The notes under the pieces: generated by a model
The model's input: only the letters and a program-made list of their open reading frames with translations
Database searches by the model: none
What the model was told of the DNA's origin: nothing
Assembly: GCA_964447515.1 (NCBI GenBank)
Contig: CAYUSS010000004.1
Location: 532-64,531, forward strand
Origin: an uncultured Candidatus Saccharibacteria bacterium
GTDB taxonomy: Bacteria > Patescibacteriota > Minisyncoccia > Minisyncoccales > GWA2-38-27
Length of the DNA: 64,000 nucleotides
Reading direction: 5' to 3'
Program-made: the position numbers and the translations under genes
Shown here: positions 1-64,000 of the stretch, piece by piece
How the letters are laid out: each line of letters starts with the position of its first letter
Position numbering within the stretch: the first letter of the stretch is position 1

Positions 1-302
1 TTGAAACTGTTTTCATTAAAGACGAAGTTTTATTACCTGAAAAAGTTGATTTGATTTTTTTAAGGAATGTTTATCATCATCTAAAAGTAAGAAATAGAAT
101 AGAATATTTTAGAGAGTTGAAAAAATATCTAAAGAAAAAAAATAAATTGGTAGTTGTAGAACGGGAAAAGACTAAAGTATTAAGCCATGGGACTCAAAAA
201 CAAACTATTTTAGATGAACTAGGAAGAGCGGGATATAAAATTGTTAAAGATTACGATATTTTACCAAAACAGAATTTTTTGATTTTTGAGAAAGCCGAGT
301 AG
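1..302 (+). CDS. class I SAM-dependent methyltransferase, C-terminal part (5' end outside window)
   Basis: Frame is open from base 3 to TAG 300-302. The segment VDLIFLRNVYHHL resembles the conserved D..F..N..HH motif region of Methyltransf_11/25-type enzymes. Confidence 0.45.
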   Translation, partial: ETVFIKDEVLLPEKVDLIFLRNVYHHLKVRNRIEYFRELKKYLKKKNKLVVVEREKTKVLSHGTQKQTILDELGRAGYKIVKDYDILPKQNFLIFEKAE

Positions 303-306
303 TAAA

Positions 307-449
307 AATAGGGGTCAGTTTTTACGGAAATAGGGGTCAGCTCTATTTCTTTGTTTTTAGGATATAATAGAATAATGCCAAGACCATTAAGAATTACTAC
401 TCCTAATACACATTTTCATATTCTTAATAAGAAAAAATAGAGCTGACCC
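307..449 (+). mobile_element. hairpin-flanked remnant of an IS200-like Y1 transposase (RAYT-like) gene
   Basis: A 21-codon ORF at 375-440 encodes MPRPLRITTPNTHFHILNKKK, which resembles the MPR..RI......YH(V/I).NRG N-terminus of Y1_Tnp proteins. It is enclosed by a perfect 14-bp inverted repeat, GGGTCAGCTCTATT 334-347 and AATAGAGCTGACCC 436-449. The direct repeat AAATAGGGGTCAG occurs at 307-318 and 328-340. Confidence 0.3.
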
Positions 450-491
450 AATTTTCCATTCTCAAAAAGCCCTGATTTTCCCTTTAAAATT

Positions 492-680
492 CAGGTTCGA
501 GACCGACTAAGGGAGCAAATTTAAAAATCCCCTTGAGGGACTTTTAAATTTGTTTTGAGGTTTTGTTGAGAACCAAGCCCCTGAATTGCGACGAGCGAAG
601 CGAGGAGGCAATGTCTTTCGGGCAACTCATTCGAATCCAAGCCCCGGAGCCAACAAAAATCGCCTTTTTGGCGATTTTTT
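492..680 (+). repeat. composite structured repeat, copy A, upstream of S51 peptidase 1
   Basis: Starts with CAGGTTCGAGACCGACTAAGGGAGC. Contains a 15-bp stem CAAATTTAAAAATCC / GGACTTTTAAATTTG and ends in the hairpin AATCGCC/GGCGATT plus a T-run. Near-identical to copy B at 1399-1666 apart from indels. Confidence 0.7.
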
Positions 681-694
681 GCTAAAGTAGAATA

Positions 695-1348
695 ATGAAA
701 CTTCTTTTAACATCAGCTGGTTGGTGGAAAAACCCTAAAATAGGGAAAGAGTTTTTGAAATTGGTAGACAGAAAACCTTCTGAGATTAGAATATTTTTGG
801 TTATAATTCCAGTTAAGTATTTTAAACGGAACAAATATATATTAAGGCAATTCAGACAGTTTAAGGGCATTAAAATACCAGAACAAAATATCACATTTTT
901 TCAATTGAACAGAAAAATTAAAAAAGATGATTTAAAAAACACAGATGTTATTTTTATTTTTGGAGGAAATACCTTTGATTATTTAGACAGAATTAGGAAA
1001 ACAGGTCTTGATAAAGCGATAAAGAGTTTTGTAAAAAAGGGAGGGATATATCTTGGGTTAAGCGCTGGCAGTTATGTCGTTTGCCCCACCATTGAGGCTG
1101 CTACTTGGAAAAATGCAAACAATAACACAGTAGGACTTAAAAACTTAAGGGGATTGAATCTCGTTCCTTTTTTAATAACAGCACACTTTGAAAATAAATA
1201 TCATAAAATCGTTAAACAAGCTGCCAAAACAACAAAATATCCTATCATTGCACTAACCGATAATCAGGCAGTTTTAGTTAGGGGGAAACAAGTAAGGATT
1301 ATTGGAATAGGTAAAAAGAATATTTTTAATACATCAAACAGGTTCTAA
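695..1348 (+). CDS. peptidase S51 (dipeptidase E-like) family protein
   Basis: 217 aa. IFIFGGNTFDYL and GGIYLGLSAGSYV match the S51 / type-1 glutamine-amidotransferase-like nucleophile region. The stop codon TAA lies inside the GGTTCTAAC repeat motif. Confidence 0.7.
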   Translation: MKLLLTSAGWWKNPKIGKEFLKLVDRKPSEIRIFLVIIPVKYFKRNKYILRQFRQFKGIKIPEQNITFFQLNRKIKKDDLKNTDVIFIFGGNTFDYLDRIRKTGLDKAIKSFVKKGGIYLGLSAGSYVVCPTIEAATWKNANNNTVGLKNLRGLNLVPFLITAHFENKYHKIVKQAAKTTKYPIIALTDNQAVLVRGKQVRIIGIGKKNIFNTSNRF

Positions 1349-1666
1349 CATCGTCTATTTAAATCAGGTATATAAATCCCTTCAGTCTCCCTGATTCTGG
1401 TTCTAACATCGTTCACGATGGGGAGCAAATTTAAAAATCCCTTTGAGGGACTTTTAAATTTGTTTTGAGGTTTTGTTGAGAACCAAGCTCCTGAATTGCG
1501 ACGAGCGAAGCGAGGAGGCAATGCCTCTCGCCTCGCTTTCGCTGAGGCGAAGCGGGTCGGGCAACTCATTCGAATCCAAGCCCCGGAGCACGCTAGTGCT
1601 CAGTTCGAGCGACCGAGCCGCCCAGCAAAATAAAGAATCGCCAGAATGGCGATTCTTTGATATAAT
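1339..1666 (+). repeat. composite structured repeat, copy B, upstream of S51 peptidase 2
   Basis: GGTTCTAACATCGT occurs twice (1341-1354, 1399-1412), followed by GGGGAGC and the same 15-bp stem as copy A. Extra GC-rich hairpin inserts are present, then hairpin AGAATCGCC/GGCGATTCT and TATAAT 1661-1666. Confidence 0.7.
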
Positions 1667-1706
1667 AAATAAGGTTTATACGTTTTTAATTGATTCTATT
1701 AATAAT

Positions 1707-2330
1707 ATGAAATTTTATTTATCTTCTTATAAATTAGGTGATGAAATTGCCAAATTAAAGGAATTAATACCTGCAGAAAATAAAAAGACTGCATATATTT
1801 CTAATGCGCTTGATTTTTCAGATGACCTAGAAAGAAGAAAGAAAAGCGAACAAGATGATATAGAACAACTTAAAGAATTGGGTGTAGAAATTGAATTGGT
1901 GGATTTACGCAACTATTTCAACAAACAAAGTGAGCTAGAAAAAAAGATTGCTGAATTTGGTGTAATTTGGGTAAGAGGAGGCAACATTTTTGTGCTTAGA
2001 CAAGCAATGAAAACAAGCGGTTTTGATACTATTTTGAAAAACCTTGTTAAAAAAGATGATGTTTTGTACGGAGGATATAGTGCAGGAATTTGTGTATTGG
2101 GGCCAACCTTGAAAGGTATGGATTTAATAGATAATGCGAGTATAAAACCCTATGGAGATCAATCCGAAATTATTTGGGATGGTCTCGGTATTATTAACTA
2201 TTCTATAATCCCTCACTATAAATCAGATCATCTCGAAACAGAAAAGGCAAAAGAGGCCGTTGAATACATGGTAGAAAATAAAATACTGTTTAAAGCGCTC
2301 AAAGATGGAGAAGTTATTATTATTGAATGA
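1707..2330 (+). CDS. peptidase S51 (dipeptidase E-like) family protein, second divergent paralog
   Basis: Start taken at ATG 1707 (MKFYLSS...), because the track extension back to 1473 only translates the repeat. VIWVRGGNIFVL and GGYSAGICVLGP are S51-like. Confidence 0.7.
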   Translation: MKFYLSSYKLGDEIAKLKELIPAENKKTAYISNALDFSDDLERRKKSEQDDIEQLKELGVEIELVDLRNYFNKQSELEKKIAEFGVIWVRGGNIFVLRQAMKTSGFDTILKNLVKKDDVLYGGYSAGICVLGPTLKGMDLIDNASIKPYGDQSEIIWDGLGIINYSIIPHYKSDHLETEKAKEAVEYMVENKILFKALKDGEVIIIE

Positions 2331-2392
2331 ATTAAAACTTTTTATAGAATTTGGGTTAGATAAGAATGAGATATTTAAAATACCATTAAGTA

Positions 2393-2528
2393 GTGTCTCA
2401 TTTGTCTTATTTTAGCTTAAAAACCAGAAAAAATGAGACACGGGTCTTATCCTCAAAGCGACCTATTCCCGTCAGGAAAGGTCTTCGGTTTCCCTCTCAA
2501 AAGATGGTTCTGAACCCGACCGGGGAGC
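2393..2528 (+). repeat. intergenic repeat family 'GTGTCTCATTT hairpin ... GGTTCTGAACCCG..GGGGAGC', copy 1
   Basis: 11-bp stem GTGTCTCATTT/AAATGAGACAC, then CAAAGCGACC..CCCGTCAG..TTTCCCTCTCAAAAGATGGTTCTGAACCCGACCGGGGAGC. Matches 3778-3961 except for an indel of about 45 nt. Confidence 0.75.
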
Positions 2529-2583
2529 TCACTTTGGCCGCTTTCTCAAGAATGCGGTTTTCTGGTAGAATTAAGAATATATA

Positions 2584-2865
2584 ATGCAAATCTCTCAAAT
2601 TTTATTTTATATTTTAATAGCTTTTATTGGATACGCTATTGGAAGAATAGGTCATATTTATGGTGGATATTTAAAAGCGCCTCATCATTGGATTTACGGG
2701 TTAATTTTAATAATTTTAGGCCTAATCTTTTATAAAAACCTCTTAGGATTATTGGTTTTCTTTTTTGGGATAGGCCATTTTATAAGCGACTTTAAGGATT
2801 TCTTACACTTAAAATTTTACGGAGTAGACGAAGAAGGAGAAAAGAAATTCTGGGGGATTGACTAA
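2584..2865 (+). CDS. small integral membrane protein (about 3 TM), function unknown
   Basis: 93-aa ORF with hydrophobic segments ILFYILIAFIGYAIG, WIYGLILIILGLIF and LLGLLVFFFGIGHF. Confidence 0.5.
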   Translation: MQISQILFYILIAFIGYAIGRIGHIYGGYLKAPHHWIYGLILIILGLIFYKNLLGLLVFFFGIGHFISDFKDFLHLKFYGVDEEGEKKFWGID

Positions 2866-2906
2866 AAACAGGTTCTAACATCGTCCAGGCGGGAGCCACG
2901 ATTTTT

Positions 2907-2932
2907 CAAGCCATCAAGGCTTGTTTTTTTTT
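2907..2932 (+). terminator. intrinsic terminator-like hairpin
   Basis: CAAGCC-ATCA-AGGCTTG followed by an 11-nt T-run. Confidence 0.5.
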
Positions 2933-3144
2933 CGGTGGATTGAACAAATTACTGCTATGGCGCAACAGGAATGCACATCACCCATTTATGGGGGCTAATT
3001 CAAGACTTCTATGAACTCTCTTAATCTCTGCTACTTTCTCTTTCATCATCGCCATATACTCCCTATTCTCCAGAACTAAGATGAGTTTTTTAAAAATTGT
3101 TGAACGGGGGAGCCAATTTCATAATGTCATTAGAGAATTCAGGT

Positions 3145-3175
3145 AATCGCCTTTTGGGCGGTTTTTTGGTAGAAT
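3145..3175 (+). promoter_or_regulatory. terminator hairpin fused to extended -10 (TGGTAGAAT)
   Basis: AATCGCC-TTTT-GGGCGG hairpin and T-run, then TGGTAGAAT ending at 3175. Same module as 658-693, 50167-50198 and 62231-62261. Confidence 0.45.
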
Positions 3176-3224
3176 AAATTAGGAATTAAAGGTCGAAGAA
3201 CTAAAAATTAAATAATGTAAATTT

Positions 3225-3506
3225 ATGTTGTCACAAATACCTATTAATCTTGAGAAAGTAAAAAAAGAGGATATTGATAAAGAAATTTTAAGAGTGGGAA
3301 TAATAGCCGAATTAGATGCTATAAATCTTTATGAACAAATGGCAGCTGTCACCGAAACCGAAAATATCAAGAAAACTCTTTTGGATATAGCCAAAGAAGA
3401 AAAAACCCATATGGGAGAATTTCAGGCACTACTGTTGAAGGAAGATTCAGAACAGAGGGAAGAATTAGAAGAGGGTAAAAAAGAAATAGAAGAATTAACT
3501 GAATAA
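3225..3506 (+). CDS. small ferritin-like (EncFtn / rubrerythrin-like) protein
   Basis: 93 aa. AELDAINLYEQ ... AKEEKTHMGEF follows the E-x-x-(D/E)A(V/I)xxY(D/E)Q ... EEKxH di-iron pattern of encapsulated-ferritin-like proteins. No encapsulin shell gene is present in the window. Confidence 0.55.
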   Translation: MLSQIPINLEKVKKEDIDKEILRVGIIAELDAINLYEQMAAVTETENIKKTLLDIAKEEKTHMGEFQALLLKEDSEQREELEEGKKEIEELTE

Positions 3507-3569
3507 TATTATTTTAATTCAGCAGAAATCACTTTCCTGCCGAGGCGGTTTTTTTGGTAGAATAAATTA

Positions 3570-3753
3570 ATGAAAAAGGTTTCCCCTGTATCTGTATGTA
3601 ATTGGCGTTATTATCGTCCTCGTGCTTATAAACTACATTGCGTGGTCCGTGGGAGGAGAGGCGAAGTTAAAAAGTTTTGAGCTACTCTCCAGCGGCTTTT
3701 TGTTAGGGATGCTGACAATGTATATAGCGGTGCATATCTATCGCTGGAAATGA
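3570..3753 (+). pseudogene. small 2-TM membrane protein interrupted by a 1-nt frameshift in an A5 run right after the ATG
   Basis: ATG 3570 sits 6 nt after TGGTAGAAT. The 2-TM ORF (..LYLYVIGVIIVLVLINYIAW...GFLLGMLTMYIAVHIYRWK, stop 3751-3753) is in the +1 frame and has no start of its own. Removing one A of ATGAAAAAGG joins the two. Confidence 0.4.
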
Positions 3754-3777
3754 GACAGTTCCAAACACCCTCTTTCT

Positions 3778-3961
3778 GTGTCTCATTTGTCTCATTTTAG
3801 CTTAAAAACCCTGAAAAATGAGACACGGCCCTTATTCACTTTAATACTATCTTTTCTATCATATTCTGGCCTTATTTTGCTTGCTTCAAAGCGACCCGTC
3901 CCCGTCAGAAGGAGCATCGGGTTTCCCTCTCAAAAGATGGTTCTGAACCCGAGTGGGGAGC
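3778..3961 (+). repeat. intergenic repeat family 'GTGTCTCATTT hairpin ... GGTTCTGAACCCG..GGGGAGC', copy 2
   Basis: Same ends as 2393-2528. The track ORF 3778..4017 only translates this repeat. Confidence 0.75.
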
Positions 3962-3971
3962 TTCGAAAATC

Positions 3972-3999
3972 AAAACACCCAATGATTTGGGTGTTTTTT
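3972..3999. terminator. bidirectional terminator-like hairpin between convergent genes
   Basis: AAACACCCA-ATGAT-TTGGGTGTTT flanked by an A-run and a T-run. Confidence 0.55.
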
Positions 4000-4029
4000 A
4001 AATTTGCCACCCGCTAAAATCGCTGCTTT

Positions 4030-5319
4030 TTATTTCCGTTTTAGTCTTTTGATTTTCAGTTTTTTTAATGAGAATTTTGCCGTTAAAACCCTGTCTGTAT
4101 TAAACAGCCATATTGCTACATACATTGTAACTGCAGCAAAAATAATCATATATGCTATTCCGCCAAGAACAATCGGATAGTTTTGAAATATGAGGGCTTT
4201 TGAAGCAATAATCGGATGAGCAAAAGGTATAGCATATAAAAATATTTTCATTGGCAGAGAAAGCATTTCTACATCTTGAAACATTAGTAAAACATAAGGA
4301 ATCATTGCTAATAAAACAATAGGCATATTCATAATGTGGGCATTTTTTGTGCTTTGGGCAAACATTCCCAATATCATAGATATTGATAGAGCAATAAGAA
4401 TTGCCAGGAATAAAGAGATTCCCAAGAGGGTATAAGACAAAGGAGTCATTGTTAATCCTAAATCCTCAAGAATCGCTTTGCCGCTAGGAATAGCTGGCGT
4501 TATAGATGACATATAATATCTAAAACCTCCTAAAAAAACACCCGCCATTAAAAGAGCAACTACTGTCGCCCCAGTCATTTTTCCAATAACAATTGATGTT
4601 CTCTTTACCGGTAAAGTTAACAAAGTTTCTAAAGTTTTATTTTCTTTCTCTGAAACCATTGAAGTTACTATTGTTCCCCCCGCATAAATTATTAACATCA
4701 TCAAAATAACCGGTATCATCACTGATTGAGACACAACCAAACCTTCAATTATTACTGGATTCCCAGAAACCATTTTATCTTTTACTACCACAAACTCTTT
4801 TATATTTAGAGGACTTATTATATCTCCTGGATTTTTATCAGGAAAAGCTTCTTGAATAAAATTTATTGATATTTCTCTGTTAATAGAACCTATTATTGCA
4901 TTAATTGTTGCATCCGAAATCATTCCTTTCATGCTTAGTCTCTTTATTATAGAGTAAAGTTCTAAATCTACCCTTTTCTTTATTTTGATATCTTCTCCAA
5001 AATTTTCCGGGACTACCAAAAGAACTTTTGCCTCTTTTTCTTTTGCTTGCTCAATTGCTTTTTCAATATCAATTTCTGTAATTTCTGCTATTTCTATAGT
5101 TTTTTGTTGCGATAATTTATCTAAAATGCCTTTTGAGTATTGGGATTTATCTAAATCTAAAACCGCTAAATTTATTAGTTCATTGTCTTTTTCCCTAATG
5201 CCTTTCATAAAATTAGCCATTATACCAAACATAGCTATCATAAAAACCAAACCAAATATCATTTGTTTAGTCATCAATTCCTTTATTTCTTTTTTGAGAA
5301 TATTGTAAAAGTTTTTCAT
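4030..5319 (-). CDS. ABC-2 type transporter permease
   Basis: 429 aa with an N-terminal TM, a large extracytoplasmic loop and a C-terminal cluster of about 5 TMs. Shares a 4-nt overlap with the upstream ATPase gene. Confidence 0.75.
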   Translation of the reverse strand: MKNFYNILKKEIKELMTKQMIFGLVFMIAMFGIMANFMKGIREKDNELINLAVLDLDKSQYSKGILDKLSQQKTIEIAEITEIDIEKAIEQAKEKEAKVLLVVPENFGEDIKIKKRVDLELYSIIKRLSMKGMISDATINAIIGSINREISINFIQEAFPDKNPGDIISPLNIKEFVVVKDKMVSGNPVIIEGLVVSQSVMIPVILMMLIIYAGGTIVTSMVSEKENKTLETLLTLPVKRTSIVIGKMTGATVVALLMAGVFLGGFRYYMSSITPAIPSGKAILEDLGLTMTPLSYTLLGISLFLAILIALSISMILGMFAQSTKNAHIMNMPIVLLAMIPYVLLMFQDVEMLSLPMKIFLYAIPFAHPIIASKALIFQNYPIVLGGIAYMIIFAAVTMYVAIWLFNTDRVLTAKFSLKKLKIKRLKRK

Positions 5320-6038
5320 CTTATTGCGTTGATAAACACTTCTTCGATATTTTTAGCATTATATTTGTCTTTTAATCCTTGAGGGGTGCCGGTTTCTAAT
5401 ATTAGCCCTTTATCTATCAAAGTAATTCTGTCGCATAAGAATTCCACTTCCAGCATATTATGAGAGGACAACAAAACCGTTGTTCCTTTTTTAACAAAGT
5501 CCTTTATTATTCCTCTTATTTCCTGGGAAATTATCACATCCAACCCCGATGTTGGTTCATCTAAAATAGCCAACTTAGGATTTATCATCAATGCCCTGGC
5601 GAGCAACAACCTTCTGCTCATTCCTTTGCTATAAGTACTTACTTTACCTTTTAGGCGTTTTCCAAGTTTAGCCAATTCTATTCCTCTCTCCATTATCTCT
5701 CTTTTTTCTTCATTGTCCTTTGAATAAAAACTAGCCATAAATTCCAAATAAGCTTTCCCTGACAGATTTTTATAAGCACCAGCTTCTTCCGGCAAATAAC
5801 TAATTCTCTCTCTAACTTTGTCTGCTTTTTTAATTACATCATAGCCGAAGACCTTCACTTCTCCAGAAGTAATTTGCAGCAGTGTTGAAATAATTCGTAA
5901 AGCAGTAGTTTTTCCGGCAGCATTCGGGCCAATCAAACCAAAAATCTCTCCCTGATTTACTTCAAAAGAAATACCTTTCAGAGCCCTAAAATTCCCATAG
6001 TCTTTTATTAAATCTTTAACTTCTGTTGCTTTATTCAT
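5316..6038 (-). CDS. ABC transporter ATP-binding protein
   Basis: Walker A GPNAAGKTT, signature YSKGMSRRL, Walker B LAILDEP. Start chosen at MNKATEVKDL (6038); the track start at 6080 is an alternative. Confidence 0.85.
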   Translation of the reverse strand: MNKATEVKDLIKDYGNFRALKGISFEVNQGEIFGLIGPNAAGKTTALRIISTLLQITSGEVKVFGYDVIKKADKVRERISYLPEEAGAYKNLSGKAYLEFMASFYSKDNEEKREIMERGIELAKLGKRLKGKVSTYSKGMSRRLLLARALMINPKLAILDEPTSGLDVIISQEIRGIIKDFVKKGTTVLLSSHNMLEVEFLCDRITLIDKGLILETGTPQGLKDKYNAKNIEEVFINAIR

Positions 6039-6171
6039 ATAAAGTTTTTTTATATTAGCATATTTAATAAAATCAGCCAAAATTCAAATTAAACAAATAA
6101 GTTCGAACGTTGTTCGTTCCCCAGAGCTATCTAATCTGGTCGCCGACCCGAATTTTTGGTATAATTTAGTT

Positions 6172-6357
6172 ATGAAAAAACAAACATGCATCATAGTAGC
6201 GATTATAGCGGTTATAGTTATTGTCCAATTAATTGGATTTTTAATGTCCGACACAGGTTACTTTTTTTCACCAACAATTGATGCCATCTTAGGTGGTATT
6301 GAGCTATTTGGTCTTGGTATCTGGTTAGGCGTTTCTATTGGCAAAAAGAGGAGTTGA
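6172..6357 (+). CDS. small 2-TM membrane protein
   Basis: 61-aa hydrophobic ORF. TGGTATAAT 6157-6165 lies 6 nt upstream of the ATG. Confidence 0.45.
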   Translation: MKKQTCIIVAIIAVIVIVQLIGFLMSDTGYFFSPTIDAILGGIELFGLGIWLGVSIGKKRS

Positions 6358-6366
6358 TAAAACCAG

Positions 6367-6471
6367 GTTCTAACATCGTTCAACCCCAGGCACCCTAATC
6401 CTGAAAATCTCCAATTCTTCCCTTATTTTTCTCCAATCAATGGTTCTGAATGCGTTCTGTATGGGGAGCAT
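6367..6471 (+). repeat. GGTTCTAAC...GGGGAGC junction repeat (copy G); contains candidate 33-aa ORF on the minus strand (6370..6471)
   Basis: GGTTCTAACATCGTTC 6367-6382 and GGTTCTGAATGCGTTC..GGGGAGC 6442-6469. The minus strand reads MLPIQNAFRTIDWRKIREELEIFRIRVPGVERC, with AAGGA 11 nt upstream of its ATG. Confidence 0.6.
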
Positions 6472-6495
6472 GATTTTTCAATCCTTATTTTTTAG

Positions 6496-6524
6496 TTGAC
6501 TAATTATTTTTTAGGTGTTAGTAT
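6496..6524 (+). promoter_or_regulatory. sigma70-like promoter of the cold-shock gene (TTGACT-17-TAGTAT), giving a 5' UTR of about 100 nt
   Basis: TTGACT 6496-6501, 17-nt spacer, TAGTAT 6519-6524. Long csp leaders are typical of the family. Confidence 0.5.
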
Positions 6525-6631
6525 TATTTACATAAGATAGTCACCTAATGAAAATTTAGTCGAGTTTATTTAGGAAACTAAACTTTAGGATAAAACCTTA
6601 AAACGTTAATTAATTAATTTATATCACAATT

Positions 6632-6829
6632 ATGGAAGGAACAATTAAAACTCTTACAGAAAAAGGATTTGGATTTATTACTGTTGATGGTGAAGACAAA
6701 GATTTATTCTTTCACAGTAACGAACTTAAGGGCGTAACCTACGAGGAGTTAAAAGTAGGAGATAGAGTGTCTTTTGAAAAAGCTGATTCTGAAAAAGGAC
6801 CCAACGCAACAAACGTAACCCGCATTTAA
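6632..6829 (+). CDS. cold-shock domain protein (CspA family)
   Basis: 65 aa with RNP-1-like KGFGFI and RNP-2-like LFFHS motifs. Confidence 0.9.
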   Translation: MEGTIKTLTEKGFGFITVDGEDKDLFFHSNELKGVTYEELKVGDRVSFEKADSEKGPNATNVTRI

Positions 6830-6862
6830 GAATTGATTCAATAAAATCAGATAGATGAGAAT

Positions 6863-6889
6863 CAAGCCCATTCTCGGGCTTGGTTTTTT
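6863..6889 (+). terminator. intrinsic terminator after csp
   Basis: CAAGCCC-ATTCTC-GGGCTTG followed by TTTTTT. Confidence 0.6.
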
Positions 6890-6897
6890 ATAAAACA

Positions 6898-7001
6898 GGG
6901 TTCTATCACTGTCCATCCTTTGTTAAATTGGGCATCCGAATTTCTAACTCTTTCCTAATTTCTATCCAATCCAAAGTTCTAAACATGTCCAATAGGGGGA
7001 G
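6898..7001 (+). repeat. GGTTCTAAC...GGGGAGC junction repeat (copy H, degenerate)
   Basis: GGGTTCTATCACTGTCC 6898-6914 and AGTTCTAAACATGTCC..GGGGGAG 6976-7001. The internal 50 nt align with copies G and I. Confidence 0.55.
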
Positions 7002-7055
7002 TTAGCTTCAGAAAATCGCTAAGAAGTCGGTTTTTTGATAGAATTAAATAGAATT

Positions 7056-7694
7056 ATGAAAATATCAAAAGCAGAATTTGCTAAAGGTGTTATCGGGGAC
7101 GATTACGGTTTGGAAGGCAATTTACCGCACATCGCTTTTTTTGGCCGCTCCAATGCAGGGAAATCAAGCGTGATTAACTCTTTAGTCGGGAAAAAAGACC
7201 TTGTAAAAACAAGCAAGATGCCGGGGAAAACACGTGAAGCGAATTTTTTCCGTATCAATGATTCTTTCTATTTTGCGGATTTTCCCGGATATGGATATGC
7301 CAAGCATTCAATATTGGAGCGCAACAAAATGATCAAAAGGATTTTTTGGTATGTGGAGTTTTCCAATGTGAGGCCCAAAGCAGTTTTCTTAATTATTGAC
7401 GCTGATGTTGGTTTGACTGTCCTTGATCGGGATATGATAAAAATTCTCAAGACAAATAAACATCAAATTGTCATTATTGCAAACAAAATTGATAAATTAA
7501 CTAAAGGCGCCGCGGGAAAACAGCTTTCCTCAATCCAAAAAGAAGCGCGAGATATACCTGTTTTGAGATATTCGGCTAAAACAAACGAAGGAAAAGACGA
7601 ATTAACTAAAAAAATTGCGAGTTTTGTACAAAAAAAGCCCGACCGAGACGGGTTGTGCCCGAGAGTCAAAATTCTGCGTCCGGATTTTCACTGA
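7056..7694 (+). CDS. engB: ribosome-biogenesis GTPase YihA/EngB
   Basis: G1 GRSNAGKSS, G3 DFPGYG, G4 NKIDK. Start taken at ATG 7056, because the track TTG 7035 lies in the promoter module. The C-terminal 20 aa are GC-rich repeat-like sequence. Confidence 0.85.
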   Translation: MKISKAEFAKGVIGDDYGLEGNLPHIAFFGRSNAGKSSVINSLVGKKDLVKTSKMPGKTREANFFRINDSFYFADFPGYGYAKHSILERNKMIKRIFWYVEFSNVRPKAVFLIIDADVGLTVLDRDMIKILKTNKHQIVIIANKIDKLTKGAAGKQLSSIQKEARDIPVLRYSAKTNEGKDELTKKIASFVQKKPDRDGLCPRVKILRPDFH

Positions 7695-7819
7695 AATACG
7701 TTCGGATTTTATCCAGGGTGCGGAGCAAATTTTTTGTTTAAAAAGCTAAGGTGTTATTGCTTTTTATTTGTTATAAGTATATACTCTAATTAGCTAAAAC
7801 TATAATTAAAATTAGAAAT

Positions 7820-8398
7820 ATGGAAAATTTTAAACGAAACAATAGATCCGGCGGGAGAGGAAATAGCGGAAGATTTGCCGGCCGGAATTCAGGAAGACCA
7901 GCAATGCATAGGGCTATTTGCAGCGAATGTGGAAAAGACTGTGAAGTACCCTTTAAGCCAACTGGGGATAAACCCGTTTTCTGTAGTGACTGTTTCAGGA
8001 GCAAGAGAAATGCGGAACCGAGAAGATTCAGCGGAAAAGATTCCGGAAGATTTAATTCCGGCAATAAAAGAATGTACAAAGTGGTTTGCGACAAGTGCGG
8101 AAAGGAATGCGAAGTCCCTTTCAGGCCCACGAGTGACAAACCGATTTATTGCAGCCAATGTTTTAGCAGGGGAGGCAAAGATAAAAGTTCCGACCAAGTA
8201 AGCAAGCAATTTGAGATAATAAACGCCAAACTTGATAAAATCTTAAAAGCGTTAAGTCCCTGTATCTCTGCGGAAGCGGATGAAAAGAAAAAAACAATCA
8301 AAAAAACGGAAATTTCTAAACCCAAAAAAATAAGCAAGAGCAAAGACAAGAAGGTCATTTCTCCTAAAAAAGCAAAAGAAAAAAAGAAAAGGTTATAA
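7820..8398 (+). CDS. tandem zinc-ribbon protein (2x CxxCG...VPF.P....KP(V/I)(F/Y)CxxCF) with RG-rich N-terminus and Lys-rich tail
   Basis: Two internal repeats: CSECGKDCEVPFKPTGDKPVFCSDCF and CDKCGKECEVPFRPTSDKPIYCSQCF. The basic flanks suggest nucleic-acid binding. Confidence 0.5.
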   Translation: MENFKRNNRSGGRGNSGRFAGRNSGRPAMHRAICSECGKDCEVPFKPTGDKPVFCSDCFRSKRNAEPRRFSGKDSGRFNSGNKRMYKVVCDKCGKECEVPFRPTSDKPIYCSQCFSRGGKDKSSDQVSKQFEIINAKLDKILKALSPCISAEADEKKKTIKKTEISKPKKISKSKDKKVISPKKAKEKKKRL

Positions 8399-8620
8399 TA
8401 TAACTAATAAAAAATAAAAGGTAAAAAAAATGGGCATAGGATGGCATAACAGAAAAAGGCTTAATAAAAAGTTAAAAAAAAGAAGAATAAAAAGAAACCA
8501 ATCAAAGAAAAAGTGAAAGATAAGAGAAAATTAAGAAAATTCTACTAAATAGACTTAACATTATTTATACAAAATAGATCCTAAATTTGCTAACCTTTCT
8601 TTGATTTTATTCCAATCTAT

Positions 8621-8720
8621 GGTTCTAAACGCGTCACGTAGAGGGAGCAGGATAGTGAGACCGTTTGGGAGACAGAGAGGCCTACTTTGAAGCTATTTTC
8701 ATGACGGGTTTAGAACGTCC
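8621..8720 (+). repeat. GGTTCTAAC...GGGAGC junction repeat (copy I) with an inverted partner
   Basis: GGTTCTAAACGCGTCA..GGGAGC at 8621-8649. The inverted near-copy TGACGGGTTTAGAACG lies at 8703-8718. Confidence 0.55.
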
Positions 8721-8797
8721 TAAGCCCGCATAGCACTAGGGCGACCGGAAAGATTTGACTTTAAAATTGTCCTTTGCACGGTTTTTGACAAAAATAC

Positions 8798-8826
8798 TTG
8801 ACTTTTTGTCAGCAGTAAGCTATTGT
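8798..8826 (+). promoter_or_regulatory. sigma70-like promoter (TTGACT-17-TATTGT) giving a 5' UTR of about 200 nt for the RRM protein gene
   Basis: TTGACT 8798-8803, 17-nt spacer, TATTGT 8821-8826. The leader contains hairpin ATTGCAAC-GCAA-GTTGCAAT at 8980-8999 (GNRA loop). Confidence 0.4.
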
Positions 8827-9032
8827 AGTAAGGTAAGTTTCTGTTAATTTTCCTTTCCTTGCATATTTATTAATTATGTAAGCTCTGAAAGAAAATAAAA
8901 ACAGTGGTCGGCTTACTCATAAATAAATAGCGTAAGGAACAATTATACTTCTAGGGATATTTTTTACTACAAAATTATAATTGCAACGCAAGTTGCAATA
9001 ATTCTAGAGATAATTTTCACTTTGCTCGCATT

Positions 9033-9353
9033 ATGGCAAAAAAATTGTTTGTTGGTGGATTATCTTACGAGACCACCGAAGCGACTTTAAAAGAGACTTT
9101 TTCTCAGGCTGGAACCGTTGAATCGGCAACTGTGATTACCGATAAAATGTCCGGCCGTTCAAAGGGATTTGGTTTTGTTGAAATGTCTTCTGAAGAAGAA
9201 GCTCAAAAAGCCATTGAGATGTTCAATGGTAAAGAGATTGACGGGAAAAACGTTACAGTAAACGAAGCTAAACCTTTAGAGTCTCGTCCTCGAAGAGGTG
9301 GATTTAATCGCGGAAATCGAGACTTCGGCGGAAACCGAAGAGATCGCTGGTAA
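9033..9353 (+). CDS. RRM-type RNA-binding protein with RG-rich tail
   Basis: RNP-2 LFVGGL and RNP-1 KGFGFVEM. C-terminal tail RRGGFNRGNRDFGGNRR. Confidence 0.9.
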   Translation: MAKKLFVGGLSYETTEATLKETFSQAGTVESATVITDKMSGRSKGFGFVEMSSEEEAQKAIEMFNGKEIDGKNVTVNEAKPLESRPRRGGFNRGNRDFGGNRRDRW

Positions 9354-9365
9354 GAAAGTTGAAAA

Positions 9366-9389
9366 AAATCCCCTTATGGGGATTTTTTT
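9366..9389 (+). terminator. intrinsic terminator after the RRM gene
   Basis: AAATCCCC-TTAT-GGGGATTT followed by a T-run. Confidence 0.65.
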
Positions 9390-9536
9390 CATTTCTGTTT
9401 GAAATTTATCGCCATTTTGGCGGTTTCAGGTGTTTCATTCAGCACAAAAGTAATCACTGTGTTCAACAGTGTTGGAAATAAAGAGGTTTTATTTGGCCCT
9501 AGGGGAGCCAAAATCAAAATTTTCTAAAAAAATATT

Positions 9537-9911
9537 ATGACCCAAGAAGAATTTCAGGAAATTGTTGAAGAGGGGATTAAAGCAATCCCTAAAAAGTTTT
9601 TGGAAAAACTTAATAATGTTGATATTTGTATTGAGGAAGAACCCTCTCCTTATCAATTAGAAAAATTGAGAACCAAAAAAGGTTTTTTAGTTTTTGGCCT
9701 ATACCAGGGAATTCCTCAGACAAAAAGGCGAGGTTACGGCCAGGTTTTACCCGATAAAATAACTATTTTTAAAAAACCCATTGAAAGGATTGCCAAATCC
9801 AGAGAGGAAATTAAAAAAGCCGTTAGAAATACGGTTTGGCACGAAATTGCTCATCATTTTGGAATGGATGAAAGAGAGGTTCGGAAAGCAGAAAAGAAGC
9901 GGAAACAATAA
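9537..9911 (+). CDS. zincin-like metallopeptidase family protein (DUF1025-like)
   Basis: 124 aa with WHEIAHHFG (HExxH) close to the C-terminus, the typical layout of this small family. Confidence 0.7.
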   Translation: MTQEEFQEIVEEGIKAIPKKFLEKLNNVDICIEEEPSPYQLEKLRTKKGFLVFGLYQGIPQTKRRGYGQVLPDKITIFKKPIERIAKSREEIKKAVRNTVWHEIAHHFGMDEREVRKAEKKRKQ

Positions 9912-9927
9912 ATGTTTAAACTGGAAG

Positions 9928-10503
9928 TTATCCTTTTTCTATTCTTCGGACATATTGGATCTTTTCAGTGTTGATTTCAATAATATCTCCTTCTTCGATA
10001 AACAGAGGAACATTTATTTCGGCTTCGGTTTCTAAAACAACGATTTTAGTGCCGGCTTCAGCCCTGTTACCCCTGACCCCTGGCGGGGCTTGTTTTACTT
10101 TTAACTGGATTTTTATCGGTAAAGAGATATTGATTACTTTTTCCTTAAAAATAATTCCTTCAACAATTTGGTTTGATTTTAGAAATTTATTAGCAGAGCC
10201 AATTTGTTCTTTGGTTAACTTAAATCTATTAGAGGAATCATTTTCTTTGCAAAAAACAAATTTTTCGCGGTGAGAATATAAAAATTTAGCTTTTATTCTT
10301 GAGATTTCCGCTGTTTCAAAAGTATCCGAAGGGTGAAAGGTTTTTGAAATTATATTGCCGCTAACTAAATTTTTCAGTTTTGCCTGCAATACTGAATGAC
10401 CTCTTGCTTTAAACATAGAAGAGGCCTCAATTATTTGATGAGGTTGATTATTAAGAATAATTTGTTTTCCTTTTTTTAATTCAGAGTAGGGGATTGAAGT
10501 CAT
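9928..10503 (-). CDS. efp: elongation factor P
   Basis: 191 aa with the three-domain EF-P pattern (N-terminal KOW-like region, ..VPLFIEEGDII..). Confidence 0.9.
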   Translation of the reverse strand: MTSIPYSELKKGKQIILNNQPHQIIEASSMFKARGHSVLQAKLKNLVSGNIISKTFHPSDTFETAEISRIKAKFLYSHREKFVFCKENDSSNRFKLTKEQIGSANKFLKSNQIVEGIIFKEKVINISLPIKIQLKVKQAPPGVRGNRAEAGTKIVVLETEAEINVPLFIEEGDIIEINTEKIQYVRRIEKG

Positions 10504-11395
10504 GATGTCCTCTTAAAAATTCATTTATCTCCATTGGTTTTTTACTCTCCATTTGGAGTTTTTCAATAATTAAATAGCCCTTTCCGCATTTAACTGCAAA
10601 TTTATCTTTAGGAAATTTTTCAACTGCCTCAGCTTCTATAATCTTTATTCTTTTTCCTTTCCAAAAAAAGAAGCTTCCGGGCCAAGGATAAAAAGCCCTA
10701 ATTTGTCTTTCAATTTCTTGGACTGGCTTTGACCGGTTAATTTTTCCATCCTCTTTTTTTATGATTTTTGTATAAGTTGCTTTGGATTCGTCTTGGGGTT
10801 GGGGCTTGATTTCGCTATTTATCCATTTGGGGATTGTTTTAACTAATAATTCAATACCTAATTCAGCTAATTTTTTACTTAATTTTTCGTAAGTAATTTT
10901 GGTTATTGGGATTTCCCATTCTCGCTGAGCGAGAATGGGTCCGTAGTCTATCTTCTCATCCATTAAAATTATTGTTAGACCTGTTTCTTTGTCGCCATTT
11001 AAAATAGTTGTTTGGATAGGAGAAGGGCCTCTATATTTTGGTAAAAGAGAAGGGTGAATGTTTAGGCAGCCAAATTTTGGGATTTCTAAAATTTCTTTTG
11101 GCAAGATTTGCCTGTAGGCAGCTAAAATTATTAAATCTGGTTTGATACTTGATACTTGATACTTGATATTTGATACTTTTATAGGTTGTAAGAAAGGAAT
11201 TTCATATTTTTCAGCAATAATCTTTACCGGCGGGGGAGATAAAACTTGCTTCCTGCCAGCCGGTTTATCGGGAGCGGTGATAACCAAAATAGGCCTATAA
11301 TTATTTTTAATAAGTCCTTCTAAAATAATCGCCCCGAATTTTGGGGTTCCTAAAAAGACAATTTTAGGTTTTGTTATTTTTTGTTCATTGTTCAT
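10481..11395 (-). CDS. fmt: methionyl-tRNA formyltransferase (carries an in-frame 35-nt heptamer array)
   Basis: IVFLGTP.FG, NIHPSLLPKYRGPSPIQ. Start chosen at the ATGA overlap with the upstream stop (11395). Heptamer array at 11144-11178 encodes IKYQVSSIK. Confidence 0.9.
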   Translation of the reverse strand: MNNEQKITKPKIVFLGTPKFGAIILEGLIKNNYRPILVITAPDKPAGRKQVLSPPPVKIIAEKYEIPFLQPIKVSNIKYQVSSIKPDLIILAAYRQILPKEILEIPKFGCLNIHPSLLPKYRGPSPIQTTILNGDKETGLTIILMDEKIDYGPILAQREWEIPITKITYEKLSKKLAELGIELLVKTIPKWINSEIKPQPQDESKATYTKIIKKEDGKINRSKPVQEIERQIRAFYPWPGSFFFWKGKRIKIIEAEAVEKFPKDKFAVKCGKGYLIIEKLQMESKKPMEINEFLRGHHDFNPLL

Positions 11396-12066
11396 TTGAC
11401 AATTCGCCATTCAACATCCGATTTTTTGCCGGCAAATTCTAACCATTGGCCGCTCTCATCAATAACATACCATTTCTTCTTGGTCTCTGACCAAACCATT
11501 GGGTTCCCTTGAAAAAAAGGTTTTTTCACAATTTCTTTGGGCTTTAATCTATCTAATTCCAGCCATTTTTTAAAAACAGTTTCAATAGCATAGTCCAAAT
11601 CTCTTGATTTCGCCCATTTGGCAACCTTATCAATTGCTTGTTTAGCTTTTTCTATATTGCCGGCCAATTCCAAAAGTTGTTTGGCGGGTTTGGTATAACG
11701 GGAATAGATTATTTTTCTTTTTCTAGCGTTTCGTTTGATTTCGTCTAAACTTAATCCTTTGGTTTTAAAATAATAGGTAACAATCTGGCGAATGGCTGTT
11801 TCCTCTTTTAATGCTTTGTAATATTTAATTTTCCCGGTTTTTAAGTATTCTTCAATTTTCTTAGCAATGCTTTTACCCACTCCTTGAATTTCCTCAAGGC
11901 CTTTAAGACCTTTCTTTTTATAAATCTCGGCAACATCTTTTCCTAAACCCTTTAAAGAATCAGCAGCTTTTTTATAAGCTTTTGGCTTGAAAGCCACCCC
12001 TTTTATATTCAAATATTCTTCTATCTCGTATAATAATTTAGCAATTTTTTTATTCATATTTTTCAA
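11392..12066 (-). CDS. helix-hairpin-helix protein with a Pol X-like N-terminal domain; C-terminal half unknown
   Basis: The N-terminus NKKIAKLLYEIEEYL...FKPKAYKKAADSL...IQGVGKSIAKKIEEYLKTGK resembles the 8-kDa/HhH region of family X polymerases. No polymerase catalytic domain is present. Confidence 0.5.
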   Translation of the reverse strand: MKNMNKKIAKLLYEIEEYLNIKGVAFKPKAYKKAADSLKGLGKDVAEIYKKKGLKGLEEIQGVGKSIAKKIEEYLKTGKIKYYKALKEETAIRQIVTYYFKTKGLSLDEIKRNARKRKIIYSRYTKPAKQLLELAGNIEKAKQAIDKVAKWAKSRDLDYAIETVFKKWLELDRLKPKEIVKKPFFQGNPMVWSETKKKWYVIDESGQWLEFAGKKSDVEWRIVK

Positions 12067-12101
12067 CGCTAAATTTAATTCAAGAATATATATTTTATAT
12101 A

Positions 12102-12138
12102 CCTTAGCGAATCAAGGTTCTGCCGAAGGCAGGTTCTT
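12102..12138 (-). repeat. AAGAACC-hairpin-GAACCTTGATTCGCYAAGG element (3' of the AMMECR1 gene)
   Basis: The minus strand reads AAGAACCTGCCTTCGGCAGAACCTTGATTCGCTAAGG. Family members at 16403, 52594 and 57581. Confidence 0.75.
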
Positions 12139-12163
12139 ATAAATTATTAATTTTTTCTATTCT

Positions 12164-12760
12164 TTATGTATATTTCTTTACTGTAAAACGATAAATTACT
12201 ATATTTTCTTTTTTTGGGTCAATTCCTCCTTTTTGACAGGCAATAGAAACCTGTTGCTCAACTGTATCTACTCCATCCAAATCTGGGAGCAAAAGCCCAG
12301 ATTTAGGCGAAGTATGTCCATTAAACACAACATCGGTTCCGCCAGGACTCCGACCCGTCCGCCGCCTTCCCTCATGGCTCCTAGAAATAGGCACTGTTTT
12401 TATTATTATACCGTATTTTTTAGGGTCAAGTTCTTTTATGTCTTTTACCAATTCTGGTTCATTTAAAATATAAACTGTATAAGAAAGATAGGGAAGTTCC
12501 TCTTTTTGAATTGGCCCAAAGCGATAATCTTCAATAGCGGCGGCAATAGCATTATAAATGATTTCCTGAGCGATATTCTCTTTAGTTGGTAAATAAGTGC
12601 CAATACAACCTCGAAGCTGTTCTTGTTTCTCAATTGTAACAAAAACACCGGATTTTTCCTTCAAAAATTCTTTTGGCAAGTTTTCAGGAGGCGAAATAAT
12701 CTTCTTTTTCCCAATATAATTTTCTACTGCTGATTTGACAAGTAAAATGTAGGAGTTCAT
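12164..12760 (-). CDS. AMMECR1 domain protein (AmmeMemoRadiSam protein A-like) with a GC-rich in-frame insert
   Basis: LRGCIGT motif and SGLLLPDL. About 24 extra residues (..SRSHEGRRRTGRSPGGTDVVFNGH..) lie between GIIIK and SGLLLP, encoded by GC-rich DNA at about 12302-12397. Confidence 0.8.
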   Translation of the reverse strand: MNSYILLVKSAVENYIGKKKIISPPENLPKEFLKEKSGVFVTIEKQEQLRGCIGTYLPTKENIAQEIIYNAIAAAIEDYRFGPIQKEELPYLSYTVYILNEPELVKDIKELDPKKYGIIIKTVPISRSHEGRRRTGRSPGGTDVVFNGHTSPKSGLLLPDLDGVDTVEQQVSIACQKGGIDPKKENIVIYRFTVKKYT

Positions 12761-12770
12761 ATTTACTGGG

Positions 12771-13070
12771 TTATCTCAATACTTGTTTTATTCTTTCAGC
12801 TTCGTTTTCTACTACTTTGCCGTCGTATTCTCCGGCGTGGTCATGAGCTGTTTTATACACAGGTCTTTTCTGGTCTAAATGAAGGTTAAAAATTATTTCG
12901 TCTTTTTCTATATCAATTTTCAAATAAAGATGAAATCTGGGATACCCGCTTCTTTCCAATGGTCGAATAAAAGATAGTTCAAATTCTTTTTGTTGTAGAA
13001 AATAATAACCGGCTCTTCTCATTAGGGTTACAGGATTTTCTTTTAAATGATTTTTAATAATAAATTGCAT
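12771..13070 (-). CDS. conserved-looking 99-aa protein of unknown function embedded in the AMMECR1/LigB/radical-SAM cluster
   Basis: Clean ORF tightly packed between cluster genes. I recognise no motif in it. Confidence 0.45.
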   Translation of the reverse strand: MQFIIKNHLKENPVTLMRRAGYYFLQQKEFELSFIRPLERSGYPRFHLYLKIDIEKDEIIFNLHLDQKRPVYKTAHDHAGEYDGKVVENEAERIKQVLR

Positions 13071-13078
13071 AAAACATT

Positions 13079-13729
13079 TTATAATAATTTAAAGTTTACA
13101 ACTAAATATCCAACCCCGAAAGGACCTTGGTAAGATAAAATTTCTGGCAGCCAATTTATTCCCGCTTCTTCTAAAATTCCTAAAAGAAAAGAAAAAGAGC
13201 GCAAGCCGCATTCTCCAGCTTCTGGATACATTTCATCTAATTTTAGAAAATTTTCAATATCTTTTTCTTTTAAAAACTTAATCAGAGCTTGGTCAAATTT
13301 AGGGCCTTGAGGATTAAAACCGTAAGGACCATCTTCTTTTAAACAGTGGGAGAGATCGCCAGAAGCAATTAAGGCGTAGTTTAATTTACGAGACCCGACC
13401 TCGTAACGAGGTCGGGTCTCGTTTTTAAGTTTTTTGTAAACTTTTTTGCCTTTTTCAAAATAAGATTTTGGAGATTCTAATCCAGTTAAATACGTTTTTA
13501 TTTCTCCTTTAAAATCTTTTGCTAAAAAATAAAGAGGAACATTAAACCCCCAATCAAGATGAGGAGAAGAGATAATTATTGCGTCGGGATTTAGTTTCAT
13601 TAATTTTTCTCCCAAAAATTCCAGGCTTTTAATAGTTTTTTCAAGTTCCTCTCTATCTTTTTCTGAGCCGACTGAAGGTAAGAGGAGAGGGGGGTGAGGG
13701 GATATAGCTGCGAAAACAATTTTTGTCAT
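13079..13729 (-). CDS. class III extradiol dioxygenase-like (LigB/Memo-like) protein with an in-frame 35-nt perfect palindrome
   Basis: N-terminal ISPHPPLLLP and SGDLSH, with EAGECG near the C-terminus. The palindrome ACGAGACCCGACCTCGT-A-ACGAGGTCGGGTCTCGT at 13388-13422 encodes ..ETRPRYEVGSR.. Confidence 0.65.
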   Translation of the reverse strand: MTKIVFAAISPHPPLLLPSVGSEKDREELEKTIKSLEFLGEKLMKLNPDAIIISSPHLDWGFNVPLYFLAKDFKGEIKTYLTGLESPKSYFEKGKKVYKKLKNETRPRYEVGSRKLNYALIASGDLSHCLKEDGPYGFNPQGPKFDQALIKFLKEKDIENFLKLDEMYPEAGECGLRSFSFLLGILEEAGINWLPEILSYQGPFGVGYLVVNFKLL

Positions 13730-13778
13730 AATATTCTAATATAATATTCTAGTATTCTTGAGAACTTGAGAATATAAT

Positions 13779-14798
13779 TTATTTTAAGATTAAATTTAAA
13801 TCTTCGCCGCACTTTGCACATTTCCCATTTTTGTCATAACGGGAAATTTGATATCCAATTCTGTTAATCATTTTTGTTTTGCATTTGGGGCAAAAAGTGT
13901 CTTCTGATTCTATTCCAGGGACATTGCCAGTATAAACATATTTCAAGCCGGCTTTTTCCCCGATATTAAATGCTTTTTTTAAGGTCTCTATTGGAGTATC
14001 AGCTAAATCTTGGAGTTTCCAGGAAATTGCTCCGCAAAATTGGCTAACATGCCAGGGAGTTTCTGAGCCAAGTTCATTTTTTATAAAGTTAGCAATATTT
14101 TTAAAAATTTCTTCTGAATCATTTAGAGTTGGAATAACCAAAGTTGTCACCTCAACCCAGATTTTTTTATTTTTTAACCGTTTTAGAATATTTAAAACTG
14201 GCTCTAGTTTTCCTCCACAATATTTCCGGTAAAATTCATCAGAAAAACTTTTTAAATCAATATTAGCAGCGTCTAAATAAGGAGAGATTAAACCAAATAA
14301 TTCTTTTGACCAAAATCCATTACTAACCCAATTATTTTTTAACCCCTCTTTTCTGGCTAATTTCATTGTATCTAAAGCATATTCTGAGAAAATCGCAGCT
14401 TCGGTGTAGGTATAGGAAATGCTTGGTAGATTTCTTTCTTTGGCAATTTGAACAATTTTTTCTGGAGAGATTTCTTCTCCCACAATTTTCCCGGTCAGCT
14501 GGGGCATTTGAGAAATATCATAATTCTGGCAGCTCCCGCATTTGAAATTACAACCAACCGTTGCTATAGACAATGATTGTGTTCCAGGCAAAAAATGGAA
14601 AAAAGGTTTCTTTTCAATTGGGTCAACATTTAAAGCACAGGCCTTTCCATAAACCAAAGAATAAAGTTTACCATTCTGGTTCTCCTTTACGCCACAAATT
14701 CCTCTTTTTCCTTCCTCAATAGCACAATAATGAGCGCAGTTCTGACATTGAACTTTTCTATTGGGTAGTTTTTTATAGAGATAAGCTTCCTTCATCAC
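13779..14798 (-). CDS. AmmeMemoRadiSam-type radical SAM enzyme (PFL-activase-like)
   Basis: CxxxCxxC cluster GCNFKCGSCQN, plus an N-terminal Cys cluster CQNCAHYC and a C-terminal zinc-ribbon CPKC...CAKC. Confidence 0.8.
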   Translation of the reverse strand: MMKEAYLYKKLPNRKVQCQNCAHYCAIEEGKRGICGVKENQNGKLYSLVYGKACALNVDPIEKKPFFHFLPGTQSLSIATVGCNFKCGSCQNYDISQMPQLTGKIVGEEISPEKIVQIAKERNLPSISYTYTEAAIFSEYALDTMKLARKEGLKNNWVSNGFWSKELFGLISPYLDAANIDLKSFSDEFYRKYCGGKLEPVLNILKRLKNKKIWVEVTTLVIPTLNDSEEIFKNIANFIKNELGSETPWHVSQFCGAISWKLQDLADTPIETLKKAFNIGEKAGLKYVYTGNVPGIESEDTFCPKCKTKMINRIGYQISRYDKNGKCAKCGEDLNLILK

Positions 14799-14841
14799 GC
14801 TTTAATTTTAACTTTTTTTATGATAAAATTCAATTGATATT

Positions 14842-15414
14842 ATGAAACAAAGACGTCGAGTTTTCATTGCTATAAATTTACCAGAAAACATAAAAAAGAA
14901 ACTGGCAGAATATCAGAGGAAATGGCCAGAATTACCTATCAGGTGGACCAAACCAGATAATATTCATATTACTTTAGTCTTCTTGGGATATATCAGAGAT
15001 GAAGAGCTTTTAGAGATTTCCAAAATTATCAAAGAAGTGGCCTCCCAACGTTCTTCATTTTCAGTTAATTTAAATAATATTTGCTATGGTCCGCCTAAAA
15101 AAATGCCGCCCAGAATGATTTGGGGAGTAGGGGCAAAGTCCGCTGAATTCGCCTCCTTAAGAGATGATTTAGATAAATTATTATTAGATTCAGAAAATAC
15201 CAATTTTTCTTCAGAGAAGAGAGAATTTTTTCCTCATATTACCTTGGGGAGAATTAGAAAATGGGAATGGCAGCGAATTGAGCCCGAAGAAAGGCCAGAA
15301 GTTAATGAAGAGATAAATTTAATTTTTTCAGTGGATTCAATAGAAATGATGGAAAGTGTATTAAAAAAAACAGGACCAGAATACACCATACTTGAATCAG
15401 TTCCATTGGGCTGA
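14842..15414 (+). CDS. thpR: RNA 2',3'-cyclic phosphodiesterase (2H family, LigT/ThpR)
   Basis: Two HxT motifs: NIHITLVFLG and FPHITLGRI. Confidence 0.85.
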   Translation: MKQRRRVFIAINLPENIKKKLAEYQRKWPELPIRWTKPDNIHITLVFLGYIRDEELLEISKIIKEVASQRSSFSVNLNNICYGPPKKMPPRMIWGVGAKSAEFASLRDDLDKLLLDSENTNFSSEKREFFPHITLGRIRKWEWQRIEPEERPEVNEEINLIFSVDSIEMMESVLKKTGPEYTILESVPLG

Positions 15415-15427
15415 TTTAGATACTAAT

Positions 15428-15464
15428 ATTCAAGGTCGGGTGTTCAAGGTTGGGTCTTGAACAT
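15428..15464 (-). repeat. GTTCAAsACCCGACsTTGAAC repeat (inverted copy)
   Basis: ATTCAAGGTCGGGTGTTCAAGGTTGGGTCTTGAACAT is the reverse complement of the element found at 27875 and 31912. Confidence 0.7.
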
Positions 15465-15481
15465 ATAATTTTATTTTATTT

Positions 15482-16939
15482 ATGAAAATACATTTTATTG
15501 GAATTGGGGGTATAGGTGTTTCGGCTCTTGCTCAATATTATTTGGCAAAAGGTCATAAAGTCAGTGGTTCTGATTTAGTTTCATCTGAAACTACTGATTT
15601 TTTAAAGAAAAAAGGAGCTAAGCTTTTTATTGGAAATCATCAGGGAAAAAATCTGCCAAAAGATGTTGATTTAGTAATTTATAGTCCGGCAATTTCAGAA
15701 AGTAACCCCGAACTTCTAAAAGTTCGCAAGTTACAGGTTTTGAGTTACCCCCAGGCATTAGGAAAGCTAACAAAAGAATATTTTACAATCGCTGTTTCCG
15801 GAACTCACGGAAAGAGTACCACTACTGCAATGATTTCTTTGATTTTAATAAAGGCAGGGCTTGATCCTACGGTAATTATTGGCACTAAATTGAAAGAATT
15901 TGGTCAAACTAATTTTAGAATAGGAAAGAGTAAGTATCTTGTTATTGAGGCAGATGAATGGCAGGCCTCTTTTTTGAATTATTGGCCTCAGATTATTATT
16001 TTAACCAATATTGAAAGAGAACATTTGGATTACTATAAAAATTTAAATCATATTCTGAGAACTTACCAGAAATTTATCGGTCATTTGTCTAAAGATGGAG
16101 TATTAGTAGTGAATGGAGAAGACAAAAATATCTCAAAACTCAAATCGAAGCCTACGGCTCGTCTACGACAGCAGAACTCAAAACCACAACTCAAAACTCA
16201 AAACTATAGTTTAAAGCAAAAAGAGGCGGAGAAATTAAGGAAAATTTTGAAAGTGCCAGGCGAACATAATGTTTACAATGCCTTAGCTGCTTTGAGCGCG
16301 GCTCGGGCTTTGAAAATTCCAGATAAAATTTCATTTAAAGTGCTCTCAGAATATAAAGGCGCCTGGCGACGTTTTGAAATAGAAAAAGCAGAAATTAGCA
16401 ATAAGAACCTCTCGCTTCGCTCGAGAACCTTGAATGTTTTCCTCGCTATGCTCGGAAAGCCATTGTCTAAAAAGATTACCATTATTTCTGATTATGCTCA
16501 TCATCCAACCGAGATAGAAGCTACTTTAAGAGCTGTCAGAGAGAAATTTCTTTACCCGCCCAAATTTTCTGGAAGAAAATTTAGGCGGTCAGGTAAAAAA
16601 ATTTGGTGCATTTTTCAGCCTCATCAATATCAAAGAACATTTTATCTTTTTCAGGATTTTGTTAAAGTTTTTAGAAAAAACCCAATTGACAAATTGATTA
16701 TCACTGATATTTATGATGTAGCCGGCAGAGAAAAAAAGAAAACAAAAAAGAAAGTGAGTTCAAAAAAAATGGTTGAAGCAATTGACAGACCTCAAACAAT
16801 TTTTTTATCAAAAGAAAAAATAATAAATTATTTAAAAAGAAATTTAAAAGGCAGGGAAGTGGTAATAATTATGGGAGCAGGGGATATATACAAGTTGAGC
16901 GAGCGACTAGCAAGCGAAACCGAGCGCCCAAAGCATTGA
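15482..16939 (+). CDS. murC: UDP-N-acetylmuramate--L-alanine ligase, carrying three different repeat-derived in-frame inserts
   Basis: IHFIGIGGIGVSALA, GTHGKSTTT, DYAHHPTEI. Inserts at about 16138-16208, 16403-16433 and 16564-16599. Confidence 0.9.
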   Translation: MKIHFIGIGGIGVSALAQYYLAKGHKVSGSDLVSSETTDFLKKKGAKLFIGNHQGKNLPKDVDLVIYSPAISESNPELLKVRKLQVLSYPQALGKLTKEYFTIAVSGTHGKSTTTAMISLILIKAGLDPTVIIGTKLKEFGQTNFRIGKSKYLVIEADEWQASFLNYWPQIIILTNIEREHLDYYKNLNHILRTYQKFIGHLSKDGVLVVNGEDKNISKLKSKPTARLRQQNSKPQLKTQNYSLKQKEAEKLRKILKVPGEHNVYNALAALSAARALKIPDKISFKVLSEYKGAWRRFEIEKAEISNKNLSLRSRTLNVFLAMLGKPLSKKITIISDYAHHPTEIEATLRAVREKFLYPPKFSGRKFRRSGKKIWCIFQPHQYQRTFYLFQDFVKVFRKNPIDKLIITDIYDVAGREKKKTKKKVSSKKMVEAIDRPQTIFLSKEKIINYLKRNLKGREVVIIMGAGDIYKLSERLASETERPKH

Positions 16940-17086
16940 ACGCTCGTTCCTCACTCGCTGCCGCTCGCTTGGAGTTTTCCACTTAATAACTTGACAAAAA
17001 TTAAACAAAAAAGCGATAATGAAATAAGCCCGACAGACCGGGCTAGGTCGAGAGAAATAAAATATTAATAAAATTTAAAAAAATCT

Positions 17087-17239
17087 ATGACAACAACAAT
17101 TATTTGGATAGTGGTAGCAGTTGTAGCAGTCGGAATAATAATTTATCTTCTATCCGGGAAAAAAGGCAAGAAAGGGGGTCCTACCGCGCCGCCAACACCG
17201 CCAACACCGCCAACACCGCCAGAGGGTCCAACGATGTAA
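17087..17239 (+). CDS. small membrane protein, 50 aa, TM plus (PPT)n tail
   Basis: MTTTIIWIVVAVVAVGIIIYLLSGKKGKKGGPTAPPTPPTPPTPPEGPTM, followed by a strong terminator. Preferred over track ORF 17104..17286 in another frame. Confidence 0.45.
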   Translation: MTTTIIWIVVAVVAVGIIIYLLSGKKGKKGGPTAPPTPPTPPTPPEGPTM

Positions 17240-17264
17240 CTTTTATTACAAAAGTAATTTGTTC

Positions 17265-17299
17265 TAAAAAAATGCTCGTCTTTTGACGAGCATTTTTTT
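17265..17299 (+). terminator. intrinsic terminator
   Basis: AAAAAATGCTCGTC-TTTT-GACGAGCATTTTTT. Confidence 0.7.
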
Positions 17300-17424
17300 A
17301 GATAACCTTCCTCGTAGGCTTTTACTCTGTTATCAAATACAAAAGTTTGCTATTATGAATAAAAAAGAAATTGGAAATTGGGAAATCCTAATTTCAAGTT
17401 TTAAATTTCTAATTTCAAAAACGT

Positions 17425-18552
17425 ATGACCAAAACATCAAAAACAATTATTTGGCTTATGACAGCCATTATCATCATCGGGGGAATTTGGTATGGCGTGG
17501 GTAGGAAGCCGGCGGAAAAAGAAGTGATTAAAATCGGAGCAATTTTGCCATTGAGTGGAGCCGCTACTTCTCAAGGAGAAAGCGAGAGAAAAGCCATAGA
17601 AATGGCAGTTAAGAAGAAAAACGCCCAAGGTGGAATTGATGGTAGAAAAATAGAAGTAATATTTGAGGATGACGCTACATCAAACAGTCCTTCTAATGCT
17701 ACAGGAATTATTAAGAAGCTTATTTATATTGATAAAGTACAGTTTATTATTGGACCTGGAATGAGTTCAGAAATAGAAGCTGTAGCTCCAATAGTTAATC
17801 AAAAAAATATCGTTATGATAGCTTTTGGCGCTGTAACTTCTCCATTTTCCAGGTTTGGTAGAAATGTTTTTACTTCTTCTGCCACATTTGCCTTAGAAAG
17901 TTATAAAATGGCTGAATTTATCGGGAAACAGAATTTTGGAAAGATAGCTTTCATTTCCGTAAATGCTGAAGCAGGATTAGAAATTAAGAAAGTTCTAGAG
18001 GAAGAATTACCTAAATATAATAGCGAATTGATAAGTACTGAATTAATAAATCTCGGGATGATAGATTTTAAAACTAATCTCTTGAAAATAAAAGAACAAA
18101 ATCCAGATGCCCTTTATGTCTTTCATATTCCAGCATTGCTCGGGATAATTACTAAACAGACAAAAGAATTAAGCATAGAAGTCCCTATTTTGACTTTCCA
18201 CAATATTGAGGACCCCTCAGCAAAGACTACTGGGGGAGATTCTTTAGAAGGGGTAATCTATACGTCATCCGTTAGAAGCGAAATTGGTAAAAAATTCTTC
18301 ACAGATTTTGAGCAAGAATATGGTTCTGAACCAAATATTTTTTCTGACTCAGCTTATGATGCAGTAAATCTTATTATTGAAGCAATTGAAGCTAAAGGAT
18401 TAGAGATAGATAAAATTCGAGAATATTTAGAAAATATTAAAGATTACCAAGGAGCTACCGGAATCATTAGCTTTGACGAAAATAGAGACGTTAAACAAGA
18501 TTATATAATCAAAACAGTTAAAAACGGCCAGTTTGTGCCGTATGGAGAGTAA
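17425..18552 (+). CDS. branched-chain amino acid ABC transporter substrate-binding protein (Peripla_BP_6-like)
   Basis: N-terminal anchor, then IKIGAILPLSGAATSQGE typical of LivJ/K-like binding proteins. Operon context with livHMGF. Confidence 0.8.
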   Translation: MTKTSKTIIWLMTAIIIIGGIWYGVGRKPAEKEVIKIGAILPLSGAATSQGESERKAIEMAVKKKNAQGGIDGRKIEVIFEDDATSNSPSNATGIIKKLIYIDKVQFIIGPGMSSEIEAVAPIVNQKNIVMIAFGAVTSPFSRFGRNVFTSSATFALESYKMAEFIGKQNFGKIAFISVNAEAGLEIKKVLEEELPKYNSELISTELINLGMIDFKTNLLKIKEQNPDALYVFHIPALLGIITKQTKELSIEVPILTFHNIEDPSAKTTGGDSLEGVIYTSSVRSEIGKKFFTDFEQEYGSEPNIFSDSAYDAVNLIIEAIEAKGLEIDKIREYLENIKDYQGATGIISFDENRDVKQDYIIKTVKNGQFVPYGE

Positions 18553-18601
18553 ACATTCGAATTATGATGTGAATTATATGCGAATTATAATGCGAATTTT
18601 G

Positions 18602-18627
18602 AAAAGCCCGCCTGCGGCGGGCTTTTT
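18602..18627 (+). terminator. intrinsic terminator / attenuator-like hairpin inside the liv cluster
   Basis: AAAAGCCCGCC-TGC-GGCGGGCTTTTT, preceded by four GAATTAT repeats at 18558-18598. Confidence 0.65.
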
Positions 18628-18667
18628 CGTTTGGAAGAAGGGCAAATTTATGATAATCTGAAACAAT

Positions 18668-19555
18668 ATGATAGTTACACAATTATTGATAAATGGAATT
18701 ATTGCTGGGTCAATTTATGCTTTGGTGGCAGTGGGTTTTTCGCTGATTTATGCCACAAATAGATTTGTTCATTTTGCTCATGGTGGTTTTGTTACTGTGA
18801 GCGCTTATTTAATTTATACTTTTTTTAGTCTTTGGGGATTAAACTTCTATGTTTCAGCCCTTTTAACTATCATCGTCGCTGGATTCTTAGGTTGGTTGGT
18901 TTATAAATTAGTTTACACGCCCTTAAAGAAAAGAAAGGCGTCAAATGCCGTTCTTTTGATTGCTTCAGTGGGACTTTTGATTTTATTAGAGAACTTAATG
19001 CTTTTGATTTTTGGCGCTGATGTTAAATCATTAGGATACATTAAAATCAAAAAGGGAATTGAGATTCTGGGAGGAATAATTACGCCTCTACAAATAGTAA
19101 TTGTTGTATTGGTAGTTGTTTTGCTTTTAATTCTCTGGTTTTTTATGAAAAAAACTCGTTTAGGCAAGACAATGAGAGCTGTGGCTGATAATCCTAACTT
19201 ATCTAATATTATTGGGATTAATGCTAAAAGAATCTGTTATTTAAGTTTTATTATTGGAACAGCCTTAGCTGGAATTGCTGGCATTTTAGTGGCTTTAGAA
19301 CAAAACATTGAGCCAATTATGGGAACAGGATTAATGATTAAAGGTTTTACCGGCGCAATTATTGGCGGTGTAACTTCTGTGCCAGGATCCGTTCTTGGTA
19401 GCTATCTCCTCGGATTAGTTGAAAACTTTGGCATCTGGTTTTTACCATCTGGCTACAAAGACGCTATTGCCTTTGTGCTATTGTTCATCTTTTTGCTTTT
19501 TAAACCAACCGGCATCTTAGGATTAAGAGGAAAATATAAAGAACAAAAAGTATGA
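18668..19555 (+). CDS. livH: branched-chain amino acid ABC transporter permease
   Basis: 295 aa, polytopic, LivH-like (..GKTMRAVADNP..). Confidence 0.85.
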   Translation: MIVTQLLINGIIAGSIYALVAVGFSLIYATNRFVHFAHGGFVTVSAYLIYTFFSLWGLNFYVSALLTIIVAGFLGWLVYKLVYTPLKKRKASNAVLLIASVGLLILLENLMLLIFGADVKSLGYIKIKKGIEILGGIITPLQIVIVVLVVVLLLILWFFMKKTRLGKTMRAVADNPNLSNIIGINAKRICYLSFIIGTALAGIAGILVALEQNIEPIMGTGLMIKGFTGAIIGGVTSVPGSVLGSYLLGLVENFGIWFLPSGYKDAIAFVLLFIFLLFKPTGILGLRGKYKEQKV

Positions 19556-20427
19556 TAGAAGCGTATTTCATCCATCTTTTAATAATCATTGGCATTTATA
19601 TCATCTTAGCCACCAGTTTGAATTTAGCTCTTGGTTATACTGGTTTGCTTAATTTGGGACATATTGCCTTTTTTGGCATTGGTGCTTATGTTTCAACCCT
19701 GCTGAGCGTAAATACTTCTTTGCCCTTTTTGCTGATATTTATTCTTGCCGGTTTTGTGGCTTCTATTTTTGGTTATCTTTTAATGCTGGCTACCAACAAG
19801 CTTAGGGGTGATTATTTGGCTTTGGCAACTTTGGGATTTAACTTTGTTATTTATTCTTTGTTTTTAAATTGGACATCATTGACCCGTGGTCCTTTGGGCA
19901 TTCCCGGAATTCCAAAACCATCTATCTTTGGTTTTGTATTTCAATCCAATTTGTCTTATTTAATCTTTGTAGCAGTGATTGCTTTTTTAGTGGTTGGTTT
20001 TCTTCATCTTTTACTTAAATCTTCTTATGGAAAATTATTAGAGGCAGTTAGAGATAATGAATTAGCTTGTAAAGTTTTGGGTAAGAATACTTTTAAGATG
20101 AAGTGGCAGGCAATGGCTGTTTCAGCTTTTTTCGCTGGCATTGCCGGGTCGCTCTACGCCCATTATATCACTTTTATTGACCCTTCCAGTTTTTCCCTTT
20201 ATGAAATAATTTTAATTTTAACCATTGTTTTAGTTGGCGGATTAGCAACTCTAAAGGGTTCTATTGCAGCTACTGTTATTATTTTACTTATTCCTGAAGT
20301 TCTAAGATTTTTCGCTCTGCCTTCTTCAATTCTCGGTCCTGCCCGCCAAATCATTTACGCTCTACTTTTAATCCTAATTTTAATGTATCGCCCAAGAGGA
20401 TTATTTGGTAAGGTTGACCTTGGGTGA
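19552..20427 (+). CDS. livM: branched-chain amino acid ABC transporter permease
   Basis: 291 aa, polytopic, LivM-like (..LNLGHIAFFGIGAY..). ATGA overlap with livH. Confidence 0.85.
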   Translation: MIEAYFIHLLIIIGIYIILATSLNLALGYTGLLNLGHIAFFGIGAYVSTLLSVNTSLPFLLIFILAGFVASIFGYLLMLATNKLRGDYLALATLGFNFVIYSLFLNWTSLTRGPLGIPGIPKPSIFGFVFQSNLSYLIFVAVIAFLVVGFLHLLLKSSYGKLLEAVRDNELACKVLGKNTFKMKWQAMAVSAFFAGIAGSLYAHYITFIDPSSFSLYEIILILTIVLVGGLATLKGSIAATVIILLIPEVLRFFALPSSILGPARQIIYALLLILILMYRPRGLFGKVDLG

Positions 20428-20441
20428 GGATTTTAAAAACC

Positions 20442-21518
20442 ATGAAAAAATCAATCATCATTTGGATTATTATCATAATTGTTATAATCGGAGTAATTGC
20501 TGTTGTGAATTATAAAAAACCGGTTCCGCGAGAAAAAGAAAAATTAGAAGTTGCCATTATTATTCCGCTTACCGGCCCCGCTTCTCCAACGGGTGAAGAT
20601 TTCTTAAATGGGCTGCTTTTAGCACAGGAAAAATTTAATCCCGATATAATTTTACATGTAGAGGATAGTAAATCTAATGCTAAAGATGGAATTACAGCCC
20701 TGAAAAAACTTCTAGATACAAAAGACATCGACGTGATTGTTTCTTTGCAAAGCGCGGTTGTTATCCCTCTTCTTAGTGTAGCGGAGCAATATGGGAAGCC
20801 TTTAGTCGCCACAGCAATTGCTCAGGACGAATTTGCTCAAAAAAGTAAAAATGCCTTTCGTTTATTCCCACCTGCGAGACAATACGCAGCTATGGCAGCA
20901 GAGTTTGCAGATAAGATGGGTTTCAAAAATGTTTCAATTTTGACTATTCATGATGAGTACGGAGAATCTATAAGAGAACATTTCAGGGAAAATTTTAAAG
21001 GAAACATCCCTCATGAAGAAAACTTTGAAATACCAGAACGGGATTTTAGAACTATTTTAATCAAAATTTCAGATTCTGAAGCGGTCTACTCTGTTGGTTA
21101 TAATATTCATTATGTTAGCTTATTCAGACAGCGCGAAGAATTAGGCAAAGACATTATTTTTATATCCAACCAAAACATGACGAGTAATTTTGTTAGGATA
21201 GAGGTTGGCAACTTATTAACGAATGCATATGCAACCGTGCCTGAATCAACATTAGTTAATGAAAAAACAAGAGAATTTGTGGAGGAATATAATAAAAAAT
21301 TTGTTCAGGAGCCCGACTGGGGCGCTCCCTTTGGATACGATATGTTGTTGGTGCTTGATGCTATACAAAAGAATGAAAAAAATCCCATTGATGCCCTTCA
21401 TGAAATTAAAATTGATGGTCTGAATGGGCACATCTTCTTTGATGAAGATGGTGAAGCCAATATCCCGCTTGTGATTGTTGAAGCCGAAAACGGAGTTATT
21501 AAAGAAGTCAAAGAATAA
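20442..21518 (+). CDS. second ABC substrate-binding protein (Peripla_BP_6-like)
   Basis: Anchor helix, then AIIIPLTGPASPTGE. Start at ATG 20442, with GTG 20424 as an alternative. Confidence 0.7.
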   Translation: MKKSIIIWIIIIIVIIGVIAVVNYKKPVPREKEKLEVAIIIPLTGPASPTGEDFLNGLLLAQEKFNPDIILHVEDSKSNAKDGITALKKLLDTKDIDVIVSLQSAVVIPLLSVAEQYGKPLVATAIAQDEFAQKSKNAFRLFPPARQYAAMAAEFADKMGFKNVSILTIHDEYGESIREHFRENFKGNIPHEENFEIPERDFRTILIKISDSEAVYSVGYNIHYVSLFRQREELGKDIIFISNQNMTSNFVRIEVGNLLTNAYATVPESTLVNEKTREFVEEYNKKFVQEPDWGAPFGYDMLLVLDAIQKNEKNPIDALHEIKIDGLNGHIFFDEDGEANIPLVIVEAENGVIKEVKE

Positions 21519-21519
21519 T

Positions 21520-22257
21520 ATGCTTAAAATTCAATCTATTTCTAAAAACTTTGATGGGACGCAGGCGTTGAAATCCTGTTCTTTTGAGATTCCGAAAAAC
21601 AAGATTACTGCTTTGATTGGGCCAAATGGGGCGGGGAAGACTACTCTGTTGGATATTATTTCTGGAATAGTTAAAGGGGATAATGGGAAGATAATTTTTC
21701 AGGGAAATAATCTCACTCATTTTCGGCCCTATAAGATTTCAAACCTTGGGATTAGTAGAACTTTCCAGCAGGTGGAATTGTTTAAAAACCTGACCATTCA
21801 GGACCATCTTTTAATGCCCCAGGACAATCAGGATACCAGAATGTTTTTCAATGTAGCTGGCCTAAACAGAATAGAAAAAGAAAAAATGGATAAGATTAAA
21901 AGTATTTTAGATAAATTAGAATTAGGCAAACCATTAGAAACAATTGCTACTGATTTGAGCTATGGCCAGAGGAAATTGCTGGATTTAGCCATTGCTCTGT
22001 TAAAACCCCATCAACTTTTACTGCTTGATGAACCAGTAGAAGGAGTTAGTCCTCAAATTAGAGAAAAGATTAAAGATATTTTAGAAGAATTAAAAGCCAA
22101 AGGCGAAACAATTTTAATCATTGAACATGATATCGATTTTGTTATTAAAATAGCTGATTGGATAGTAGTTTTGGACAATGGCGAAGTTCTGTGGCAAGGC
22201 CAACCAGAAGAAATAAGGCAGAGGCCTGAAATTATAGAGGCCTATTTAGGGGAATAA
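21520..22257 (+). CDS. livG: branched-chain amino acid ABC transporter ATP-binding protein
   Basis: Walker A GPNGAGKTT, signature LSYGQRKLL, Walker B LLLLDEP. Start at ATG 21520 (MLKIQSISKNF). Confidence 0.85.
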   Translation: MLKIQSISKNFDGTQALKSCSFEIPKNKITALIGPNGAGKTTLLDIISGIVKGDNGKIIFQGNNLTHFRPYKISNLGISRTFQQVELFKNLTIQDHLLMPQDNQDTRMFFNVAGLNRIEKEKMDKIKSILDKLELGKPLETIATDLSYGQRKLLDLAIALLKPHQLLLLDEPVEGVSPQIREKIKDILEELKAKGETILIIEHDIDFVIKIADWIVVLDNGEVLWQGQPEEIRQRPEIIEAYLGE

Positions 22258-22262
22258 ATACC

Positions 22263-22970
22263 ATGCTTCAAATTAAAAACCTAAATGCTGGTTACGAGGA
22301 TTTACCAGTGCTAAAAAATGTCAGCATAGAGATAAAGGCCGGAGAAATTGTGGCTTTAATGGGGCCCAACGGCGCCGGCAAATCAACTTTACTCAAATCA
22401 ATTTTTAACCTGACTAAGATTACTTCAGGAGAAATTTTATTTGAAGGCAAAAATGTTATTGGACTTAAACCCTATCAGCTTACTGGTATGGGCATTTATT
22501 ATCTTCCGCAAGGAAGAATAAATTTTACTGGCATGACAGTCCAAGAAAATTTACAAATGGGAATACTTCAGAAGGGCAGGGAAGTAATCAACAGGAATTT
22601 AAAACAGGTCTATCGGCAATTCCCTGTTTTAGAAGAAAAACAAAACAAATATGCTTATACCTTAAGCGGCGGCCAACAGCAAATGTTGGCTTTGGCCAGA
22701 GTTTTAATGCAAAACCCAGAGTTATTATTACTTGATGAACCATCTTTAGGATTAGCGCCAAAACTGGTAAAAGAAACTTTTGCCAGAATTAAAGAACTAA
22801 ATCAGAAATTCAATATCACTATTTTAGTTGTAGAACACAATATTAAAAGCGTTTTAGACATTTGCAATCGCGGTTATTTAATGAGAGGAGGCGAAATTAT
22901 TATTTCTAACACTGCTCAAAAACTAAAAAGTCCAGAAATTATGGACAAAGTATTTTTCGGCGAGGAATAA
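22263..22970 (+). CDS. livF: branched-chain amino acid ABC transporter ATP-binding protein
   Basis: GPNGAGKST, LSGGQQQML, LLLLDEPS. Confidence 0.85.
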   Translation: MLQIKNLNAGYEDLPVLKNVSIEIKAGEIVALMGPNGAGKSTLLKSIFNLTKITSGEILFEGKNVIGLKPYQLTGMGIYYLPQGRINFTGMTVQENLQMGILQKGREVINRNLKQVYRQFPVLEEKQNKYAYTLSGGQQQMLALARVLMQNPELLLLDEPSLGLAPKLVKETFARIKELNQKFNITILVVEHNIKSVLDICNRGYLMRGGEIIISNTAQKLKSPEIMDKVFFGEE

Positions 22971-23252
22971 TTATAAAAAAATAAAAAATGGAGCCCAAAA
23001 CAAAAAAACCAATAATCGCTGGGCTTTTTTGTTTTTAGTTTATATTAATAGTCGTACATTCTATTTGTAATAGTGAGTGCTATTTTTTGTTATTTTATCA
23101 AAAGATAAACTTTTGTCAAAAAACAGAAAAAATACCAGTTTTGCTATTTTCAAATTAAGAAAAGTTTTCTATAATTACAAGTGAGGGAGAAATGCAAAAA
23201 TTTATTTTTGGATTTCAACCGAACGTAGTAATTATGCAAATAATTTGCCATA

Positions 23253-24647
23253 ATGAAAACAATGAAAAGAGTTCTTAATATAGAAACAATTGAATATCTT
23301 AGCAAACAGATTAAAGTTTGTGGATGGGTCCATTCAATAAGGTCGCATGGGAAGATTATTTTTATTGACCTTCGGGACAGGAGCGGGATTGTTCAGCTGA
23401 TTTGTAGATCGGATATTGCTAAAGAAATTCGGCCAGAGTGGGTGCTTGAAGCGCTCGGAAAGGTTTCAAAACGGCCTTCCAAAATGATAAATCCAAAAAT
23501 CAAAACAGGCAAAATAGAGATAATGGTTGAGGAGATAAAAATATTATCTAAGGCAAAGACCTTACCTTTTTCTGTTGAGGATGATGGATACCGGATAAAT
23601 GAAGAAAAAAGAATGAAATACCGCTATTTGGATTTGAGAAGAGAAAGGATGAAAAAGAATTTAATGATGCGTCAAAGGGTTATTCAATTTATCAGGGACT
23701 TTCTTCAAAAAGAGGATTTTATTGAAGTAGAGACCCCAATTTTGACTAAATCAACTCCAGAAGGTGCCAGAGACTTTATAGTCCCTTCAAGATTAGAGCC
23801 GGGAAAATTCTATGCTTTGCCTCAATCGCCCCAACAATACAAACAACTTTTACAAGTAGCCGGTATTGAAAAATATTTTCAGATTGCTCGTTGCTTTAGA
23901 GACGAAGACCTTCGAGCTGATAGACAGGCCGAATTTACTCAATTGGACTTGGAAATGTCTTTTATGGGCCAAAAGGAAATTTTAGATTTGACGGAACGAC
24001 TTCATATAGCTCTGGTTAAGAAATTATTTCCTGAAAAGAAAATTCAAAAAATTCCTTTCCCCAGAATTTCCTATGCCAGAGCAATGGAAAAATATAAAAT
24101 TGATAAACCAGATTTAAGAAAAAGTAAAGATAATCCTGATGAATTAGCTTTTGCTTTTATTGTTGACTTTCCAATGTTTGAATGGAAGGGGGGGGAAAAG
24201 AGATGGGATGCTGTTCACCATCCATTTACTCGGCCCCAAGTTGACGACATAAATAAGATCAAAAAAAATCCCGAGAAAATTTTGGCTCACCAATATGATT
24301 TTGTTTTAAATGGCTCTGAAATTGGCGGAGGGAGTTTGAGGTCCTACAAACCAGAGATTTTGGAGGCGGTATTTGAGGTTATGGGTCATAAAAAAGCAGA
24401 AATTCACCAGAAATTTGGTCATTTATTAGAGGCGTTTGAATATGGTGTTCCGCCTCACGGCGGGATTGCTTCAGGACTTGATAGATTTTTAGCTATTTTA
24501 TTTAATGAGCCGAATGTCAGAGAGGTTATTGCTTTTCCCAAGACCGGGGACAGTAGGGATTTAATGATGGGAGCGCCGGCTGAAGTATCAGAAGAGCAGC
24601 TAAAAGAATTGAATATAAAAATAATAAAAAAGAAAAAATCAATATAA
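23253..24647 (+). CDS. aspS: aspartate--tRNA ligase, short form without the bacterial GAD insertion domain
   Basis: OB anticodon-binding N-terminus. Class II motifs FRDEDLRADRQ.EFTQLD, GGGSLR and GLDRF. DKPDLR is followed directly by the motif-2-distal core (464 aa total). Confidence 0.85.
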   Translation: MKTMKRVLNIETIEYLSKQIKVCGWVHSIRSHGKIIFIDLRDRSGIVQLICRSDIAKEIRPEWVLEALGKVSKRPSKMINPKIKTGKIEIMVEEIKILSKAKTLPFSVEDDGYRINEEKRMKYRYLDLRRERMKKNLMMRQRVIQFIRDFLQKEDFIEVETPILTKSTPEGARDFIVPSRLEPGKFYALPQSPQQYKQLLQVAGIEKYFQIARCFRDEDLRADRQAEFTQLDLEMSFMGQKEILDLTERLHIALVKKLFPEKKIQKIPFPRISYARAMEKYKIDKPDLRKSKDNPDELAFAFIVDFPMFEWKGGEKRWDAVHHPFTRPQVDDINKIKKNPEKILAHQYDFVLNGSEIGGGSLRSYKPEILEAVFEVMGHKKAEIHQKFGHLLEAFEYGVPPHGGIASGLDRFLAILFNEPNVREVIAFPKTGDSRDLMMGAPAEVSEEQLKELNIKIIKKKKSI

Positions 24648-24697
24648 TATCAACGAGTCTATCAACGAGGCCCGTCCTCGTTGATAAATAATGATAA

Positions 24698-26716
24698 ATG
24701 ATGATGAGAACAAAAATTTTCTTAATTTCTTTTATTTTAAGTTTAGCTTTCTGGTGGGGGATAAATAGTTTGGTAGAGAATTTAGAAGATTTTTTATTTT
24801 GGCAGGAAATATCTAAACAGCCGGGAATATTTACTGCCAAGGCAAGTCAACAAATTCCTAGAAACGAAGTAGAGAGATTAAGGTTTGAAAGACTACAAAC
24901 CGAATTAAAAAATTTAAAAATTGAGGCCAAAGCTGCAATTTCGGTTTTGATAAATGGTAATGGAGAGGAAAGAATTCTTTTTGGAAAAAATACTGACCAG
25001 AGATTATCAATTGCTAGTTTGACCAAATTAATGACCGCCCTTATTGTTCTGGAAAATTATGACCTTTCAAGAGAAATTACGATTTCTAAAGAAGCTATTA
25101 ACCAGCCGGGGGATTTTGGGAAATTAGAAGCAGGAAAGAATTTTCCGGTGAGATATTTACTTTATCCCTTATTAATAGAATCAAGCAATGATGCTGCTTT
25201 CTCTTTAGCCAATGATTACGAAGAGATGACAGAAGAAAAATTTGTTGAGTTGATGAATTTGGAAGCCCAAAAAATGAATCTGGAGAATACTTTTTTTGTT
25301 AATTCTACCGGTATTGACCCCAAGGAACCGGAAACCGAAATAAACAATGAGACGTTTAACGTCTCATGTGAGGGAAATTATTCAACTGCTGCTGATTTGG
25401 TTAAATTTACTAAAGAATTATTTAAAAAACCCTTAATTTGGGAAATTCTTTCTACCCCGGAATTTAATCTTTATGGACCAAAACTTATTAATACTAATGA
25501 GCTTTTAGAAGAATCTCTCGGTTGGTCGAACAGAATTATTGGAGGGAAAACCGGCGAAACCCCTCAAGCTAATGGTTGTTTTCTTTTAGTTCTTAAAACC
25601 CCTCAATCAGATTACTTAATAAATATAGTTTTGGGTTCAAACGACCGCTTTGGAGAAATGCGAAAATTATTAAATTGGCTGGAGAAAAAAGAAGAAGTAA
25701 ACCCCGTTAGAGATTCCGAGAGTAGAGAAGAAGCACAGAAAAAGGGTATCTCTAACGGGGCAAAAACTTTTGACCCGGCTTTATTGGAGTGGGAAGAGAT
25801 AACCTCTAATGCTCCCTGGTCTCCAAGAGACTCCCATGGTACTGTAGTTTTTCAAAATAAAATTTGGTTAATGGGAGGATTAAATGGAAATGGGTTTCAA
25901 GATAAAAATGGCAATGTTCCTTATTGGAGAGTACCTCATTATAGTGATGTTTGGTCTTCAAAAGACGGAAGAAATTGGCAGCTTGTTACTAAAAATGCTC
26001 CCTGGGGTAAAAAAAGGTCAATGCAAGCCATAGTTTTTAAAAATAAAATCTGGTTAATTGGGGGCTGGGGACCGGAAATTGGATATTCAAATGATATCTG
26101 GGTTACAGAAAATGGAATTGATTGGGAAAAGATAGAACCAAAAGGAGAATTACCGGCAGTGGAAGGAGACCAGTTAGTTGTTTTTGAAGACAAATTATGG
26201 TTAATTGGCGGAGTAAGATACGACGAAAGAAAGGAAAAAAATTATGTTTGGGTTTCTGAAGACGGCATTAATTGGACTGAAGCTACTGAAAGAGCGCCTT
26301 GGTCGCCGAGATGGGATCATACGGTAACCGTATTTAAAAATAAATTGTGGCTTATTGGCGGTATGAATTTAGAGGGAGAAATTTACCAGGATGTCTGGAG
26401 TTCTCAAGATGGGAAAAATTGGTTATTAGTTACCGATAATCCGCCTTGGCGGGGGAGACAAGGGCATGGCTCGGTAGTTTTTCAAAATAAAATTTGGATT
26501 ATTGGAAGACTTAATGGCAAAAGTACTGGTGGAGATAATGATGTTTGGTATTCAGAAGATGGTTATACTTGGGGAAAAACCCAAAAAAATGCTCCCTGGT
26601 TAGGCAGGGAAGATATTGGGGTTTTGGTCTTTAAAGATAAGATATGGGCATTAGGAGGAATGGATGGTAACTCGGAATGGAAAAATGATATTTGGTTTTC
26701 AATTTTCTCTCCTTAA
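24698..26716 (+). CDS. D-alanyl-D-alanine carboxypeptidase (S11) fused to a C-terminal Kelch-type beta-propeller
   Basis: SxxK SLTKLMT, SSND, and a KTG-like motif (GGKTGET). C-terminal half has about 6 repeats of W(S/G)PR..H..VVF.NK(I/L)WL(I/M)GG. The linker at 25701-25760 is a palindromic element. Confidence 0.75.
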   Translation: MMMRTKIFLISFILSLAFWWGINSLVENLEDFLFWQEISKQPGIFTAKASQQIPRNEVERLRFERLQTELKNLKIEAKAAISVLINGNGEERILFGKNTDQRLSIASLTKLMTALIVLENYDLSREITISKEAINQPGDFGKLEAGKNFPVRYLLYPLLIESSNDAAFSLANDYEEMTEEKFVELMNLEAQKMNLENTFFVNSTGIDPKEPETEINNETFNVSCEGNYSTAADLVKFTKELFKKPLIWEILSTPEFNLYGPKLINTNELLEESLGWSNRIIGGKTGETPQANGCFLLVLKTPQSDYLINIVLGSNDRFGEMRKLLNWLEKKEEVNPVRDSESREEAQKKGISNGAKTFDPALLEWEEITSNAPWSPRDSHGTVVFQNKIWLMGGLNGNGFQDKNGNVPYWRVPHYSDVWSSKDGRNWQLVTKNAPWGKKRSMQAIVFKNKIWLIGGWGPEIGYSNDIWVTENGIDWEKIEPKGELPAVEGDQLVVFEDKLWLIGGVRYDERKEKNYVWVSEDGINWTEATERAPWSPRWDHTVTVFKNKLWLIGGMNLEGEIYQDVWSSQDGKNWLLVTDNPPWRGRQGHGSVVFQNKIWIIGRLNGKSTGGDNDVWYSEDGYTWGKTQKNAPWLGREDIGVLVFKDKIWALGGMDGNSEWKNDIWFSIFSP

Positions 26717-26768
26717 TTTTTAAAATGGCAGTGTTTAAGTTGAGGATTTAAACATTATTCCTAAGGTT

Positions 26769-27866
26769 ATGCCGGAAATTACCATAAATGTTATTAAAAT
26801 TTTTTTTCTGGGAGCAGTTGCTTTTATTTTAGCTTTTTGGTTAACTCCGATTTTAACCCATTTTTTATATAAACATAAACTCTGGCGTAAAGAAGTTAGA
26901 ACTAAATCAATAGATGGAAAAGAACTTCCTTTTTTTCAAAAATTTCATGGCAAAGGAGAAACTAATATCCCAAGGTTTGGAGGACTACTTATTTGGGGGA
27001 CTACTTTGATTTTAGCTATTTCTTTCTTTTTGCTTTCAAAGACTAATATCTGGTGGTTTCAAAGATTAAATTTTTTAAGCAGGTCCCAGACCTGGCTGCC
27101 TCTTTTTGCTTTGGTTATAGCTTCTTTGGTTGGATTATTAGATGATATTTTGCAAGTTTTTGGCTCGCCCTTCCAAGTTTTTTTTCGAAAAATTTGGGAG
27201 GGTAAAGGAAAATATATTGGCGGCGGCTTAAAATTAAGATATCGCCTAATTTTGGTTGCTTTAATTGGATTAATTGGTGGCTGGTGGTTTTATTTTAAAT
27301 TGGGCTATACTGCTATTCATATTCCAGCCAACGGCGACTTTTTAATTGGGGCTTGGTACATCCCTTTCTTTGTTCTGGTAATGCTCGCAACTTATAGCGG
27401 AGGAGTGATTGACGGCTTGGACGGCTTGGCTGGAGGGGCTTTTGCTTCAATTTTCGCTGCCTTTGCTGGAATTGCTTTATTCAAAGGACAAATTGATATC
27501 GCTGCTTTTTGTGTTGTAATTGTGGGAGCGATTTTGGCTTTTTTATGGTTTAATATCCCTCCAGCCAGATTTTATATGGGAGAAACAGGAATATTGGGAC
27601 TTTGCTGCGCTTTAACCGTAATAGCTTTTTTAACTAATTCTGTTTTGGTTTTGCCGATAATTGGGTTTTTATTGGTTATTGAATCTGGTTCAGTGATTCT
27701 TCAACTTCTTTCAAGAAAGATTCGTCATAAGAAACTTTTTCTGGCCGCTCCTATCCATCATCATTTTGAAGCCAAAGGCTGGCCTCATTATAAAATCACA
27801 ATGAGGTTTTGGGTTATCGGCGTTGTGATGGCGATAATAGGCGTTGCCATAAGATTATTAGGCTAA
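26769..27866 (+). CDS. mraY: phospho-N-acetylmuramoyl-pentapeptide transferase (carries an in-frame palindromic insert)
   Basis: Polytopic, with GLLDDILQVF and NIPPARFYMGETG. Insert at 27168-27202 encodes PFQVFFRKIWEG. Confidence 0.9.
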   Translation: MPEITINVIKIFFLGAVAFILAFWLTPILTHFLYKHKLWRKEVRTKSIDGKELPFFQKFHGKGETNIPRFGGLLIWGTTLILAISFFLLSKTNIWWFQRLNFLSRSQTWLPLFALVIASLVGLLDDILQVFGSPFQVFFRKIWEGKGKYIGGGLKLRYRLILVALIGLIGGWWFYFKLGYTAIHIPANGDFLIGAWYIPFFVLVMLATYSGGVIDGLDGLAGGAFASIFAAFAGIALFKGQIDIAAFCVVIVGAILAFLWFNIPPARFYMGETGILGLCCALTVIAFLTNSVLVLPIIGFLLVIESGSVILQLLSRKIRHKKLFLAAPIHHHFEAKGWPHYKITMRFWVIGVVMAIIGVAIRLLG

Positions 27867-27874
27867 TAATAATT

Positions 27875-27948
27875 ATGTTCAACACCCGACGTTGAACACC
27901 CGACCTTAAACACTTAAAAACGGCTCACTGCGTAGCGAGCCGTTTTGT
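27875..27948 (+). repeat. GTTCAAsACCCGACsTTGAACACCCGACCTTAAACA repeat plus terminator hairpin module (after mraY)
   Basis: ATGTTCAACACCCGACGTTGAACACCCGACCTTAAACA, then AAAAACGGCTCACT-GCGT-AGCGAGCCGTTTTG. The same module lies at 31912-31982. Confidence 0.75.
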
Positions 27949-28011
27949 TTTGACCAAAAAGAGAAAATAAAGTAAAATTAAAGCAATGATAGGGATTTTT
28001 GATTAAACTCT

Positions 28012-29373
28012 ATGAAATTGTTCAAAGATAAAAAAGTAACCGTAATGGGACTGGGATTGCACGGCGGTGGAGCAGGAGTGGCTAAATTTTTCTCTAAGCA
28101 AGGGGCAAAAGTTTTAGTAACCGACCTTAAGACAAAAAAGCAATTAAGAGAATCTCTCCAGAAACTCAAAGACCTGCCTATAAAATTTGTCTTAGGCGGG
28201 CACCGAGAAGAGGATTTCATCAATACCGATTTAATTATTAAAAATCCGGCTGTTCCCAGCAACTCCCCTTATCTTAAAATTGCCAGAAAGCATGATATTC
28301 TTATAAAAACTGATGTCAGTATATTTTTTGACCTATGCCCAGCCCCAATTATCGGAGTTACCGGCACTAAAGGAAAATCAACTGTTGCCTTTCTTATCTA
28401 TCTTTTTTTAACAAGCAAATATCCAGATACAATTCTGGCCGGAAACATTGGCCTATCCCCCTTAGAAGTTTTTTCTAAAATTCAAAAATTTGGCAGCAGG
28501 GGCAAAGTGGTTTTAGAACTTTCCAGTTTTGAACTTGAAGATTTAAAAAAGAGTCCAAAAGTAGCTGTAATTACTACTATTTTTCCAGACCATTTAGACA
28601 GGTATAAGAATTTTAAAGATTATATCAGAGCAAAAAAATCAATTTTCAAATATCAGAACGAAAATGATATTTTGGTTTTAAATTATGGTAATCCTGAAGC
28701 ACGAAAGCTTGCCTCAGAGACTCGCTCCAAAGTTTATTTCTTTACCCCGTTAAATAGTTGCAAAGCAAATTTAACGGGGTTTAAGGATTCCAATGTTTCA
28801 GCTGCTCTTGCTGTTGCTAAAATTTTCAAAATTCCTAAAAAAAATATTGGAAAGGTTCTTTCTAATTTCAAAGGCCTTCCTCATAGGCAAGAACTAATTG
28901 CTACCAAGAAAGGAAAGAAATATATTAACGATGCCACCGCTACCACCCCTCAATCAGTGATATTAGCAATAAATACATTTAAAAAGAGGTTTCCTGGTTC
29001 TAAAATTATTCTTATTGCTGGCGGTTTGGATAAAAATTTAAAGTATAAAGGTCTAGCCGAAGAGATTCAAAAAAAAATAGATTGTCTTATTCTTTTGCCA
29101 GGTACTGCTTCTGATAAAATTAGAAAAGAGTTAAAGAGTTTTACCCCGTTAGAGATTACGGGAAAGGAAAGAAAACACAGATTACACAAATCTCTAACGG
29201 GGTTTAAAATATATCCTGTTAATTCAATGAATCAAGCAGTAAAAAAGGGTTCAAATTTAGCTAAAAAAGGTGACCTTGTTTTGCTTTCTCCTGGAGCCGC
29301 GAGTTTCAACTTATTTAAAAATGAATTTGATAGGGGAGAGCAATTTCTCAAAGCAGTAAAAAAACTCAAATAG
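28012..29373 (+). CDS. murD: UDP-N-acetylmuramoylalanine--D-glutamate ligase (two in-frame palindromic inserts)
   Basis: VMGLGLHGGG, GVTGTKGKST, GLPHRQE, NDATATTP. Inserts at 28744-28780 and 29153-29213. Confidence 0.9.
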   Translation: MKLFKDKKVTVMGLGLHGGGAGVAKFFSKQGAKVLVTDLKTKKQLRESLQKLKDLPIKFVLGGHREEDFINTDLIIKNPAVPSNSPYLKIARKHDILIKTDVSIFFDLCPAPIIGVTGTKGKSTVAFLIYLFLTSKYPDTILAGNIGLSPLEVFSKIQKFGSRGKVVLELSSFELEDLKKSPKVAVITTIFPDHLDRYKNFKDYIRAKKSIFKYQNENDILVLNYGNPEARKLASETRSKVYFFTPLNSCKANLTGFKDSNVSAALAVAKIFKIPKKNIGKVLSNFKGLPHRQELIATKKGKKYINDATATTPQSVILAINTFKKRFPGSKIILIAGGLDKNLKYKGLAEEIQKKIDCLILLPGTASDKIRKELKSFTPLEITGKERKHRLHKSLTGFKIYPVNSMNQAVKKGSNLAKKGDLVLLSPGAASFNLFKNEFDRGEQFLKAVKKLK

Positions 29374-29412
29374 CAATAATACGAGAACCGTTCTCGTACT
29401 ATTATTTAAAAA

Positions 29413-30528
29413 ATGAGAGATAAAAAAATTTGTCATTTCGATTATAGTTTAGCCATTGTAGTAGCCGTCTTGCTAATTTTGGGGATTTTAGTTTTGGCTA
29501 ACGTTTCGGCAGTTTTTTCTCAAGAAAAATTTGGAAAAACAACTTATTATCTTTCACATCAAATAATTTATGGATTATTTCTTGGAATTCTTTTAGGTTT
29601 TATTGCATTCAAAATTCCCTTATCCCGGTTTAAAAAGTGGGCCTGGCCCTTGGTTTTATTAAATTTAATCTTAATGCTCTTGGTCTTTATTCCAGGAATA
29701 GGCATTGTTTCGGGTGGAGCGCCGCGTTGGTTAAATTTGGGGTTTGTTTCCTTTCAACCGTCTGAGTTTTTAAAACTTGGTTTTATTCTTTATCTCTCTG
29801 CCTGGTTAACTAGTTGGACAAAAAAAAATTCCCACAAAAAAACTGGTGGGGTGTTTACCCTGATTCCTTTCCTTATAATAGCAGGGGTTATTATCTTTCT
29901 TTTAAGCTGCCAATCAGATATTAGCACTTTAGGGGTAATTATTTGTGTTGCTTTATTAATGTATTTTTCAGCAACTACCCCTTTATGGCATATTATTTTA
30001 ATGGCTTCAATTTTTAGCGGAGTGATGTTGGCTTTAATAACAGTTGCTTCTTATAGAATGGAGAGAATTTTAGTTTTTTTAGGGATGAAAAGCGACCCAA
30101 TAGGAATAGGTTATCAAATAGAGCAGGCTCTGATTACAGTAGGTTCAGGAGGAATTTTTGGATTGGGACTGGGCGCGTCTAAGCAAATTGATTTTCTCCC
30201 CCAGACAATGTCAGATTCAATTTTTGCTATCTATGCAGAAGAAACAGGGTTTATTGGTTCTCTGGTTTTAATTTTTCTTTTTTTATTTTTCCTTTGGAGA
30301 GCATTTAAAATTGTCAAAAAGAGCTCTGATAAATTTTCTCAGATTCTGGCAATTGGAATAAGTTCCTGGATTTGTATCCAGGCCTTTGTTAGTATCGGCG
30401 CTATGATTGGCATTTTGCCCCTAACCGGCATCCCTTTGCCTTTTATTAGTTATGGAGGTTCACATCTAATTGTTGAGCTTATTGGAGTGGGAATACTGCT
30501 TAATGTTGCCCGACAGGGTTCGAACTAG
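29413..30528 (+). CDS. ftsW: SEDS-family peptidoglycan polymerase FtsW/RodA
   Basis: 10-TM pattern, with QPSEFLKL and PLPFISYGGSH. The last codons and stop (CAGGGTTCGAACTAG) resemble the junction repeat. Confidence 0.88.
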   Translation: MRDKKICHFDYSLAIVVAVLLILGILVLANVSAVFSQEKFGKTTYYLSHQIIYGLFLGILLGFIAFKIPLSRFKKWAWPLVLLNLILMLLVFIPGIGIVSGGAPRWLNLGFVSFQPSEFLKLGFILYLSAWLTSWTKKNSHKKTGGVFTLIPFLIIAGVIIFLLSCQSDISTLGVIICVALLMYFSATTPLWHIILMASIFSGVMLALITVASYRMERILVFLGMKSDPIGIGYQIEQALITVGSGGIFGLGLGASKQIDFLPQTMSDSIFAIYAEETGFIGSLVLIFLFLFFLWRAFKIVKKSSDKFSQILAIGISSWICIQAFVSIGAMIGILPLTGIPLPFISYGGSHLIVELIGVGILLNVARQGSN

Positions 30529-30654
30529 CATCAATTTAGCGGAGCCAATTTGAGTTACCTTCTGCGTTACTCGTCGCTCGTGTGTAGATACTTACAAAGG
30601 CAAGCAAAAGATGATAGAATATGAAAAAGCAAAGCAAAATCTTTTCGGCGTTTT

Positions 30655-30749
30655 TTCAGCGTATAGTTCAGCGCAAATTCAGCGATAAAAGGTTGGTAAC
30701 GCTGAACAAACGCTGATATCTACGCTGAACTACGCTGAACTACGCTGAA
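30655..30749. repeat. phased heptamer array: 3x TTCAGCG then 5x CGCTGA(A/T), ending 22 nt before murG
   Basis: TTCAGCG at 30655, 30667 and 30678. CGCTGAA/T at 30700, 30711, 30723, 30733 and 30743. Spacing is 10-12 bp, and the last three form a perfect 10-bp tandem CTACGCTGAA. Confidence 0.8.
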
Positions 30750-30770
30750 TTATCTAACACCCTATACGGT

Positions 30771-31889
30771 ATGAAGATTCTTTTCACCGGTGGTGGAACT
30801 GCCGGACATATTTTTCCCATAATTGCTATTGCCAGAGAGATTAAAAGAAATTATCCTCAGGGAAAATTTCGATTTTTTTACCTTGGCCCAAAAGATAAAT
30901 TTTTTGGGAACCTTCTTTCTAAAGAAGGGATTGAAGTAAAAACAATTTTAGCTGGGAAAATTAGAAGATATTTTTCTTTGCGTAATATTGTTGATATTCT
31001 ATTTAAATTTCCAATAGGAATCGTTCAGGCATTTTCTCATGTTTTTGTAATTTCTCCTGACCTTATTTTCAGCAAAGGAGGGTATGGTTCGGTGTCCACG
31101 GTTATGGCTGGCTGGTTACTTCTTACGCCAATTTTTTTACACGAATCAGATACTGCTCCTGGATTGGCAAATAAAATAGCCGCTAAGCTTGCTTTAGAAA
31201 TTTTTATCTCGTTTCCCATAAAAGATACTGAATATTTTCCAGCTAAAAAAATGATTTCAATTGGCAACCCTATCAGGAGAGAAATTTTAGAAGGTTCTAA
31301 GGAAGAAGCTAAAAAAATATTTAAATTGACAGGAGAAAAACCAGTAATTTTTATTTTAGGCGGCTCTCAAGGAGCTCAGAGAATAAATGATAGAATATTG
31401 GTGATTTTGTCAGAGCTTTTGGAGAGTTTTGAGGTAATTCATCAAACCGGTAGAAATAATTTTGAGCAAGTAAAAGCCGAGGCAGAGGTGGTAATGAAAA
31501 AGAATTTAAAAAAATATTATCATCCCTTAGCTTTTTTAAACGAAGAAGAGCTATCTTATGCTTATCAAGCAACTGATTTCATTATTAGCAGAGCCGGAGC
31601 AGGAACTATTTTTGAAATTGCAGCTTTAGGGAAACCAAGCATTTTAGTGCCTTTGCCTAAGGCGGCCCAGAATCATCAAGTAAAAAATGCTTATGTTTTT
31701 GCAAAAAATGGCGGCGCTATAGTAATAGAGGAAAAGAATTTCACTCCCCACTTTGTTTTAGAAAAATTGAAATATTTATCTTCCCAACCTAAAAAATTAA
31801 AAGAAATGGCAGAAGGAACTAAAGACTTTTCCAAACCGGACGCAGCCAGAATAATCGGAGAATATATTACCAGTTATTTAATTCAGTAG
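30771..31889 (+). CDS. murG: undecaprenyldiphospho-muramoylpentapeptide beta-N-acetylglucosaminyltransferase
   Basis: GGGTAGHIFP, and ISRAGAGTIFE...QNHQ.KNA. Confidence 0.9.
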   Translation: MKILFTGGGTAGHIFPIIAIAREIKRNYPQGKFRFFYLGPKDKFFGNLLSKEGIEVKTILAGKIRRYFSLRNIVDILFKFPIGIVQAFSHVFVISPDLIFSKGGYGSVSTVMAGWLLLTPIFLHESDTAPGLANKIAAKLALEIFISFPIKDTEYFPAKKMISIGNPIRREILEGSKEEAKKIFKLTGEKPVIFILGGSQGAQRINDRILVILSELLESFEVIHQTGRNNFEQVKAEAEVVMKKNLKKYYHPLAFLNEEELSYAYQATDFIISRAGAGTIFEIAALGKPSILVPLPKAAQNHQVKNAYVFAKNGGAIVIEEKNFTPHFVLEKLKYLSSQPKKLKEMAEGTKDFSKPDAARIIGEYITSYLIQ

Positions 31890-31911
31890 CAGATAATGTT
31901 CTGTCCTCAAA

Positions 31912-32014
31912 ATGTTCAAGACCCGACCTTGAACACCCGACCTTAAACAGTAAAAACGGCTCGCTCTCGTGAGCCGTTTTGCCTGTCCCGCACCGAGCGA
32001 AGCTCGGTGCGGGG
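31912..32014 (+). repeat. GTTCAAsACCCGAC repeat plus two terminator-like hairpins (after murG)
   Basis: ATGTTCAAGACCCGACCTTGAACACCCGACCTTAAACA, then AAAAACGGCTCGCT-CTCG-TGAGCCGTTTTG, then CCCGCACCGAGC-GAA-GCTCGGTGCGGG. Confidence 0.75.
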
Positions 32015-32051
32015 TTTTGACTGGAAATATAGAATAGGTTAAAATGAACTA

Positions 32052-33512
32052 ATGGCTACAATAGATGAAATTAGGAAAAATCGGCTCAAGAAACTTAAAG
32101 CAATTGAAAATGCTGGTCTTTTAGCTTATCCCAGTCAGATGAAGAGGACTCATACTTGTAGAGAGGCGTTAGAAAATTTTGCTAAATTCTCCCGGGGAAA
32201 AAAGGAGATAGTTTTAGATGGTCGGATAAGGTCTTTGAGGCAGCACGGCGGTCTTGTTTTTGCCCATATTAAAGATGGTTCAGACAGAATTCAGGTTTCC
32301 TTAAAAAGAGATAAATTAGGAGAAAAGAGTTTTCAATTTTTCTTGGATAATTTTGACATCGGAGATTTTGTTGAAATTAGAGGAGTTTTATTCAAAACGA
32401 GGAGAGGAGAAAAAACAATTGAAGCGGCTGATTATAAAATTTTGGCTAAATCTCTTTTACCATTGCCGGAAAAATGGCACGGTCTAAAAGATGTTGAAGA
32501 AAGATATCGGAAAAGATATTTGGATTTGATTTTTAATCCTGAAGTTAAAAAGAAATTTGAACTTCGTTCAGAAATTATTAAACAAATAAGAGAATTTTTA
32601 GAAGAAGAAGGATTTTTAGAAGTGGAAACTCCAATTTTACAGCCCCTTTATGGAGGAGCCAAAGCAAGACCATTTAAAACCTATTTAAATGCCCTGGATA
32701 TTGATTTATACCTGAGAATTTCTCCTGAACTTTATTTAAAACGGCTTTTGATTGGCGGTTTTGAAAAGGTTTTTGAGATTGGGAAATGTTTTAGAAATGA
32801 AGGAATGGATAGAGCCCATAATCCGGATTTTACAAGTTTGGAATTTTACTGGGCCTATGCAGATTATAAAGATTTAATGAAACTTACGGAAAAACTTTTT
32901 TCATCTTTGGTTAAAAATATCTTTGGAAATTTTAAGATAAAATATGAAGGTAGGGAGATAAACTTTAAACCTCCCTGGCCAAGAATTGAATTTACTCAAC
33001 TTTTGAAAAAATATACAAAAATCAATTTAGATGAAATTCATATTCAAGCCCTAAAAAAGGAAGCAAAAAAATTAGGGATTGAATCAAAAGGAGGGAAAGC
33101 TGAAATGGCAGATGAGATTTACAAGAAATTATGCCGTCCAAAAATCTGGCAGCCAACTTTTATAATCCATCATCCTTTAGGAGCTTTTCCTTTAGCAAAA
33201 CAGCTTGAAAAAAATCCAGAGAAGACAGCAAATTTTCAATTAGTAATAGCTGGTTTTGAATTAATTAATGCTTTTTCTGAGCTTAATGACCCCATAGAGC
33301 AAAAGAAAAGATTTCAAGAACAGGAGAAAATATTTAAAGAGGGGTTTGAAGAGGCCCAGAGAATGGATAAAGATTTTATTGAGGCCTTAGAATACGGTAT
33401 GCCGCCGGCCGCCGGTTTCGGAATGGGAATTGATAGATTAGTGACTCTTTTAACCGATTCCCATAGCTTGAGGGAAGTAATTTTGTTTCCAATAATGCGA
33501 CCAAAGTCATAA
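32052..33512 (+). CDS. lysS: lysine--tRNA ligase, class II
   Basis: OB fold followed by the class II core (FRNEG, ..ELNDP.., GMGIDRL). Confidence 0.9.
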   Translation: MATIDEIRKNRLKKLKAIENAGLLAYPSQMKRTHTCREALENFAKFSRGKKEIVLDGRIRSLRQHGGLVFAHIKDGSDRIQVSLKRDKLGEKSFQFFLDNFDIGDFVEIRGVLFKTRRGEKTIEAADYKILAKSLLPLPEKWHGLKDVEERYRKRYLDLIFNPEVKKKFELRSEIIKQIREFLEEEGFLEVETPILQPLYGGAKARPFKTYLNALDIDLYLRISPELYLKRLLIGGFEKVFEIGKCFRNEGMDRAHNPDFTSLEFYWAYADYKDLMKLTEKLFSSLVKNIFGNFKIKYEGREINFKPPWPRIEFTQLLKKYTKINLDEIHIQALKKEAKKLGIESKGGKAEMADEIYKKLCRPKIWQPTFIIHHPLGAFPLAKQLEKNPEKTANFQLVIAGFELINAFSELNDPIEQKKRFQEQEKIFKEGFEEAQRMDKDFIEALEYGMPPAAGFGMGIDRLVTLLTDSHSLREVILFPIMRPKS

Positions 33513-33682
33513 GACATAACACCCGATGTTGAGGAATTGGCGGTGAAGCCGCCAAGGCAAACATCGGGTGTTGTACGGAGAACTGTTCTCCAAATATTGA
33601 TTTTTGTTTGACATTTGTTAAAAAATAAGTTATAACAAAAGAAGAAAACAAAGAATTTTGACAATAGAATAAGGAGTGAAAA

Positions 33683-33979
33683 ATGGGAGCAATTGAGGTT
33701 GTAGATGTTTTCAGGAAAGGGAAGGTGGCTTTATCAGTAGAGCTAAGTTCTGGAGGCATTGTTTTGAGGTTCTTGAAAAAAAATGGGGAATTGAAAGTAG
33801 TTTCAAGAATCCAAGATAAAACTGTGCTTGACAAAATTCCCTGGGTCTCTGATTCAGATTATAAGGAGATGTGTAGAATAGCAGGGGACATCTTAGATGG
33901 TGTTTCCAGAGAAAACTTGAGGCAGCCAGAGTTTTCTTTATCTAGACGGGAGCAAAAGCAGCTCAAACTTCCTTTCTAA
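33683..33979 (+). CDS. hypothetical 98-aa protein
   Basis: Clean ORF with a strong SD (AAGGAG 7 nt upstream) and a TTGACA-type promoter upstream. No recognisable motif. Confidence 0.5.
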   Translation: MGAIEVVDVFRKGKVALSVELSSGGIVLRFLKKNGELKVVSRIQDKTVLDKIPWVSDSDYKEMCRIAGDILDGVSRENLRQPEFSLSRREQKQLKLPF

Positions 33980-34034
33980 TAACAGGCACTTGAAAGGGCC
34001 CAGCCACTTTTTCAAAAGTCCCAACAGGGTCCCG

Positions 34035-34063
34035 GGCGCAACTCCTCGGTTGCGCCTTTTTTT
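34035..34063 (+). terminator. intrinsic terminator directly abutting the serS -10 box
   Basis: GGCGCAAC-TCCTCG-GTTGCGCC and a T-run, then TACTATAAT 9 nt before ATG 34088. Confidence 0.65.
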
Positions 34064-34087
34064 GTTTTTTACTATAATGAAAGCAGT

Positions 34088-35353
34088 ATGTTAGATATAA
34101 AATTCATCAGAGAAAATCCGGATAAAATTAAAAATGGCTGTGAAAAGAAACAGGTCAAAGTTGACATTGGCCAGCTTTTGAAAATAGATAAAGAAAAAGG
34201 AAAGATTCAAGCAGAGTTAGAGAAATTATTGGCTGAAAAGAATCAAGCCAGTAAAAAAATTGCAGCGGCAAAAAATAAAAAAGAAAAACAGAAAATTATT
34301 TCTAAAATGCAAGTGGTTGATAAAAAAAGCGACAAGTTAAAAGAAAAATTGAAAAAACTTTGTGAGGAATTTGAAAAATTAATATATCAAATTCCTAATT
34401 TACCTTTAGATAATGTACCTGTTGGTAAAGATGAAAGAGATAATGTCATTTTGAAAAAAGTAGGAAAGAGGCCGGAATTTGATTTTAAGCCCAAAGATTA
34501 TTTAGAAATTGCTGAGGAACTTGATTTAATTGATATAAAGAGAGCAGCCAAGGTTTCTGGGACAAGGTTTGGCTATTTAAAAAATGAGGCAGTTTTATTA
34601 GAATTTGCTTTAATAAATTTAGCTCTGGGAACATTGATAAAAGAAGGATTTGCGCCAGTGATTCCGCCAGTGATGTTAAAACCAGAAATGGCTCGGGGAA
34701 CAGGCTATTTTGAAGCAGTTGACTTAAAGGAAGCTTATTATCTTCCCAAAGATAAATTATTTTTAATCGGAACATCGGAACAATCCCTTTTAACTATGCA
34801 TGCTAATGAAATTTTTGAAGAAAAAGAGCTTCCCAAAAGATATTTAGGTTTTTCTTCTTGTTTCCGAAGAGAAGCCGGTTCTTATGGAAAAGATACCAGA
34901 GGAATTTTTAGAGTCCACCAATTTGATAAAGTGGAGATGTTTAGTTTTTCTAAACCAGATGATTCTAAAAAAGAACATCAATTTTTTCTAAAAATAGAAG
35001 AAGATTTAATGAAAAAATTAGCTCTTCCTTATCAAGTGGTTAATATTTGTACCGGGGATCTTGGATTTCCAGCAGCCGCTAAGTATGATATTGAAACTTG
35101 GCTGCCAGGACAAGGGAAATATCGAGAAACTCATTCCACAAGTAATTGCACTGATTTCCAGGCTAGAAGATTAAACATTCGTTACCGAGATAAAAATGGA
35201 AAATTGAATTTCGTTCATACTGTCAATGGTACTGCTTTTGCAATTCCTAGACCCTTAATCGCTATTATTGAAAACTATCAGCAAAAAGATGGCAGTGTGA
35301 AAATCCCCCAGGTACTTCAGAAGTATATGGCTGGAAAGAAAATTATTAAGTAA
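34088..35353 (+). CDS. serS: serine--tRNA ligase
   Basis: N-terminal coiled-coil arm. Class II motifs FRRE.G..GKDTRG..RVHQF and TSNCTDFQARR. Confidence 0.92.
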   Translation: MLDIKFIRENPDKIKNGCEKKQVKVDIGQLLKIDKEKGKIQAELEKLLAEKNQASKKIAAAKNKKEKQKIISKMQVVDKKSDKLKEKLKKLCEEFEKLIYQIPNLPLDNVPVGKDERDNVILKKVGKRPEFDFKPKDYLEIAEELDLIDIKRAAKVSGTRFGYLKNEAVLLEFALINLALGTLIKEGFAPVIPPVMLKPEMARGTGYFEAVDLKEAYYLPKDKLFLIGTSEQSLLTMHANEIFEEKELPKRYLGFSSCFRREAGSYGKDTRGIFRVHQFDKVEMFSFSKPDDSKKEHQFFLKIEEDLMKKLALPYQVVNICTGDLGFPAAAKYDIETWLPGQGKYRETHSTSNCTDFQARRLNIRYRDKNGKLNFVHTVNGTAFAIPRPLIAIIENYQQKDGSVKIPQVLQKYMAGKKIIK

Positions 35354-35361
35354 CTATTTTA

Positions 35362-36132
35362 ATGGAAGAAAAAGAAGTTTTTATCAATGGAATAAAAACA
35401 AGCTATAAAATTGCAGGCCTGGGTCCTGCCGTTTTAATATTACACGGTTGGGGAGCGTCTTCAGATTCCTGGCTGCAAATTCAAAAAATTTTAGTTGCTC
35501 AAGGGTATAAAGTGATTTGTCCTGACTTTCCTGGATTTGGAAAAAGTCAAACTCCCCCCAGACCCTGGAATCTTACTGATTACGGGAATTGGCTGAATGA
35601 TTTTTTAAGTTTTCTGAATTTTAAAAAAATTTCCATTATAGCCCATTCTTTTGGCGGAAGAGTAGCTATAAAATTTGTTGTTAATTATCCTAAAAAAACA
35701 GAGAAATTAATATTGTATGCCTCTGCCGGCCTTAAAATAGAACCGGATATTGAAACAAAGATAATTCTTTTCTTAGCTAAAATAGGAAATATTATTTTTG
35801 CTTTTAAACCCCTGAGAATATTAAAAAATAGCATTAGAAAACTATTCTATATTCTTATAGGCCATAGAGATTATTTAAAAGCTGATAACATTATGAGGGG
35901 GACAATGAAAAAAGTTTTGGGAGAGGATTTATTGCCCGAGCTCTCTAAAATTAAGGTAAAAACTTTAATTGTTTGGGGCAAAAAAGATAAAATAGTTCCA
36001 GTGAAATATGCTTACATTTTTAAAGAAAATATAAAAAACTCCCAATTAGAAATTTTGCCAAAAGTCGCTCATAGCCCCCATTTAGAGAACCCGGAGAAAT
36101 TATTAGAAATAATAACCAGGTTTTTACGATGA
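35362..36132 (+). CDS. alpha/beta hydrolase
   Basis: HGWG oxyanion region, nucleophile elbow AHSFGG, and a C-terminal His (AHSPHLE). Confidence 0.75.
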   Translation: MEEKEVFINGIKTSYKIAGLGPAVLILHGWGASSDSWLQIQKILVAQGYKVICPDFPGFGKSQTPPRPWNLTDYGNWLNDFLSFLNFKKISIIAHSFGGRVAIKFVVNYPKKTEKLILYASAGLKIEPDIETKIILFLAKIGNIIFAFKPLRILKNSIRKLFYILIGHRDYLKADNIMRGTMKKVLGEDLLPELSKIKVKTLIVWGKKDKIVPVKYAYIFKENIKNSQLEILPKVAHSPHLENPEKLLEIITRFLR

Positions 36133-37634
36133 AAATATTTATTGCTGTTTTTTGGTTTTTTATTTTCATAAAATTGCTCTTTTTTTGGGTCTGGCTTTGG
36201 CAATTAAAAGAATATCGTTTAGGAAGATTCAGGGCCCACTTTGGAACTCAAAAAATAAAAAAAATAATTTTTAGTTTACATGGTATTAGATATCCTAAAT
36301 TGACCCAAAAGACCTTTATTATTTTGGTCTCTGGCATATTGATTGGATTTTTAATTTTGTTTGAGCTTTTTTCTTTACCCTCCCAAGTTTTGTTTAGCAA
36401 AATTTGGGATGGTAAACCAGAATATTTGTTTTATCTTTTGCTTCTGATTTTAATTATTTTAGCTCCAATAATTTTTTCTCTTTTAGTTTTATTTTTTCAA
36501 ATCCCTGCCTCTATTTTAATAAAGAGAATTTTAGAAAAAGCAAAAGAAAAAAGAGAAGAATTTAAAGACCTTTTAGTTATTGGCATTACCGGGAGTTATG
36601 GTAAAACTTCAACTAAAGAATTTTTAGCCACTATTTTAGAAGAAAAGTTCAAAATTCTCAAAACCCCTGAACACCAGAATACTGATCCAGGAATTGCTCG
36701 ATGTGTTTTAGATAACTTAACTTCCGAGCATCAAATTTTTATAGTGGAAATGGCTGCCTATAAATTAGGGGAAATAAAGCCACCCTGCCGGATGGTTCAA
36801 CCTAAAATTGGCATTTTAACCGGTATAAATGAGCAACATCTGGCAACCTTTGGTTCCCGGGAAAATATTATTGATACGAAATTTGAGCTGATAGAGAGTT
36901 TGCCCGAAAACGGAATTGCGATTTTTAATGGCAATAATAAGTATTGTTTTGAACTTTACAAAAAAGCCAAAACAACCAGAAAGCCAGATAACATTTTTCT
37001 GACCACGACCGGAAAAATGTTATCAACAGATATATGGGCAGAAGATATTAAAGTTGAAAAAGAATTTATTTCCTTTAAAGTTAATTCTGAGGGCGGAGAT
37101 TCGGCCAATTTTAGAGTAAATTTATTAGGCAGGCAAAATATTGAAAATATTTTGTTAGCTGTTTGCTGCGCCAAAGAATTAGGAATGAGATTAGAAGAGA
37201 TTGCCGCAGCTTGCCGGAAAATCAGACCAAAACAAGGAACAGCCCAGCTTAAAAAATCTAAGCAGAATTTAAATATTATTGATGCTACTTATTCGGCAAA
37301 CCCTGATGGAGTGATTGCTGATTTGGAACATCTAAAAAATTGGGAAGGCAAAAAAGCAATTGTAATGCCCTGTTTAATTGAGTTGGGAAAAGCCGGTCCA
37401 GAGATTCACAAAAAAATCGGCAAAAAAATCGGCCAGGTTTGCGATTTAGCCCTAATCACTACTAGAGATTACTTTCAAGAAATAAAAAAAGGAGCAATTG
37501 AAACTGGACTAAAGGGAAAAAATATTTTGTTTATTAAAAACCCAAAAGAAATTATTGAAAAATTAAATATTTTTGGCGGAGAGAATGATATAGTGCTCTT
37601 AGAGAGTAGAGTGCCAAAACAATTAATAAAATGA
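36129..37634 (+). CDS. murF: MurF-like Mur ligase (UDP-MurNAc-tripeptide--D-Ala-D-Ala ligase) with an N-terminal membrane domain of about 130 aa
   Basis: GITGSYGKTSTKE P-loop and the general Mur ligase layout. The N-terminus has about 4 TM helices and contains the palindromic insert at 36377-36413. Confidence 0.7.
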   Translation: MKIFIAVFWFFIFIKLLFFWVWLWQLKEYRLGRFRAHFGTQKIKKIIFSLHGIRYPKLTQKTFIILVSGILIGFLILFELFSLPSQVLFSKIWDGKPEYLFYLLLLILIILAPIIFSLLVLFFQIPASILIKRILEKAKEKREEFKDLLVIGITGSYGKTSTKEFLATILEEKFKILKTPEHQNTDPGIARCVLDNLTSEHQIFIVEMAAYKLGEIKPPCRMVQPKIGILTGINEQHLATFGSRENIIDTKFELIESLPENGIAIFNGNNKYCFELYKKAKTTRKPDNIFLTTTGKMLSTDIWAEDIKVEKEFISFKVNSEGGDSANFRVNLLGRQNIENILLAVCCAKELGMRLEEIAAACRKIRPKQGTAQLKKSKQNLNIIDATYSANPDGVIADLEHLKNWEGKKAIVMPCLIELGKAGPEIHKKIGKKIGQVCDLALITTRDYFQEIKKGAIETGLKGKNILFIKNPKEIIEKLNIFGGENDIVLLESRVPKQLIK

Positions 37635-38872
37635 ATCCTTTTCGTCCTATTTCTATATCTCTTTCACCAAATACCGAAAAAGATGATATTCGGCTGGCTT
37701 TGAAATTGTTATTTCAGTGCTGGAAGTGGAGAAAAGGTACAGCGATTCAAGAATTAGAAAATGAGTTTAGAAAATATTTCGGGGTCAAATACGCTTTTGC
37801 TTTCAACAGCGGACGGTCAGGTTCTATGGCGACTTTGAATTCGCTGGAGTTGAGTAGGGGAGACGAGATTTTGCTTCAGGCATTTACTTGTAATGCAGCA
37901 GTAAACCCGATAATCTGGAAAGGATTGAAACCAGTTTTCGTTGATTGCGACGAACAGACATTTAATGTTGATGTAGAGGATTTGAAGCATAAAATCACTC
38001 CCCGGAGTAGGGTAGCGGTAGTCCAGCACACTTTCGGCTTACCAGCCAATATGGATGAAATTTCAAAAATCTGCCAAGAAAATAATCTAATTTTAATTGA
38101 GGACTGTGCTCATTCGCTCGGAGCTAGATATCAAGGAAAGAAAGTGGGCTTGTTTGGCAGAGCCGCTTTTTTCAGTTTTTCTCGGGATAAGATTATTTCC
38201 TCGGTTTACGGTGGGATGGTAATAACGAACGACGATGAATTGGCAAGAAAAATTAAAGAATTTCAGGAAAATTGCGGCTATCCATTTTGTTATTGGATAT
38301 TTCAACAACTTTTACATCCAGTTTTAATGAATTATTTAATTCTGCCAACTTATCGAATTTTTGGAAAATATTTTCTGATTCTGTGCCAAATATTTCGTGT
38401 TCTTTCCAAAGCAGTTCATTGGAAAGAGAAAAGAGGGGAAAAACCCAGTTATTTTCCCAAAAGAATGCCGAATGCCTTAGCAATTTTAGCCCTTAATCAA
38501 TTCAGGAAATTAGAAAGATTTAACAAACATCGCAAAAAAATCGCTGATTTCTATTTTCAAGCCCTAAAAAACTTTTCTTTTGAACTTCCTCAAATTCCCC
38601 AAGGACGAGAACACATATTTTTGCGATTTACTTTAAGACATTCCAAAGCCCATCAGATAATCAAAAAGGCCTGGCGAAAAAATCTTTTAATAGGGGATTG
38701 GTATACAGCTCCAATTGCTCCGGATGACACTCAATTAGACGAAGTCGGCTATCAACCCGGCACCTGCCCTAAAGCTGAGAAGTTATCTAGGGTTACTTTG
38801 AATTTACCCACTCATATTAATATTTCTAAAGTTGATGCCGAAAAAATCGTAATTTTTTTGAAAAAGATATGA
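37631..38872 (+). CDS. DegT/DnrJ/EryC1/StrS family aminotransferase
   Basis: FNSGRS...LQAFTCNA...DCAHSLGA...FSFSRDK (PLP lysine context). Confidence 0.75.
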   Translation: MNPFRPISISLSPNTEKDDIRLALKLLFQCWKWRKGTAIQELENEFRKYFGVKYAFAFNSGRSGSMATLNSLELSRGDEILLQAFTCNAAVNPIIWKGLKPVFVDCDEQTFNVDVEDLKHKITPRSRVAVVQHTFGLPANMDEISKICQENNLILIEDCAHSLGARYQGKKVGLFGRAAFFSFSRDKIISSVYGGMVITNDDELARKIKEFQENCGYPFCYWIFQQLLHPVLMNYLILPTYRIFGKYFLILCQIFRVLSKAVHWKEKRGEKPSYFPKRMPNALAILALNQFRKLERFNKHRKKIADFYFQALKNFSFELPQIPQGREHIFLRFTLRHSKAHQIIKKAWRKNLLIGDWYTAPIAPDDTQLDEVGYQPGTCPKAEKLSRVTLNLPTHINISKVDAEKIVIFLKKI

Positions 38873-38927
38873 AAATGCTTCCCCACCCTGCCCCGCCAGC
38901 GCGGCGGGACGGGATGGGAAGAGAGGT

Positions 38928-39977
38928 ATGGAAATAAAAGAAATAAATAATAAAGAGGTTTGGGAGAATTTTCTTTTGGAATCTCAAGAGAAAACTTTTT
39001 TAGATTCTTGGAATTGGGGTCAGTTTCAGAAAATGATGGGTAATAAAATTTGGCGATTCGGTGTGTTTGAGAGCGACCAACTGATTTCAGTAGCTTTAGT
39101 GATAAAAATCAGAGCCAAAAGAGGGACTTTTTTGTTTGTGCCTCACGGACCAGTAGTAAAGTATCAAGTATCAAGTATCAAGTATCAAGTATTGGAAACA
39201 TTATTAGGGGAAGTTAGAAAAACAGCTAAAAGCGAAAAAGCGGGTTTCCTAAGGATTGCACCGATTTGGAGAAGAAATAGAGAAGATATTATTTTTTTTA
39301 AAAAACTTGGTTTTAAAAATGCCCCTATTCATATCCATCCAGAAGTAACCTGGGAATTGAATATCACTCCCTCAGAAGAAGAGCTTTTAATGAATATGCG
39401 AAAAACCACTCGCTATTTAATAAGGCAGGGGCTTAAAAACAAAGCTCTTGAAATTGTCAAAAGCCAGAATATTGAGGACCTGAAAATTTTTAATGAAATT
39501 TATCAAGAGACAGCTGCTCGCCATAGTTTTGTTCCATTTTCTTTAGAATATTTAAGAAATCAATTTTCGGCCTTTAATCCTTCTCAACAAATATCTATTT
39601 TTTTGGCTAAGTATAAAGAGAAAGTTATTTCTGGGGCAATTATTGTTTTTTGGCAAAACATTGCTTTTTATCATCACAGTGCTTCATTATCAAAGTATGG
39701 GAAAATCCCGGTTTCTTATCTTTTACAATGGGAGATAATAAAAGAGGCAAAAAGACGGGGTTGTAGTCGCTATAATTTCTGGGGAATAGCTCCGGAGGTC
39801 AGAGATAAATCTCAACTATCAAAGTCAAAGCATCCCTGGGTAGGTTTAACCTTATTTAAAATGGGCTTTGGCGGCTGTAGGAAAGAATATATTAAGACCC
39901 AGGATTTGCCCTTTTCCTTATTTTACTGGCTGACTTACATTTTTGAAAAATTGAGAAAAATTAAAAGAGGATTGTGA
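38928..39977 (+). CDS. FemAB-family peptidoglycan bridge-forming peptidyltransferase (carries an in-frame 35-nt heptamer array)
   Basis: FLDSWNWGQFQ N-terminus and the two-GNAT-like length typical of FemX/MurM proteins. Array 39160-39194 encodes KYQVSSIKYQV. Confidence 0.7.
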   Translation: MEIKEINNKEVWENFLLESQEKTFLDSWNWGQFQKMMGNKIWRFGVFESDQLISVALVIKIRAKRGTFLFVPHGPVVKYQVSSIKYQVLETLLGEVRKTAKSEKAGFLRIAPIWRRNREDIIFFKKLGFKNAPIHIHPEVTWELNITPSEEELLMNMRKTTRYLIRQGLKNKALEIVKSQNIEDLKIFNEIYQETAARHSFVPFSLEYLRNQFSAFNPSQQISIFLAKYKEKVISGAIIVFWQNIAFYHHSASLSKYGKIPVSYLLQWEIIKEAKRRGCSRYNFWGIAPEVRDKSQLSKSKHPWVGLTLFKMGFGGCRKEYIKTQDLPFSLFYWLTYIFEKLRKIKRGL

Positions 39978-39992
39978 AAAAAATCATCGCTC

Positions 39993-40084
39993 GGCAAAAT
40001 GATTTTCTTGAACAACCCCCGCCCCGCTGCAGCGGGGCGGGGGACCACATCCACCCACCTCATGCTCAAGAAAATCATTTTGCC
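39993..40084. repeat. nested palindrome: AT-rich 19-bp arms enclosing a perfect 28-bp GC palindrome
   Basis: GGCAAAATGATTTTCTTGA at 39993-40011 pairs with TCAAGAAAATCATTTTGCC at 40066-40084. Inside is CCCCCGCCCCGC-TGCA-GCGGGGCGGGGG at 40016-40043. Confidence 0.8.
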
Positions 40085-40116
40085 TCGCTTAATAATTCTG
40101 TTATTTATATTAAATA

Positions 40117-41013
40117 ATGAAAAAATACAGGTATAAAAAATTTTACAGAGCTAAAAAAAGAAAATCAATAATCCGTTTAATACTTTATTCTCGGGTTTTT
40201 TGGTTAAGTTGTTTGGTTTTAATTATTTTAGGGGTTGTTTTCTATTTGGTTATTTTTTCTTCTTTTTTTCAAATAGAAGAAATTAGCATTAGAGGCAATA
40301 AAAAGGTTTCAACTGAAAACCTTAAAAGTATTATTAACAACCGGATTAATAAAAAGATATTTTTTTTAAACTCAAAAAGTATTTTTTTAGCTAATTTAGA
40401 AGAAATGAGTAAGGAGATTTTAGAAAAATTTCCCCAAATTAGCGATACTGATTTAAAGAGAGATTTTCCAGACATTGTAACGGTCAAGATAGAAGAAAGA
40501 AAAGCTATTGGAGTTTGGTGCCAGCCCCACACCCTTAATGCAGAGAGCATTGAATCTGTTGAAAACAATACAGAAAAGGTGCAGGGTCAGGATAGTAATT
40601 ATTTCTATGTTGATAAAGAAGGAATAATTTTTGAAAAAGAAAAAGGAGACCCGGTCTCCTCTCAAAATTTAAGGATTAGAAATTTAGTTTCATCAATTGA
40701 GGATATTCAATTAGGGAAAAAAGTTATTGAAAAAGAACAGTTAAATCAGATTTTAAAAATTGAGTCTAAATTAAAAAATGACTTGAAAATTCCCTTGAGA
40801 GAAATTTCTATAATATCTGAGAAGAGATTAAATGCTAAAACCGCCCAAGGTTGGGAGATTTATTTTAATCCCAAAAAAGACATAGACTGGCAGCTGAAAG
40901 AACTTGATTTTCTTTTAGAAGAAAAAATTCCTCCTGACAAAAGGAGGAATATTGAATATGTAGATTTAAGATTTGAAAAAATTTATGTATTTCCGGAAAA
41001 CTATGGTCAATGA
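40117..41013 (+). CDS. ftsQ: FtsQ/DivIB-type cell division protein (POTRA domain)
   Basis: N-terminal TM, then the POTRA-like FQIEEISIRGNKKVSTENL. Lies in the dcw neighbourhood. Confidence 0.65.
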   Translation: MKKYRYKKFYRAKKRKSIIRLILYSRVFWLSCLVLIILGVVFYLVIFSSFFQIEEISIRGNKKVSTENLKSIINNRINKKIFFLNSKSIFLANLEEMSKEILEKFPQISDTDLKRDFPDIVTVKIEERKAIGVWCQPHTLNAESIESVENNTEKVQGQDSNYFYVDKEGIIFEKEKGDPVSSQNLRIRNLVSSIEDIQLGKKVIEKEQLNQILKIESKLKNDLKIPLREISIISEKRLNAKTAQGWEIYFNPKKDIDWQLKELDFLLEEKIPPDKRRNIEYVDLRFEKIYVFPENYGQ

Positions 41014-41017
41014 AAAA

Positions 41018-41040
41018 ACACGGGTCGGACCCGTGTTTTT
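41018..41040. terminator. bidirectional terminator between convergent genes
   Basis: AAAAAACACGGGTC-GG-ACCCGTGTTTTTTT. Confidence 0.75.
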
Positions 41041-42804
41041 TTACTCAATATAATAGACAAAAATTGAGTAACCGATTTTTGCAACAGGTTGGTATTTATC
41101 AAGCCAACGATAAAAACCAGAAGGTTGGTTAAAATCAGGAGCCGGCTTTCCTCTTCCACTTTGGAGGAAAGTAGCCGAGACAGCGAGATAACTCCCTTTT
41201 GGCATTTCTTTAGGATCTCTTGAACCCCACCAAGGGATATATTTTTCTTTTAGATAATATCCGGCATCTGCTCCGCCAAAATAATCAAGATAAATTTTAT
41301 CAATTTTGTTTTCATTTGTCCACTTATTTAATCTCTTTAAATCCTGCCCCCAATCTAAATTGGAATCAACCGTGTAAATATAACCATCAGCCGGTTCGCC
41401 GATTAACTCGTTAAAGTAAGCAAGAAAGTAAGGATAAATGGCAATTAGACTAATTGCCTGCCAGGTTAAAAGTAAAGTTAAAGAAATCATTTTTAATTTT
41501 AAAACAGGTGGTTTTAACCAGAGCGTTGTGGCTTTGCTTACTAATAAAATAGTAAAAGGAAAGACAGGTAAAAGATGACGAACGCCGATATTAAGATTAC
41601 TGGATAAACTTGTGGCCCAGTAAATTCCGATAAAAACAAGCATTGCAAATTCAGCAAAATGGCTATTTATCCAACTCTGAGTTTTTTTTAAAGGTTTGTG
41701 CCAAAACGGCTTTTTAATTAACCAAGCCAAATATAAAAGAGCCATTATTAAGAGAATATGGAAAGCTAAGGGTTCTTTGATAACATAAACAATTGGAAAA
41801 TAAGTTTTCCAGCCACTAGCCGATACTTCACCTAAAAAATAAGTAGTATTTCCGCCGCTTGCTCTTTGTAATACCATAAAAACACCTAATAAGTATTGGG
41901 CGGCCGGTCTTAAAATTGGTTTATCTGCCATCCAGACGATTGAATTGGTTAAAGGTTTAATTTTAAAAGAAGTGAGTATATGTTGAGTATCTTCTACTTG
42001 TTTTTCTGGGGGATAATTCCAAGTGTGAAATTGATAAACTCCCCAAATTAAAATGTAAGCGATAATTATAATTAAAATAAAAAGCAAAAGATATTTGCCA
42101 AAAACTCTTAAAAAGTTTCTAAAACCGGAAGATTTTAATATCGCCCAGACAATAATCAGAATTCCGAAAAAAGGGAAAAGTAGAATTACAGAAAACTTTG
42201 CTAATTGAGCTAAACCTAAGACAATTCCAGCTATAATTAGATTTTTTCGGGAGGTATCTTTTAAAAATTTTAGAAAATAATAAATGGCAATAAATACACC
42301 GGCGGCTGCCCCCACATCAGTGGTAACTAATCTGCCGTGAGCAAGAAGAGTGGGGGAGAAAGAAAATAGAAATAAAGAAAGGAGAGCGGTTTTGTTTCCA
42401 AATAGTTCTTTTGCCCAACGGAAGACATAAAACCCAAGTAAAATCAAAATTAAAATCATTGGAATTCTTGCCCAAAAAATCATTTTATCAACTGGATTTC
42501 CGCTTTTGAATAAGAAATGAGAACCAAAATCCCATTGGCCGTTAACATCTTCCTGCCAGGATTTTATTTCGGAAGGAAATTTTATGTTTTTAATAAAAAG
42601 TAGAGGCAGGGCAGATAAATCTTTTATCAATGGCGGATGCTCGGGATTAAGCCGCATATCTTTTTGGGTCAAATAAGAATATCCGGCCGGCAGATGGGCG
42701 AGTTCGTCCATTGTCAAAGAGTCGTTTTTTATACTGAGAACAGATACAACAAAAACAAAAACTAAAAGACAGATTGCGATAATATTAGTTAGACGATTAG
42801 ACAT
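41041..42804 (-). CDS. GT39/ArnT-like (PMT_2) phospholipid-carrier-dependent glycosyltransferase
   Basis: 587 aa, polytopic, with N-terminal loop motif DELAHLPAGYSYL. Confidence 0.7.
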   Translation of the reverse strand: MSNRLTNIIAICLLVFVFVVSVLSIKNDSLTMDELAHLPAGYSYLTQKDMRLNPEHPPLIKDLSALPLLFIKNIKFPSEIKSWQEDVNGQWDFGSHFLFKSGNPVDKMIFWARIPMILILILLGFYVFRWAKELFGNKTALLSLFLFSFSPTLLAHGRLVTTDVGAAAGVFIAIYYFLKFLKDTSRKNLIIAGIVLGLAQLAKFSVILLFPFFGILIIVWAILKSSGFRNFLRVFGKYLLLFILIIIIAYILIWGVYQFHTWNYPPEKQVEDTQHILTSFKIKPLTNSIVWMADKPILRPAAQYLLGVFMVLQRASGGNTTYFLGEVSASGWKTYFPIVYVIKEPLAFHILLIMALLYLAWLIKKPFWHKPLKKTQSWINSHFAEFAMLVFIGIYWATSLSSNLNIGVRHLLPVFPFTILLVSKATTLWLKPPVLKLKMISLTLLLTWQAISLIAIYPYFLAYFNELIGEPADGYIYTVDSNLDWGQDLKRLNKWTNENKIDKIYLDYFGGADAGYYLKEKYIPWWGSRDPKEMPKGSYLAVSATFLQSGRGKPAPDFNQPSGFYRWLDKYQPVAKIGYSIFVYYIE

Positions 42805-42810
42805 ATTTTT

Positions 42811-44406
42811 TTATAATTTATTTATTTTATAGAAATGAATCCCATTTTTTTCCTGGACTTCCCCGGAAGAGAACTCCTGGAAGAGTTTAGAAAATAAATC
42901 CTTGTCGTATTGCAGAGGGACGATAACTGTCTCTTTATTTATTTTAATCTGGTTTATATTTTCTGGCAATAAATAAATAGCTTGTGGCTCTGGATATTTT
43001 GTTCTTTCAATGAACATTGTAGTTTGGGCCGGCATTGGAATGCCGTTCGGCCAGGGTACAGGGACTCCTGATTGATTTACAATTACATATTTTTGAACAT
43101 CGTCGGGCAAAGAATTTAGGTATTTTCCAATGGCGACATAGTTTTCAGCGAAGGCTCCTTTCAATTCCGGTCTTTTAGCCCATTGGAAAAAGTATTTATC
43201 AAATTGAGCGTAAGCGATAGATAAAAGAATAATTGATAGACACAAATAAAGCGCGATTGTCTGATATTTCGTTTTAAAAAATCTTTTTATTTTTTTATAT
43301 AGCCAGAAAGCCCCAAAAGCGGCAAAAATATAGACGGACGGGATTACCCCAATAACTCGCAGTGAATGAGGAATTCCCTCATAGCTTAAAACTCCAGGTA
43401 AAAGCATTATGAGAAACCATGAAATTAAAAACCCAAAGGGAAAAAATTCCGAAAGTATACTTCTATGTAATAGTATGCTTTTATAATTACGATAAAGAGA
43501 GTAGATAAAACCAATTAGAAAAAATATTCCGATTGGCCAAAGAAGTTGGGGAGAGCCGGAAAAATTATGACGCCAGTTTCCGTCGCCGTAAAAATTAAAC
43601 ATCCCTAAGTGGAGAATGAGCGATTTACCTAAATTATAAATTGGATTTCCTTGGGAAAGAATTGACACTCCGGCTGCCCGTCCAAAAAATTGGGCGGGGT
43701 TTTCAAGAAAATAAATTCCAATTGGAAGAGCGACAATAAAAATAGTAAGCAGTAAGTATAAAGTATAACATATAAAAGTTTTTTGCTGTTTTTGTTTTTT
43801 ATAAATTAGCCACCAGCTTATTAAAGCTATTATTAGTAATAAGACTACAAATCTATAAGCAATATAAGTATAAAATCCAAGCCCTAAAAATAATCCGGAA
43901 ATTAGTAAATTTAAATACTTCTTAAGACGAAATCCTTTAAATAAAAAATAAAAACCAAAAGTTAAGAGGAAAGGGACTAAAATTGCCCGAAATTCAATTC
44001 GTGAAAAATTTACATGCCAAAAAGAAACAGCCAAGAAAAAAGAAGAGAGTAGAGCGATGTATTTAGTATTTAGTATTTTGTATTTAGTATTTTGGAAGAT
44101 TTCCTGAGTTAATAGATATAACCCCAAAACCGTTAGAATTCCAATTATTGCTGGGACAATTCTTATTGAGAAAATACTTACCCCGAAAATAGAAAAAGAT
44201 AAAGCGATTAAGTTAATAAAAAGACCTTCTCGGCCATTGTTTTCAGGATAAAAAACCATGCCTGGACCAGAAATCGCTTCATTTCCATTAATTGCCTCAT
44301 CAGGATAAAGCCCCGGAGGAATATTATTCAATTGCCACAATCTAAAGAAACAAGCAATTCCCAAAACAATCAATAAGATTATTAAAATCTTATATTTTTT
44401 ATTCAT
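42811..44406 (-). CDS. GT39/ArnT-like glycosyltransferase (carries an in-frame 35-nt heptamer array)
   Basis: 531 aa, polytopic, with loop motif PDEAINGNEA. Array 44058-44092 encodes NTKYKILNTKY. Confidence 0.7.
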   Translation of the reverse strand: MNKKYKILIILLIVLGIACFFRLWQLNNIPPGLYPDEAINGNEAISGPGMVFYPENNGREGLFINLIALSFSIFGVSIFSIRIVPAIIGILTVLGLYLLTQEIFQNTKYKILNTKYIALLSSFFLAVSFWHVNFSRIEFRAILVPFLLTFGFYFLFKGFRLKKYLNLLISGLFLGLGFYTYIAYRFVVLLLIIALISWWLIYKKQKQQKTFICYTLYLLLTIFIVALPIGIYFLENPAQFFGRAAGVSILSQGNPIYNLGKSLILHLGMFNFYGDGNWRHNFSGSPQLLWPIGIFFLIGFIYSLYRNYKSILLHRSILSEFFPFGFLISWFLIMLLPGVLSYEGIPHSLRVIGVIPSVYIFAAFGAFWLYKKIKRFFKTKYQTIALYLCLSIILLSIAYAQFDKYFFQWAKRPELKGAFAENYVAIGKYLNSLPDDVQKYVIVNQSGVPVPWPNGIPMPAQTTMFIERTKYPEPQAIYLLPENINQIKINKETVIVPLQYDKDLFSKLFQEFSSGEVQEKNGIHFYKINKL

Positions 44407-44522
44407 TAAATAATTTTAACATATTTTAGAAAATAATACCCGACATTGAACATCAAAAATGTCGGGTATTGAACATTTTATTGACTTTTGGATATAATTT
44501 GATAAAATGGTAAGGTAGAATT

Positions 44523-45005
44523 ATGGAAAAGAAGAAAAGCGGAAAAAGTAAAATTAAAGAAGAATTAGAAGAATGTCAGAAAATAAAAGAGGAATATTTA
44601 GCTAATTGGAAAAGAGAACGGGCCGATTTTTTGAATTATAAAAAGGGGGAAACAGAAAGGATGGAGGAATTTTTGAAATATGTCAATGTAAATTTAATAT
44701 TGAAAATTTTACCGATTTTAGATAATATATACATTGCTGAGAAAAAAATTCCTGAGGAATTAAAAAACAATCAATGGATAGAAGGATTTTTAAAAATAAA
44801 GAATCAATTTGAGGATTTTTTGAAAGAACGGGGGATAGAAGAAATAAAATCTTTGGGGAAAAAATTTGACCCTAATTTTCACGAAGCTGTTGAGACAGCA
44901 GAGACAAAAGGAAAAGAATCTGGTATAATCGTTGATGAAATTAAAAAAGGTTATAAAATAAAGGATAAAGTTTTGAGGCCAGCCCGAGTGCGGGTTTCAA
45001 AATAA
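44523..45005 (+). CDS. grpE: nucleotide exchange factor GrpE
   Basis: Coiled-coil N-terminus with W.RE.ADF.NY.KR-like NWKRERADFLNYKK, and FDPNFHEAV. Confidence 0.88.
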   Translation: MEKKKSGKSKIKEELEECQKIKEEYLANWKRERADFLNYKKGETERMEEFLKYVNVNLILKILPILDNIYIAEKKIPEELKNNQWIEGFLKIKNQFEDFLKERGIEEIKSLGKKFDPNFHEAVETAETKGKESGIIVDEIKKGYKIKDKVLRPARVRVSK

Positions 45006-45011
45006 AAATTT

Positions 45012-46928
45012 ATGGCAAAAATTTTAGGAATAGACCTTGGGACAACTTTTTCGGCAATGGCTGTAATAGAAAACGGTGAGCCGAAGATTATTGAGAATAG
45101 AGAGGGAGCCAGAACAACTCCCTCGGTTGTGGCATTGACCAAAAAAGGCGAAAGATTAGTGGGAGTTTTAGCTCGGCGTCAACAAATTACCAATCCCCAA
45201 AATACTATTTTTTCTACTAAACGTTTGATTGGGAGGCGTTTTTCAGATGCTCAAATTCAGAAAGACAAAAAACTCTTGCCCTACGAAATTAGAGAATCAA
45301 AAGATGGGGGAGTAGAGGTTAAAATGGGAGATAAATGGCATAGACCAGCTGAGATTTCTGCAATGATTTTGCAAAAACTAAAACAAGATGCTGAACAAAA
45401 ATTGGGTGAGAAAATCACAGATGCTGTAATTACTTGCCCCGCATACTTTGATGATTCTCAAAGAAAAGCAACTAAGGTTGCCGGAGAAATTGCCGGGTTT
45501 AATGTAAAAAGAGTAATAAACGAACCTACTGCTGCAGCTTTAGCTTATAGTTTGACCAAAGCAAAAAGTCGGCAAATTGTGGTTTATGATTTTGGCGGAG
45601 GAACTTTTGATATTTCTATTCTGGATGTTTCAAAAGAGACAGTAAAAGTTATAGGTACCGGAGGAGATACTCATCTTGGTGGAGACGATTTCGACCAAAA
45701 GGTGATGAATTGGATAATCTCAGAATATAAAAAAGAACAGGGAATTGATTTGTCAAAAGACCAGTTAGCTTTGCAGAGAATCAAAGAAGCAGCTGAAAAA
45801 GCAAAAATTGAGCTTTCCACGACCCTGGAAACAGAAATTAATCTTCCTTTTGTTACCTCAGATTCTTCTGGACCAAAACATCTTTATTTGAAATTGACCC
45901 GGGCTCAATTCGAAAACTTGGTGAAAGAATATATTGACAAATCAATTGAGTTAGTTAAAAAAACCCTAAAAGAAACAAAATTAGAACCTAAAGATATTGA
46001 AGAGGTAATTTTGGTTGGAGGGCAAACAAGAACCCCAGCTATTCAAGAAGCAGTAAAGAATTTTCTCGGTAAAGAGCCCAATAAGTCAATTAACCCGGAT
46101 GAAGTAGTAGCAATTGGAGCCGCTATTCAAGCAGGAATTATGGGTGGAGAAGCGAAAGAAGTTCTTTTGCTGGATGTAACTCCTCTTTCTTTAGGAATTG
46201 AAACATTGGGAGGAGTAAATACTATTTTAATTCCTAAGAATACTACTGTCCCTACTTCCAAAAAACAGATTTTCTCTACTGCTACCGATAACCAACCTTC
46301 GGTAGAAATTCATGTTCTTCAAGGAGAGAGACCAATGGTTGCAGATAATAAAACCCTGGGAAGGTTTATGTTGGATGGAATTCCTCCTGCTCCGAGAGGG
46401 ATTCCTCAAATTGAAGTTGCCTTTGATATTGACACTAATGGAATTTTGAACGTTTCAGCCCTGGATAAAGCTACTAACAAAAGTCAATCAATCAGAATTG
46501 AAGCGTCTTGTGAAATTTCCAAGGAGGAAGCAGAGAAAATGAAGAAAGAAGCTGAAGCTCATACCCAAGAGGATAAAAAGAAAAAAGAGCTAATTGAGGC
46601 GAGAAATATTGCAGATAACCTTATTTATACTTCTGAAAAGACCCTGAGGGAGGCAGGAGATAAAATAGACCAAAACACTAAAAAGGAGGTTGAAGGGAAA
46701 GTAGAAGAATTGAAAAAAGTGAAAGATGGTGATAATATAGAAGAAATAAAAAGTAAAACCTCGGATCTTTCTCAGGTAATTCAGAAAGCTGGAGCCGAAC
46801 TTTACAAAACAACCCAAGGAGCACAGAAGAAAGAGGAACCATCCTCCTCTGCTGAAGCTTCGGAGGACAAGAAGAAAGAGGATAAGGGGAAAGATGCTGA
46901 GGAAGGAAAATACCACGACAAATCCTAA
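45012..46928 (+). CDS. dnaK: molecular chaperone DnaK
   Basis: [25 protein letters not shown]. Acidic/Lys-rich C-terminus. Confidence 0.97.
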
Positions 46929-46936
46929 ATCCGAAA

Positions 46937-47123
46937 ATGGAAATTAGACGTATAGAAAATAGAAATTGGTAATGGAAAACAAAGGAGGGCATCTGGATAT
47001 CGGGAGATCCGGGACTAGGAAATCAGGTTATCAGGAGATCCGGAGAAAATTAGTTCCTGATATCCGGATTCCCGGATATCCTTTTCCATTTTCCAATTTC
47101 CATTACCAATTTCTAATTTCCAT
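46937..47123. repeat. long imperfect inverted repeat of about 190 nt filling the dnaK-dnaJ spacer
   Basis: The left arm ATGGAAATTAG...AAATTGGTAATGGAAA...GGATATCGGGAGATCCGG pairs with the right arm CCGGATTCCCGGATATCC...TTTCCATTACCAATTTCTAATTTCCAT. Confidence 0.7.
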
Positions 47124-47141
47124 ATAACTAATTTCTAAAAC

Positions 47142-48242
47142 ATGATGGATTACTACAAAACATTAGGCATTTCCCATAACGCTTCGTCAGCAGAAATCAA
47201 AAAGGCCTATTACGAATTAGCTCACAAATATCATCCTGATAAAGGAGGAGACGAAAAGAAAATGAAAGAAATAAACGAGGCCTATCAAGTTCTTTCTGAT
47301 AAAGAAAAAAAATCTCAGTATGATAAATTTGGAAGGGTTTTTGAGGGGGGTGGTTCAGGTCCTGGAACAGCGCCCGGATTTGATTTTAATTGGTTTTGGG
47401 GAAAATCTCCTAGAAAAGGTCCAGATTTGGAATTTGATTTTGAAGATTTAGGTGATATGTTTGAAGATTTTTTTGGTTTTGGAGGAAGAGAAAAACAAAA
47501 AAGAGATATTAAAAAAGGCAGGAATATTAAAATTGATATAGAAATTCCCTTAGAAGAAACCCTAAAAAGTATAACCAAGGAAGTTTCTATGTATAAGGCA
47601 ATTCAATGTCCTCGCTGTGGAGGCAAAGGAGCCGAACCGGGTACCCCTTTAAATGAATGTTTTTCCTGTCGCGGCACCGGCCAGGTTCAGCAGGTAAAAA
47701 GAACTTTTTTGGGTTCATTTACCCGTTGGGCTGTTTGTCCTGAATGTAAAGGCGAGGGCTCTAAGCCTGAGAAGCCCTGTAATGTTTGTAAGGGAGAGGG
47801 GAGAATTAAAGCAGAGGAAGATATCAAAATTTTTATTCCAGCCGGAGTTGATTCAAACCAGGTAATTAAAATTAGCGGCAAAGGAGAAGCCGGCAAAAAA
47901 GGAGGAAAGCCAGGAGATTTATATGTCAGAATTTTGGTAAAAGAACATTCCACTTTTGTTAGAAGAGGTGACGATTTATATATTTCCGTTCCTTTAACTT
48001 TTTCCCAGGTCTCTTTAGGAGATGAAATTGAGGTAGCAACATTAGAAGGAAGCAAATTTTCACTCAAAATTTCTTCAGGGACTGAGTCGGGGAAAGTGTT
48101 GCGAATTTCAGGAAAAGGTATTCCTCATTTCTCAAGCTATGGAAAAGGGAATCTCTATGTTGAATTGGTTGTCAAGACCCCAAAACGGTTGACCAAAAAA
48201 CAAAAAGAATTATTGAAGAAATTGAAAGAGGAGGGTCTCTAA
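47142..48242 (+). CDS. dnaJ: molecular chaperone DnaJ
   Basis: J domain with HPD (YHPDKGG), G/F region, and four CxxCxGxG zinc motifs. Confidence 0.95.
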
Positions 48243-48264
48243 AATTCTGAATTCTTGATAATTT

Positions 48265-48304
48265 AAAACCCGATGTTACATAGAATTGTGGAACATCGGG
48301 TTTT
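48265..48304 (+). terminator. terminator-like hairpin after dnaJ
   Basis: AAAACCCGATGTT-(14 nt)-AACATCGGGTTTT. Confidence 0.6.
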
Positions 48305-48355
48305 GATTTAAGTTGCTTTTGTTCTAAAATATGATAGAATATAATAATGTTTAAT

Positions 48356-48429
48356 GCCCCCATAGCTCAACTAGGTAGAGCAGGATCCTTTTAAGATCAA
48401 GGTTCTCCGTTCGATTCGGAGTGGGGGCA
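48356..48429 (+). tRNA. tRNA-Lys (anticodon UUU)
   Basis: Manual cloverleaf: acceptor GCCCCCA/TGGGGGC, D arm GCTC..GAGC, anticodon arm GGATC-CTTTTAA-GATCA, T arm CTCCG-TTCGATT-CGGAG. No encoded CCA. Confidence 0.9.
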
Positions 48430-48437
48430 CTATTAAT

Positions 48438-49265
48438 ATGACAGATCCATTATTAGTAGAAAAATGCAGGAAATTGAGAAAAAAAGGATTTACTCTTGGA
48501 AAAATTATTAAAGCTACTGGTCTTCCAAAAACTACAGTTTATGAGCATATTTGTGATATTCCACTTTCTAAAGAAATGAGGGAAAGAATAAGAAAAGAGG
48601 CAAGAGAAAAAATCAATGAATTTATTAAAAAATATAGAAAAGGAAAATGTATTCCTGGAAGAATAGTGCCCAAGCCAAAAGGATGAACAAATGAATTAAT
48701 ATTTCTTACAGCTCATTTTATGTTTGATGGAGAAATTAGATATGGTAGTTGCGTTTATCAAAATAGAAATATTGCTCTGGTTAATAAAGTAAAGGATTTG
48801 ATGCAAAAGATTTTTAATTTAAAACCTTATAATAAATTTTACGAAGAAACTGGAGTTCACCGAATTTCTTTTCACTATGTTGAGCTTGCCGATTATTTTA
48901 GAGAAAAAGTTAAAGAACTTAAAAAATATATCACGAATAGTTCTTTGTTAGAAAAGAAAATATTTCTTCAAGTGTTTTTTGATGATGAGGGATGTGCCTA
49001 TATCTATATTCGTGGCAATAATAGAAAGATAAGGGGATACCAACACAATTTGGAAACTTTAAGACTAATTCAAGCAATATTACAGGATTTTGATATAAAA
49101 AGCAGGATTGAAGAAAAAGGGCAAGAAGTTGTTATAAGTGGTAAACCAAACCTCATAAAATTTCGTGATAAAATTAATTTTTCAAAAGGCATTTTCATAA
49201 ATCCTGAACGTAAGAACAGTATCTGGAAGAAAAAATTAGAAAAAGAGAAATTCTTCAAAAAATAA
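48438..49265 (+). pseudogene. HTH plus LAGLIDADG homing endonuclease, single reading frame interrupted by one in-frame TGA (48684-48686)
   Basis: Track ORFs 48438..48686 and 48720..49265 share a frame with no other stop between them. Motifs are LTAHFMFDGEI and LQVFFDDEGCA (two LAGLIDADG-like helices), with an N-terminal HTH FTLGKIIKATGLPKTTVYEHI. Starts 8 nt after tRNA-Lys. Confidence 0.65.
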
Positions 49266-49328
49266 TTAATTCATATAGAACTTAAACAAAAAAATTTTGT
49301 TCTTTGAAAACTAAAAAAGGAGAGAGAA

Positions 49329-50051
49329 ATGCAAAAAGTAATCAAATCGATGGTCTTTTTAGGGATGACATATGGATATGGTTTTTTCGGCGGAGCTCTT
49401 TTCCATTTGTTGAGGTTTTTAAATATAATCAGAGTTTTTCACTATGAACGTTTTCCCCGCTATCAAGAGAATTTGGTCTTAGTTGCCAACCATCCTTCTT
49501 TACTTGAGCCCCTCTTGTTGCCAGCTTTGTTTTTCCCGGAATATATCTTTTATCCTCGGAAACTTGTTCCCTGGAGCACGCCAGATAAAAGGAATTACTG
49601 GGATCGCTGGTATTTTTTTTGGATAAAGCCTCGAGCAATTCCTGTTGATAGAGGAAATAGGTTAGCAGAGATGAAATCTTTGCTGCAGATGAAAAAAGTT
49701 CTTAATTCGGGAGGAAGAATTATTCTATTTCCCGAGGGCGGAAGAACATTCAGGGGAAGAAAATTTTTGTATAGCAAGACAAGGAGAAAGATTAGAGAGT
49801 TAAAAGAGGGGATTGGCTGGTTAGTTTTAAAGACTAAAGCTCTAATTGTCCCAATCTGGGTTGAAGGGACTGATAAAGTTCTACCGAACAGCAGATTTTA
49901 CAGTAGATATCCTTTCTTGAGATTTTGGAAAAGAATAACAATAAAAATTGGTAAACCTCAAAGATTCCAAAGCCAAAGATTCCAAAAAATCAAACAAGTT
50001 ACCGAAAGAATTACCCAGGCTCTTTTAGAATTAGCCGATGAAGAGGAGTAG
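49329..50051 (+). CDS. plsC: 1-acyl-sn-glycerol-3-phosphate acyltransferase family protein
   Basis: Acyltransferase block I as NHPSLLEP (an HX4E variant of HX4D) and block III FPEGGRT. Confidence 0.75.
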   Translation: MQKVIKSMVFLGMTYGYGFFGGALFHLLRFLNIIRVFHYERFPRYQENLVLVANHPSLLEPLLLPALFFPEYIFYPRKLVPWSTPDKRNYWDRWYFFWIKPRAIPVDRGNRLAEMKSLLQMKKVLNSGGRIILFPEGGRTFRGRKFLYSKTRRKIRELKEGIGWLVLKTKALIVPIWVEGTDKVLPNSRFYSRYPFLRFWKRITIKIGKPQRFQSQRFQKIKQVTERITQALLELADEEE

Positions 50052-50090
50052 TAAGCTGTATTGGGAAAAAGATACTACTCTTCATCTTTT

Positions 50091-50161
50091 GGGCCCATAG
50101 TATAGTGGTAAAACACCTCTATGGCATAGAGGAATCGCGAGTTCGACTCTCGCTGGGTCCA
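50091..50161 (+). tRNA. tRNA-Ala (anticodon GGC)
   Basis: Acceptor GGGCCCA/TGGGTCC with a G3:U70 pair. Anticodon arm CCTCT-ATGGCAT-AGAGG, T arm GCGAG-TTCGACT-CTCGC. Confidence 0.88.
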
Positions 50162-50166
50162 CAAAA

Positions 50167-50198
50167 GAATCGCCAAAACGGCGATTTTTTGGTAGAAT
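50167..50198 (+). promoter_or_regulatory. terminator hairpin fused to extended -10 (TGGTAGAAT), 6 nt before the maf ATG
   Basis: GAATCGCC-AAAAC-GGCGATT plus a T-run, TGGTAGAAT at 50190-50198, ATG at 50205. Confidence 0.55.
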
Positions 50199-50204
50199 GA
50201 ATAT

Positions 50205-50786
50205 ATGGCAAAAATTATTTTAGCTACAACTTCTCCATACCGCAAGGAAACATTTGGTTATTTAGGTATTGATTTTGAAACAGAGGGAAGCAATGTAGAT
50301 GAAACCAAATTAGAAAGGAATAACCCAGAAGAATTAGTAAGAAACCTTTCAAAATTAAAAGCTGAAGCAGTAGCAAAAAATCATTCAGATGCTATTGTGA
50401 TTGGAATGGATTCGATTACTTATTTTAACGGACAGATTCTTGAAAAGCCCAAGTCAAGAGAAGAAGATTTTCAAAGGTTGAAAGCTCTTTCTGGTGGCAA
50501 CCATCAATTCTATACAGGAATCAATATGATTAACACTGGCTCTACTAAGATGCTATCAAGGATTGTTAAGACAAATGTCTTTATGAGAGAGCTTTCCGAG
50601 GAAGAGATCAACAAATACCTTGACGAAGACCCCAATTTTAATACTTATGCTTTAGGTTACGACCCCGTAAAACATTACAGTGCTTCATTTGTTAAAAGAA
50701 TAGAAGGGAGTTATTATAATCTTTTAGGAGGTATTCCTTTAGAAACAATAGTTGAAATGTTAAGAGAGATGGGTTATAAAGTATGA
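50205..50786 (+). CDS. maf: Maf-like nucleoside triphosphate pyrophosphatase
   Basis: ILATTSPYRKE N-terminus and the Maf family layout (..VIGMDS.., ..GGIPLE..). Confidence 0.8.
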   Translation: MAKIILATTSPYRKETFGYLGIDFETEGSNVDETKLERNNPEELVRNLSKLKAEAVAKNHSDAIVIGMDSITYFNGQILEKPKSREEDFQRLKALSGGNHQFYTGINMINTGSTKMLSRIVKTNVFMRELSEEEINKYLDEDPNFNTYALGYDPVKHYSASFVKRIEGSYYNLLGGIPLETIVEMLREMGYKV

Positions 50787-50824
50787 TTTGATTTATTTAT
50801 TAATTTTTGCTATAAAATAATAAT

Positions 50825-52024
50825 ATGTCTTCTGTCAAAAATAAATTTTTCTTAGTTATTATTTTTTTAATTATCTTTGGGGTTGGTTTTTGGGTTGGAG
50901 AAACCTCGGTGGTCTGTGATGTTTGTCCCCCCGAAGATATTAATTTTTCTCTTTTCTGGGAGGCCTGGGACAAGCTTCAAGAAAGATATGTAAACCCTGA
51001 AGATTTTGACGTTCAAGGGATGATTTATGGAGCAATTTCCGGAATGGTGAAATCCATGGAAGACCCTTATACTGTATTTTTTAATCCCCAGAACACTAAA
51101 AAATTTTTGGAAGATGTAAGCGGAAAATTTGAAGGAGTGGGAATGGAAATTGGCATAAGGAAAGGCCAACTTCAGGTTATTGCTCCTTTAGAGGGTACGC
51201 CAGCCCAGAGAGCCGGTTTGCGGCCTGGTGATAAAATTCTAAAAATAGACGATGTCTTGACTGCGGATATTGCTATTGAAGAAGCAGTAACTCTTATCCG
51301 GGGTTCCAAGGGAACAGAAGTAACCTTAACTATTTTTCGAGATGAGTGGAAAAATACAAGAGAATTTAAAATCAAAAGAGCGGTTATTAAAGTTCCTTCT
51401 TTAAAATGGGAATTACTTGACTCGACCGGTCAAGCCGATGAGAAAGGCAATATCGCTTATATAAAAATTTATCAGTTTGCCGAGAAACTAAATTCTGATT
51501 TTACAAAAGCGGCAATTGAAATTTTAAACAGCCCAGCTAAAAAAATAATTTTAGATTTAAGAAATAATCCCGGAGGTTATTTAATAAGAGCCCAAGACAT
51601 TGCCGGTTGGTTTTTAGAAAGAGGGAAAGTTGTGGTTATTGAGGATTTTGGTTCCGAAAGGGAGCAAGAGGTTTACAAAACTAAGGGTAATGCTGAATTT
51701 TCAGGTTATCCAATGGTAATTCTGATTAATCAAGGGTCAGCATCAGCTTCTGAAATTTTAGCCAGCGCTCTCCGTGATAATCGCGGTATAAAAATAATCG
51801 GAGAGACCTCTTTTGGAAAGGGCTCTGTCCAAGAATTAGAAAATTTAACTGACGGCTCCAGTTTAAAAATTACCATAGCAAAGTGGTTAACCCCTAATGA
51901 AGAATTTATTACTGGACTAGGATTAAAGCCAGATATTGAAATAAAAACGACAGAAGAGGATTATCAGGAGGAGAGAGATCCTCAACTGGATAAAGCTATT
52001 GAGATAATTCGGGAAATGGAGTAA
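50825..52024 (+). CDS. S41 carboxy-terminal processing peptidase with PDZ domain
   Basis: N-terminal anchor, PDZ (GLRPGDKILKIDD), catalytic region GSASASEI...FGKGSVQ. Confidence 0.85.
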   Translation: MSSVKNKFFLVIIFLIIFGVGFWVGETSVVCDVCPPEDINFSLFWEAWDKLQERYVNPEDFDVQGMIYGAISGMVKSMEDPYTVFFNPQNTKKFLEDVSGKFEGVGMEIGIRKGQLQVIAPLEGTPAQRAGLRPGDKILKIDDVLTADIAIEEAVTLIRGSKGTEVTLTIFRDEWKNTREFKIKRAVIKVPSLKWELLDSTGQADEKGNIAYIKIYQFAEKLNSDFTKAAIEILNSPAKKIILDLRNNPGGYLIRAQDIAGWFLERGKVVVIEDFGSEREQEVYKTKGNAEFSGYPMVILINQGSASASEILASALRDNRGIKIIGETSFGKGSVQELENLTDGSSLKITIAKWLTPNEEFITGLGLKPDIEIKTTEEDYQEERDPQLDKAIEIIREME

Positions 52025-52145
52025 AATAAAGTAATATCAAAAATCAAAATACAAAAATTTTGAAATTTGTTAATTCTAATTTTTAATATGTAATTTTGCT
52101 GTCGTAGACGACCCGTAGGGTCCTATTTGATATTTGATTTTTATT

Positions 52146-52595
52146 ATGAGAGTTATTCTTCTTCAGGATATAGAAAATATAGGAAAGAAATATGAAATTA
52201 AGGAGGTCAAAGACGGCTATGCCCAGAATTTTTTGATTCCTAAAAGATTAGTTAAACCGGCAACGAAAGAAGCTTTAAAATGGTTAGAAACCCAAAAAGA
52301 AATTAGAGAAAAGAAAGCCGAAAAAGAGCTGAAAGAAGCTCAGAAAATAGTTTCAGAGATTGATGGAGTAGAAATAGTGATTCCAGTTAAAATTGGCGAA
52401 AAAGAACAGTTCTTTGAAAAAATAAATTCCCAAAAAATTTCTGAGAAATTAAAAGAAAAAGGATTTGAAATTAAAAAAAGCCAAATTGGTTTGGAGCAAC
52501 CCATTGAGGAACTCGGTGAGTTTCCGATAAAGGTCAAATTTGAACATAATTTAGAAGCGGAAATAAGAGTAATAGTTACAGAAGAAAAAAAGTAA
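52146..52595 (+). CDS. rplI: 50S ribosomal protein L9
   Basis: MRVILLQDIENIGKKYEIKEVKDGYAQNFLIP is the canonical L9 N-domain. Start at ATG 52146. Confidence 0.9.
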   Translation: MRVILLQDIENIGKKYEIKEVKDGYAQNFLIPKRLVKPATKEALKWLETQKEIREKKAEKELKEAQKIVSEIDGVEIVIPVKIGEKEQFFEKINSQKISEKLKEKGFEIKKSQIGLEQPIEELGEFPIKVKFEHNLEAEIRVIVTEEKK

Positions 52596-52632
52596 GAACC
52601 TCGCCTTCGGCGAGAACCTTGATTCGCCAAGG
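52594..52632 (+). repeat. AAGAACC-hairpin-GAACCTTGATTCGCYAAGG element (3' of rplI)
   Basis: AAGAACCTCGCCTTCGGCGAGAACCTTGATTCGCCAAGG begins at the rplI stop codon. Confidence 0.75.
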
Positions 52633-52661
52633 TATAAATAAACATATTGCGGCTTCGCCGC

Positions 52662-52725
52662 ATAATTGCTTCGCTCGGTTGAAAAAGAAAAATAAACTTT
52701 TCTTTTTCTCTCTCGTTTGCAATTA
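52662..52725 (+). promoter_or_regulatory. conserved 64-nt leader motif (outer stem AATTGC/GCAATT, inner 11-bp purine/pyrimidine hairpin) upstream of pyrG
   Basis: GAAAAAGAAAA 52681-52691 pairs with TTTTCTTTTTC 52698-52708. About 80 percent identical to 60952-61015, upstream of the nuclease gene. Confidence 0.6.
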
Positions 52726-52738
52726 TAATCTTGAATTA

Positions 52739-54385
52739 ATGCCTAAGTATATTTTTGTTGCCGGCGGGGTAATGTCCGGTATTGGCAAGGGAGTGGCAGT
52801 AGCTTCAATTGGAAGAATTTTAAAGAGTAAAGGATTTAAGGCAACAGCAATTAAAATTGACCCTTATATTAATATTGATGCTGGCACCATGAACCCTATT
52901 GAGCATGGAGAAGTTTTTGTGACCGATGACGGGATTGAATGCGACCAAGATGTAGGGAATTATGAAAGATTTTTAGATGAGGATATTTATAGTGATAATT
53001 ATATAACCACTGGCAAGGTTTATCAGACGGTAATTAAACGCGAAAGAAATTTGGAATATAAAGGTAAATGCGTAGAAGTTGTTCCGGATATTCCAAATGA
53101 GGTAATTTCAAGAATTAAGAGAGTGTCTAGAAAGACAAAAGCAGATTTTGTCTTAATTGAAATCGGAGGAACAGTAGGAGAATATCAAAATATGCTTTTT
53201 TTGGAAGCCGCTAGAATGATGAAACTTAGCCATTCAAAAGATGTGCTTTTTATTTTAGTTAGTTATTTGCCAATTCCTAAGAAGATTGGCGAGATGAAAA
53301 CCAAACCAACTCAGTATGCTGCTAGAACTTTAAATTCAGCAGGTATTCAGCCGGATATAATTCTTGCTCGTTCAACAGTTTCCTTAGATGACCTTCGGAA
53401 AAGAAAAATTTCAGTTTTTTGTAATGTAGCTCCTCAAGATGTTATTTCTGCTCCGGATGTTGAATCAATTTATGAAATTCCGGTTAATTTTGAAAAAGAA
53501 AATTTAGGCAATCGAATTTTAAAAAGATTTGATTTGAAACCAACAAAAAGTGATTTAAGAAAATGGAAAAATTTAGTAAAGACAATCAGAAATGCCAAAA
53601 AGCCAGTTAAGATTGGTATCGTTGGGAAATATTTTGAGACCGGCAAGTTTACTTTAACGGATTCTTATATCTCCATAATTGAGGCGGTAAAACACGCTTC
53701 TTATTTTTTTAAAAGAAAACCAGAAATTTCTTGGTTATCAGCAGGAAAGTATGAAAAAGATCCTAGTTCAGTTGAAGATTTAAAAAATTATGACGGCATA
53801 ATTATTCCTGGAGGGTTTGGGACCAGAGGAATAGAAGGAAAAATAAAGGCAATTGAATTTTGTCGAAAAAATAAAATTCCCTTTTTAGGGCTTTGTCTGG
53901 GAATGCAACTGGCCGTAATTGAATTTGCTCGCAATGTTTGCAAAATTAAAAAAGCTTCCTCAACTGAATTTTCAAAGAGTAAAGAACCAGTGATTGATGT
54001 TATGCCAAAACAAAAAGTTCTTTTAAAAGAAAAAAAATATGGAGGAACAATGAGATTGGGAGCTTATAACTGTAAAATAAAGCCCCAAACCATTAGTTTT
54101 AGGGCATACAAGGATAAAGGAAAAAGCGATATCATGGTATCTGAGCGTCATCGCCATCGCTACGAGCTAAATAATAACTACAGAAAGGTTTTAGAAAAAT
54201 ATGGATTAGTGATAGCAGGTGTTAATCCTGAAAAGGATTTAGTAGAAATTATTGAAATTAAAAACCATCCCTTTTTTGTGGCTTCTCAATTTCATCCGGA
54301 ATTTAAATCAAGACCATTAGACCCTCATCCTCTTTTTAGAGAATTTATTAGAGCCTCTATCGAGGTTCGACATTTACAACCTTAG
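52739..54385 (+). CDS. pyrG: CTP synthase
   Basis: [18 protein letters not shown], glutaminase region GLCLGMQ and ..FHPEF... Start at ATG 52739. The 3' end overlaps convergent rpmA by 29 nt. Confidence 0.93.
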
Positions 54386-54635
54386 CTATCCGTTGAGATT
54401 TATCAAAACATTTTTTCCGGGATGTTCTAAATTTAACCAGGCCTCCTTTTACTGCATAAAGAGTATCATCGTTTCCTCGTTTAACGTTTTTACCTGGTAA
54501 AAATTTTGTTCCTCTTTGACGAATAATTATCATTCCCGGTTTAACTTTTTGACCCTCAAAAAGTTTAACGCCAAGATATTTCGGCAAAGAATCCCTTCCT
54601 AATTTTGTTGTTCCTGATGATTTTGTCTTAGCCAT
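54357..54635 (-). CDS. rpmA: 50S ribosomal protein L27
   Basis: GRDS.PKYLGVK...[21 protein letters not shown]. No rplU is visible immediately upstream. Confidence 0.9.
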
Positions 54636-54643
54636 ATTTTATT

Positions 54644-54898
54644 ATGTTAACAAAACTTATCAAATTTGTCCACCCTGTTAAATTTGCTTCGCAACTATTT
54701 AACAGGGTAAAAAAATATCAAACAGATATAATATTGGTTACTGGGGTTATTTTAATTTCTTTACTTTCCTTTGCCCTTGGATATATAACAGCTAATTATC
54801 AAGAAAAGATACCTTTAAAATTTGAATATGAAGAAACAAAAAGTAGCAATAATTGGAGCGGGAATATGTGGTCTTTATTTAGCTTGGAAACTTTCTGA
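54644..54898 (+). CDS. questionable small TM ORF
   Basis: 84-aa ORF with one TM helix. Its 5' part is a palindromic repeat (54672-54708), its 3' end overlaps the next gene by 77 nt, and the rpmA promoter must also lie here. Confidence 0.3.
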   Translation: MLTKLIKFVHPVKFASQLFNRVKKYQTDIILVTGVILISLLSFALGYITANYQEKIPLKFEYEETKSSNNWSGNMWSLFSLETF

Positions 54899-55841
54899 GA
54901 AAGGACATAAAGCTTGGATTTTTGAAAAAAAGAAAAAAATTGGGCAGGAGGTTTGTTCTGGACTTATTTCTCAAAGAATTTTAGAGTTTATCCCGCACCT
55001 TTCTTGCGCTACTTTCAGTAATTTTGACGCCGAAGGCGTCAAGCATAAGAAAGGTACGGGATTTATTCCAGAAAGCCCTAAATTAATTAAAAACCAAATA
55101 AATTTTGCCTTTTTACATTTTCCCCAAAAAACTATAAAACTAAGGTTTTCTAAAGATTTTTTTGTAATAAGTCATTTTGAATTGGATAGATTGACAGCTA
55201 ATTTAGCCATAAAAGCCGGGGCTAAAATTATTTTAAATCATGATATGTCTTCCATACCTGAAGGGTTTGATAAAGTGATTGGCTGCGATGGGGCTGGTTC
55301 TTTTGTCAGAAGGAATTTAGGTCTTCCAGATCCGGGTTTCCGAATGGGAATTCAGGGTTTTGTTGAACAAAAAACTTTTGAGAATTATGTAGAAACTTGG
55401 CCCTGTGAAAAAGGAGGGTTTATCTGGAAAATCCCCCGGGGAAATGAAATAGAATATGGTATAATTACAAAACCCCAAGAAGCGAAAAAACTTTTTGATA
55501 GTTTTTTAGAGAAAAATAAAATTTCTTTAAAAGAAAAAAAATCAAGAATAATTCCCCAGGGTTTTCTAATTCCAGCAAATCCTTTGGTTACTCTTTGCGG
55601 AGACGCCGCTGGATTGACTAAACCCTGGTCAGGAGGCGGAATAATTTGGGGATTAACAGCAGCTGAAATGCTTCTAAACGCTTTCCCTGATTTTTTATCT
55701 TATCGTAAATTAATGAAAAGATTTTTCCTTCCTAAAATTATTTTATCAAAAAACATTTCTAAATTAATTTATTTTTTAGGATATAAAATGCCCTGGTTAT
55801 TACCTTCAAAAAATAAAATAGAATCTGATTTTTTAATTTAA
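54822..55841 (+). CDS. FAD-dependent oxidoreductase (geranylgeranyl reductase-like) with an in-frame nested-hairpin insert
   Basis: VAIIGAGICGLYLA dinucleotide fold and GDAAGL. Insert 54997-55055: outer stem ACCTTTCTT/AAGAAAGGT, inner TTGACGCC-GAA-GGCGTCAA. Confidence 0.7.
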   Translation: MNMKKQKVAIIGAGICGLYLAWKLSEKGHKAWIFEKKKKIGQEVCSGLISQRILEFIPHLSCATFSNFDAEGVKHKKGTGFIPESPKLIKNQINFAFLHFPQKTIKLRFSKDFFVISHFELDRLTANLAIKAGAKIILNHDMSSIPEGFDKVIGCDGAGSFVRRNLGLPDPGFRMGIQGFVEQKTFENYVETWPCEKGGFIWKIPRGNEIEYGIITKPQEAKKLFDSFLEKNKISLKEKKSRIIPQGFLIPANPLVTLCGDAAGLTKPWSGGGIIWGLTAAEMLLNAFPDFLSYRKLMKRFFLPKIILSKNISKLIYFLGYKMPWLLPSKNKIESDFLI

Positions 55842-55842
55842 T

Positions 55843-56544
55843 ATGACAAGAGAAACCAAAAAAATTCCATTTCATTTAGGAATTATTATGGATGGAAATC
55901 GGAGATGGGCAAGAAAAAAAGGACTGCCTAACCTTGAAGGACATCGTAAAGGGTCAGAAATATTTACCAAAATAGGGGAGTGGGTTTTAAAAAGAGGAGT
56001 TAAAATTTTAACTGTTTATGCTTTTTCTATTGAAAATTGGAAGAGAAGCAAAATAGAAGTGAATTATTTAATGCGGCTTTTTAATCAATCTTTGAGTAGA
56101 AAAAATCTTAAAAAACTTCATCAAAAAGGAATAAAATTACAGATAATTGGCCAAAAAGAAAGATTATCTAAAAAACTTCAAAAGAAAATAAAAGAAGCCG
56201 AACAAATGACCAAAAATAATAAAAAAGGAATTTTAAATTTAGCAATTTCTTACGGCGGAAGACCGGAAATTATTCAGGCAGTTAAAAATATTATTAAAAA
56301 GAAAACTCCTCCCAATAAAATTACTGAAGATTTAATTAATCAAAATCTTTGGACAGCCGGCTTGCCTTACCCCGATTTAATTATCCGTACCGCGGGGGTC
56401 CAACGTCTTTCTAATTTTTTAACTTGGCAGTCAGCTTATTCTGAATTTTATTTTACCAAAACATATTGGCCAGATTTTACAGAAAAAGACTTAGATAAGG
56501 CCTTAGCAGATTTCGCTCTCCGCCAAAGAAGATTCGGAAGATAA
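55843..56544 (+). CDS. uppS: undecaprenyl diphosphate synthase
   Basis: HLGIIMDGNRRWA, and RTAGVQRLSNFL.WQ..YSEF. Confidence 0.92.
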   Translation: MTRETKKIPFHLGIIMDGNRRWARKKGLPNLEGHRKGSEIFTKIGEWVLKRGVKILTVYAFSIENWKRSKIEVNYLMRLFNQSLSRKNLKKLHQKGIKLQIIGQKERLSKKLQKKIKEAEQMTKNNKKGILNLAISYGGRPEIIQAVKNIIKKKTPPNKITEDLINQNLWTAGLPYPDLIIRTAGVQRLSNFLTWQSAYSEFYFTKTYWPDFTEKDLDKALADFALRQRRFGR

Positions 56545-56548
56545 TAAT

Positions 56549-57247
56549 ATGATAAAAATTGAGATTTTAGGAACAGCTGCTAATTGGTCAAAGCCGTTTA
56601 AAACCAGAAAGATAAAAAAGTTTACTTCATGCTTTTTTAAAACAGATTTCAAATTTCAGATAGATAGCGGCAATTCCTGGGATAAAAGAAAAATAGATTA
56701 TTTACTGATTTCTCATTTACATATAGACCATATTGGAAAGATTAAGACCTATCCCAGAAATATTACAATTTGTCTACCGTCTAAAACCTTTTTAAATTCT
56801 TTGGACTCTCAAAGAAATTTTTTGTTTTTAAAGAAAAAAATAAGAATTGGCAAGACAAGAATAGAGCCATTTTTAGTTCATCATTCAAAGAAAACTTTAA
56901 CTTTTGGTTACAAAATTAGTTTTCAAAATTCTTCTTTTTTATGGCTTCCGGATTATTTTTCGCCCTTTAATTACTCTTCTTTCAAAAATTGTGATATCTG
57001 GTTTTTGGGTGCTTCCTCTTTTAAAAGAGATGTTAAACATCAGGGGTATCTTTTGGGCCATAAGTCAATTTTTAATTCCCTTTTAGAATTCAGAGAAAGA
57101 AAAATTTTCCCCAAATCAAAAAAGATTTATCTTATCCATTTCGGCCTTTCAATGTTTCCTTTAAATAAAAAGGTCAGTTTTCTTCAAAATCAATTTCCCG
57201 AATACAAAATGATTTCCACTTTTGACGAAATGAAAATTAATTTGTAG
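56549..57247 (+). CDS. MBL-fold metallo-hydrolase
   Basis: The HxHxDH motif occurs as SHLHIDHIG. Short 232-aa form. Confidence 0.6.
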   Translation: MIKIEILGTAANWSKPFKTRKIKKFTSCFFKTDFKFQIDSGNSWDKRKIDYLLISHLHIDHIGKIKTYPRNITICLPSKTFLNSLDSQRNFLFLKKKIRIGKTRIEPFLVHHSKKTLTFGYKISFQNSSFLWLPDYFSPFNYSSFKNCDIWFLGASSFKRDVKHQGYLLGHKSIFNSLLEFRERKIFPKSKKIYLIHFGLSMFPLNKKVSFLQNQFPEYKMISTFDEMKINL

Positions 57248-57418
57248 TTTTTTTATAGTAAGAATCAGGGCTGTGAATTTCTCCCCTTGACAGGATTTTT
57301 GGATAATATAATATTATTTTTAACAGCCAACGGAGCTCGTCGACCCGTAACTGTTCTTAAAAGGGCTTAAAAAAGCTGAAGGAAAATTTTTAAATTTTCC
57401 TTGAAGCCAGGTCCTAAA

Positions 57419-57559
57419 ATGACTAAAGAAAAATTTTATTCGGCCTTAGATGAAGAAGAAGAATTTACCGGAGATGAAAGCGATTTAGAAAAGAAAGAAG
57501 AAGATGATGATGATGAAGAAGAAGCTGGCTTTTTAGACGAAGACGAGGAAGATATCTAA
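57419..57559 (+). CDS. 46-aa highly acidic small protein
   Basis: MTKEKFYSALDEEEEFTGDESDLEKKEEDDDDEEEAGFLDEDEEDI. Preceded by a structured leader of about 100 nt and followed by the AAGAACC element. Too short for the ORF track. Confidence 0.4.
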   Translation: MTKEKFYSALDEEEEFTGDESDLEKKEEDDDDEEEAGFLDEDEEDI

Positions 57560-57580
57560 GAACTGAAGAAAGATTGAAAT

Positions 57581-57621
57581 AAGAACCTCTCGCTTCGCTC
57601 GAGAACCTTGATTCGCTAAGG
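57581..57621 (+). repeat. AAGAACC-hairpin-GAACCTTGATTCGCYAAGG element
   Basis: AAGAACCTCTCGCTTCGCTCGAGAACCTTGATTCGCTAAGG. Its first 31 nt are identical to the copy inside murC (16403-16433). Confidence 0.8.
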
Positions 57622-57746
57622 AATAATCATATAATCTTGAATTAAGATTAAAAATCAGCCCTTATAGGGCTGATTTTTACTTCCAAAATTTGTCAAAATT
57701 GGAAAACTACCCAAAGTAAGTTAAAATAGAAACAGTTAACAAAAAA

Positions 57747-58352
57747 ATGAGAAAATTTTTTGAAAAGAATAAGATATTTATCACCATAATAATAGCCGGC
57801 TTGATAGTTGGAGGGGTATTTTGGTTTTTTTGGCCCCAAACTCCAAAAGATTTTGAAGAATTAACTGGCAAAACCCAGGCGTGTATAGATTCAGGAGGAG
57901 TTGTTGGCACTGGATTGTGCTGTGAATCAACAGGTGATTTTCCAGACACTTGCGCAATTGGCGCCTGCGGTTGCGCTCCGGAGTATAGTCATTCAGTAAA
58001 AATCTGTGATTGTGGGAAAGACAAATGTTTTAATGGGAAGCAATGTGTTTATTTTAAAGAAACGCAGGAGAAAGAAATTATTTCCCCCGCTTCATATCAT
58101 ATAGAAAATCCTCCTTATTATAGAGAGGATGGTTTTTGCTGGGGAGCTAGCGCAATAATGTTGATGATGGATCATAGTTTGCCAGAAAATGAAGTTCAGA
58201 ACATTAGAACCGTTCTTAAAAGCGGTCCCGGGGGAACGCCCGATATGTTTATGGGATTCCATGCTTTCGGGGTGATTGATAAGGTCAGGATTGCTTATTC
58301 AAATTTCTCCCTCATTTATAATTATTGTCTTGAATCAAATATCTGTGGATAA
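57747..58352 (+). CDS. membrane-anchored Cys-rich protein with a truncated papain/C39-like segment
   Basis: Signal anchor MRKFFEKNKIFITIIIAGLIVGG, Cys-rich module C..SGG....CC....FP..C.IGACGC.......CDCG..KCF.G..C, then FCWGASAIMLMM. Confidence 0.45.
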   Translation: MRKFFEKNKIFITIIIAGLIVGGVFWFFWPQTPKDFEELTGKTQACIDSGGVVGTGLCCESTGDFPDTCAIGACGCAPEYSHSVKICDCGKDKCFNGKQCVYFKETQEKEIISPASYHIENPPYYREDGFCWGASAIMLMMDHSLPENEVQNIRTVLKSGPGGTPDMFMGFHAFGVIDKVRIAYSNFSLIYNYCLESNICG

Positions 58353-58395
58353 CTTATTTTCAAAAAATTGCTTATAGAGTTAAAATAAAATAATT

Positions 58396-60045
58396 ATGGG
58401 ATTATTTAAGAAAATTAAACATTTCCTTAAAAAAAGAAGACGTTTGGTGATGGGTTTTTTTATAGCGGTATCTGTTGTTTGTTTATTCGTATATTTCGCA
58501 GCCACTCCTAACATTCAATTTGAAGTTTTAACTCCCAAACACCTAATAAGTTCTGTCTATAAGGTATACGGGAATCCCGATATTGGTTTTTGGTGCGGTA
58601 AAACCGTAATAACAAATACAGGGGATGGCCCGGCATATGATTTAAAAGTATCTTATAAAGTTGAAGGATATACCGACTGGAATGAATCTGTGACTTATCC
58701 AATATTATTGTCCGGCAGTACTGTTGTAGATTTATATTATCCAATATTGCCAAAAGAAATAACAGATTTAAAAACTCCTACTCCTTCCAATATTAAAATT
58801 AAAATTACTTATGCCGAATCGCCCGGGGGCTCGCAGAAAGAAATTACTCAAAATAAATCTATAATGATTCTTGGAAGCCGCGATTTTGTATTTAGCAGTA
58901 TCCTTCCGGAAGAGAGTACCGGAAGTTTTCTTGATAATTTCAGTAATTATCCTCTTTTAGCGGCTCGGGTTACTCCGGCCGATCCGGTTCTTATGAGTTT
59001 TGCCGATATGGGGAATAAACTTGCCGGCGGTCCGGGGGCAAGCCTTTCAGATGACGAAGCTATAAGATCCCTTTCGGGAATATGGCGGGTAGCGGTAAAT
59101 AACAGAATACAATACAAAACAGAACCTTTGGCGTTTTGGACTGGAGAATTTGCTCAATTTATAAAATATCCCAGAGACGTAATAAAAGACAAAGCAGGCA
59201 CTTGTATTGATACGGCGTTATTTTTTGCTTCCGCTGCCGCATCTCAGGGCTTAAAACCTTTTATAATTCTTATGCCGGGACACGCTTTTACTGTCATTCA
59301 ACTGCCCAGCGGAACAAACATAGCTGTAGAAACAACTGCTTTGAATGACAGGGCATCCTTTGGGCAAGCAGTAGATCTTGGAAGTAGAGTTTATAATGAC
59401 GCAATACAGGGACCTTATATTATTGTAGATGTTATAACCCTCCAATCATTAGGAATAACTCCTCCGGAGCTTGAAGAGTTGCCTTCTGACGCTCTTGAAA
59501 AATGGGGAATCAGTATGGCAGGAAGCGGATCTTCAGCGCAACCTCAACCCCAACCTCAACCTCAGCCCCAACCTCAACCCGAACCTCAACCTCAACCCGG
59601 ACCCCAGCCCCAACCCGGAGAAGAAGATTATGTTAACTATGCCAATCCTTATTATCCGGAATGGAATATTTCTTATCCAAATAGTTGGTCAATTCTCCAG
59701 TGGGTGAATGAGATTGATTTATATTCTCCTTCCAAGCAAGTGAGATTTGTTATAGCTTGGGGTTATGGAATGAGCGCCGACCAAGCCAGAAGCACTATGG
59801 AAAATTTTGTGCTGAAGCCGATGGGTGTCCAGACAACAAACGAAAACCCGGATAATGTTTGCGGCATTTCAGCTACTGAAGTGGAATATCAAGGCACGAC
59901 TAACGGTGTAACTTATCTTTTTTACGCTAGATATTTTCAGGCAAAAAATCACGGATTTGCTATTATATATAATTTTCCCAACGACGCGAACTCTAAAAGT
60001 AATTCAGAAACTTGTGAAACCGTTTTGAGAAATTTTGCTCTATAA
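58396..60045 (+). CDS. membrane-anchored transglutaminase-like protein with a (PQ)n linker
   Basis: TM anchor. Cys-His core GTCIDTALFFASAA...LMPGHAFTV. Low-complexity tract QPQPQPQPQPQPQPEPQPQPGPQPQPG encoded at 59536-59615. Confidence 0.55.
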   Translation: MGLFKKIKHFLKKRRRLVMGFFIAVSVVCLFVYFAATPNIQFEVLTPKHLISSVYKVYGNPDIGFWCGKTVITNTGDGPAYDLKVSYKVEGYTDWNESVTYPILLSGSTVVDLYYPILPKEITDLKTPTPSNIKIKITYAESPGGSQKEITQNKSIMILGSRDFVFSSILPEESTGSFLDNFSNYPLLAARVTPADPVLMSFADMGNKLAGGPGASLSDDEAIRSLSGIWRVAVNNRIQYKTEPLAFWTGEFAQFIKYPRDVIKDKAGTCIDTALFFASAAASQGLKPFIILMPGHAFTVIQLPSGTNIAVETTALNDRASFGQAVDLGSRVYNDAIQGPYIIVDVITLQSLGITPPELEELPSDALEKWGISMAGSGSSAQPQPQPQPQPQPQPEPQPQPGPQPQPGEEDYVNYANPYYPEWNISYPNSWSILQWVNEIDLYSPSKQVRFVIAWGYGMSADQARSTMENFVLKPMGVQTTNENPDNVCGISATEVEYQGTTNGVTYLFYARYFQAKNHGFAIIYNFPNDANSKSNSETCETVLRNFAL

Positions 60046-60057
60046 TTTTTTAGAACC

Positions 60058-60813
60058 ATGAAAGAAATTAAAATTCTATTTTTATTATCACTGTGTATAA
60101 GTTTGTTTGTTTTTATTGCGCCAGTACCGGTTTCCGCCCAACTTCAGCCCGCTTCTGTTTTAGAAATGACAGACCAGACCGAAATCTCAATTTTAAAAAA
60201 TGGAGATGCAGAAATAAAAGAAACATTAAGTATGTCGCCCAGCGCTTTTATCAACTTTAAACAGAGATTCCCGGTCTTCAGCACCTTTACCCGATTGTTT
60301 AAACCGGCAAATACCCCTCTCCAGATAGAAAATTTAGAGATAAATGTAGATGAAGCAAAAAATCAAATAAATGCGGAATATATAATGAAAGGGGTTTCCA
60401 TAAATAACGGAGATTATTGGGCAACCCAGGCTCTTTCACCCGACCCTAAGCAAAAACCAAATTTAGTTTCCCAAAATGGAAATATCTTGGTTTTTAGTTC
60501 TGTTACCGAAACAGCCCTGGGTATTAAACTAACATCAACTACCACAATCAAACTTCCGGAAGGGGCAAAGAACATTAACTTTGACGCTGAAACAAACGCT
60601 ATAGGTTATGCGTTAGCCGGCCAGGGCACAGGGGGCAATTCTGTCTTTCTCACATTAGCTTTAATTTTTATGGCCTTAGCTGTTTTTAGCTATTTTTTCC
60701 TGAAAGAAAAAAAAGAGGAAAAATCTATTCCAGAAACCCAGATTAAACCCCAAAATCTGCCAATTGAAGAAGAAAAAAACATTTCAGATTCTTCAGAAAG
60801 TAAATGGAGCTAG
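60058..60813 (+). CDS. secreted protein with a C-terminal TM anchor, function unknown
   Basis: Signal peptide ending VSAQ, and C-terminal helix VFLTLALIFMALAVFSYFF followed by an acidic tail. Confidence 0.5.
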   Translation: MKEIKILFLLSLCISLFVFIAPVPVSAQLQPASVLEMTDQTEISILKNGDAEIKETLSMSPSAFINFKQRFPVFSTFTRLFKPANTPLQIENLEINVDEAKNQINAEYIMKGVSINNGDYWATQALSPDPKQKPNLVSQNGNILVFSSVTETALGIKLTSTTTIKLPEGAKNINFDAETNAIGYALAGQGTGGNSVFLTLALIFMALAVFSYFFLKEKKEEKSIPETQIKPQNLPIEEEKNISDSSESKWS

Positions 60814-60951
60814 TAATTGCTTAACTTGATTAAGCAATTATAGTTAAACAGCAGAGACTTGCTCTCTGTTTTTTTTAATCAAAAACCCATCTTGAAAAAC
60901 TCCAATTTTTAACCTAAAATGAAATAAAATTATAGAAGGCTGACACCTTAT

Positions 60952-61015
60952 ATAATTGCGGCACTCGGTCGAAAAAGAAAAATGAATTTTTCTTTTCCTC
61001 CCTCACTTGCAATTA
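60952..61015 (+). promoter_or_regulatory. second copy of the 64-nt leader motif; its 3' stem abuts the nuclease start codon
   Basis: ATAATTGCGGCACTCGGTCGAAAAAGAAAAATGAATTTTTCTTTTCCTCCCTCACTTGCAATTA, with ATG at 61015-61017. Confidence 0.6.
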
Positions 61016-61899
61016 TGAAAAAGTTTTTTGAAAAAAATAAAATATTTATTGCCGTAATAATAGCCGGTTTGATAGTTGGAGGAGCTGTTTATTTTAGTTT
61101 AACTGAATTTGGGAAAGAAAGCCGAGATAGTGGGGGAGAGAATACTGAATGTTTAGCCCCATCTGAAGCAATGGTCACTAAAATTATTGATGGAGATACA
61201 GTAATAGTTGAAGGCGGCGAGCATATCCGGCTTTTAGGCATTGATGCTGATGAATCGGGCTATCCTTGCTATGGACCCGCTAAAACTCGTTTAGAAGAAT
61301 TAGTTTTAAGCAAAAAAGTAAGATTGGAGAAAGATAAAACTGATGTTGACCAATATGGAAGATGTTTAAGATATATTTTTTTAGACGACCAAAATATTGG
61401 CCTTCAATTAGTAAAAGAAGGATTAGCAGTAGCCCGATTTTATGAGCCGGATGTGAAATACAGAGATGAAATTGTTGAAGCGGAAAAACAAGCAATTGAG
61501 AATGAAATCGGCTGTAAATGGAGCAGTACTCCAAAAACACCTTTATTGCCAGCATCTTCAAAAGAATTTGAAGAACTTACTGCTGAAAAAACCAGCTTGG
61601 AAGTAGTTTTCGCCTGCAATGCCGGAAACTATATTGGTCAAGAAATAATAGTTGAAGGCAAGGTTGTTGATACTTATTATGATTCAAAAAGCAACACCGT
61701 ATTCTTAAATTTTGAAAAGCCATATCCCAATCATTGTTTTGTGGGTGTGCTTTTCAGTTCCGACCAATACAAATTCGTCCAAAGCCCGGAAGATTATTAT
61801 TCAAACAAAACCGTGAGAATCAAAGGCGAAATCAAAGAATATGAAGGCAAACCCGAAATTATTTTAGAAACACCAAACCAAATTGAGATAGGGAAGTAA
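61015..61899 (+). CDS. membrane-anchored thermonuclease (SNase-like) with a C-terminal OB-fold-like domain
   Basis: Anchor MKKFFEKNKIFIAVIIAGLIVGG. SNase motifs DGDTV...IRLLGIDA.E and GRCLRYIF..D...LVKEGLA. Start at ATG 61015, not the track start at 60982. Confidence 0.75.
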   Translation: MKKFFEKNKIFIAVIIAGLIVGGAVYFSLTEFGKESRDSGGENTECLAPSEAMVTKIIDGDTVIVEGGEHIRLLGIDADESGYPCYGPAKTRLEELVLSKKVRLEKDKTDVDQYGRCLRYIFLDDQNIGLQLVKEGLAVARFYEPDVKYRDEIVEAEKQAIENEIGCKWSSTPKTPLLPASSKEFEELTAEKTSLEVVFACNAGNYIGQEIIVEGKVVDTYYDSKSNTVFLNFEKPYPNHCFVGVLFSSDQYKFVQSPEDYYSNKTVRIKGEIKEYEGKPEIILETPNQIEIGK

Positions 61900-62230
61900 A
61901 ATCTGAGTCTTTTTTATATTGACAATATGTTTTAATTTGCTAAAATTAAACATAGAAGATAAATAATTATGCAAATATCTTTTAGTATTCAATCCGTTGT
62001 TTTAGTTCTCGTCAGCCTTCTTGAAAGGATTGGAAAAAGGTGTCAGGAACCTTTTTTAGTGGAAAAAATGGTGTCAGGTCTGGTTTTAAGAAAATAGTGA
62101 ATAGCAGGGTAGGGTGAATTTGATATAATGATTTTAAGCTTGTGGGACTTAAGTTTGGGATGTAAATATACTCATCTGATTACCGGATAATAGTTCTAAC
62201 GTTGTCCACGATGCGGAGCCGGGCTCAAAA

Positions 62231-62261
62231 AATCGCCAAGGGGGCGATTTTTTGGTAGAAT
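62231..62261 (+). promoter_or_regulatory. terminator hairpin fused to extended -10 (TGGTAGAAT)
   Basis: AATCGCC-AAGGG-GGCGATT and a T-run, then TGGTAGAAT, 7 nt before ATG 62269. Confidence 0.5.
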
Positions 62262-62268
62262 GGAATAT

Positions 62269-62355
62269 ATGAATATTGAAGTGGAGATAAAAGTTAAAAT
62301 AGATAGTCTTGGTCAGAAAAAGGGGTCAGGAACCTTTTTTGCAATAAGAAAATAG
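62269..62355 (+). pseudogene. truncated CYTH-domain gene start (28 codons)
   Basis: MNIEVEIKVKIDSL resembles the E.E.K beta-1 strand start of CYTH/CyaB-like proteins. The ORF runs into the hairpin AAAAAGGGGTCAGGAACCTTTTTT and stops. Confidence 0.35.
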
Positions 62356-62417
62356 TGTCAACTCTGAATTTTTAACAGGAAACAAAAAGTCGAAAAATTA
62401 ATTGAAAAATAAAATTT

Positions 62418-62783
62418 ATGGAAAAAAATTTAACTATAAAAGAAATTCAACATATTATTGATAAATGGATTAAAACATTTGGGGTTCGGTATTTTTCTGA
62501 ACTTACGATTTTAGCTCTATTAGTTGAAGAAGTAGGAGAGGTTGCTAGGGTTGTATCAAGAGTTTATGGTGACCAAAGCTTTAAAAAATCAGAAGAAGAT
62601 AAAAATTTAGCTGATGAATTGGCAGATGTACTTTTCGTATTAATTTGCCTTGCCAACAAAACAGGGATTGATTTAACAAAAGCACTTCAGAAAAATCTTG
62701 ATAAAAAAACAAGTAGAGATAAAGATAGACAAAGAAATAATTTGAAGTTAACGAAGAAGGGTAACTCGAAAAGGAAGGATTAG
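62418..62783 (+). CDS. MazG-like nucleotide pyrophosphohydrolase
   Basis: EEVGEVARVV ... LADELADVLFVLICLAN is the EExxE...D all-alpha NTP-PPase pattern. Confidence 0.75.
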   Translation: MEKNLTIKEIQHIIDKWIKTFGVRYFSELTILALLVEEVGEVARVVSRVYGDQSFKKSEEDKNLADELADVLFVLICLANKTGIDLTKALQKNLDKKTSRDKDRQRNNLKLTKKGNSKRKD

Positions 62784-62939
62784 TAAAATATGTTATTCTT
62801 ATGTTCTCAAGAACATAAGAATAAGGAATCCGAGCAAAAGCCTGTTGAAGTCAGACTTCAACAGACGACTTTGGTAAAAAAGTAAAAAAATTAAACCAAG
62901 TCAAACAAGGATTGAAGAATTAATTGAGAAATAAAATTT

Positions 62940-63200
62940 ATGGCAATAATCAAGAAGAAAATTTGGCCAAAATATTTTGAGTTGGTAAAATCTGGTAAAA
63001 AGAAATTTGAGTTGAGATTGGCTGATTTTAGAGTGAAAGAAGGAGATGTTTTAATTTTAGAGGAATGGAATCAGAAAACGAAAAAATACACCGGCAGGGA
63101 AATAAAAAAGAAAGTAAAATATATTGCAAAATTCAAACTTGATAAATTTGGGCAGAAGAAAGAAATTGAGAAAAAGGGATTATATGTAATTCAATTTTAA
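62940..63200 (+). CDS. ASCH/DUF3850-like small protein
   Basis: 86 aa. ..FELVKSGKKKFELRLADF.VKEGDVLILEEW matches the PUA-like ASCH beta-barrel start. Confidence 0.5.
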   Translation: MAIIKKKIWPKYFELVKSGKKKFELRLADFRVKEGDVLILEEWNQKTKKYTGREIKKKVKYIAKFKLDKFGQKKEIEKKGLYVIQF

Positions 63201-63213
63201 ATAGTTAAAATTT

Positions 63214-63657
63214 ATGAAAATAACAATTTGTGGGAGTATTGCATTTTTTGACGAAATGCTTGATATCAAAAAACAATTGGAGGAGTTGGGGCATGAAGTA
63301 AAAATGCCTCCTGTTAAAGTTGAAGACGGCAGCGGTAATTTAATATCAGCTGCGGATTATTATAAAATTAGAAAACAATCTACAGTTGATAAAGGTTGGA
63401 TTTGGGACAGGAAAGAATGGGCAATGAAAAAACATTTTAATAAAGTTGCTTGGTCAGACGCAATATTGGTTTTAAATTACGAAAAGAATGATATTAAGAA
63501 TTATGTCGGAGCAAATACTTTTTTAGAAATGGGATTGGCTTTTCATTTAAATAAGAAAATTTATTTAATGAATTCTATCCCGGAAGTATCGTATAAAGAA
63601 GAGCTGTTAGGGATGAAACCAATTATTATAGATAGAAATTTAAATAAAATTTTATAA
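63214..63657 (+). CDS. nucleoside 2-deoxyribosyltransferase-like protein
   Basis: MKITICGSIAFFDEM...LG.EV..P is a Rossmann-like start typical of NDT/DNPH1-like proteins. Assignment is tentative. Confidence 0.4.
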   Translation: MKITICGSIAFFDEMLDIKKQLEELGHEVKMPPVKVEDGSGNLISAADYYKIRKQSTVDKGWIWDRKEWAMKKHFNKVAWSDAILVLNYEKNDIKNYVGANTFLEMGLAFHLNKKIYLMNSIPEVSYKEELLGMKPIIIDRNLNKIL

Positions 63658-63748
63658 AAATAAAAACAGGGACGTTTCTATTTTTAGAAAATAAGCCAAT
63701 CAATTTTAGGCAAAGGATTTTAGAAATCAAAAAAACTAATTAAATTAT

Positions 63749-63913
63749 ATGAACATAGAATACGAAGCAACATTTTTGAAAATAGATAGAGATGAAATAA
63801 GGAAAAGATTAAGAAATGCAGGAGCGAAATTGATAAAACCCGAATTTTTACAAAAACGTGTTGTTTTTAATTTACCAAAAAGCTTTGATGGATATAGCTG
63901 GTTGAAGTTATAG
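63749..63913 (+). pseudogene. truncated CYTH-domain gene (54 codons)
   Basis: MNIEYEATFLKIDRDEIRKRLRNAGAKLIKPEFLQKRVVF is a CYTH N-terminus, with a premature TAG at 63911-63913. Full-length CYTH proteins are about 170 aa. Confidence 0.45.
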
Positions 63914-64000
63914 ATAATAAAATTTCAGAAATAACTTTTAATAGTGAAAATCCATTTCTGAAATTTAAAAATAGTAAATAATATGAAGGTTTATTTTGTA

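Follow-up and report, generated by a model that had tools for sequence, protein, structure and literature searches.

In-frame palindromes in murD and other bacterial genes as likely ultra-short, MITE-like mobile elements

Palindromes inserted in genes and spacers

The short palindromes found in the 64-kb window (the whole stretch of DNA that was analyzed) are mobile insertions and not native gene sequence. We consider it likely that they belong to a family of ultra-short, non-autonomous, MITE-like transposable elements that land in genes in frame; insertion into many unrelated genes and spacers, with duplication of a 4-bp target (TNNA), was demonstrated. A first-pass annotation of the window had read them as selfish palindromes, resembling the Rickettsia palindromic elements (RPEs), inserted in frame twice in murD and once in an S11/Kelch gene, and this reading found support in empty sites, in an empty allele, in the occurrence of the motif elsewhere, and in the placement of the inserts in loops. 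All four palindromes were present with the arms quoted there, including the right arm of copy 1 ending in GGGGC (Table 1). Only copy 3 had to be moved: its coordinates, 29153 to 29213, were wrong by 10, and the correct span is 29143 to 29203 (one duplicated base on either side included).

Table 1. Palindromic elements and their host genes in the 64-kb window
Feature	Position	Strand	Flanks
S11-Kelch gene: Peptidase_S11 (D-Ala-D-Ala carboxypeptidase) fused to Kelch propeller, 672 aa; host of copy 1	24698..26716	+	
Copy 1, long (59-bp) subtype	25702..25760	+	TAAA (25698-25701) / CAAA (25761-25764)
murD, 453 aa; host of copies 2 and 3	28012..29373	+	
Copy 2, short (35-bp) subtype, in murD	28745..28779	+	Perfect TTTA duplication (28741-28744 / 28780-28783)
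Copy 3, long (59-bp) subtype, in murD	29144..29202	+	Perfect TTTA duplication (29140-29143 / 29203-29206)
Copy 4, short subtype, CCCTG/CAGGG arms	54673..54707	-	TCCA / TAAA, mismatched
FAD-binding oxidoreductase; host of second family	54822..55841	+	
Second palindromic family, arms TCCCGCACCTTTCTT / AAGAAAGGTACGGGA	54991..55061	+	TTTA (54987-54990 / 55062-55065)

The core CCCYGTTARA occurs eight times in the window as an exact match, arranged as four convergent pairs, against an expectation of 0.57 (standard deviation, 0.69); none of 100 dinucleotide-preserving shuffles reached eight. This bears on the simplest alternative, namely, that these proteins just have variable loops passed on by vertical descent and that the palindromy is incidental. 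MurD does vary in length among relatives (399 to 491 aa), and indels are common at its insert sites, where several other insert types occur. However, the excess of arm matches, the perfect inverted repeats with target duplications, and the recurrence of an identical 59-nt sequence in different genes, positions, frames, and phyla leave this alternative with practically no credence; cross-genome occurrence, target duplications, and a filled/empty allele pair (see below) refute it.

Folded as single strands, the four palindromes reached -18 to -25 kcal/mol (z = -5.0 to -6.5). The loop of copy 4 is, with one difference, the reverse complement of the copy 2 loop, and copy 4 thus belongs to the short subtype of copy 2, inverted. 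Its C>T change on one arm, matched by G>A on the other, does preserve pairing, as the annotation had pointed out, but this need not be a one-off compensatory event: since CCCTGTTA arms were seen elsewhere, the pair of changes could have been inherited from a variant lineage.

A 13-bp inverted repeat and a 4-bp target duplication

Each element begins and ends with a 13-bp terminal inverted repeat (CCCCGTTAGAnnn ... nnnTCTAACGGGG), and the loop enclosed by the two is variable, at ~3 to 100 nt. Positions 1 to 10 of the repeat are near-constant and positions 11 to 13 vary, yet the latter remain Watson-Crick complementary in 92, 80, and 64% of cases, respectively; from position 14 onward, arm pairing is at chance, giving a sharp 13-bp boundary. 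Element length is 29 to 64 bp (classes of 29, 35, and 59 bp, among others), rarely up to ~130 bp. The flanking 4-mers matched in 76 of 131 copies, whereas the next 4-mers outward, serving as a control, matched in 1 of 130. Nearly all duplicated 4-mers conform to TNNA, preferably (G)TNNA(C), with TTTA the commonest (28 copies), followed by TAAA (19), TCAA (8), TGAA (7), TTCA (6), TTGA (4), and TTAA (2). As a point against this reading, a perfect duplication is absent in ~40% of copies, and one flank pair, TTCA/TAAA, recurs unexplained in 18. The duplication had gone unrecorded in the first-pass annotation. With terminal inverted repeats, a target duplication, small size, no transposase gene inside, and many copies (>160 in the fetched loci, four of them in the window and three each in the 17-kb loci L128 and L129), the family shows these hallmarks of MITEs; no related autonomous element with the same ends was found in the window or in 1.08 Mb of loci.

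Filled and empty sites in murD

Copy 2 adds 39 bp, or 13 codons, to murD (TPLNSCKANLTGF), and copy 3 adds 63 bp, or 21 codons (TPLEITGKERKHRLHKSLTGF); translation bore out that both encode FTPL...LTGFK. At one murD site, empty orthologue alleles read TTC TTT AAA GAT, and both the window and L128 have the filled form, TTTA[element]TTTA. A second murD site is flanked by TTTA/TTTA in the window versus TTAA/TTAA in L130, which points to independent hits. The element is present in 17 of 120 MurD orthologues, at five or more positions, and the closest relatives of the carriers mostly lack it, one of them at 97% core identity. Alignment with orthologues, which the annotation had proposed as a check, thus showed the segments to be lineage-specific, with clean empty sites in orthologues without them. 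A near-isogenic empty allele, also sought there, exists as well: L142 and L143 share 96 to 98% DNA identity across the aligned murD-ftsW-murG region, and their length difference in murD is exactly 63 bp, i.e., one 59-bp element plus the second TTTA. Counting against our preferred reading, this pair does not distinguish insertion from seamless excision.

The AlphaFold model of MurD has a mean pLDDT of 86.6, and pLDDT falls below 50 only in residues 248 to 257 and 380 to 396, which are the two inserts. Both are placed between secondary-structure elements, as low-confidence loops of the predicted structure, in line with the surface-loop placement that was to be checked, and the alignment to PDB 3lk7 is broken at both.

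Their very high stability, the conservation of arm sequence across phyla, the pairing kept through the double change in copy 4, and the location of some copies in spacers or right after stop codons (as in L129) might suggest that the palindromes are functional hairpins selected by the host (RNA regulatory or processing elements, terminators or attenuators, or protein-binding DNA sites) and not selfish DNA. Against this, close relatives differ haphazardly in whether they carry the element and where in a given gene it lies, the host genes are unrelated, target duplications are found, pairing breaks off sharply after 13 bp, and the loops show no constraint. Moreover, old copies (among them L130, P0036, and P0085) no longer pair, as expected for junk and not for a selected structure. 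Only two tRNAs in the window reached Rfam gathering thresholds, and a permissive Rfam search with both murD copies returned nothing beyond sub-threshold microRNA-hairpin noise. While individual copies could have been co-opted by the host, we regard a selected function for the family as extremely unlikely.

Reading frames, host genes, and distribution

Element plus 4-bp duplication amounts to a whole number of codons in 78 of 131 copies (P = 7e-10). Long open reading frames (ORFs) contain 30 of 137 copies, and 29 of these 30 add a multiple of 3 bp. The in-gene copies use only two stop-free frames, xPVR...SNGx or FTPLE...LTGF; the third frame of the arms reads CCC CGT TAG/TAA. The hosts are unrelated housekeeping genes (holB, infB, polA, uvrD, folD, proB, comEC, and one encoding an aminoacyl-tRNA synthetase). 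Several copies are placed in domain linkers (elsewhere, those of Memo-AMMECR1, FolD, and a radical-SAM/NirDL protein), and others are in spacers.

We infer that the element would be transcribed and translated with its host protein, as a disordered surface loop or interdomain linker, and that selection would remove frame-breaking insertions; tolerance of such loops and linkers would explain how the essential murD can carry two. The case for translation of the inserts rests solely on frame statistics, without proteomic or transcript evidence. An element removed after transcription or translation (intron-like, by bypass, or intein-like), leaving a mature protein without the insert, could likewise be tolerated in essential genes, and the stable hairpin, with an exact direct repeat on either side, could in principle guide precise removal; in prepilin genes, the element even lies in the leader, which is cleaved off anyway. 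But removal would make both the codon-multiple length and the stop-free frames needless, the inserts occupy loops and linkers, which can accommodate extra residues, and no known self-splicing RNA or intein comes close to being as small as the element, which also has no Rfam match. We therefore judge removal very unlikely.

The element scan yielded at least 120 loci. Genomes among the matches listed are labelled as about 14 named phylum-level groups, such as CPR, Omnitrophota, Planctomycetota, Desulfobacterota, Nitrospirota, Bacteroidota, and Cloacimonadota. These labels were taken from the titles of metagenome-assembled genome (MAG) records, and some short contigs are possibly mis-binned; carrier contigs include lengths of 0.75 to 2.2 Mb. 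The motif is thus abundant in other genomes, in keeping with the reading in the annotation, which had proposed a genome-wide count. The cross-phylum distribution itself was absent from that annotation, and small, AT-rich genomes are not the only ones to have the family. We found no published description of it.

Copy 1, copy 4, and a second palindromic family

Copy 1, whose reading frame yields VNPVRDSESREEAQKKGISNGAK, does link the Peptidase_S11 domain to the Kelch propeller, as annotated. Three syntenic S11 orthologues (324 to 331 aa) lack the element and the entire Kelch region and terminate 4 to 6 residues ahead of the copy 1 position, and in L129 an element (4446 to 4502) occupies the spacer directly after the S11 stop. 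We infer that copy 1 probably lay at first in the spacer downstream of a separate S11 gene, before it became the S11-Kelch linker.

Copy 4 sits in the spacer between the divergent rpmA and oxidoreductase genes, within an 84-aa ORF (54644 to 54898). That every copy lies in an ORF is therefore mechanically true, but the coding status of this one is doubtful: it overlaps the next gene, it was left uncalled on three contigs with identical rpmA-to-oxidoreductase spacer sequence, and it had no match in the protein collection. For these reasons, copy 4 is best read as probably intergenic.

The adjacent FAD-dependent oxidoreductase ORF contains a second palindromic element, of the same build as the main family, that adds 75 bp (25 codons) in frame. 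These genomes contain three further families with CCC or TCCC ends and TTTA duplications; elements with CCC... ends and TTTA duplications also occur at the same murD hot spots.

Search for a mobilizing enzyme

Movement would require an enzyme supplied in trans, an inference for which the enzyme itself was not found. A Pfam scan of ~44 ORFs in the 64-kb window revealed no transposase-type family, and no autonomous copy was found there. All-against-all clustering of ORFs of at least 200 aa from 126 loci gave no recurring candidate gene in the flanks, the recurring families being housekeeping and pilus families only, and no full-length element was seen among terminal inverted repeat pairs 150 to 4,000 bp apart in the fetched loci (not whole genomes). 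The CCC...GGG ends and the 4-bp T..A duplication by analogy suggest an IS1380/piggyBac-type enzyme, which we hold as a tentative lead only. A tblastn search with the transposase of ISEcp1 (IS1380 family) found no match in 1.08 Mb of loci, a database search with it retrieved only relatives at least 83% identical to ISEcp1, and the inverted repeats listed for the ISEcp1 locus include no copy of the terminal repeat of our family.

The smallest members (29 to 37 bp, with loops of 3 to 13 nt) look too short for duplex synapsis by a classical DDE transposase, a point against our explanation. They are essentially bare hairpins, folding is strong, and one might suppose that an HUH (Y1) enzyme mobilizes the elements as single-stranded hairpins, in the style of REP/BIME-RAYT or IS200/IS605. 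The covarying arms, which stay complementary, would fit, as would the failure to find a DDE transposase in any of the searches above and the fact that copies 2 and 4 have common arms and loop at unrelated sites, which suggests that the short form spreads as such. HUH transposition, however, inserts beside a fixed tetra- or pentanucleotide without target duplication. Here, the flanking 4-mer varies among at least the seven forms listed above and yet is the same on both sides in most copies, the filled/empty murD pair shows an exact 4-bp duplication, a GTAG-type 5' motif is absent, and the elements are not extragenic. The lack of a recurring flank gene also weighs against such an enzyme, with the reservation that neither the flank clustering nor the window Pfam scan was RAYT/TnpA-specific for flanking loci. 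All in all, we consider HUH mobilization improbable and retain MITE-like insertion with target duplication.

Comparison with known elements

RPEs (RPE-1 to RPE-10) are palindromic, recur many times inside unrelated coding genes, always in frame, and are regarded as selfish (PMC10969869). The present family works like them, as palindromic repeats in frame in unrelated ORFs that encode a family-specific peptide at structurally tolerated sites, yet it is distinct and much smaller, an analogue and not a member. RPEs measure ~100 to 150 bp and are confined to Rickettsia and relatives, and membership was rejected on both length (29 to 64 bp) and hosts (CPR plus about 13 other phylum-level groups). 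Unlike RPEs, the family has sharply bounded 13-bp inverted repeats and a clear 4-bp TNNA duplication; no sequence relationship is apparent, although no direct comparison with RPE reference sequences was made.

With bacterial MITEs the family shares terminal inverted repeats, target-site duplication, lack of coding capacity, many copies, and hairpin folding. Occasional in-frame fusions with host ORFs are known for bacterial MITEs (Correia/NEMIS, ERIC, RUP, Coxiella QMITE1/2, and Nezha) (PMC10969869, PMC5896051). Typical ones are 100 to 400 bp long, often have TA ends or duplications, and are ~90% intergenic (PMC11602168). They are usually limited to a genus or family, whereas this family is several-fold smaller, occurs across phyla, and is strongly enriched for a codon-multiple length of element plus duplication.

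The piggyBac elements duplicate TTAA, rarely TAAA and TCAA, and have short inverted repeats, 5'-CCC...GGG-3' (PMC10813416), and IS1380 is their prokaryotic counterpart (PMC5718144). A 4-bp T..A duplication and CCCC...GGGG ends recall both, but the two central target bases are free (TNNA) in place of the fixed TTAA of piggyBac; we treat the resemblance as a possible lead and not as membership.

REP/BIME (RAYT) and IS200/IS605-derived elements are likewise very short (~35 to 40 nt), highly structured, many-copy palindromes. REPs lie outside genes, carry a conserved tetranucleotide at the 5' end, and do not duplicate their target. The present elements, unlike REPs, show copy-specific 4-bp duplications, are frequently intragenic, and have no recurring candidate gene in the examined flanks; variable duplications and the proportion of copies in long ORFs speak against assignment to either type. 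Finally, PARCELs are coding sequences with dyad symmetry that have spread horizontally among distant microbes (PMC2996958), features they share with this family. They form tandem arrays of a 25-residue repeat and whole surface proteins, whereas the elements described here are single short inserts in housekeeping enzymes, with target duplications.

Implications

CPR/Patescibacteria genomes are small, gene-dense, and usually described as poor in mobile DNA. One essential cell-wall gene nevertheless carries two copies, and related strains have others at different sites, which indicates that part of CPR protein length variation is transposon-made. The family offers a clean natural experiment on which protein sites tolerate 11 to 21 extra residues and may show spacers turning into domain linkers, with S11-Kelch as a case. 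In MAG studies, the inserts will lead astray length filters based on orthology, gene callers, structure prediction, and the design of primers. Several matches were located at contig ends, from which we infer that the hairpins break assemblies.

For a bacterial MITE, it is unusual that one 13-bp inverted repeat is found in about 14 phylum-level groups, which implies either a widely traveling transposase or a very old conserved one, still unidentified. We can only speculate, with considerable doubt, that the elements form a pan-bacterial superfamily of miniature elements, possibly IS1380/piggyBac-like, adapted to life inside genes; length classes would then be tuned so that element and duplication make whole codons, the arms are stop-free in two frames, and excision may be seamless. 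If this were true, the superfamily would supply new loops, interdomain linkers, and gene fusions in a general and reversible way, with S11-Kelch and the linker copies in Memo-AMMECR1, FolD, and the radical-SAM/NirDL protein as examples, and its effect would be felt most in reduced, gene-dense genomes such as those of CPR bacteria.

Four copies of one palindromic element

All four palindromes claimed in the first-pass annotation, with the arms quoted there, are present in the window (see the table). Copy 3 had been placed at 29153-29213, 10 nucleotides off. The core motif CCCYGTTARA has eight exact occurrences in the window, all in convergent pairs, against an expected count of 0.57; eight was reached in 0 of 100 shuffles. 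Each copy is predicted to fold into a hairpin (free energy, -18 to -25 kcal/mol; z-scores, -5 to -6.5), with a purine-rich loop in the long form (copies 1 and 3) and a mini-hairpin inside the loop in the short form (copies 2 and 4). Relative to the reversed copy 2, copy 4 has one loop base changed and a paired C>T/G>A change. Rfam gave no family for them, either with gathering thresholds across the window or with permissive ones on the two murD copies.

The genome, Candidatus Nealsonbacteria-like and a member of the CPR, has a G+C content of 34-36%, and the window matches a 67-kb JGI contig. Its conserved cell-wall cluster comprises aspS, S11 peptidase, mraY, murD, ftsW and murG; murI precedes murD in relatives, and no murI ORF is visible at this place, since no more than 145 bp separate mraY from murD. 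Every copy had been said to lie in an open reading frame, which holds in a mechanical sense, but copy 4 is probably intergenic: it is surrounded by an 84-aa ORF that runs into the following gene and is left uncalled on three contigs that are identical across the spacer.

Features of the window and of related loci (L numbers, element-bearing or murD-region loci from other genomes; window positions unless a locus is named)
Feature	Position	Sequence or size	Context
Copy 1	25701-25761 (core 25702-25760)	long subtype, 59 bp	between Peptidase_S11 domain and Kelch propeller, 672-aa ORF
Copy 2	28744-28780	short subtype, 35 bp	murD
Copy 3	29143-29203	long subtype, 59 bp	murD
Copy 4	54672-54708	short subtype, 35 bp, inverted relative to copy 2	divergent spacer, rpmA/FAD oxidoreductase
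Predicted insert junction peptides (examples)		SFTPLEITGK; SLTGFKIYPVNSMNQAVK	window
Long-type element	L129, 4446-4502		73-nt spacer, S11 stop codon to mraY
Prepilin insertions	L026, 2510-2546 and 4164-4216; L072, 6029-6057 and 6622-6650; L098, 1581-2906; L051; L057; L110		prepilin-type genes
Second-family element	54991-55061	arms TCCCGCACCTTTCTT; +75 bp	oxidoreductase gene
Related palindrome	L129	CCCAGCACCATTTTT	murD site A
Related palindrome	L128	CCCCCCACTTTC	murD C-terminal motif
Perfect palindrome, 10-bp stem	25347-25367	ATGAGACGT-TTA-ACGTCTCAT	S11 domain
Perfect G+C-rich palindrome, 17-bp stem	13388-13422	ACGAGACCCGACCTCGT-A-ACGAGGTCGGGTCTCGT	LigB-family gene, in frame
Hairpins with common arms	33518-33572; 44435-44470; 48265-48304	A(A/T)ACCCGA(T/C)(G/A)TT	intergenic, after or between genes
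Palindrome, 94 bp	39992-40085	22-nt arms GGCAAAATGATTTTCTTGAACA	intergenic, FemAB-family gene/ftsQ
G+C-rich hairpin	31987-32013	CCCGCACCGAGC-GAA-GCTCGGTGCGGG	intergenic, murG/next tRNA synthetase gene
Hairpin	516-552; 1426-1462	CAAATTTAAAAATCCC...GGGACTTTTAAATTTG	upstream of two paralogous Peptidase_S51 genes
Inverted-repeat set	2393-2441; 3748-3826	GTGTCTCATTT / AAATGAGACAC	intergenic
LAGLIDADG_3 ORF	48720-49265	181 aa	just downstream of tRNA-Lys (48356-48430)

Filled and empty murD alleles

The proposal that the murD segments are lineage-specific insertions was borne out by an alignment of 120 MurD orthologues (56-100% identity), most of which are uninterrupted at both sites (KVYFF|KDSN and KKF|KIY). 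A 21-residue segment, FTPLE..K.KK.HK...LTG, occurs in 17 of the 120 at no fewer than five different positions: it is found at the N-terminus, at two neighbouring sites in the middle of the protein, at the copy-3 site and within a conserved motif, SPGAASF|NLFKNEF. Its carriers are scattered, and their closest relatives usually lack it (e.g., orthologues P0038 versus P0018, with 97% core identity). At the nucleotide level, empty alleles read TTC TTT AAA GAT and filled alleles TTC TTTA[CCCCG...CGGGG]TTTA AA GAT, the filled site holding the short form in the window and the long form in L128. The cleanest case is that of loci L142 and L143, which are 96-98% identical over the aligned murD-ftsW-murG region and differ in murD by exactly 63 bp, made up of the 59-bp element and an extra TTTA; they supply the empty site that the first-pass annotation had proposed to look for. 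The copy-3 site is flanked by TTTA/TTTA in the window and by TTAA/TTAA in L130, and these different duplications point to separate hits on one hot spot. In the MurD 90% cluster, both inserts are found in every member, with no polymorphism at that level. Arm complementarity is gone in old copies (L130, P0036 and one of the two in P0085), as unselected DNA is expected to decay in this way.

The murD hot spots also hold short inserts of other kinds that are confined to particular lineages, among them FFKEPSSFKV, LPTGQAG and SLPRGKA (P0027, P0014, P0016, P0029, P0042 to P0044 [copy-3 site], P0040/P0051 and P0101); these may represent remnants or additional families of mini-elements. Orthologue P0029 also carries two element copies in tandem at its N-terminus.

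Element anatomy and target duplication

With the pattern ACCCCGTTARA-N(12-42)-TYTAACGGGGT and one genome per species, at least 120 loci were found, and 131 copies had usable flanks. The flanking 4-mers are the same on both sides in 76 of these 131, versus 1 of 130 for the next 4-mers outward, and the duplications fit TNNA (TTTA, 28; TAAA, 19; TCAA, 8; TGAA, 7; TTCA, 6; TTGA, 4; TTAA, 2); by eye, and untabulated, a G before and a C after the target appear favoured. Arm pairing reaches exactly 13 bp, positions 11 to 13 varying by subfamily (complementary in 92, 80 and 64%), and is at chance level from position 14 on. Loops are unconstrained, some with inner hairpins or degenerate extra arms, and a relaxed pattern gave element lengths of 25 to approximately 130 bp. 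Inverted repeats, a staggered duplication of fixed length and a loose palindromic target are together the signature of transposase-type insertion. A non-duplicated flank pair, TTCA...TAAA (reverse complement, TTTA...TGAA), in 18 copies among L001 to L120 (e.g., L018, L024, L028, L034, L064 and L072) is not accounted for by a simple 4-bp duplication and remains unexplained.

Several elements lie less than about 100 bp from contig ends (L001, L003, L008, L013, L032, L122 and L124), which suggests that repeats or hairpins break short-read assemblies.

Tolerance inside genes

The combined length of element and duplication is divisible by three in 78 of the 131 copies (p = 7e-10) and in 29 of the 30 that lie within ORFs extending 40 codons or more to either side. 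Only two reading frames are used, xPVR[NDGS]...[IF]SNGVx by 23 copies and FTPLE...LTGF by 7; the third would read CCC CGT TAG/TAA. The host proteins have no relation to one another and in many cases are essential: DNA polymerase III delta', IF-2, DNA polymerase I (twice), UvrD, FolD, glutamate 5-kinase, a class II aminoacyl-tRNA synthetase, ComEC, a pseudouridine synthase, a sulfatase, a glycosyltransferase and an O-antigen ligase. The junction of two Pfam domains is the exact location of several copies (in Memo|AMMECR1, in FolD between its two domains and in SPASM|NirDL-HTH). As for the suggestion that the inserts occupy surface loops, an AlphaFold model of the window MurD (mean pLDDT, 86.6; pTM, 0.86) agrees with it: the only segments with a pLDDT below 50, residues 248-257 and 380-396, are the two inserts, each flanked in the model by a strand and a helix. 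Both sites are breakpoints in the sequence alignment with 3lk7, a solved MurD structure.

In prepilin-type (type IV pilin-like) genes, insertions of the element recur at one precise point, the G|FT cleavage site, as in RRG-FTPLEIRRCFLTG-FTLIELLVV; a strict GFTLIEL motif occurs 10 times in the loci examined, approximately 6 times with the element. Because G|FTLIE is restored by the insertion, cleavage would remove the insert together with the leader peptide. An origin of the element from prepilin GFTLIEL coding sequence was rejected, only about 6 of 163 copies being located there; copies occur at these sites because the codons GGN-TTT-ACN include the favoured TTTAC target.

Three syntenic S11 orthologues are 324-331 aa long, with the C-terminus ...RFGEMRKLINALE, and end 4-6 residues short of the element position in the window protein; in L129 an element occupies the spacer that follows the S11 gene. 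We infer, without further evidence, that a spacer element turned linker is the simplest reading of the S11-Kelch fusion: an element 3' of S11 would have been read through once a Kelch-encoding segment was joined, and copy 1 would be the present-day linker. Elsewhere in the S11 domain, the 10-bp-stem palindrome lies within an 11-residue segment, ETEINNETFNVSCEG, that is missing from the three orthologues, and it looks like a further small in-frame palindromic insertion of another family.

Related palindromes and other hairpins

The same genomes hold further small palindromes with a TTTA duplication and ends starting with CCC or TCCC, among them the second-family element and those at the two murD positions in L129 and L128. 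Several families share one build and would thus form a superfamily with shared insertion chemistry. As separate observations, the palindrome in the LigB-family gene encodes ETRPRYEVGSR, and the copy-3 site of some MurD orthologues is filled by similar short peptides (ETRSLSTDRE, DARPLSADRG). The three intergenic hairpins with common arms are a separate repeated family, the 94-bp palindrome encloses a 28-bp perfect G+C-only palindrome (CCCCCGCCCCGCTGCAGCGGGGCGGGGG), and the hairpin next to murG has arms that start like those of the second element family (TCCCGCACC...).

Search for a mobilising enzyme

The elements encode nothing and must therefore be mobilised in trans. Pfam searches of about 44 ORFs in the window detected no transposase-type family, and all-against-all clustering of ORFs of at least 200 aa in 126 loci returned only housekeeping and pilus clusters, with no recurring transposase. 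As a separate observation, a free-standing ORF with a LAGLIDADG_3 homing-endonuclease domain (E = 2.7e-7) has no obvious intron or intein around it. Solo arms and pairs of inverted repeat and duplication 150-4000 bp apart, sought as a parent element, were neighbouring small copies only; a metagenome scan for the parent with a subfamily-specific left-end pattern, which was too specific, gave 7 loci, mostly one murD site.

In IS1380, the repeats are 15 bp long and the 4-bp duplication is TCGA. It is the prokaryotic counterpart of piggyBac (PMC5718144), which has a TTAA target and CCC ends (PMC10813416). By analogy, the 5'-CCC...GGG-3' ends and 4-bp T..A duplication, which match those of piggyBac, might hint at this group, an assignment that we consider less likely than not and treat as a lead and not as a test. 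A tblastn search of all loci with an IS1380-family transposase (ISEcp1) gave no match, and a database search with it returned only relatives at least 83% identical.

Mobilisation of single-strand hairpins by an HUH enzyme stays open as a rival to transposase-type insertion: the smallest members (29-37 bp, with 3-13 nt between repeats) would be awkward for duplex synapsis, whereas HUH systems lack variable target duplications. Integron attC sites were discarded, with core motifs in the wrong order and no cassette context, as were dif/Xer sites, whose match is no more than a 7-nt AT-rich coincidence.

Distribution and relation to known elements

That the motif recurs in other genomes was confirmed by the species-level scan, whose loci span approximately 14 phylum-level groups. 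By record title, at least about 27 loci are from Planctomycetota, at least 26 from CPR/Patescibacteria across many classes, at least 22 from Omnitrophota, at least 12 from Desulfobacterota or "delta" proteobacteria, at least 8 from Bacteroidota, at least 4 from Nitrospirota and at least 3 each from Cloacimonadota and Proteobacteria. Among the matches listed, Nitrospinota, Ignavibacteriota, Clostridia, Elusimicrobia, WOR-3, Riflebacteria and Edwardsbacteria are single occurrences, and there is one Methanosarcinales bin. Mis-binning is unlikely as a general explanation, given matches on contigs as long as 0.75, 1.7 and 2.2 Mb. Only 6 matches were found among 2.9 million viral contigs, so phages are no obvious vehicle.

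In function, the likeness to Rickettsia palindromic elements is supported, those too being selfish palindromes that genes tolerate within their reading frames (PMC10969869); since length, hosts and end structure all differ, the element is not one of them. It meets the structural definition of a MITE, with the autonomous partner unidentified. Typical bacterial MITEs measure 100-400 bp, lie between genes in about 90% of cases and do not range beyond a genus or family (PMC11602168, PMC5896051), whereas this element is much smaller, has a whole-codon length bias and is shared far more widely. Literature searches (arm sequences; palindromes or MITEs in CPR, Patescibacteria or Parcubacteria; in-frame palindromic insertions in MAGs) retrieved no description, but subscription journals were mostly uncovered and a prior description is not excluded. 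Overall, the finding goes further than the first-pass annotation could tell: these mobile miniature palindromes make up a family that is widespread and apparently undescribed, that duplicates a defined target and that is probably a superfamily.

Follow-up and report, generated by a model that had tools for sequence, protein, structure and literature searches.

An inverted heptamer array upstream of murG as a putative gene-less copy of a nuclease-associated repeat element in Patescibacteria

Several described systems combine short, iterated or dyad-symmetric DNA repeats with a protein that reads them. The REP/BIME sequences with their RAYT enzymes (REPtrons) are dyad-symmetric short repeats dispersed downstream of genes, where they avoid divergent promoter regions; the associated enzyme gene is bracketed by inverted repeat copies, and repeat sequence and protein subfamily vary together. 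As HUH/Y1 transposases, RAYTs recognize single hairpins of 20-40 nt. Inverted end blocks with several short sites each are present in the TnsB sites of Tn7, the ends of Mu, the plant transposons Ac/Ds and CACTA and in MITEs, and such elements are accompanied by abundant gene-less derivatives and by variable cargo between the ends. Homing endonuclease genes, free-standing or intron-borne, are small selfish nuclease genes located inside a symmetric recognition site; PD-(D/E)XK representatives exist, e.g. I-Ssp6803I. A period of about 11 bp is found in parC of plasmid R1 (where ParR binds 11-bp iterons in two blocks), in the two opposed arrays of DnaA boxes at oriC and in the pho boxes (7+4 bp). 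MraZ boxes are direct repeats of the GTGGG/TGGGN type that precede mraZ, where the dcw cluster begins. Finally, the TIGR arrays (TIGR-Tas) of CPR genomes combine short conserved repeats with short variable stretches; their units of 36 nt with two spacers of 8-12 nt are all direct repeats and adjoin a Nop-domain Tas gene (PMC12045711).

The heptamer array studied here precedes murG in a 64-kb window (the whole stretch of DNA that was analysed, 64,000 nt) of an uncultured Candidatus Saccharibacteria bacterium. The repeat family to which it is assigned below resembles the REP/RAYT pairs in dispersal, avoidance of divergent regions, bracketing of an enzyme gene and co-variation of repeat and protein, but the flanked gene codes for a 133-aa PD-(D/E)XK nuclease (PF13366/TIGR04256) and not for a HUH/Y1 transposase, and the murG-type repeat consists of four heptamers at 11-12-11 nt without sign of selected pairing. 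With MITEs and iterated-end transposons it shares the inverted multi-site blocks, the gene-less derivatives and the variable cargo; in contrast, the heptamer family lacks a target-site duplication and a DDE, serine or tyrosine recombinase, its only ORF being a bare PD-(D/E)XK core, and the ends of the window copy face inward. Homing endonuclease genes are similar in that a small nuclease gene, highly conserved in sequence across distant hosts, lies inside a symmetric, presumed recognition site; the GxxExxY gene, however, resides in no intron or intein, and the presumed site is an eight-unit array present at many loci. The parC, oriC and pho arrays correspond to the murG array in their period of about 11 bp, parC in its two multi-unit blocks and oriC in its opposed arrangement, a resemblance that the original prediction had noticed, but they lie beside their own partition, replication or regulon genes at conserved positions, neither of which holds for the murG array; an iteron or partition site is at odds with the inverted blocks, with the chromosomal housekeeping genes on either side and with the zero matches in viral contigs. 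The MraZ operator is likewise a short motif repeated at about 10 bp in dcw context, whereas the murG array differs in motif, in its inverted blocks and in its ftsW-murG site; no member of the MraZ family was reported among the window ORFs scanned. Readings as MraZ, DnaA-box, DNA uptake or Chi sequences were discarded, as motif, context and the occurrence of one cluster per 64 kb do not fit, and a TIGR array was rejected on the grounds of the 3-5 nt spacers, the inverted blocks and the lack of a Nop-domain/Tas gene among the window ORFs. An OmpR/PhoB-type response regulator, suggested by the period of 7+4 nt and by a response-regulator gene downstream of one related array (locus L026), was dropped because that gene encodes a lone receiver domain and the downstream genes of the family are heterogeneous.

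Structure of the array and of the ftsW-murG junction

The window (GC content 34.5%, a Patescibacteria-type contig) contains the gene order mraY, murD, ftsW, murG, lysS, with a gap of 242 nt between ftsW (29413..30528, plus strand; FTSW_RODA_SPOVE, Pfam E=1e-89) and murG (30771..31889, plus strand; Glyco_transf_28 and C-terminal domain by Pfam, start codon conserved in relatives). Both genes are located on the plus strand, and the opposed blocks occupy the co-directional intergenic region between them. The original prediction described eight copies of one heptamer, three TTCAGCG and five CGCTGAA; the three were recovered, four of the five are exact and the fifth reads CGCTGAT, and a TTCGGCG at 30644 had been missed, which brings the array to nine units with seven exact TTCAGCG/CGCTGAA. 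The left block (30644..30684, plus strand; block HMM E=5.6e-9) comprises TTCGGCG at 30644 and TTCAGCG at 30655, 30667 and 30678, separated by spacers of 4-5-4 nt. It is followed by the 15-nt centre ATAAAAGGTTGGTAA (30685..30699, plus strand), which is conserved in the subfamily with inward-facing blocks (denoted '><'; 13 of 15 positions identical to the centre of the L185 element, alignable with L091 and L193). The right block (30700..30739, minus strand; block HMM E=5.5e-10) contains CGCTGAA at 30700, CGCTGAT at 30711 and CGCTGAA at 30723 and 30733; read on the minus strand as TTCAGCG-tag-TTCAGCG-tagat-ATCAGCG-tttg-TTCAGCG, it shows homology to L185 in every unit. The right-hand side of the array ends in a perfect 10-nt tandem repeat of three CTACGCTGAA, the third copy of which represents an extra unit (30740..30749, minus strand; CGCTGAA at 30743); because the homologous L185 element has one copy fewer, this unit is read as probably a local slippage duplication. 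The right flank TTATCTAACACCC (30750..30762, plus strand) is homologous to the outer flanks TTATTCAACAGTC / TTATTCAACGGTC of L185 and L091, and the element therefore reaches past the heptamers.

The units start at distances of 11, 12 and 11 nt in the left block, 22 nt across the centre and 11, 12, 10 and 10 nt in the right block, in agreement with the predicted spacing of 10-12 bp. Their proposed location on one face of the helix is an approximation, since the family mean of about 11.3 bp would drift by about 28 degrees per unit relative to B-DNA of 10.5 bp; the distance between the last unit, which ends at 30749, and the murG ATG at 30771 amounts to 21 nt instead of the 22 nt given before. 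The presence of the opposed blocks at this site is far beyond chance: on both strands of the window TTCAGCG occurs 12 times versus 4.5 expected copies (none of 100 shuffles reached 12), seven of the 12 copies fall in 30655-30749, and the heptamer forms one cluster in 64 kb. Correspondingly, the two blocks of the array were the only significant matches of the block HMM (nhmmer) over the window. A promoter-like site on the plus strand (30591..30620; CTTACA-18-TAGAAT in the promoter scan, TTACAA-17-TAGAAT by eye) carries a TG upstream of the -10 hexamer; if this site is used, the array would be part of the murG 5' leader.

Contigs with identical MurG have an identical ftsW-murG gap and are therefore regarded as the same strain. 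In the relatives L128, L129 and L130 the gap measures 12-17 nt (17, 15 and 12 nt at 83%, 77% and 74% MurG identity, respectively), and no family block was detected in about 52 kb of sequence from these three and the 86% relative described below. The proposed operator or iteron set of the dcw cluster, against which absence of the array from close relatives had itself been named as evidence, is contradicted by these junctions of 12-17 nt, and the murG array is, to judge from this comparison, a lineage-specific insertion. The closest relative (L127, MurG 86% identical) has a gap of 81 nt filled with unrelated 7-nt repeats; this stretch (L127 2420-2500) is itself a two-block array of four ATGAACA followed by four TGTTTTC, with a weak predicted fold (z -1.0). 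The ftsW-murG junction thus seems prone to picking up short-repeat arrays.

A second difference concerns the 3' end of ftsW. The sequence caaaggcaagcaaaagatgatagaat (about 30595-30620) corresponds to the ftsW stop region of the relatives (aaaagaTGAtagaat), and a segment of about 87 nt upstream of it (30508..30594, plus strand, approximate boundaries), absent from L127, creates the present stop codon (TAG, 30526-30528). Since the stop region of the relatives persists at about 30595-30620, the lineage gained about 87 nt and, separately, the array. The ancestral stop context is retained downstream as the promoter-like extended -10 site. Degenerate heptamers are found in the segment of about 87 nt (TTTAGCG at 30536, TTCTGCG at 30560), which possibly represents an older, decayed element.

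Further features of the window were recorded. A second dispersed intergenic repeat, the 14-mer ACCCGACNTTRAAC, gave nine matches versus 1.55 expected, mostly as tandem doublets (27884-27911, 31921-31948 and 44438-44451 on the plus strand; 15428-15455 on the minus strand); it is located after mraY and after murG, in both cases followed by a conserved terminator-like hairpin (AAAAACGGCTC...GAGCCGTTTTG), and upstream of grpE inside a longer inverted repeat. A LAGLIDADG-type ORF (48720-49265), about 290 nt downstream of a tRNA gene (48356-48429), may be a free-standing homing endonuclease. Two coding repeats were observed, CCGCCAACA in 3.7 copies encoding PPTPPTPPT in a small ORF at 17090-17240 and (CAACCC)n at 59539-59616 in the ORF 58396-60045, an ORF with weak, partial similarity to the anti-phage protein ProA. 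An ORF of 98 aa between lysS and serS (33683-33979) is preceded by a good Shine-Dalgarno sequence and matches no NCBIfam family; the gene calls of sister contigs include it, with no Pfam match on record there.

A dispersed repeat family and its placement

Clusters of the heptamer were found in other Patescibacteria genomes and in metagenome contigs. The matches listed from a GTDB genome scan for three TTCAGCG were mostly one-orientation tandem repeats of high-GC genomes; the relevant ones (L026, L030, L062, L091) are low-GC Patescibacteria with two-block arrays in other contexts, e.g. upstream of tuf in L062 (Parcubacteria), inside a type IV pilus operon in L026 (Saccharibacteria) and near an alanine-dehydrogenase-like ORF (by eye) and a transposase-like ORF in L091. 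The family unit, as defined in this analysis, is a 41-nt block of four WTCAGCG at 11-12-11 nt. The pattern used for the metagenome scan (four WTCAGCG with spacers of 4-5-4 nt; 27 fixed positions) is practically impossible by chance and matched at least 120 metagenome entries, the GC content of the loci ranging from 0.33 to 0.59. The partner blocks, which were not selected by the pattern, are also spaced at 11-12-11 nt; positions not fixed by the pattern are conserved too (unit 2 is followed by T in 133 of 134 blocks, unit 3 preceded by A in 127 and unit 4 followed by G in 100), and the block is therefore more than four equal units. Among the matches listed, 79 clusters showed the canonical arrangement '<<<< gap >>>>', nine the arrangement '>>>> <<<<', and 70 were single blocks; the murG array belongs to the minority form '>>>> centre <<<<'. 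It aligns over its full length with the '><' elements of L185, L091 and L193 at a mean column identity of 75%, the alignment including the spacers, the 15-nt centre and the right flank. These three elements sit between unrelated genes (L193: between rpsP-like and rnc-like ORFs by eye), and all four copies have the same orientation relative to transcription. A DDE (rve-type) integrase-like ORF recognized by eye in L091 (536-1144, minus strand), about 150 nt from the '><' element, was not seen beside the other '><' copies.

Copies on one contig have common spacer sequences. Neighbours of the elements include fusA-tuf, rpsD-rpoA-rplQ, rpsP-rnc, the type IV pilus operon and glmS; viral contigs gave 0 matches to two inverted-block patterns. 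On the basis of these alignments, the murG array is assigned to a large dispersed repeat family of Patescibacteria (CPR). The literature searched (heptamer, GxxExxY, PF13366, CPR repeats, MITEs) contained no description of these elements.

Both neighbouring genes were called at 80 of 165 sites among the matches listed, of which 70 were co-directional, ten convergent and none divergent, while convergent and divergent gene pairs are about equally frequent in the window itself; the family avoids divergent regions, as selfish repeats do. The elements usually occupy the whole gap, leaving 1-20 nt to the preceding stop codon and to the following start. The genes downstream form a heterogeneous set (68 Pfam families in 60 proteins), in which some recur (rpoA five times, glmS three times, tuf twice). 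One rpsD-rpoA copy is common to two genomes whose RpoA N-termini are about 70% identical by eye, with the spacers less well kept than the heptamers; the retention of the heptamers at this site could reflect a host function instead of mere tolerance. No excess of direct repeats was present at any offset around 83 elements, and classical cut-and-paste transposition is thus unsupported.

A GxxExxY nuclease gene between the blocks

In L026, a 133-aa ORF (PF13366 PDDEXK_3, TIGR04256 GxxExxY) is positioned exactly between the '<<<<' and '>>>>' blocks. The same bracketing of a GxxExxY gene was observed in seven array-selected loci (L026 and six more) and in all four loci retrieved through the protein alone (P0152, P0208, P0189 and P0174), in which the host gene upstream is co-oriented with the nuclease gene; none was seen bracketed by the '><' arrangement. 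The central gap of other elements is empty or contains other cargo, e.g. terminator hairpins. The junction of ORF and block varies, the ATG being located 0-45 nt from the block and the ORF entering the right block in one frame or another, all three being represented, with QR, SA or FSV as the resulting C-termini. According to the protein alignment, these endings are the three reading frames of TTCAGCGT (L026 3842-3852); the CGCTGAW block contains four TGA triplets at offsets 0, 11, 23 and 34 that span all three frames. Between the heptamer family and GxxExxY genes there is a tight linkage.

The GxxExxY alignment shows no variation at the catalytic residues E33, D72, E82 and K84. The predicted model (pLDDT 86) consists of a bare PD-(D/E)XK core, with LHK-Exo alkaline exonuclease, Cas4 SSO0001 and lambda exonuclease as best PDB structure matches (TM about 0.5); the PDB sequence search gave no meaningful match and PADLOC no defence-system match for the nuclease. 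The subfamily comprises 876 clusters at E<=1e-20; for the best 120 of these 876, identity amounts to 71-83% over both Saccharibacteria and Parcubacteria, and many come from short contigs. Short contigs together with high identity across hosts would fit a mobile multicopy gene.

In six divergent GxxExxY genes, the bracketing inverted arrays consist of different short repeats, i.e. TGCGGAT/ATCCGCA, ATGCCAAT/ATTGGCAT and GACACGGAT/ATCCGTGTC (L181 423-913; L177 7014-7489; L205 2114-2621; L259, L260 and L261 around 520-1100); three of them were found through the protein, and the bracketing fits in all three. The insertion of one divergent element separates the ATP synthase beta gene from the epsilon gene. 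The loci chosen for WTCAGCG contained no gene-less arrays built from the other repeat types. The repeat thus changes with the protein subfamily, as expected if the protein reads the repeat; from this change and from the position of the gene we infer the link between nuclease and heptamers. A functional study of GxxExxY proteins was not found in the searched literature.

Origin of the murG array and alternative explanations

The murG array is probably a solo, MITE-like gene-less copy of a nuclease-associated selfish repeat element and not a conserved cell-division operator. In the autonomous form of such an element, two facing blocks would bracket the gene of about 400 nt for the 133-aa GxxExxY nuclease, always co-oriented with the host operon; the heptamers would act as recognition sites of the nuclease, which would drive the spread of the element in a homing-like or transposition-like manner that leaves no target duplication. 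Gene-less copies would be non-autonomous relics, tolerated because they lie between genes inside operons. In this lineage, the ftsW-murG junction would have been tight until the murG copy inserted there, with a later duplication of one 10-nt unit of the element. At murG the element is probably a passenger, for which a single side effect is predicted, namely a strong hairpin formed by the ftsW-murG transcript 21 nt ahead of the murG start codon. As reader of the heptamers, the selfish GxxExxY nuclease would be the most likely protein, and not a cell-division regulator. As a tentative generalization, to which we give somewhat less credence, the GxxExxY proteins (TIGR04256/PF13366), a large family with no assigned function, might drive minimal mobile elements of a new class: one PD-(D/E)XK gene inside host operons, two inverted blocks of iterated, subfamily-specific recognition repeats of 7-9 nt, no target duplication and abundant gene-less derivatives like the murG array.

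The main rival explanation keeps the nuclease and turns the arrays from the ends of the element into its target: the repeats would be an independent family, either host-derived or selfish, and GxxExxY a free-standing homing endonuclease gene, copied into the centre of an array after its product has cut there; the murG array would then be an unoccupied homing site. The constant position of the nuclease gene in the central, variable gap of canonical elements, the unrelated cargo (terminator hairpins) that this gap also carries, the variable ORF-block junction, the missing target duplication and the existence of PD-(D/E)XK homing endonucleases such as I-Ssp6803I would all be compatible with such a target, but the spread of the arrays themselves is left unexplained, several array families (ATCAGCG, ATCCGCA, ATTGGCAT, ATCCGTGTC) would each have to disperse independently, and the '><' form in the window is without the canonical central gap; we therefore consider it rather unlikely. 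An operator array, at which a transcription factor (possibly a domesticated GxxExxY protein) would regulate murG and other housekeeping operons from within, appears improbable. That the array binds a protein, as originally proposed, is in line with the conserved heptamers, their fixed spacing and the lack of covariation, and the location between a promoter-like site and murG (21 nt from its start), the recurrence of housekeeping genes downstream (rpoA, glmS, tuf) and the conserved rpsD-rpoA copy would suit a regulatory function. The further proposal of an operator in the dcw cluster, however, is at variance with the missing array at the same junction in relatives, with the same element in unrelated intergenic regions, with the complete lack of divergent sites among the 80 examined, the ten convergent ones offering no promoter to control, and with the heterogeneous downstream functions; moreover, the associated protein retains an intact nuclease active site, no regulator, rep or GxxExxY gene was detected in the 64-kb window, and no transcription factor was found among its ORFs.

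A selected RNA element, i.e. a long interrupted hairpin that stabilizes the ftsW mRNA, is processed by RNase III in the manner of rRNA intervening-sequence stems or tunes murG translation, is judged slightly more doubtful still. The predicted RNA fold of the array is strong on either strand (-47.3 kcal/mol, z -6.3; other strand -52, z about -6.7), the family always occurs in transcribed intra-operon or 3' regions, and the four '><' copies are oriented alike relative to transcription. The fold uses a register shifted by one unit, in which 9-10 nt are perfectly complementary (TAGTTCAGCG/CGCTGAACTA and TTCAGCGTA/TACGCTGAA); the earlier statement that the spacers are not complementary thus applies to the symmetric register, but not to the shifted one. 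The accompanying view of a simple hairpin as a poor explanation was borne out by 47 related elements of canonical arrangement, which were aligned block to block and showed no covariation between the blocks: 73.7% of the cells paired versus a shuffle mean of 78.1%, and the covariation score was 0.059 versus 0.098 in the shuffles. For most elements the selection demanded that one block be perfect, so that these variation statistics are biased and double changes suppressed. The variable core position exhibited 34 mismatches and 18 G.U pairs as opposed to one compensatory change; the core hexamers "pair" at 94-98% because both blocks are conserved, compared with only 30-51% in the spacers. In the transcribed orientation, G.U is not favoured (10 versus 20 A.C), single blocks have no strand bias (20 versus 18), and Rfam, at gathering threshold and at permissive E-values, contained no matching family, the only matches being tRNAs and a group I intron. 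In consequence, a selected hairpin between the two blocks is unlikely, and the symmetry reflects a motif that is read as such, most simply by a protein. Purely local replication slippage, with neither relatives nor function, is extremely improbable; the perfect threefold tandem repeat of CTACGCTGAA and the other short-repeat array at the same junction in the 86% relative would be in its favour, but homologous elements with the same spacers and centre occur at unrelated loci of other organisms, so that slippage accounts for the extra 10-nt unit only and is refuted for the array as a whole.

The nuclease-linked heptamer element is apparently undescribed so far and may be akin in kind to the REP-RAYT or MITE-like elements. 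If its interpretation as a nuclease-associated selfish element is true, it would provide the first testable function for the GxxExxY nucleases, which are annotated in thousands of genomes, and an element with PD-(D/E)XK as its only enzyme would join the few known repeat/enzyme pairs such as REP-RAYT. Likewise, a repeat family would be defined that breaks up CPR assemblies and occupies gaps inside operons beside core genes such as rpoA, tuf, glmS and murG; in genome annotation, such arrays should then not be taken as local regulators of the next gene.

Follow-up and report, generated by a model that had tools for sequence, protein, structure and literature searches.

Why should two neighbouring genes for unrelated surface proteins begin with nearly the same peptide? 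The question is raised by a 64,000-nt stretch of DNA (hereafter, the window) on contig CAYUSS010000004.1 of assembly GCA_964447515.1, from an uncultured Candidatus Saccharibacteria bacterium, a tiny, symbiotic-type member of the Patescibacteria. Genes A, B, C and D follow one another here on the plus strand, as do all features described below, with short gaps between A and B and between B and C, and each of the four products is predicted to lie outside the cytoplasm or to be anchored in the membrane. The first-pass annotation of this region (57747-61899) had described a surface-protein cluster with a recombined N-terminal anchor cassette on A and D. All of its elements were found where it had placed them, and its domain calls were essentially right: A is truncated and C39-like, B is transglutaminase-like with a PQ linker, C is secreted with a C-terminal anchor and D is an SNase with an OB-like tail. 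The A-D region is not an assembly artefact, since 7 contigs (6 places read), drawn from several samples, carry one identical gene A sequence and contigs spanning the region are 99.9-100% identical, save L009, which has a 27-bp deletion.

The two N-termini form a direct repeat (57747-57827 in A, 61015-61095 in D) with 83% identity over 81 nt. Codons 1-23 of A (57747-57815) read MRKFFEKNKIFITIIIAGLIVGG, a D-derived sequence beyond which the repeat continues weakly to 57827; the copy in D, which we take as the original, reads MKKFFEKNKIFIAVIIAGLIVGG(AVYF) and is the family-conserved N-terminus of SNase relatives. Across the first 23 codons, 60/69 nt (87%) and 20/23 amino acids are identical, in keeping with the earlier figure of about 85% DNA identity, and no other such pair exists in the window. 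Nor is the anchor a generic export signal here: it is matched by 2 of the window's 18 ORFs with hydrophobic N-termini, A and D only (BLOSUM scores of 111 and 133, against ≤34 for the others), and its 26-nt core is present at exactly two places in the 64 kb, where shuffles predict 0 occurrences.

Two signal anchors of AT-rich composition, of a kind typical for this organism, could still have arisen independently, their DNA identity following from peptide sequence and codon bias. The anchor head is made solely of amino acids with AT-rich codons, and two such peptides written with the genome's codon usage should already agree at 54.2 ± 2.4 of 69 bases (78%). A-family anchors contain KIF and IIAG-like strings too, and part of the transmembrane similarity could pre-exist. 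Above the codon-usage expectation, the excess of DNA identity is modest (P about 0.011), and of the 20 identical residues 14 use the same codon, where 10.6 would be expected (P about 0.08), in a comparison that offers just 14 synonymous sites. Rare codons are nevertheless common to both anchors (ATA four times, GCC and TTG), and convergence would also have to produce 20 identical residues including a FFEKNKIF head that is conserved across the SNase family and missing in all A relatives. We therefore regard convergence as very unlikely, and we take the decisive evidence for copying to lie at the level of protein families rather than in DNA identity.

Every D orthologue examined (29/29, at 59-87% identity) begins with the motif M..FFEKNKIF.A...G..I.G. 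Among these orthologues the mean majority fraction per column is 0.75 in the anchor, 0.82 in the SNase domain and 0.39-0.44 in the linkers, so the anchor is a hallmark of this Patescibacteria nuclease family, conserved almost like the catalytic domain. FFEKNK is absent from roughly 60 A relatives, whose N-termini are of the MKKIFLIITIIVLAGTAFWFF type, and a search of 5.8 billion proteins gave a single match to A confined to the N-terminus, namely D of this genome. With the motif universal on one side and absent on the other, the direction of copying would be from D to A. Residues 9-23 of A and D agree at 13 of 15 positions, AGLIVGG among them, a string that no D orthologue examined has except D of this genome and the metagenomic L142; from residue 24 on (VFWFFWPQ), A is A-family sequence. 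The proposal of cassette-like reuse thus holds insofar as A reuses the D anchor, and falls for a free-standing cassette, the anchor being a native SNase-family N-terminus that was copied once. A D paralogue beyond the searched 64-kb window could have been the donor. A search for recombination scars, flanking repeats and mobile-element genes among them, found none.

Upstream sequences identify D as the resident gene. Its native promoter (60892-60920, TTGAAA-17-TAAAAT) lies in a stretch that is also conserved at the orthologous loci L011 and L012 (score 69, where shuffles average 17), whereas the region upstream of A is unrelated and does not resemble the D promoter region significantly (P 0.44-0.65). 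The D 5' leader contains an insertion of ~83 bp (60930-61012) that orthologues lack; a 65-nt hairpin element in it (60952-61016) has a second copy at 52662-52726, before pyrG. In the population variant L009, the 27-bp deletion removes the D promoter. These observations bear on a model in which an A-B-C block was inserted immediately past the anchor of an ancestral D gene, leaving a target-site-like duplication whose upstream copy is the original. The anchor copies are indeed direct repeats that bracket a 3.27-kb A-B-C segment. However, it is the downstream copy that has the native D promoter and conserved leader directly upstream, while the sequence 5' of the upstream copy is unrelated; moreover, the copies are 13% divergent, and neither genes for a transposase or integrase nor terminal inverted repeats of any note are present. 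We consider such an insertion extremely unlikely.

The copy is also old. Between the A and D anchors dS is 0.64 and dN 0.057 (dN/dS about 0.09), with differences at 6 of 14 synonymous sites. On the branch between the D clade and the A anchor, 5 synonymous changes stand against 2-3 conservative replacements, and the copied peptide has been retained on A under purifying selection.

Gene A (57747-58352, 201 aa) is chimeric and truncated, joining the D-type signal anchor to a Cys-rich module and to the N-terminal, Cys-containing half of a Peptidase_C39_2-like domain. Ten of its 13 Cys residues fall in the module (residues 46-100, 57882-58046), which has no Pfam or NCBIfam match and which in A relatives is promiscuous and extracytoplasmic, fused to many different domains. 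The peptidase half, delimited by tblastn and alignment (58086-58322), keeps the conserved Cys131 in GFCWGAS, a motif invariant across the A-family alignment. Full-length relatives have 302-335 aa; A diverges past 'VRIAYS..FYN' and then stops, short of the invariant H243/N246/H247/D263 columns, and no remnant of the missing His/Asp half was found anywhere in the window. Peptidase_C39_2 is matched by 11/12 A-family members and not by A, which lacks any Pfam match. Without the catalytic His half, a role for this protein in host-surface attack, as suggested earlier for the cluster, is doubtful.

Gene A might accordingly be read as a decaying remnant of local rearrangements, its anchor a functionless fossil of a scrambled locus. 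About 125 C-terminal residues are gone, among them the H/N/H and D that are invariant in the C39-like domain; the unrelated ~430-aa protein gene that follows full-length homologues is missing beside A; and gene order differs in each relative examined. Yet the ORF is intact and identical on the 7 contigs from several samples, the anchor branch has a dN/dS of about 0.1, nothing is missing from the Cys-rich module, full-length homologues still share 84-85% identity with the peptidase half that remains and a promoter-like site precedes the gene (57699-57727, TTGGAA-17-TAAAAT, from a consensus scan). We judge decay unlikely on balance, with some chance of being right.

The two genes between A and D have a separate history. 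Gene B (58396-60045, 549 aa) encodes a basic N-terminus with a TM helix (residues 17-35), a beta-rich region, a transglutaminase-like core (about 218-320), the PQ linker and a PsbP-like C-terminal domain. The linker is encoded by a (CAACCC)n hexanucleotide repeat (59539-59616; TRF, period 6, 13 copies); we saw no variation in its length, as the two other spanning assemblies (L001 and L003) align gap-free, and P/Q-rich linkers are common at this position in the B family. In the core, T269-C270, G295-H296 and E312 keep the order Cys-His-Glu and are invariant in 30 homologues, which their sources name 'cysteine protease' or 'transglutaminase domain-containing'. Profile matches are weak: B itself matches DUF553 at E 0.034 and, far short of the model cut-off, a segment of NF058533 from the transglutaminase region at E 7e-15, and B-family members weakly match DUF553 (9/30), Transglut_core2 (6/30) and Transglut_core (1/30). 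No sequence relative of B was found in the PDB. Together, motif order and profiles lend weak support to B being a transglutaminase-like protein. Gene C (60058-60813, 251 aa) has a predicted signal peptide (1-27), a beta-sandwich ectodomain (36-185), a C-terminal TM helix (194-219) and an acidic tail.

Homologues of B and C are adjacent in L018/L019, L020, L021 (Thermococcus indicus), L144 (a Micrarchaeota-type contig) and L145 (Thermofilum), the C-like ORFs showing 33-51% identity (E 1e-26 to 1e-65), and the two are fused as one protein in P0250-P0287 and P0324. B-C is thus an independent conserved pair, encoding a transglutaminase-like protein with a beta-sandwich membrane partner, spread across Thermococcus, Thermofilum, Micrarchaeota and other bacteria. 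The 12-nt gap between the genes implies that they would be co-transcribed. A promoter/terminator scan placed an intrinsic-terminator-like hairpin and T-run after C (60850-60878), and the predicted signals suggest three transcription units: A, B-C and D.

This arrangement speaks against the four genes being a functional operon, a co-selected surface cluster for attack and scavenging in which the anchor co-localises the first and last products. Such a cluster would fit the extracytoplasmic or membrane-anchored prediction for all four products, their common strand and short A-B and B-C gaps, and an anchor conserved beyond the needs of a simple TM helix. It is at odds with a terminator and a separate conserved promoter ahead of D, with the loss of one catalytic half from A, with the independence of B-C in free-living archaea such as Thermococcus and with synteny: the order A-B-C-D is conserved in none of the relatives examined, and the closest D orthologue is flanked by Band_7 and HhH-GPD genes. 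We give a co-selected operon a slender chance; the four-gene cluster of the first-pass annotation did not withstand the comparison, and its host-attack reading is unsupported given the unconserved gene order and three predicted transcription units.

Gene D (61015-61899, 294 aa) combines the anchor with an SNase domain (residues 49-170, 61159-61524) and an OB-like tail (residues 193-294, 61591-61896). It matches PF00565 at 61.5 bits (cut-off 21, E 1.2e-16), and a profile of its family matches staphylococcal nuclease chains in the PDB (E about 1e-12). An AF2 model has pLDDT 84-96 across the SNase domain and aligns in Foldseek to nuclease A structures (E 4e-10, target TM about 0.8). By BLASTP alignment, D21, R35, D40, E43 and R87 of nuclease A correspond to D61, R72, D77, E80 and R116, all invariant in 30 D orthologues; T41 of nuclease A, a backbone ligand, corresponds to A78. 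The tail is probably an OB-like domain: of four sequences compared with PF01336, the three D-type tails give sub-threshold matches over the whole model (E 0.0037-0.19) and the L143 protein gives none, and the modelled tail is beta-rich with an inter-strand helix (pLDDT 59-84), in a model whose Foldseek output is dominated by the SNase domain. The SNase-family anchor also occurs on L143, an OB-only protein without nuclease. On sequence grounds, D appears to be a membrane-tethered SNase-family nuclease, an ordinary member of a large Patescibacteria family. Its family and intact catalytic residues indicate that its most likely role is to break down nucleic acid outside the cell, for nucleotide salvage.

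Taken together, these results make it probable that a D-type anchor was copied onto the neighbouring A by recombination and then kept, that A was separately truncated and that B-C is unrelated. In this lineage, the first ~15 codons of an A-family gene would have been replaced by the first 23 codons of a D-type gene, in an event that was probably intragenomic and either illegitimate or microhomology-mediated. The copied tract would run from the start codon to the second Gly, leaving out the D promoter, with its 3' junction where both families encode (I)IAG..GG. In both proteins the anchor is predicted to act as an uncleaved N-in/C-out signal anchor that presents the remainder on the cell surface. 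The event would be old, with the peptide under purifying selection ever since; the His-bearing half of the peptidase domain would have been lost separately, and the self-contained B-C pair would sit between A and D by chance. We give a small chance to the further idea that the SNase-family N-terminus does more than hold proteins in the membrane and is a portable, sequence-specific signal for targeting or assembly, guiding proteins, for instance, to one site on the surface, or to one partner, in Patescibacteria. If true, this would explain its catalytic-domain-like conservation, its presence on L143 and its retention on A.

Several known systems resemble parts of this locus. Like S. aureus Nuc2/NucI (NF047694) and the SNase-like membrane nucleases of mycoplasmas, D has a hydrophobic N-terminal anchor followed by an SNase domain with conserved Ca2+-binding/catalytic residues, and the NucI model aligns to D residues 13-165, anchor included. 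D scores 82.6 bits against this model, below the equivalog threshold of 250, and unlike these nucleases it has an additional C-terminal OB-like domain, a family-conserved anchor sequence and no lipobox. For mycoplasmas, such nucleases are described as helping organisms of reduced biosynthetic capacity to acquire nucleotides (reviewed in PMC12115388). Full-length A relatives resemble Peptidase_C39_2/C39-like peptidases (PF13529 and PF03412, matched by 11/12 and 7/12), of which A keeps the Cys motif; in the A family, an N-terminal anchor and a Cys-rich module take the place of the ABC-transporter context in which classical C39 domains are found. B shares the G-T-C...G-H...E motif order of the transglutaminase-like superfamily (PF04473 DUF553, PF13369 and PF01841), although all Pfam scores of its family are sub-threshold. 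In some bacteria the C-type beta-sandwich is fused N-terminally to B, as in the architecture of PDB 3KD4, a bacterial beta-sandwich plus transglutaminase-like protein that came up as a low-probability match. Neither the two-gene B-C layout, in which the partner has an anchor of its own, nor the PsbP-like C-terminal domain is known from described transglutaminase-like families.

The closest parallel to the anchor itself comes from Mycoplasma vsa/vsp and Borrelia vlp/vsp, surface-protein families with a conserved 5' end or signal-peptide cassette. In these families, mature proteins that are unrelated or divergent carry a near-identical export N-terminus through recombination; A and D do so too, in our reading, on unrelated mature parts. 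Unlike them, A and D are two genes in 64 kb with 13% nucleotide divergence and unshared upstream regions; no recombinase ORF was found in 55-64 kb, and the inverted matches found are short, AT-rich and none significant. With no sign of switching, the shared anchor is better read as the trace of one old shuffling event than as part of a variation system, and so as a genuine, if modest, example of domain shuffling.

Genes A (57747-58352, 201 aa), B (58396-60045, 549 aa), C (60058-60813, 251 aa) and D (61015-61899, 294 aa) lie on the same strand of an AT-rich window (~34% GC), and named homologues carry Patescibacteria/CPR labels. By hydropathy, A, B and D each have one N-terminal transmembrane segment, and C has a signal peptide plus a C-terminal transmembrane helix. 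Several metagenomes and SRA runs yielded the identical A sequence, on 7 contigs in all (6 places read), and contigs over the A-D region are 99.9-100% identical to the window, except for population variant L009, which has a 27-bp deletion. Recovery of the same sequence across contigs and samples shows that the arrangement of the four genes is real.

Two of these genes, A and D, share an N-terminal anchor. A direct repeat (57747-57827 versus 61015-61095) has 83% identity; over codons 1-23, 20 residues and 60 of 69 bases are identical, and a 26-nt core of the repeat occurs twice in the window, with 0 occurrences expected by chance. The first-pass annotation took this shared N-terminus to be real and distinct from a generic signal sequence, and we confirm both points: only A and D among 18 window ORFs with hydrophobic N-termini match the anchor (similarity scores of 111 and 133), the other 16 scoring ≤34. 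The DNA identity itself is less striking than it first appears. The two peptides and the genome's codon usage predict 54.2 ± 2.4 matching bases of 69, which the observed 60 exceed only modestly (P about 0.011); codons coincide at 14 of the 20 identical residues, where 10.6 would be expected (P about 0.08).

The anchor is native to the D family, a large one with 906 database matches: thermonucleases of ~290-300 aa found in Patescibacteria as well as in other uncultured groups. All 29 inspected D orthologues (59-87% identity) start M..FFEKNKIF(L/I)A(I/V)..G(A)LI.G.A.YF, with column conservation of 0.75 in the anchor, 0.82 in the SNase domain, 0.81 in the tail and 0.39-0.44 in the linkers. Full-length members of the A family (302-335 aa) join an anchor to a Cys-rich module, a linker and a Peptidase_C39_2-like domain. 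They have N-termini of the MKKIFLIITIIVLAGTAFWFF type, and none of about 60 A relatives carries FFEKNK. It is therefore unlikely that the A and D N-termini arose independently by convergence, given also that no other hydrophobic N-terminus among the 18 is alike. In a 5.8-billion-sequence database, the sole N-terminus-only match to A was P0064, the D protein of this very genome. Both proteins read AGLIVGG where the closest D orthologues read AGLIIGG, and A resembles its own family again from residue 24 (VFWFFWPQ) onwards.

Upstream sequences point the same way. The region preceding D, with its TTGAAA-17-TAAAAT promoter, has conserved counterparts at the orthologous loci L011 and L012, and the region preceding A is unrelated to it. 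Together with the conserved D-family anchor, this sets the direction of transfer from a D-type gene to A. A model in which A-B-C were inserted into D just after its anchor, so that the upstream copy would be the original, fails because the native D promoter is conserved before the downstream copy. Co-duplication of D's promoter with the anchor was likewise rejected, the local alignment being no better than shuffles.

Wider scans returned few further anchors. A longer anchor pattern, run against a metagenome collection evidently without the window's own contigs, matched only two proteins: an SNase orthologue and an anchor plus OB-only protein. A back-translated FFEKNKIF pattern proved too degenerate in the genome collection, where it gave at least 120 loci; one of the 120 listed was an SNase-type N-terminus and the rest were random AT-rich sites. 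Literature searches found nothing on the FFEKNKIF-type anchor. The anchor plus OB-only protein, encoded at metagenomic locus L143 (5522-5980, - strand), has 152 aa, with the SNase-family anchor (MKEFFEKNKIFIAIIIAGFIIGG) joined straight to the OB-like tail and no nuclease domain.

We conclude that the SNase family's own conserved signal anchor was transferred once, long ago, onto a truncated neighbour gene. The copied segment runs from the start codon to about codon 23 of a D-type gene and leaves out the promoter. At its 3' junction (I)IAG..GG is encoded in both families, a microhomology that may have guided the event, and the closeness of A and D may have favoured their recombination. Over the 23 codons, 6 of 14 synonymous and 3 of 55 non-synonymous sites differ (dN 0.057; dS 0.64, a rough estimate from so few synonymous sites), compared with a whole-gene dS of 0.33 between D and its 87%-identical L011 orthologue. 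The copy is clearly not recent. Polarised by the L011 sequence, the branch to A carries 5 synonymous changes and 2-3 conservative replacements (K/R, A/T, V/I), a pattern which indicates that selection has preserved the borrowed anchor and which speaks for expression of A in anchored form, either now or for a long time in the past.

Cassette-like reuse of an export module, as proposed in the first-pass annotation, thus survives in part: the anchor was re-used by a second gene, but it is the native N-terminus of the SNase family and not a free-standing cassette. The further possibility of a variable-surface-protein cassette system is not supported, as there are only two copies in the window, both diverged, their upstream regions are not shared, and neither a recombinase ORF (in 55-64 kb) nor significant inverted repeats were found. 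A second shared motif (PKDFEELTG in A, SKEFEELTA in D) might have been left by a larger transfer, a reading that was rejected since relatives carry their own versions: KDSEEL/EDSxxLT in A relatives and a conserved xFExLT in D orthologues. Domain and signal shuffling and the protein kinds involved are already known; this is a new instance.

Gene A aligns with its relatives through VRIAYS..FYN, followed by nine unrelated residues and a stop. It lacks ~125 residues, including the invariant H/N/H and D columns, and gives no match to Peptidase_C39_2, a model that 11 of 12 family members match. The missing half has left no remnant elsewhere in the window, and the ~430-aa gene that usually follows A homologues is absent. 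A therefore cannot be an active C39-type peptidase, although its retained Cys half is 84-85% identical to full-length homologues. Its Cys-rich module (10 Cys in 55 residues) is fused to many other domains in relatives, and A may work through this module or be a slowly decaying remnant. That A is outright non-functional seems improbable to us, as this would conflict with the selection signal in its anchor. PF27854 ('eight-cysteine cluster') was rejected as the identity of the module, the likelier match being a second, different Cys-rich domain at the C-terminus of the proteins that carry this Pfam.

We found no support for the earlier proposal that the four genes form a functional cluster. The nearest D orthologue is flanked by Band_7 and HhH-GPD genes, A homologues occur in three other gene contexts, and B-C travel on their own; scans suggest that A, B and D each have a promoter in front and that C is followed by a terminator. 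The four genes seem to have been brought together by rearrangements, which are frequent in Patescibacteria genomes, and the neighbourhood of surface-protein genes is fortuitous.

Genes B and C are an independent, self-travelling pair. Relatives of B span 514-581 aa, and the named closer matches, annotated 'cysteine protease', are archaeal (Thermococcus, Thermofilum, Infirmifilum, Micrarchaeota, Diapherotrites and Geothermarchaeales; 41-48% identity over full length). A B homologue is directly followed by a C homologue (33-51% identity to C) at six loci, three of them archaeal (L018-L021, L144 and L145; 58396-60813 in the window). The genes are adjacent in Thermococcus, Thermofilum, a Micrarchaeota-type contig and bacteria, and in other bacteria a C-like domain is fused N-terminally to a B-like protein (P0250-P0287; bacterial forms of 631-738 aa, plus P0324). 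Conserved adjacency and fusion indicate that B and C act together. Recent horizontal transfer of B-C from archaea was rejected, as composition gives no sign of it: at 0.40 the GC of B ranks first among 45 long ORFs, but its GC3 of 0.30 is native-like. The taxonomic distribution alone is suggestive of such a transfer.

No Pfam family or solved structure covers the B-C pair, and literature searches found nothing on it. The B family weakly matches DUF553, Transglut_core2 and Transglut_core in its centre and PsbP_2 at its C-terminus; C270, H296 and E312 are invariant, and a B-family profile found no relatives among PDB sequences. AF2 models C as a beta-sandwich with a C-terminal helix (pLDDT 78, mostly >80 in the ectodomain), the best PDB match of the model being a weak one to the ribophorin I chain of oligosaccharyltransferase (E about 1e-3, TM ≤0.26). 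The PQ linker of B, a hexanucleotide repeat (59539-59616), is a common family trait, and its length did not vary among the assemblies spanning it. The exact B protein is missing from a 15-billion-protein collection and gave no self-match in the homologue search, for which the low-complexity PQ stretch may be responsible; contigs of identical DNA on which the 549-aa B gene is called are present (L001, L003).

Several other features accompany these genes. The L009 deletion (window 60892-60918; about 565-590 in L009; JGI sample 3300031365) takes out exactly D's predicted, orthologue-conserved promoter, and the rest of the sequence is identical. A 65-nt element (52662-52726 and 60952-61016, 85% identity; termini ATAATTGC...GCAATTAT) is predicted to form a long hairpin (dG about -17.6 kcal/mol, z -4.2 and -3.1). 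The first copy ends 14 nt short of the start codon of pyrG; the second touches the D start codon within an ~83-bp insertion (60930-61012) missing in orthologous loci, and gives D an additional in-frame ATG upstream (60982). The element may be a mobile or REP-like hairpin of small size, or else a common 5' leader of two nucleotide-metabolism genes; an Rfam search gave no match. A double-hairpin element (52600-52637 and 57589-57626, 82% identity) sits just past two stop codons, is followed in both places by TAATCTTGAATTAA and has the look of a module repeated at 3' ends or between genes. An inverted match of 16 nt (94%) links 57754-57769, coding the head of the A anchor, to 58354-58369, directly after the A stop, and also involves 61024-61037; it is AT-rich and nearly self-complementary and may well be due to chance.

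Further away, window positions 500-4000 hold several direct repeats of 46-110 nt (83-96% identity, spacing ~0.9-1.4 kb; for example, 511-620/1421-1530 and 2393-2529/3778-3962), one with a tRNA-T-loop-like TTCGAATCC; the only two Rfam tRNAs of the window, at 48356 and 50091, lie outside this region. A coding repeat at 25835-26670 (period ~150 nt, six copies with GTTTTT.AAAATAAAAT.TGG.T.AT.GG) falls in the 24698-26716 ORF, which probably encodes a Kelch/beta-propeller-type repeat protein.

These findings refine annotation and leave current understanding unchanged. The A-D case offers a clean, dated example of an exported protein borrowing its neighbour's anchor in the ultra-small, fast-rearranging genomes of Patescibacteria, and B-C represent a widely distributed two-gene, sometimes fused, transglutaminase-like module common to Archaea and Bacteria. 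The shuffling event itself may matter less than this module and the nuclease helix, and the strongest point of interest is why the anchor is so conserved: an N-terminal helix this unusually constant hints at a sequence-specific role in a surface nuclease family on which nucleotide-auxotrophic bacteria presumably depend.

The SNase assignment of D is secure (Pfam E 1.2e-16, PDB profile matches, Foldseek TM about 0.8), and the residues that serve catalysis and Ca2+ binding in nuclease A correspond to D61, R72, D77, E80 and R116, all invariant in orthologues. Conserved cysteines in the family would fit an extracytoplasmic location. In the AF2 model the tail (residues 193-294) is rich in beta structure, and D-type tails give sub-threshold matches spanning the whole model of OB-fold family PF01336, making 'OB-like' a plausible description. 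With 82.6 bits against a cut-off of 250, D does not count as a NucI equivalog. Analogy with S. aureus Nuc2/NucI and the mycoplasma nucleases suggests that it likely serves in membrane-tethered degradation of extracellular nucleic acid for salvage.
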